DNA of 15,008 nt from Octopus sinensis (taxonomy: Eukaryota): contig NW_021825536.1 in assembly GCF_006345805.1 (NCBI RefSeq), forward strand, positions 1 to 15,008. Direction: 5' to 3'. This document shows, in pieces, positions 1 through 15,008 of the stretch. A program made the position numbers and the translations under genes. Below the pieces are notes generated by a model. The model did no database searches, was not told where the DNA came from, and was given only the letters and a program-made list of their open reading frames with translations. Within the stretch, counting starts at the first letter, position 1, and the number at the start of each line of letters is the position of its first letter.

Positions 1-120
1 TACAAAGCTTGATAGAAACAGAAAAAAATAAATATATTAGTAGATATTTAAACAGATGAATAGATCGTAAGCTAACTTGTTACATAAATAGATAGATTTC
101 ACAGACAGACAGACGGTTAC

Positions 121-132
121 ATATCTATCTAA

Positions 133-207
<75 letters not shown>

Positions 208-271
208 GATATCTATCTATCTATCTAGATAGATAGATAGATAGATAGATAGATATATAGATAGATAGATA

Positions 272-334
<63 letters not shown>

Positions 335-335
335 T
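121..335. repeat. (TATC)n followed directly by (GATA)n, forming a spacerless palindrome
   Basis: TATC tract 121-226 switches to GATA tract 227-335 at TCTAGA (224-229). Confidence 0.95.
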
Positions 336-398
336 ACACCTCTATACACTCTAGAGAATACAAGCTAATAAACACACTTCCAATGGATAAATCGATGT

Positions 399-761
399 GT
401 GGGTATATATATAAATATGTACATATGTGTATATATATATATCTATTATATACTTATATATACATATATGTATATAAATATATACATACATATACTCATA
501 TATATATACATTTATATACGTGTACATATGTACGTATATATGTATATATATCCTAATGTACACTTATACATATATGTATATACATATGTACATGTATATA
601 TAGATATATATACACATATTTACACATTATTACATATTTATATGTACGTGCATATGTATATAATATGTATATATATATGTGGTGTATATATATATATATA
701 TATTTATATGTATATATATATGTATATATGTATATGCATATATATATCTATATATATTATA

Positions 762-815
<54 letters not shown>

Positions 816-830
816 ACATAATATACAGTT
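399..830. repeat. degenerate (TA)n/(TAYA)n microsatellite
   Basis: Visible directly; explains the Y/I-rich ORFs at 351-861. Confidence 0.95.
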
Positions 831-1167
831 AGATAAACATCGAGATACTTATAGATATTGATATATGGCTAACTAGAGAAAGTGATGTGTGATTCATAAA
901 TATATAGGTAATACAAATGGTGCTATTTACTTTGAACAAATTTACTGTTTATCTTGTGTGTTTTTATATATTTCTTTGTTGGTTTTTTTTCTGTTTTTCT
1001 TTTACTCTTTCTGTTTGTGTTCTACATATAAGTAATGTATAATTCGGTTCTTTTATTCCATAAGTAGGTATTAATTCGCAATACTAATTTATAACCTATA
1101 AAAATCTCACCTTCCTCAGTGTCTTTTATAAGTAATATTTATTGTTAGCTTCATTATTATTATATAG

Positions 1168-1210
1168 GTCGACGACAGCGGTGAGGACGGTGACGGAGCC
1201 GAACGTTGAG
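1168..1210 (+). other. candidate isolated 43-nt exon
   Basis: GC-rich block bounded by ...tatatAG (1166-1167) and a GTGAGT donor (1211-1216). The only stop-free frame is STTAVRTVTEPNVE. No partner exon or homology recognised. Confidence 0.25.
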
Positions 1211-1260
1211 GTGAGTGGCAGAATCATATAGTGCATTGGATGAAATAGTTTTACCCGTAT

Positions 1261-1719
1261 TTAATGCACGTTCCTATATTTTTCGGTATCTGAAATACGG
1301 CCAGAATCAATATTTGCTTTTATCTTTCCAGGGCTCGATATACCACATACCCGTCGCGTATTGGGTGTGATTCTATCAAGTTCAACATTATACGGTATTC
1401 GATATGTACCGTACGACCAGCTAGGCTTAGATAAGTATTTATACCTATAAATTTCCTGGCCTCGATAAAGCGCATACCAGACAAGTATCGGGTGTGACTC
1501 CATCGTGAATATCGCGTTACTGTAATGAAAATTTACTGTACAACAAGTCCCAGAAAATTTACCGTACGACCACTCTGTAATTTCCTTTTGATAGTAATCG
1601 TTTTTCTTATTTAGGCAATAAGAGAATCGGTGGGAAAAGAGTTCTTGTAGTTCATGGCTACGTCTCTCGAGCTCTAAGCTAGGGAAATGTTTTTCTATCC
1701 ATCCATCTTCTCTACCCAT
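1261..1719 (-). CDS. unidentified 152-aa ORF in non-repetitive sequence; possibly a decayed coding or TE fragment
   Basis: Open stop-to-stop from 1779 to 1264 (172 codons) outside microsatellite. No recognisable domain. Confidence 0.2.
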   Translation of the reverse strand: MGREDGWIEKHFPSLELERRSHELQELFSHRFSYCLNKKNDYYQKEITEWSYGKFSGTCCTVNFHYSNAIFTMESHPILVWYALYRGQEIYRYKYLSKPSWSYGTYRIPYNVELDRITPNTRRVCGISSPGKIKANIDSGRISDTEKYRNVH

Positions 1720-1957
1720 GGCATCTCCTCTACAGAGCCCTATTAGAAGCAGATTGCATAAGATTTTTTTTAGCTGGATTCACAAGCACGACCAAATCAG
1801 ACTGTGGATATCATACAACCATCTCGTTCATGGTCTACCCCAAAATCTACAGATTGATTTATCGCCGGCACGAATAAATCTACCCAAGTCTGCAGTTTGA
1901 AATGGGAAGTCATTCTTTATGAACAATTCTTACTCTATAAAACGAGTGTCTGTTTGC

Positions 1958-2220
1958 TTGTGTGTGTGTGTGTGTGTGTGTGTACGCGCGTGTGTGTGTG
2001 TGTGTCAGTATCTGTGTATGTGTTTGTGCATGTGTGTACGTTTGTGATAGAATGGGCTTTCGTGTGCGTGTTTTTTTCTCGTATGTGTGTGTGTGTGTAT
2101 GTATGTGTCTGTATATGTGGATATGTATGTGTAAGTGTGCGTGTTTGTGTGTATGTGTTTGTGTGTGTGTTTGTGTGTGTGTGTTTGCGTGTGTCTGTTT
2201 GTGTGTGTGTGTGTTTGTGT
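1958..2220. repeat. degenerate (GT)n microsatellite
   Basis: Visible directly; explains the C/V and H/T ORFs. Confidence 0.95.
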
Positions 2221-2644
2221 GATAGAATAGGCTTATACTGCTATGGATCGCAACTAGCGAAAAAGTTTTTCGATTTCGTTTCCCAGACCACTGAGAAGTG
2301 CAAACGAGAAACTCTGAATAAGAAGTCACGCAGATTTAGCCATTAATATAGGAATAGTGGTTCTCGAAGCGCAACACAAACAGTTATGCCACCTCGGCCA
2401 TTTTTTTTTCTTAACCAACAATGTTTTTCAACTCAATATTTACATGCTTTTCTTAACAGATTTTTGTGATGTGCTTCGAAAACCATTATTCCCAAAAAGA
2501 AATATATATTGGCGCTTCATTATCTATTACTTCCATGGGAAAGAGGGGAGGTTTTAGCGCACACGAAGGAACACAATAATATGTTATAAAAGTCTTTATC
2601 CTAACCCCTCTCATACTGTTTGCTTATTCTCTCATGCTTAGCAT

Positions 2645-2760
2645 CTGTCTCATCTCTCTCTCTCACTCTTTCTCTCTCTTGCTCTCTCTCTCTCAACATT
2701 TCGCTCTCGCTCTCTCTTTCTTTCTCTCTCTCTCTCTTTTCTCTCTCTCTCTCTCTCTCT
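2645..2760. repeat. (CT)n microsatellite
   Basis: Visible directly. Confidence 0.95.
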
Positions 2761-2831
2761 GTCATATGTATATACATAAGTCAACTTGCATGAACGGAAA
2801 GGTCAGCACGTAATATTTTAATGTATAACTT

Positions 2832-2928
2832 TTTCTCTAATGAAATTATATTCATAGCATATAAATGCAGTTTTAAAGCATACATTTGTAATTTACATAT
2901 TGAGCACTAATGGAACAGCTGTAAGAAG
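2832..2928 (+). ncRNA. decayed type I hammerhead-like motif
   Basis: TTTCT | CTAATGA | A | ATTA..TAAT | GGAA | CAGCTG | TA | AGAAG. It has a 5-bp stem I and a palindromic ACAGCTGT stem III, with two core substitutions (G5A, A13G). Confidence 0.4.
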
Positions 2929-3135
2929 TAAGGGTTACCACATTTTTAATTATTATTATTATCTTAACTCTCCATTTCTTTCCTACATTTCACTGAACAT
3001 GAATTTCGTATGTATATATATGGTGTTGTGTGTGAGAGAGAGAGAGGAGAGAGAGAAATGGAAAACAGAACCATAAATTGAACAGTTATAACTTCAATTC
3101 AATCTAAATATTTTATAGAACAAATGACACATCTC

Positions 3136-3231
3136 GTAAATTACAGCTGTTTCCGTTTCATTAATAGAACGGAGTTTATCAAGAATAATCAAATCAGTTT
3201 AAATATGTAATAACGCTTCATCAGATAGACA
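3136..3231 (-). ncRNA. decayed type I hammerhead-like motif
   Basis: The minus strand reads CTGATGA AG CGTT..AACG GAAA CAGCTG TA. The core is intact but stem I is only 2 bp. Confidence 0.3.
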
Positions 3232-3333
3232 TATCTACTTAAATATTTGACGAAAAATATCCATTGAAAATATTTATAATTGCTAAGGATATTTAATATC
3301 CCTTAAGTGTATGTTATATATAGATATAGAAAT

Positions 3334-3361
3334 ACACACACATATATATACACACACGCAC

Positions 3362-3419
<58 letters not shown>
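3334..3419. repeat. (CA)n(TA)n microsatellite
   Basis: Visible directly. Confidence 0.95.
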
Positions 3420-3480
3420 GGCGGTGCCCCAGCATGGCCACAGTTCGTGAGCTGAAACTAGATAAAATATAAATAAAATA
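3420..3480 (+). mobile_element. 3' fragment of a SINE with an A-rich tail
   Basis: GGCGGTGCCCCAGCATGGCCACAG..CTGAAAC matches 5541-5578 (GCAGTGCTCCAGCATGGCCGCAG..CTGAAAC), the 3' end of the SINE at 5167-5594. Confidence 0.8.
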
Positions 3481-3774
3481 TCAAATATATATATAATTAA
3501 TTAATAAGGGTGAGAGAATTAGATACTAATTTATAGTATATCTATTCAACACCAAGTGGCCTAGTGCTCCGGCTCCGAGAAACCTGGATTATTATAATAT
3601 TTTATAATATATTATAATATTTTACAAAATAAATATAAGAGAGTGGTCACTATATGGCTCACTCTAGCACCATTAATCCAAAAGGTTTCAACCACAAAAA
3701 TACATGTTTCCCATGAAAGTCAGTACGATTGTTAGCTCACACGGACAGGGCAAAATAAAAATAACAAAAATACA

Positions 3775-3873
3775 GATTATTTTGGGACAATTGTTTCGCT
3801 ATTAATGAATTAAATGTAATTTTACTTACAAAAAAATCCACTTGTAGCTTGTAGCTCGTCAGCCAAAACTATC
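3775..3873 (-). ncRNA. type I hammerhead ribozyme, copy 1
   Basis: Minus strand: GAUAGUUUUGG | CUGACGA | GCUA..UAGC | GAAA | CAAUUG | UC^ | CCAAAAUAAUC. All core nucleotides are present, G10.1-C11.1 pairs, and stem I pairs at 10 of 11 positions. Predicted cleavage is between 3786 and 3785. Confidence 0.85.
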
Positions 3874-4304
3874 TGGATGAAATCCACTCAATCACACGCC
3901 AGATTTTTACCATACGATAAATACGCGTGTGTTCAATTGATTAAATCCGACGTTATCAATGCCATGCCCAACTACAGCGCGCCAAACTTTCACGGAAAAC
4001 AAATACTGCATTAGAATAAATGCAGCATAATTATAATTAATTAATAAGGGTGAGAGAATTAGATACTTTTAATAGTAATATCTATTCACACCAAGTGGCC
4101 TAGTGCTCCGAGAAACCTGGATATTATAATATTTTATAATATATTATAATATTTTTACAAAATAAATATAAGAGTGGTCACTATATGTCTCACTCTAGCA
4201 CCAGTTAATCCAAAAGGTTTCAACCACAAAAAACATGTGTCCCATGAAAGTCAGTACGATTGTTAGCTCACACGGACAGGGCAAATAAAAATAACAAAAA
4301 TACA

Positions 4305-4390
4305 GATTATTTTGGGACAATTGTTTCGCTATTATGAATTAAATGTAATTTTACTTACAAAAAATCCCCTTGTAGCTCGTCAGCCAAAAC
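4305..4390 (-). ncRNA. type I hammerhead ribozyme, copy 2
   Basis: Minus strand: GUUUUGG | CUGACGA | GCUA..UAGC | GAAA | CAAUUG | UC^ | CCAAAAU. Predicted cleavage is between 4316 and 4315. Confidence 0.85.
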
Positions 4391-4469
4391 TTCTGGATGA
4401 AATCCACTCAATCACACGCCAGATTTTACCATAACGATAAAACGCGTGTGGTTCAATTGTTTAATCAAC

Positions 4470-5050
4470 CGTACTGACTTTCATGGGAAACATGTATTTT
4501 TGTGTTTGAAACCTTTTGGATTAACTGGTGCTAGAGTGAGCCTATAGTGACCACTCTCTTATATTTATTTTGTAAAAATATTATAATATATTATAAAATA
4601 TTATAATAATCCAGGTTTCTCTCACCCTTATTAATTATTATAATTATGCTGTCATTTATTTCTAATGCAGTATTTGTTTTCCGTGAAAGTTTGGCGCGCT
4701 GTTAAGTTGGGGCATTTGAATTATAACGTCGGATGTAATCAATTGACCACACGCGTATTTATCGTTATGGTAAAAACTGGCGTTGGATTGAGTGATTTCA
4801 TCCAGATGTTTGGCTGACGAGCTACAAGTGAATTTTTTTGTAAGTAAATTACATTTATTCATTAAGTAGCGAAACAATTGTCGCCAAAATAATCTGTATT
4901 TGTTATTTTTTCTTGCCCTGTCCGTGTGAGCTACAATCGTACTGACTTCAGGGGGGCAACATGTATTTTTTGTAGTTGTTTTTTGAAAACCTTTTGGATT
5001 AACTGGTGCTAGAGTGAGCCATATAGTGACCACTCTCTTATATTTATTTT
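4470..5050 (+). repeat. inverted copy of 3626-4258 carrying a 56-bp internal deletion
   Basis: 4470 pairs with 4258 and 5050 pairs with 3626. The unpaired spacer is 4259-4469. Confidence 0.9.
4805..4894 (+). ncRNA. type I hammerhead ribozyme, copy 3 (inverted arm), with an extra G after the cleavage site
   Basis: TTTGG | CTGACGA (4814-4820) | GCTAC..GTAGC | GAAA (4871-4874) | CAATTG | TC^ (4882) | G CCAAA. Confidence 0.7.
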
Positions 5051-5102
5051 ATAATATATATATATATATTATATATATATATATAATATACCCACACATA
5101 TA

Positions 5103-5160
<58 letters not shown>

Positions 5161-5166
5161 ATATAT
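5051..5166. repeat. (TA)n microsatellite
   Basis: Visible directly. Confidence 0.95.
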
Positions 5167-5326
5167 AGGAAAGGGTGTGTAGTAAGAAGCTTACTTACCA
5201 ACTATTAGTTTCCGGGGTTCAGTCTCGCTGCAGGCACCTTGGGCAACTGTTTTCTACAATAGCCTCGGGCCGACCAAGGCCTTGCGGGTGGATTCCAAGA
5301 AGGAACTGGAAGAGCCCGTGTATATA

Positions 5327-5360
<34 letters not shown>

Positions 5361-5594
5361 TAAGTATACATATTATATATATATACTTTCGTGTGTCTGT
5401 GTTTATCCTCCCACCATCGCCTGACAACCGATGTGGCGAGTTTACGTCCCAGTAACTTAGCGGTTCAGCAAAAGTGCCCGATAGAATAAGTACTAGGCTT
5501 AGAAAGAATAAGTACTGTGGTCGATCTGTTCGACTAAAAGCAGTGCTCCAGCATGGCCGCAGTGAAATGGCTGAAACAAAACAATAATAGAATA
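5167..5594 (+). mobile_element. near full-length tRNA-derived SINE with an internal (TA)n expansion (octopus-type, CORE-like CCTTGGGCAA motif)
   Basis: Degenerate A box near 5175-5186 and B box GGTTCAGTC near 5215-5223. The head is shared with 9741-9907 and the 3' end with 3420-3480. The family assignment is from recall, not a search. Confidence 0.8.
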
Positions 5595-5632
5595 TATATA
5601 TATATATACTTGTATGTATATGTATACATATA

Positions 5633-5667
<35 letters not shown>

Positions 5668-5690
5668 GTATGTATATATATATACATATA
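5595..5690. repeat. (TA)n/(CT)n compound microsatellite
   Basis: Visible directly. Confidence 0.9.
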
Positions 5691-5723
5691 ATCAAAATAA
5701 GCAACAAGGATATACAGAGGTAA

Positions 5724-5811
5724 TGCAGTACGATCGTTTCATGCAACTCCATTTAATTGACCAATACAAATATTACATCAATTTTAAGATGTAGAGCAAT
5801 CTTCAGCTGCA
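5724..5811 (-). ncRNA. type I hammerhead ribozyme (second family)
   Basis: Minus strand: UGCAG | CUGAAGA | UUGC..GCAU | GAAA | CGAUCG | UA^ | CUGCA. The core is intact, stem I is 5 bp, stem III is the palindrome ACGAUCGU, and 10.1/11.1 is a U.U mismatch. Predicted cleavage is between 5729 and 5728. Confidence 0.75.
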
Positions 5812-5827
5812 AAAAAATATAGAATTT

Positions 5828-6003
5828 ATTTAAATTCGAAGGATTCATTTGTATAGTTTTTCTATTAACCAAAATCTACAACTATGGTGTTGTTGATGAA
5901 ACATGTTCTTTTGTCTATCTACTCATCCTCTTTGTGATTTTTTCTACATATTTCATTTAAGTACATATTTTGATAAGGTTTATAAACAACCGAAACATGT
6001 AAA
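5828..6003 (-). pseudogene. probable decayed GIY-YIG endonuclease (3' end of a PLE ORF)
   Basis: One frame from 5980 to 5828 reads NLIKICT*MKYVEKITKRMSR*TKEHVSSTTP*L*ILVNRKTIQMNPSNLN, with FTC just upstream in another frame. The spacing fits YIGxTxxxLxxRxxEH and the terminal PxxLN motif. Confidence 0.45.
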
Positions 6004-6149
6004 ACAAGGTTTTTTCTTGTATTTATATAAAGAAATTTGAATGTACCTAATTTTTAAAAGTAGAATTTTCGTTCCTCTTTTTCATATATGTATGTGTGTG
6101 TATCTATCTGTCTATGCATGCATGTATGCATATATCCATCCACCCATAC

Positions 6150-6397
6150 ATGGTGGTTGGTCCGCATTAATCCGTAAGGAGAATAGGTCGGTTTACCGGT
6201 TTCCCTGACATATATATTCCTTCCTGGACGAGACGCTGGTCCCTCAGAGGATTACTCATCTTTACCACCTGGCGGGGGGGGCAGGAATAGAACAACGTGA
6301 AATGAAGTATTTTTGCTCAAGAATACACTGCGTTGCCCGGTCTCGGAATTGAAACCACAATCTTACAATTTCGAATCCAGCATCCTAACCAGGAAGT
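6150..6397 (-). mobile_element. tRNA-derived SINE
   Basis: The minus strand starts TGGTTAGG..GGTTTCAATTCC (A/B boxes), then TTCTTGAGCAAAAATACTTCATTTCACGTTG, which is shared with 13530-13846 (+) and 11140-11453 (-). Confidence 0.8.
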
Positions 6398-6699
6398 CAA
6401 ATGCATACATACATACCTGTGATTATTGGGACACTAAGATATGTAACACACTGCCTAAATACAAATCTTGATAAATTAGGCTTCTCAAAACCAAAAAGGA
6501 AAAAGCTTATTCGAAGACTATACAGATCCAAGCCATCACCGGGACTGTAAAAATCTGTAAAACTTCCCAGAGGTTTATCGTTTATGTATATACGAGCATA
6601 TCTAGACGTGCAACTGTATGCCTGAGAATATATACGTAAAACACTACATACAAATCTGCACATATACATAGATACACACATACATGCATTTATACATAC

Positions 6700-6830
6700 A
6701 TACATACAAAAATACCCTGTTAATGTTGTTGAAATTCCAATGAAGAAGCCTTGGATCTACGTTAGAAACCGGTTCTATCTCTATTGCTAAGGAATCTTGA
6801 AATAAAACTGAAAAATGACATACTTGCGTA
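6700..6830 (+). mobile_element. short interspersed repeat fragment flanked by (CATA)n
   Basis: Resembles a common octopus repeat that I recall. No second copy in the window confirms it. Confidence 0.4.
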
Positions 6831-7345
6831 CATACATCAGAGTAAATAATATATTAGAAAGTTAATGGTCTACAGTGCAGTGATAGGTGGGTTTTTTTTT
6901 TTTAATACATAGATAAGATAATGTTAATGGCAATAGTTTCGCGCAAAGAAGTTCCTGATTCTTCAATTGTAACTTGAATAAATCTGGCAGATCAGCCATT
7001 TTATCAGACAGAATAAAAAACTAGGCTTCAAATGAGATTTCGAACAATAACAGATGGCACGAAATCGAATGTAAATATTTAACTAAATGAGTAAAAGGAA
7101 GCTATCATTCAGAGCTTATAGAACTGACTGTTTCTCTTGTGGGGTATGCCAGTGCTAACCGGCGGTGCTTTGACAAAATAAATATAAATTATATATTTGT
7201 GCATATATGCAATATAATGTATTAAATATTAGTATTGTGTAATTTTGCAATCGTTGCTTGATATACCACCTGAGAATTATACATTAATAACAAAAACTCA
7301 AACATACGTCTGTATGTGTGTGTGTGTGTGTTTACAACACGTAAC

Positions 7346-7368
7346 TATCATCATCAATATCATCAATA

Positions 7369-7429
<61 letters not shown>

Positions 7430-7481
7430 CATTATTATTATTATTATTATTATTATCACCAACATCATCATCATCTTCGTT

Positions 7482-7533
<52 letters not shown>
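7346..7533. repeat. compound (ATC)n-(ATT)n-(ATC)n trinucleotide repeat
   Basis: Visible directly; explains the poly-I/Y/H/M ORFs. Confidence 0.95.
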
Positions 7534-7534
<1 letters not shown>

Positions 7535-7542
7535 TAATAATG

Positions 7543-7697
7543 TCGGCAGATGGCAGAATCGTTAAAGTGCCATGAAAAATTACAGCTATTCACGATTTGG
7601 AGTTCAAATCTCGCTGAGATAAATTTAGTATTTTATCCCTTAGGATATCCGATGTTATATTTTATCAGTCAAGTATTGAGATCGATAGTATCGATTA
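7543..7697 (+). mobile_element. degenerate tRNA-derived SINE (octopus OK-like)
   Basis: A box TGGCAGAATCG (7551), B box GAGTTCAAATC (7600) and 3' AAGTATTGAGATCGAT. Homologous to 7796-7962 and 13985-14146. Confidence 0.7.
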
Positions 7698-7701
7698 ATA
7701 T

Positions 7702-7702
<1 letters not shown>

Positions 7703-7737
<35 letters not shown>

Positions 7738-7752
7738 ATACGCACACTCGCA
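7703..7752. repeat. (CA)n microsatellite
   Basis: Visible directly. Confidence 0.95.
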
Positions 7753-7795
7753 CGCCTGAAAGTTACTCTCCTTAAATTAGAAATCATTATAACAG

Positions 7796-7962
7796 ATGTG
7801 CGTTGGCTGAATCTTTTCAGCCTTGGAAAAACATACCTTGCAGCATTTCTGCAGGCTTTTTACATTCTGAGATAGAATTTCGCCGTGGTCAACTTCCTAT
7901 TCATCCTTTCAGTATCGATAACATAAAGCCCAAGTCAAGTATAATGTCGATGGAATTGACTG
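7796..7962 (+). mobile_element. degenerate tRNA-derived SINE (octopus OK-like)
   Basis: TGGCTGAATC A box and central TTCGCCGTGGTCAAC..TTCATCCTTTCAGTATCGATAA. Homologous to 7543-7697. Confidence 0.7.
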
Positions 7963-8039
7963 AATCCGATTACCTAAAATAACTGGCTTTTTGCTAAACT
8001 CCGAAGCCATTACGATTCTTTATAATCTGGGGCCTTATT

Positions 8040-8680
8040 TTGTCAAGGTCACATTCTGTCGAGGTCACCTTATGCAGTGGTTACATTCACCTTCCATCCT
8101 TTTGGAACCGTTAAAGAAGTACCAGATGAACACTAGATTAATGGTAATTCCTAGCTTTCTAGTTCCTAGTTTCCTAATTTTCCACTTCGGCTTCTGATAT
8201 TTCTCACCTTTCTCACTTTCCTTCTCATTCACCCCGTGCTTCACGGTGAAGTGATATCCACAATAATTACTTCTTTTCTACGACAACAATGTCAGACTCT
8301 CTAGCCACAATAAAATGGTCACACTAGATGGTGAAGTCCCGCAAGATCTTATACTGTTCGTTTTCATCCACCACTTCCGGTTGGTGCTCACGCCATCTCG
8401 CACCTCCCTTCATGTCATACTTGTGACAGCGCTTCCAGTGAATCATAATGACGATGTTGTCATGCCTTCTCTTGTACTCTTTCTGTGCAAGCATCTTATA
8501 GTCACTAATACTGTGGTTTATTGTTTTACCTTTCTCATTATATAACCTACAAAGTGGGCAAGTCATTGACTTCTCAAGATTGAACTTAGTTTGTTCCCAG
8601 TGCCTGTTCTCGCATTGGAAAGATATGGGCTTAAGTTCCAACTCTCAAGTCGCTTTTCCTAGTCCATTCCCATATCTTCA
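8040..8680 (-). mobile_element. 5'-truncated, decayed RLE-type non-LTR retrotransposon (R4/Dong-like): zinc knuckle and restriction-like endonuclease
   Basis: Across stops and frameshifts: WEWTRKSDL..EQAL..KFNLEKSMTCPLCRL..TINH..LAQKEYKRRHDN..IHW..W.EHQPEVV.EN..KILRDFTI*CDHFIVARESDIVVVEK / IIVDITSP / VNEKESEK.EKYQ. Confidence 0.9.
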
Positions 8681-8919
8681 ATGGCTGCAAAACAATCTTA
8701 AGCACACAACCATGCATGTGCGTATGTAGTATTTGTTTTCTCTGACTCTGCTTACAAGAGCCGTAACGCAACTCTAATAAAACAGTGAGTTTAACTGATA
8801 TAAACTCTACGGCTTGTTATTGTTATCATTCTTTTATATATATATATCTGTCTATCTGATTGTTTAATTTCTAAACAATTCTATTTCTCTGCATTTGTTT
8901 ATATTTACTTAGCGATTCG

Positions 8920-9000
8920 TCCGCTGCTATGTCAGTAAAGTAAGCAAGAGAAAGGCTTCACTTCAACGAAGATGTTCACTGACGCAGAAACATGTCCGGA
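8920..9000 (+). ncRNA. possible decayed hammerhead-like motif
   Basis: TCCG | CTGC.. | TGTCAGT..ACTGACG | CA | GAAA | CATG | TC^ | CGGA. The CUGANGA box is incomplete. Confidence 0.2.
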
Positions 9001-9149
9001 GTTGTCTCCCGTACTGTACTCGCCGGAACTATATGAAAGATTAATATCAATCAACGACTAATAATACATTTGTTCCACTGCATATTTAATTCTTACTTCA
9101 GCTTTTTATGGTCGATGCATTACATATTCTGATACGGACTGACATCTTT

Positions 9150-9264
9150 TCCTTTCTCTTTCCCTCTCTCTCTTGCTTCCTCTCTCCCTCTATCGTATAT
9201 ATACATACACACACATAAATATATATACATATATATTATATATATATATATACACATACACTCC

Positions 9265-9295
<31 letters not shown>

Positions 9296-9311
9296 ATATA
9301 TACATATATAT

Positions 9312-9342
<31 letters not shown>

Positions 9343-9384
9343 ATGTATGCATATATATATATATATGTATATGTACATATATAC

Positions 9385-9430
<46 letters not shown>

Positions 9431-9466
9431 GTGTGTGTGTGTGTGTGTGTGTGTTGTATATACATA
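9150..9466. repeat. compound (CT)/(TA)/(CA)/(GT) microsatellite
   Basis: Visible directly. Confidence 0.95.
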
Positions 9467-9740
9467 CACGTGTTTTATTTACCTTCTTGTGAGTATGAAT
9501 CTATTTATCTTCGTCTATCGTTGTCTAACAATATATTTTTTCACTACCAACCAAGCCTTCTGTTTTACTATTTAACTATTTCCAAGACAGAACACTTATC
9601 ATTATAGCTATCGATCCGACAATCTATCTGTTTCACTTTGATGCGCTTTTTTCTTTCCTTTTCTTATTTTTGTTTGTTTTTTGTTTTTTTGTCTGTTTTC
9701 TTCTTTATCTATTCACATTTGTAGTTTTATCTATGCAAGC

Positions 9741-9907
9741 AGGCGCAAGCATCGGTGAGTGATTAAGAACTTCGCTTCGCAACCAAGAGATCTCAGTTTC
9801 GATACAACTGCACAGCATCTTGAGTAAGTGTCTTTAGTGTATCCTTTGATCTACACAAGTCTTGTGAGGAAAACTAGGAATATGGAAATTGTGCGGAAGC
9901 CTACCGT
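9741..9907 (+). mobile_element. 5' half of a tRNA-derived SINE, same family as 5167-5594
   Basis: GTGAGTGATTAAGAACTTCGCTTCGCAACC..CAGTTTCGAT..CATCTTGAGTAAGTGTCTT..CTTGTGAG..GGAAATTGTGCGGAAGCC is collinear with 5175-5320. Confidence 0.75.
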
Positions 9908-10053
9908 TCAAAAGCTCAATTTTGTCCCGCACGACTAGCTGTAGGTATCCCTTTTACGTTACGAACGTAACGTGGAACAATCAGCAACTTACATTTTCAT
10001 TTAACGAACCGTATGTTCAACTGAACGAACAGCTTAATGGTTATATACATAGA

Positions 10054-10240
10054 TGTGTGTGTGCGCGCGCGCGCACGTATTATGTATATGCGTGTGTGTG
10101 CTTACATGTATAGATAATATATGAACACATATGTGTGTATATATATGTGAGTGTATATATGTGTACCATATGTACGTATGCAAGCATGTAAGTACACATG
10201 TATGTTCATGACGTTTGAATCTTGCTTGCACGTGTGTACG
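10054..10240. repeat. degenerate (GT)/(CG)/(TA) alternating purine-pyrimidine tract
   Basis: Visible directly. Confidence 0.9.
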
Positions 10241-10619
10241 TGTTCGCGTGCATGCACCTGAATTAAAAATACCCATATAACTTAATTTAGTTAAGTGGTG
10301 AATACCAAAGTAACGATGGCAAAGAATGGGGCGACCCTTCAGTCTTGTATGCCTTCAACGAGGGGCAATCAATGAGGAGATATCGAGAAAAGAAATGCAA
10401 TAACAAAGCATTACCAATGAAAATAATTCTGAGAAGCAAAAATAAAAAAAAAGAAGGGAGAGAGATGGGGGGGGGAGAAATGAAGAACAGAAACATTCAC
10501 AATCCGGGCATTCATAGAATTACTAATAACTGCAATTCTTGAAGTTACAACAACAACAACACAACATCGCTCTAATCAAGAAGCAAAATATATAACATAC
10601 AACACACCAATTTGCCACT

Positions 10620-10630
10620 ATATATATATG

Positions 10631-10683
<53 letters not shown>

Positions 10684-10790
10684 TTCTGTGTGTATTTGTG
10701 TGGATGGCTGGATGTGTGTCTATGTTTGCTTTTGTGTGTGTGTGTGTGTGTGTACAAGTATTATGTATATATGTGCATATATGTATAACT
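10620..10790. repeat. (TA)n and degenerate (GT)n microsatellite
   Basis: Visible directly. Confidence 0.9.
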
Positions 10791-11139
10791 ATAAACAGCT
10801 ACATTTTACTTGACTAGAAGCGTTTATGCAAATAACGAAGCGATACAAATCAATCTTCCTTTGTTTTGTTATTTGTTTTTAGCCCTTTCTATTTTCAAGC
10901 GACTTTTAACAAACTAAAGAAAAACTGAAAAAAGTAAACAAAAGATTATCCCATTATCATAATCATAATTACTGACATTATCGTTTCTGATGTCGCTCTC
11001 ATGACAAGTAACACACCAAAGCACAATTGCTGTGACATCAACAAAAAATAACAGTCACATCTATTTCAAATCTTACTCGAACATCGTTTTCAAGAAAGAT
11101 AAGACGCTCTGGATACTGTAGTCTCGTATACTGCAACTG

Positions 11140-11453
11140 GCTCTCTGTCGGTTATGATGACGAGGGTTCCACTCCATCTGATCAATGGAACAAACTGCTG
11201 GTAAAATTGACCTGCAAGTGTCTAAGAACAGCCCCCAAAATGCGTACCTTTAACGTAGTTCTTAGGAAGATTCAGCGTGAAACAACGTGACAAGGCTGGC
11301 CCTTTGAATAAAAGTAGAACTCATTTTTGCTAGCTGAGTTAACTCGGAGCAACGTAAAATAGATTCTTGCTGAAGGTTACAATGCACTGCAAGGAATCGA
11401 ATTCCCGACCATATGGGCCGTATGTTCCTATTCACTAAGACACACACCTCCAC
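11140..11453 (-). mobile_element. full-length tRNA-derived SINE; inverted homolog of 13530-13846
   Basis: The reverse complement has the B box GGGAATTCGATTCC and is collinear with 13530-13846 through ..CAGCTAGCAAAAATGAGT..AAAGGGCCAGCC..GTTCCATTGATCAGA..ACCGACAGAGAG. Confidence 0.85.
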
Positions 11454-11599
11454 ATATATAAAATGTTGGAATAGAATGAGGGAATTCTTCGTAACTGATA
11501 CGTCGTTGGCCACCAATCTACTCGGTCAAGAGTGACCAGCGGTTAGACATTAAAAATAACAATAATAACAGCCATGAAGCATCTAATTTTATGGTTCTG

Positions 11600-11770
11600 T
11601 TTGCTAGAATTAGCAGTCAAACGTCTCTTAAATCGCACTCTACCCCCTGGGAAAGGTTACACTAATCAAGGTATTTAGAAATGCTGAGAAATACAGAATG
11701 GCTGGAATGGCTTTTACAGAAGATCTGCTCCATTAGACATGACCTGGAGAGAAATAACATCAACAACAAC
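11600..11770 (+). mobile_element. diverged copy of the interspersed repeat duplicated at 12444-13160
   Basis: TAGAATTAGCAGTCAAA..AGATCTGCTCCATTAGACATGACCTGG + (CAA)n tail, compared with TAGAAATAGCAACCAA..AGATCTCCTTAATCAGGACCGACCTAGG. Confidence 0.5.
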
Positions 11771-11947
11771 AATATTATACAGTTCAATATTTAAGAGATG
11801 AGGAATTACGCACATTATTTACATTATTTACATTTGACGGATATTTGTTCTCATCTTTTTTATTGTTAACATGACTTATATGGCGTATTGGTTAAGAGCG
11901 CGGGCAACTAACCACAAGATTCCGAGTTTGATTCCAGGCAGTGACCT

Positions 11948-12024
11948 TAATAATAATAATAATTAATAATTAGAAGAAGAAGAAGAAGAAGAAGAAGAAG
12001 AAGAAGAAGAAGAAGAAGAAGAAG

Positions 12025-12060
<36 letters not shown>

Positions 12061-12070
12061 AATAACAACA
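11948..12070. repeat. compound (TAA)n(GAA)n(CAA)n repeat
   Basis: Visible directly. Confidence 0.95.
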
Positions 12071-12120
12071 ATATTGAAAAATACCCTGGGAATGAGAACC
12101 CAGGTTCGAAATTTTCCCAA

Positions 12121-12166
12121 GACACCTGATGAAGGCTGGAGAGTATATCAGCCAAAATGTTGTGTT
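12121..12166 (+). ncRNA. minimal type I hammerhead ribozyme, inactivated by CpG decay
   Basis: GACAC | CTGATGA | A | GGCTG-10nt-CAGCC | AAAA | TG | TT^ | GTGTT. Restoring three CpGs gives the canonical GAAA-CG-UC^. Confidence 0.75.
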
Positions 12167-12443
12167 AGCAACAAACAAGATGAGGACAAATATCCGTCCT
12201 CATCTTATGCAAATAATGTGAATAACAATATTTTACATACAGGGCGTAGCAATATAACCTCTGATTCACCTTTCTTTATAAGCGTTTAAAACGTTTATTA
12301 AGATTTGGGAATCTGAGTTGGGTTTCTGCCGCACCCTGTATGACTGATGTCAAAATCCAAAATTAGCAGCAATAAGAGGAATAAGAGCAGAGTCGGTCTC
12401 AAAACCATCAGCATCAACAACAATGAAAATGTGAAAATTAAAA

Positions 12444-13160
12444 ATCAACAACGATGCTTCAACATAGTCACGGGCAACATGCAACCATGAATTATTTTAG
12501 TTGTGCGACCCGTTTGATGATGAGTGATGTCTCATTCGGCTTATTTCTAAAAAAAAAGTTGCCTCTGCTTGCTCTATATTATCCCCCGACATTTTAGAAA
12601 TAGCAACCAAGAGTCACACCGTGTTGCCTGCACAAAAAAAAAAGAGATAGATTGGATAATGTTGCCCTGTATACACCATACTGAAAAAAAATGGTGTGGT
12701 TTGCTGCAGCGTCATTGATTATAGATCTCCTTAATCAGGACCGACCTAGGGCTAAACAGCATCAAACTCAAGATTAAAAATAAGGGAATCTACCGAAAAT
12801 TAGAACTCAACGAAGATGCTTTTACATTAGCCATGGGCAACATGCAACCCTCGAGCCGATGAAGTTACTGAATGACACGCTCAACGAAAGATTGCCTGTT
12901 GATGAGCCATGTCCCATGCGGATTGTAAAAGGGTACACATGCTTGCTCTGTATTATCACTCGACATTCTAGAAATAATATACAAAATTTATACCCCATTT
13001 CCTTAAAAAAAAAGAAGAATGTTGTCCTGTATACACCATACTGTTAAAACTGGTGTAGTTTTTGCTGCAGCGTCATTGATCACAGATCTCTTTGATCAGG
13101 ACCGACCTTGGGCTAAACAACGACAAAATCAAGTATAAAAACTAATGAAGCTACCGAATT
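12444..13160 (+). repeat. old tandem duplication of a ~362-bp repeat-derived unit
   Basis: GGGCAACATGCAACC at 12472 and 12835; CTACCGAA at 12790 and 13151; shared TGTATACACCATACTG, GCTGCAGCGTCATTGAT and TCAGGACCGACCT blocks. Confidence 0.85.
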
Positions 13161-13529
13161 TCGTGAGTCTTATTAATTCGTAGTTTTTACTATTTATTGT
13201 AGATGTTGTTTCTGTTGTTTAGCTCAAATATACATTTCCCCAATCGCTAACTTCTGTATGTTTTCGTACTTTGCATATATGTTTATTAACATTAGGAAAA
13301 ACTTTGCATCTCTTTACATTCTAAATCTAAATCTCGCTATCGTTCACTTTACGTACTAAACTTGACTTTAAATCAAAATGGTGCGCAATTTTATCGAGCT
13401 TTGATCGTATATTTTTGCTGCATTGAACAAGTGAATAACAATTGTTTTTTCGTCTTCCGAGTGTTGATAAATTAATAACTCCTGACGTGCTGGAATTAGA
13501 TCCACCCGTACATTCCCCTATCGAACTAG

Positions 13530-13846
13530 TGAAACACTAGGTTAGGGTATTAGGCTCACGATCGTAAGGTTGTGAGTTCGATTCCCGGCAGCGCATTATG
13601 CTCTTGAGCAAGACATTTTATTCCACGTTAATCCAGTTCGCGCTCAGCTGGCAAGAATGAGTAATACCTTTAACAGAAAGGGCCAAACTTGTTGCATTCT
13701 GTGTTACACTGAATGTCACCGAGAACTATGTGAAAGGCTCGCGTGCTTGTAGACTGCTCAGACGCTTGCACATTAATTTCAGGAGAATGCTGTTCCGTTG
13801 ATCGGACCAACTGCTACTCGCATCGTCGCAACCGATGGAGTGCCAC
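13530..13846 (+). mobile_element. full-length tRNA-derived SINE
   Basis: TAGGTTAGG A-box region and GAGTTCGATTCC B box, followed by CTTGAGCAAGACA..CAGCTGGCAAGAATGAGT. Homologous to 11140-11453 (-). Confidence 0.85.
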
Positions 13847-13984
13847 GTTTCTTATGAACAAAACCTCAATTTGCGCATTAGACATGCCACAAATAGCAGT
13901 CAAATCTCTATTAAATTAATTTCAAGGATCTTTAAAAGAGAAGGCACGCTGTTGCGTTATATAGTCATATTAGATGAATCGAAT

Positions 13985-14146
13985 GGTTATGGCAGAAATA
14001 TCTTTCATCATAATTCTGGCAGCAGAAGGCTTTACGATGTTTATTCTAAGCCTTTCAGGTCTGAGTTCAAATCTCATGGATATAACTGCTGCTTTACATC
14101 ACTTCAGGATCCGAAGTCAAGTATTCGCCAAGTACTAGGGTCCGTT
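13985..14146 (+). mobile_element. degenerate tRNA-derived SINE (octopus OK-like)
   Basis: TGGCAGAA.., CTGAGTTCAAATC and 3' AAGTACTAGGGTC, as in 7543-7697. Confidence 0.65.
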
Positions 14147-14157
14147 TATTCCCCTCT

Positions 14158-14221
<64 letters not shown>

Positions 14222-14250
14222 ACTCCCACTCTCTCCCTCTCTTTCTCAGT
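14158..14250. repeat. (CT)n microsatellite
   Basis: Visible directly. Confidence 0.95.
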
Positions 14251-14459
14251 CGGTATCTCTTTGGTCCTAAATCACTAGTATGATGTAGCCACTTACAACC
14301 GTTTCTCCAGCACTTGGACACGAAATTAAAGACAGGTTGACAAGGGGTTTCGGAATATTCAAGAACGACAAAAATTATACAACAGTAAGAACAACCACAA
14401 CAACAACACCCAAAACTATCCTCTTCTTCATTATCATTACTACAACAAATATTATACAC

Positions 14460-14641
14460 TATACACACACATAAATGTTTGTCATGCACACACGCACGCA
14501 CACACACATATATATATACATATAACATATATATACATAAATGTTTATCTCTCTCTCTCTCTCTCTCTGTATATATATATATATATGTATATGTGTTTAT
14601 ATATATATACATATATATTTAAGCATACAAGTATTTACATA

Positions 14642-14673
<32 letters not shown>

Positions 14674-14710
14674 AAGGCATGTATATGTGTACGTAGGTAC
14701 GTATATATCA
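14460..14710. repeat. compound (CA)/(TA)/(CT) microsatellite
   Basis: Visible directly. Confidence 0.9.
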
Positions 14711-15008
14711 TTGAAAGAGAGATAACTTTGTTGGCACTTCCTCTAATTTATCCTAATAAACACAATCACAATCTGACAACTGCTTTTTAAAATCGAGTTT
14801 GTCTTTCGTTCTTTCCGATGCCTTCTCGAAAGCAGAGGAATGTCTGTTGTCTTTTCTCTTAATGTGTTTTATTTTTGGTTTCTTTTCTTCTGTTATTTTT
14901 TCCCCTCTCCCTGCAAATTCGGGCCATTTATTTATACATCTATCTATATAACTATCTAATTGGCCTTCTCACAATCAGTGAATCAGAGACTTTGGCTGCT
15001 TTCCTTTC

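Follow-up and report, generated by a model that had tools for sequence, protein, structure and literature searches.

Minimal hammerhead ribozymes (min-HHRs) are known from the pseudo-LTRs of metazoan Penelope-like elements (PLEs), as described by Cervera and de la Pena (PMC4209133). In these, an extra base separates A9 from G10.1, the G10.1-C11.1 pair is conserved, helix II is long and helix I short, the 15.2/16.2 positions are palindromic, and cleavage in vitro is poor (PMC4209133). PLE insertions show an inverted, 5'-truncated copy at their 5' end, a one-sided 30- to 40-bp 'tail' and a bias toward microsatellites, and cephalopods are known to carry PLEs (PMC8557442). The role that hammerheads play in these elements has been called unclear (PMC4209133, PMC8557442). 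Animal non-LTR retrozymes belong to the non-autonomous elements and contain type-I hammerheads, and their mobilization by PLEs has been proposed (PMC7229834; bioRxiv 10.64898/2026.07.22.740005); retrozymes were recently argued to be non-autonomous derivatives of PLEs (bioRxiv 10.64898/2026.07.22.740005). In Schistosoma, SINE-like elements named Sm-alpha and Sj-alpha are described as combining a tRNA-derived head with a hammerhead (Ferbeyre et al. 1998 and Laha et al. 2000, as cited in PMC2770079). Cephalopods, for their part, have named tRNA-derived SINEs, which include Ceph-SINE and, in octopods, OR1, OR2 and OK (2010, as cited in PMC4824008 and PMC4758252). Within the searchable literature, a limited library that provides no proof of novelty, we found no mention of a hammerhead in the named cephalopod SINEs and no paper in which a SINE of cephalopods is connected with hammerheads or PLEs. 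Sequence strings from the element described below also returned nothing relevant from full-text literature.

Here, we describe a minimal PLE-type hammerhead motif in a tRNA-headed cephalopod SINE, which is a variant on these known hammerhead retroelements. Its architecture is closest to that of Sm-alpha and Sj-alpha, its ribozyme type is closest to the PLE min-HHRs, and its proposed lifestyle is closest to that of the animal non-LTR retrozymes. The window that we analyzed is a 15,008-nt stretch of Octopus sinensis DNA (contig NW_021825536.1, positions 1 to 15,008). Within it, positions 11873 to approximately 12222 (plus strand) are an old, mutated and non-functional copy of a tRNA-derived SINE. 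This copy and the sequences that adjoin it are laid out as follows.

11765 to 11781, no strand assigned: left copy of a TSD-like direct repeat, AACAACAATATTATACA, matching 12221-12237 at 15/17
11782 to 11810, minus strand: outer 29 nt of the inverted arm, reading CGTAATTCCTCATCTCTTAAATATTGAAC on the minus strand (from direct reading and alignments)
11811 to 11872, minus strand: the element's own 3' tail in an inverted, 5'-truncated copy, head-to-head with the full copy
11873 to 11946, plus strand: tRNA-like Pol III head with an A box and a B box, homologous to the L005a and L013 heads (GGACACATRGCRTAACGGTTATAGGCG)
11947 to 12071, plus strand: (TAA)n(GAA)n(CAA)n microsatellite (TRF)
12072 to 12120, plus strand: shortened body, aligning to the hairpin and TTCGA region of the decapodiform copies
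12121 to 12166, plus strand: minimal type-I hammerhead motif, a descriptor match with one core mismatch, a 5-bp helix I and a 6-bp helix II
12158 to 12173, plus strand: hairpin 2 (UGUUGU/GCAACA; MFE fold)
12177 to 12206, plus strand: hairpin 3, with an 11-bp stem, AAGAUGAGGAC/GUCCUCAUCUU (MFE fold)
12207 to 12224, plus strand: two 9-nt terminal repeats, ATGCAAATA and ATGTGAATA (sequence reading)
12221 to 12237, no strand assigned: right copy of the TSD-like direct repeat, AATAACAATATTTTACA, matching the left copy at 15/17

Further cephalopod DNA was reached through a rhodopsin protein query. The query led to the Octopus vulgaris rhodopsin and to an ENA contig (L005) that encodes a rhodopsin 78% identical to it. 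This contig holds two tRNA-headed SINE copies (L005a and L005b), the 3' module of which aligns to window positions 12086-12200. A pattern built from these two copies then matched a locus (L013) on a contig of 432 kb that is labelled as part of a Rhodospirillales MAG. Despite that label, the GC content of L013 (36%) and its RTE-like LINE ORFs make it almost certain that this is host DNA. We therefore have, on two contigs that are decapodiform-like, three homologous full copies besides the one in the window (L005 4200-4625, plus strand; L005 3185-3480, minus strand; L013 4997-5340, plus strand), or four copies on three unrelated contigs, which is a small sample. All four have the same order of head, body, hammerhead and tail. 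The linkage between head and hammerhead tail that the first-pass annotation had singled out for checking is thus borne out by three further copies. In the family layout, a head with internal A and B boxes is followed by a body and then by a 3' module, in which the hammerhead motif, lying ~60 to 100 nt from the 3' end, precedes the hairpins. Judged from these homologies, the SINE family is common to octopod-like and decapodiform-like cephalopod genomes, and the decapodiform copies may belong to one of the named cephalopod SINE families.

All copies are single, and neither TRF nor repeat searches detected tandem arrays of the unit. The window contains no further copy of its head, body or tail, and the family profile recovered only one full copy from L013. 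The element was also absent from the Octopus vulgaris rhodopsin locus (24 kb), from a transcript (L012), and from the ENA contigs with homologues of the window LINE at 75 to 77% identity (L002-L003 and L006-L011). The Octopus vulgaris locus and the window do have other repeats in common, at 77 to 85% identity. Pattern scans of viral contigs and a first pattern scan of genome contigs gave no match. A scan with GATGAGRACAAATATCCGTC had a single metagenomic match, which was bacterial and which we set aside as a chance hit; at L005 9645-9730, a partial tail matched weakly and was likewise discarded as not significant. The ORFs of the window were absent from the protein collection, and a concatenated six-frame translation of the element matched none of 5.8 billion proteins.

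Like this family, Sm-alpha and Sj-alpha are, as far as their descriptions allow a comparison, short, dispersed and non-autonomous retroelements in which a hammerhead is linked to a tRNA-derived head of the Pol III type. Sm-alpha has a canonical type-I hammerhead with loop-loop contacts and a head resembling tRNA-Gln. In contrast, the motif described here is minimal and lacks helix III, the parent tRNA of the head is not identifiable, and the host is a cephalopod. The animal non-LTR retrozymes also resemble it in being non-autonomous elements with a type-I hammerhead for which PLE mobilization is proposed; they differ in consisting of tandem repeats with circular RNAs and no Pol III head, whereas here we find single, dispersed, tRNA-headed copies and no tandem array.

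The Pol III head, placed at these positions by the first-pass annotation, is recovered by its internal promoter motifs: an A box, TGGCGTATTGG, at 11881-11891 and a B box, AGTTTGATTCC, at 11925-11935. The combined A-box/B-box pattern has a single match in the window, where a shuffled window is expected to contain 0.075, and better boxes are found in L005a and L013 (TAGCATAACGG / GGTTCAATCC). No tRNA was reported by ARAGORN (window and L005) or by Rfam at E ≤ 10 (window, L005 and L013), and the head folds with a z-score of +1.05 and no cloverleaf. The family 5' end, GGACACATRGC in L005a and L013, aligns with (T)GACTTATATGGC in the window, and the direct copy accordingly starts at 11872/11873. 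Downstream of the head, TRF identified (AGA)18 at 11972-12026 and (AAC)16 at 12025-12071, with TAA repeats ahead of both. These arrays, taken at first pass for a linker of the element, are real; however, they are absent from the other three copies, which read GATTAACAATACAGGAATAC at this point. By this comparison, the trinucleotide block is a secondary microsatellite expansion within the window copy and foreign to the family. The window as a whole is AT-rich and dense in microsatellites.

The body runs from a CCTGGG/CCCAGG hairpin (12085-12104) through TTCGAA to a TTTT run (12112-12115), and lacks ~100 nt of the central region present in the decapodiform copies. TTTT runs are Pol III terminator-like signals. 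The one in the window copy lies upstream of the hammerhead and would probably stop Pol III before reaching it; the other copies have no TTTT.

The hammerhead motif in the window copy, all on the plus strand, can be read as follows.

12121-12125 with 12162-12166: helix I, GACAC paired with GUGUU
12126-12132: core box 1, CUGAUGA
12133: unpaired (bulged) A between A9 and G10.1
12134-12139 with 12148-12153: helix II, GGCUGG paired with UCAGCC, with 8 nt between
12154-12156: AAA at the G12-A13-A14 positions, with A12154 in place of G12 and A13-A14 at 12155-12156
12157-12161: AUGUU, corresponding to A15.1, U15.2, G16.2, U16.1 and U17
12161/12162: predicted cleavage

The motif has neither helix III nor loop 3, and its 15.2/16.2 positions are palindromic. 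Replacement of G12 by A at 12154 is the sole core defect of the window copy, and no GAA occurs in the window within 70 nt after CUGAUGA. Because the catalytic G12 is an A, the window ribozyme would be inactive. The minimal hammerhead proposed in the first-pass annotation therefore holds as a motif at 12121-12166, with a core defect that had gone unmentioned; the GUC triplet attributed to it occurs only in the inverted copy, as the direct copy reads GUU (12159-12161). We also considered GTC at 12196-12198, inside hairpin 3, as the cleavage triplet. This candidate was rejected in favor of 12159-12161, given that the GAAA box is present in the decapodiform copies.

We wrote a descriptor for the min-HHR architecture and ran it on real DNA and on first-order Markov random sequence. 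When at most one core mismatch was allowed and helix I had to reach at least 4 bp, the window site was the only match among 415 kb of real DNA, with both strands of the loci covered, and 6 Mb of first-order Markov sequence gave none. Random sequence yielded no match with a helix I of at least 4 bp, nor with zero mismatches and a helix I of at least 3 bp, and at the stringency of the window site there were none in 16 Mb. A relaxed descriptor (helix I of at least 2 bp, at most one core mismatch) matched twice in 437 kb of real DNA, against six matches in 10 Mb of random sequence, and both real matches were members of the SINE family (window and L013). Rfam detected no hammerhead in the window, L005 or L013, whether at the gathering score or at E ≤ 10. 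This negative carries no weight, because the L013 copy, with its perfect core, was also missed. The cores of the four copies read as follows.

Window: CUGAUGA, then AAA-AUGU-U
L005a: CAGAAGA, then GAA-ACGU-U
L005b: CUUAAGA, then GAA-ACGU-U
L013: CUGAAGA, then GAA-ACGU-A, with no core mismatch

Since L013 is perfect and each of the other copies has a single, different defect, the family consensus would have a complete core (CUGAAGA-A-GGCYGG...UCGGCY-GAAA-CG-U-H). The GAAA box is intact in L005a, L005b and L013 and reads AAAA in the window, and the bulged A after A9 is present in four of four copies. Helix II has 6 bp, with 96% of cells paired and one pair covarying between U-A, U-G and C-G; at the G10.1-C11.1 position, two copies close it with G-C and the other two with G-U. 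Helix I is weak in all but the window copy: counted without interruption from position 1.1, the window has five pairs and L013 three, L005a and L005b have none, and 55% of cells are paired across the four copies. Core positions are not clearly more conserved than their surroundings.

The likeness to the min-HHRs of PLEs extends to the CUGANGA box, the unpaired base before helix II, G10.1-C11.1, a 6-bp helix II, GAAA, the palindromic 15.2/16.2 positions, the lack of loop 3, a short helix I in the copies where it pairs and a location near the element's 3' end (PMC4209133). The first-pass annotation was right to call the hammerhead a PLE trait: the motif is of the minimal type, with traits as listed in that paper. 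Unlike in PLEs, it is housed in a tRNA-headed SINE and not in a pseudo-LTR, and no RT/GIY-YIG ORF or pseudo-LTR lies nearby. We consider it very probable, on sequence grounds, that the motif is a genuine relative of the PLE min-HHRs, with cleavage itself a prediction only.

In its MFE fold, the 3' module forms hairpins 2 and 3 (z = −4.4 for 12110-12215). Hairpin 2 is 95% paired over the four copies, with one compensatory double change from G-C to A-U. It contains G16.2-U16.1-H17, excludes helix I and buries the predicted cleavage site, and it is better conserved than helix I. At the position of hairpin 3, the decapodiform copies have a shorter AGAC/GUCU stem. The number of 9-nt terminal units differs between the direct copy (two) and the inverted copy (three), and the element's 3' end probably lies at ~12220-12226, as indicated by the TSD-like repeat and by alignment to decapodiform 3' ends. 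Tandem 9-nt repeats after a stem-loop are reminiscent of the tails of L2/CR1-type LINEs and SINEs. A CR1/L2-like LINE fragment is present in the window at ~7760-8700. We found no similarity between the tail and the 3' end of this LINE, nor between the tail and the RTE adjoining the L013 copy.

Immediately 5' of the window copy lies the inverted copy of its tail. Reverse-complemented, 11836-11875 agrees with 12159-12198 in 34 of 40 positions, exactly as first reported, and 30 shuffles of the region gave 19 to 25. A gapped match with two small gaps (11815-11884 against 12151-12225) has a local score of 37, compared with 12.7 ± 2.6 in shuffles, and a blastn E value of ~1e-9; the arms are 78 to 85% identical. 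A family profile run with nhmmer matches 11877-11835 on the minus strand. Inward of 11875/12159, the ungapped similarity ends, with 5/15 matches beyond. We discarded an inward extension as far as 12151/11884 for its weakness (10/15 with gaps, 5/15 without), and the bases concerned are part of the head. No other copies of the arms were found in the window or the loci.

The inverted copy starts with AUGUUAAC... or UGUUAAC... (minus strand), that is, at hammerhead position 1.1 or 1.2. If GTC 11873-11875 is instead counted with the inverted copy, as the first-pass annotation assumed, the start shifts 3 nt upstream. The junction at 11872/11873 has no spacer and is 0 to 3 nt from the predicted scissile bond under either assignment, so the earlier figure of 3 nt falls within this range, although the direct triplet at that bond is GUU and not GUC. 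For an element of ~340 nt, we estimate post hoc that chance alone would put a breakpoint no more than 3 nt to either side of a specified site in ~2% of cases. The inversion occurs in one of the four copies only; no partial tail adjoins L005a or L005b in either orientation, and none was found in L013.

The composite of inverted tail and full copy is flanked by the 15/17 direct repeat, a match that was equalled in 2.6% of same-spacing random segment pairs in the AT-rich window and in 0 of 1000 shuffles. This does not bear out the absence of TSDs anticipated at first pass. An informal look at the L005a and L013 copies revealed no clear TSDs by eye. Because the repeat flanks the whole composite, a single insertion event is favored, which suggests that the inverted tail and the full copy were inserted together. 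The outer 29 nt of the inverted arm include TTCCTCATC, complementary to GATGAGAA at 11849-11856. These nucleotides may be either a one-sided, PLE-like extension or the 3' strand of hairpin 3, displaced or rearranged. The single strand of the region folds as one long hairpin (z = −4.3). As in PLE insertions, an inverted, 5'-truncated copy abuts the 5' end of the window copy and inverted repeats surround the unit (PMC8557442), and the 29-nt extension at 11782-11810, unless it is a rearranged hairpin 3, possibly corresponds to the one-sided PLE 'tail'. The 5' inversion named at first pass as a PLE trait is indeed described as such (PMC8557442). The locus departs from PLE insertions in that the architecture is seen in one copy only and has no partial tandem (pseudo-LTR).

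Our main explanation is that this SINE has a PLE-type 3' module and was copied by PLE machinery, with the inverted tail arising in the same event; as a whole, we give it an even chance. On this reading, the hammerhead would have come to a SINE as part of a PLE 3' end, and the SINE would be transcribed by Pol III. PLE reverse transcriptase and endonuclease would copy the SINE RNA, typically leaving an inverted, 5'-truncated copy at the 5' end. The hammerhead, which for want of a helix III could act only as a dimer, would cut some of the transcripts, and the 3' cleavage product, which would keep the RT recognition tail, would then be copied into the inverted arm during that insertion. We lean toward the part in which the 3' module was taken from a PLE 3' end (pseudo-LTR) and the SINE was Pol III-transcribed and copied by PLE RT/endonuclease. 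The part in which a dimer-only hammerhead cut some transcripts, and the 3' product templated the inverted copy in the same insertion event, is tentative. The wider proposal, that a coleoid Pol III SINE parasitizes PLEs via a borrowed pseudo-LTR end and that an in vivo cleavage product was reverse-transcribed as its inverted partner, we hold to be doubtful. Counting against the main explanation are the sample of four copies, with the inversion in only one, and the weaker pairing of helix I relative to hairpin 2 (55% versus 95%). So do the core positions, which do not clearly stand out in conservation, the 9-nt terminal repeats with their L2/CR1-like look, and the poor in vitro cleavage of PLE min-HHRs (PMC4209133). 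In addition, a TSD of 17 nt would be just as usual for an insertion made by a LINE, and RT stalling before the GC-rich helix II offers an alternative origin for the breakpoint.

The repeat around the composite is also among the points that favor an ordinary LINE-dependent SINE, whose tail would be recognized by an L2/CR1-like LINE and whose hammerhead-like boxes would be a functionless relic or a coincidence. The inverted tail would then stem from template switching or second-strand priming during LINE-type TPRT. Terminal 9-mers that vary in number (two versus three) after an 11-bp stem-loop fit this account, as do the conservation of hairpins 2 and 3 but not helix I and the CR1/L2-like fragment in the same window. 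We nevertheless judge it unlikely, because neither the window LINE's 3' end nor the RTE by L013 resembles the tail and because the odds of a complete min-HHR core arising by chance, along with all four accessory PLE-type traits at homologous positions, are very low. Moreover, twin priming inverts an upstream RNA segment and does not duplicate the 3' end. Two independent insertions could also have produced the composite, if a 5'-truncated family copy had landed in the opposite orientation, before or after the full copy, and its abutment and match to the predicted site were a coincidence or a target preference. Nested insertions are common in SINE-rich genomes, the other three copies have no inverted partner, and arms only 78 to 85% identical imply that both parts are old, with relative ages that are indistinguishable. 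Set against this are the spacer-free junction, the breakpoint 0 to 3 nt from the predicted site (~2% by chance) and the single 15/17 repeat, which surrounds the composite and not each part; we regard this origin as quite improbable. A DNA-level foldback or MITE, with terminal inverted repeats enclosing a SINE fragment by chance, would account for the 60- to 70-nt inverted arms, the flanking direct repeat and the long single-strand hairpin. It can hardly be credited, because the right arm is the normal family tail, the other copies lack the left arm, and the arms recur nowhere else in the window or loci.

An inverted tail that starts at the predicted cut site makes a role for the ribozyme in the copying of the element testable, and a short, abundant, tRNA-headed element with a PLE-type ribozyme offers thousands of insertion junctions per genome. 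If truncated or inverted 5' ends do pile up at position 1.1, this would be direct evidence of cutting in vivo and would mean that the cut defines the end of the template in PLE-type retrotransposition. Under the main explanation, in which the SINE is copied by PLE machinery, the family would be a case of a SINE paired with a PLE rather than a LINE, an example from outside the flatworms, and one that would be conserved across the octopus-squid split. If the cleavage reading is also true, the window would preserve a genomic fossil of ribozyme cleavage, which would explain the origin of PLE-type inverted repeats.

The window carries the following features besides the element (the tRNA-headed SINE copy with a minimal hammerhead motif and an inverted tail copy, at 11795-12225).

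7553-7625, plus strand: tRNA-like SINE head, unrelated to the element, with an A-box-like TGGCAGAATCG and a B box GAGTTCAAATCTC
~7760-8700, minus strand: degenerate LINE ORF, 3' part only, interrupted by frame breaks and encoding a zf-RVT-like C-terminus (CPLC...RHD...ILRDFTI)
12259-12317, plus strand: imperfect palindrome of 60 nt, CUCUGAUUC...GAAUCUGAG, ~35 nt downstream of the element

The tail of the element, a 3' module with the hammerhead motif, hairpins and 9-nt terminal repeats, bears no resemblance to the 3' end of the LINE at ~7760-8700. The ORF of this LINE shares 65-69% identity with ORFs on long ENA contigs, and is likewise matched by coral (67%) and sponge (50%) proteins. The SINE head at 7553-7625 has a (TAT)n(ATC)n array immediately upstream and (CA)n downstream (flanks 7367-7534 and 7703-7747); it is the second case in the window of trinucleotide repeats adjoining a SINE head. 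Interspersed repeats at 5184-5593 and 3425-3495 show 77-85% identity to two sites in the neighbourhood of the rhodopsin gene of Octopus vulgaris (OX597836.1); no other direct evidence marks the window as octopod-like. The fold of the palindrome has an MFE of -22.8 kcal/mol (z = -3.9), and Rfam returned weak mir-39-like matches on both of its strands.

The two full SINE copies on L005, a decapodiform-like ENA contig locus, lie head-to-head ~700 bp apart (L005b, 3185-3480, minus strand; L005a, 4200-4625, plus strand), an arrangement that may reflect chance or a complex insertion. L005a contains a near-perfect 35-nt internal inverted duplication (L005 4399-4476), giving a long hairpin that is absent from L005b and from the copy at a further locus, L013. 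miRNA-like Rfam matches to this duplication were judged spurious.

The L013 copy comes from a 432-kb contig labelled 'MAG: Rhodospirillales bacterium' (CAXXGD010000052.1). Across its 8-kb locus the GC content is 36%, and the SINE, of cephalopod type, is accompanied by LINE ORFs that resemble RTE (remnants of APE and RT). This contig looks like animal host DNA that was mis-binned into a bacterial MAG.
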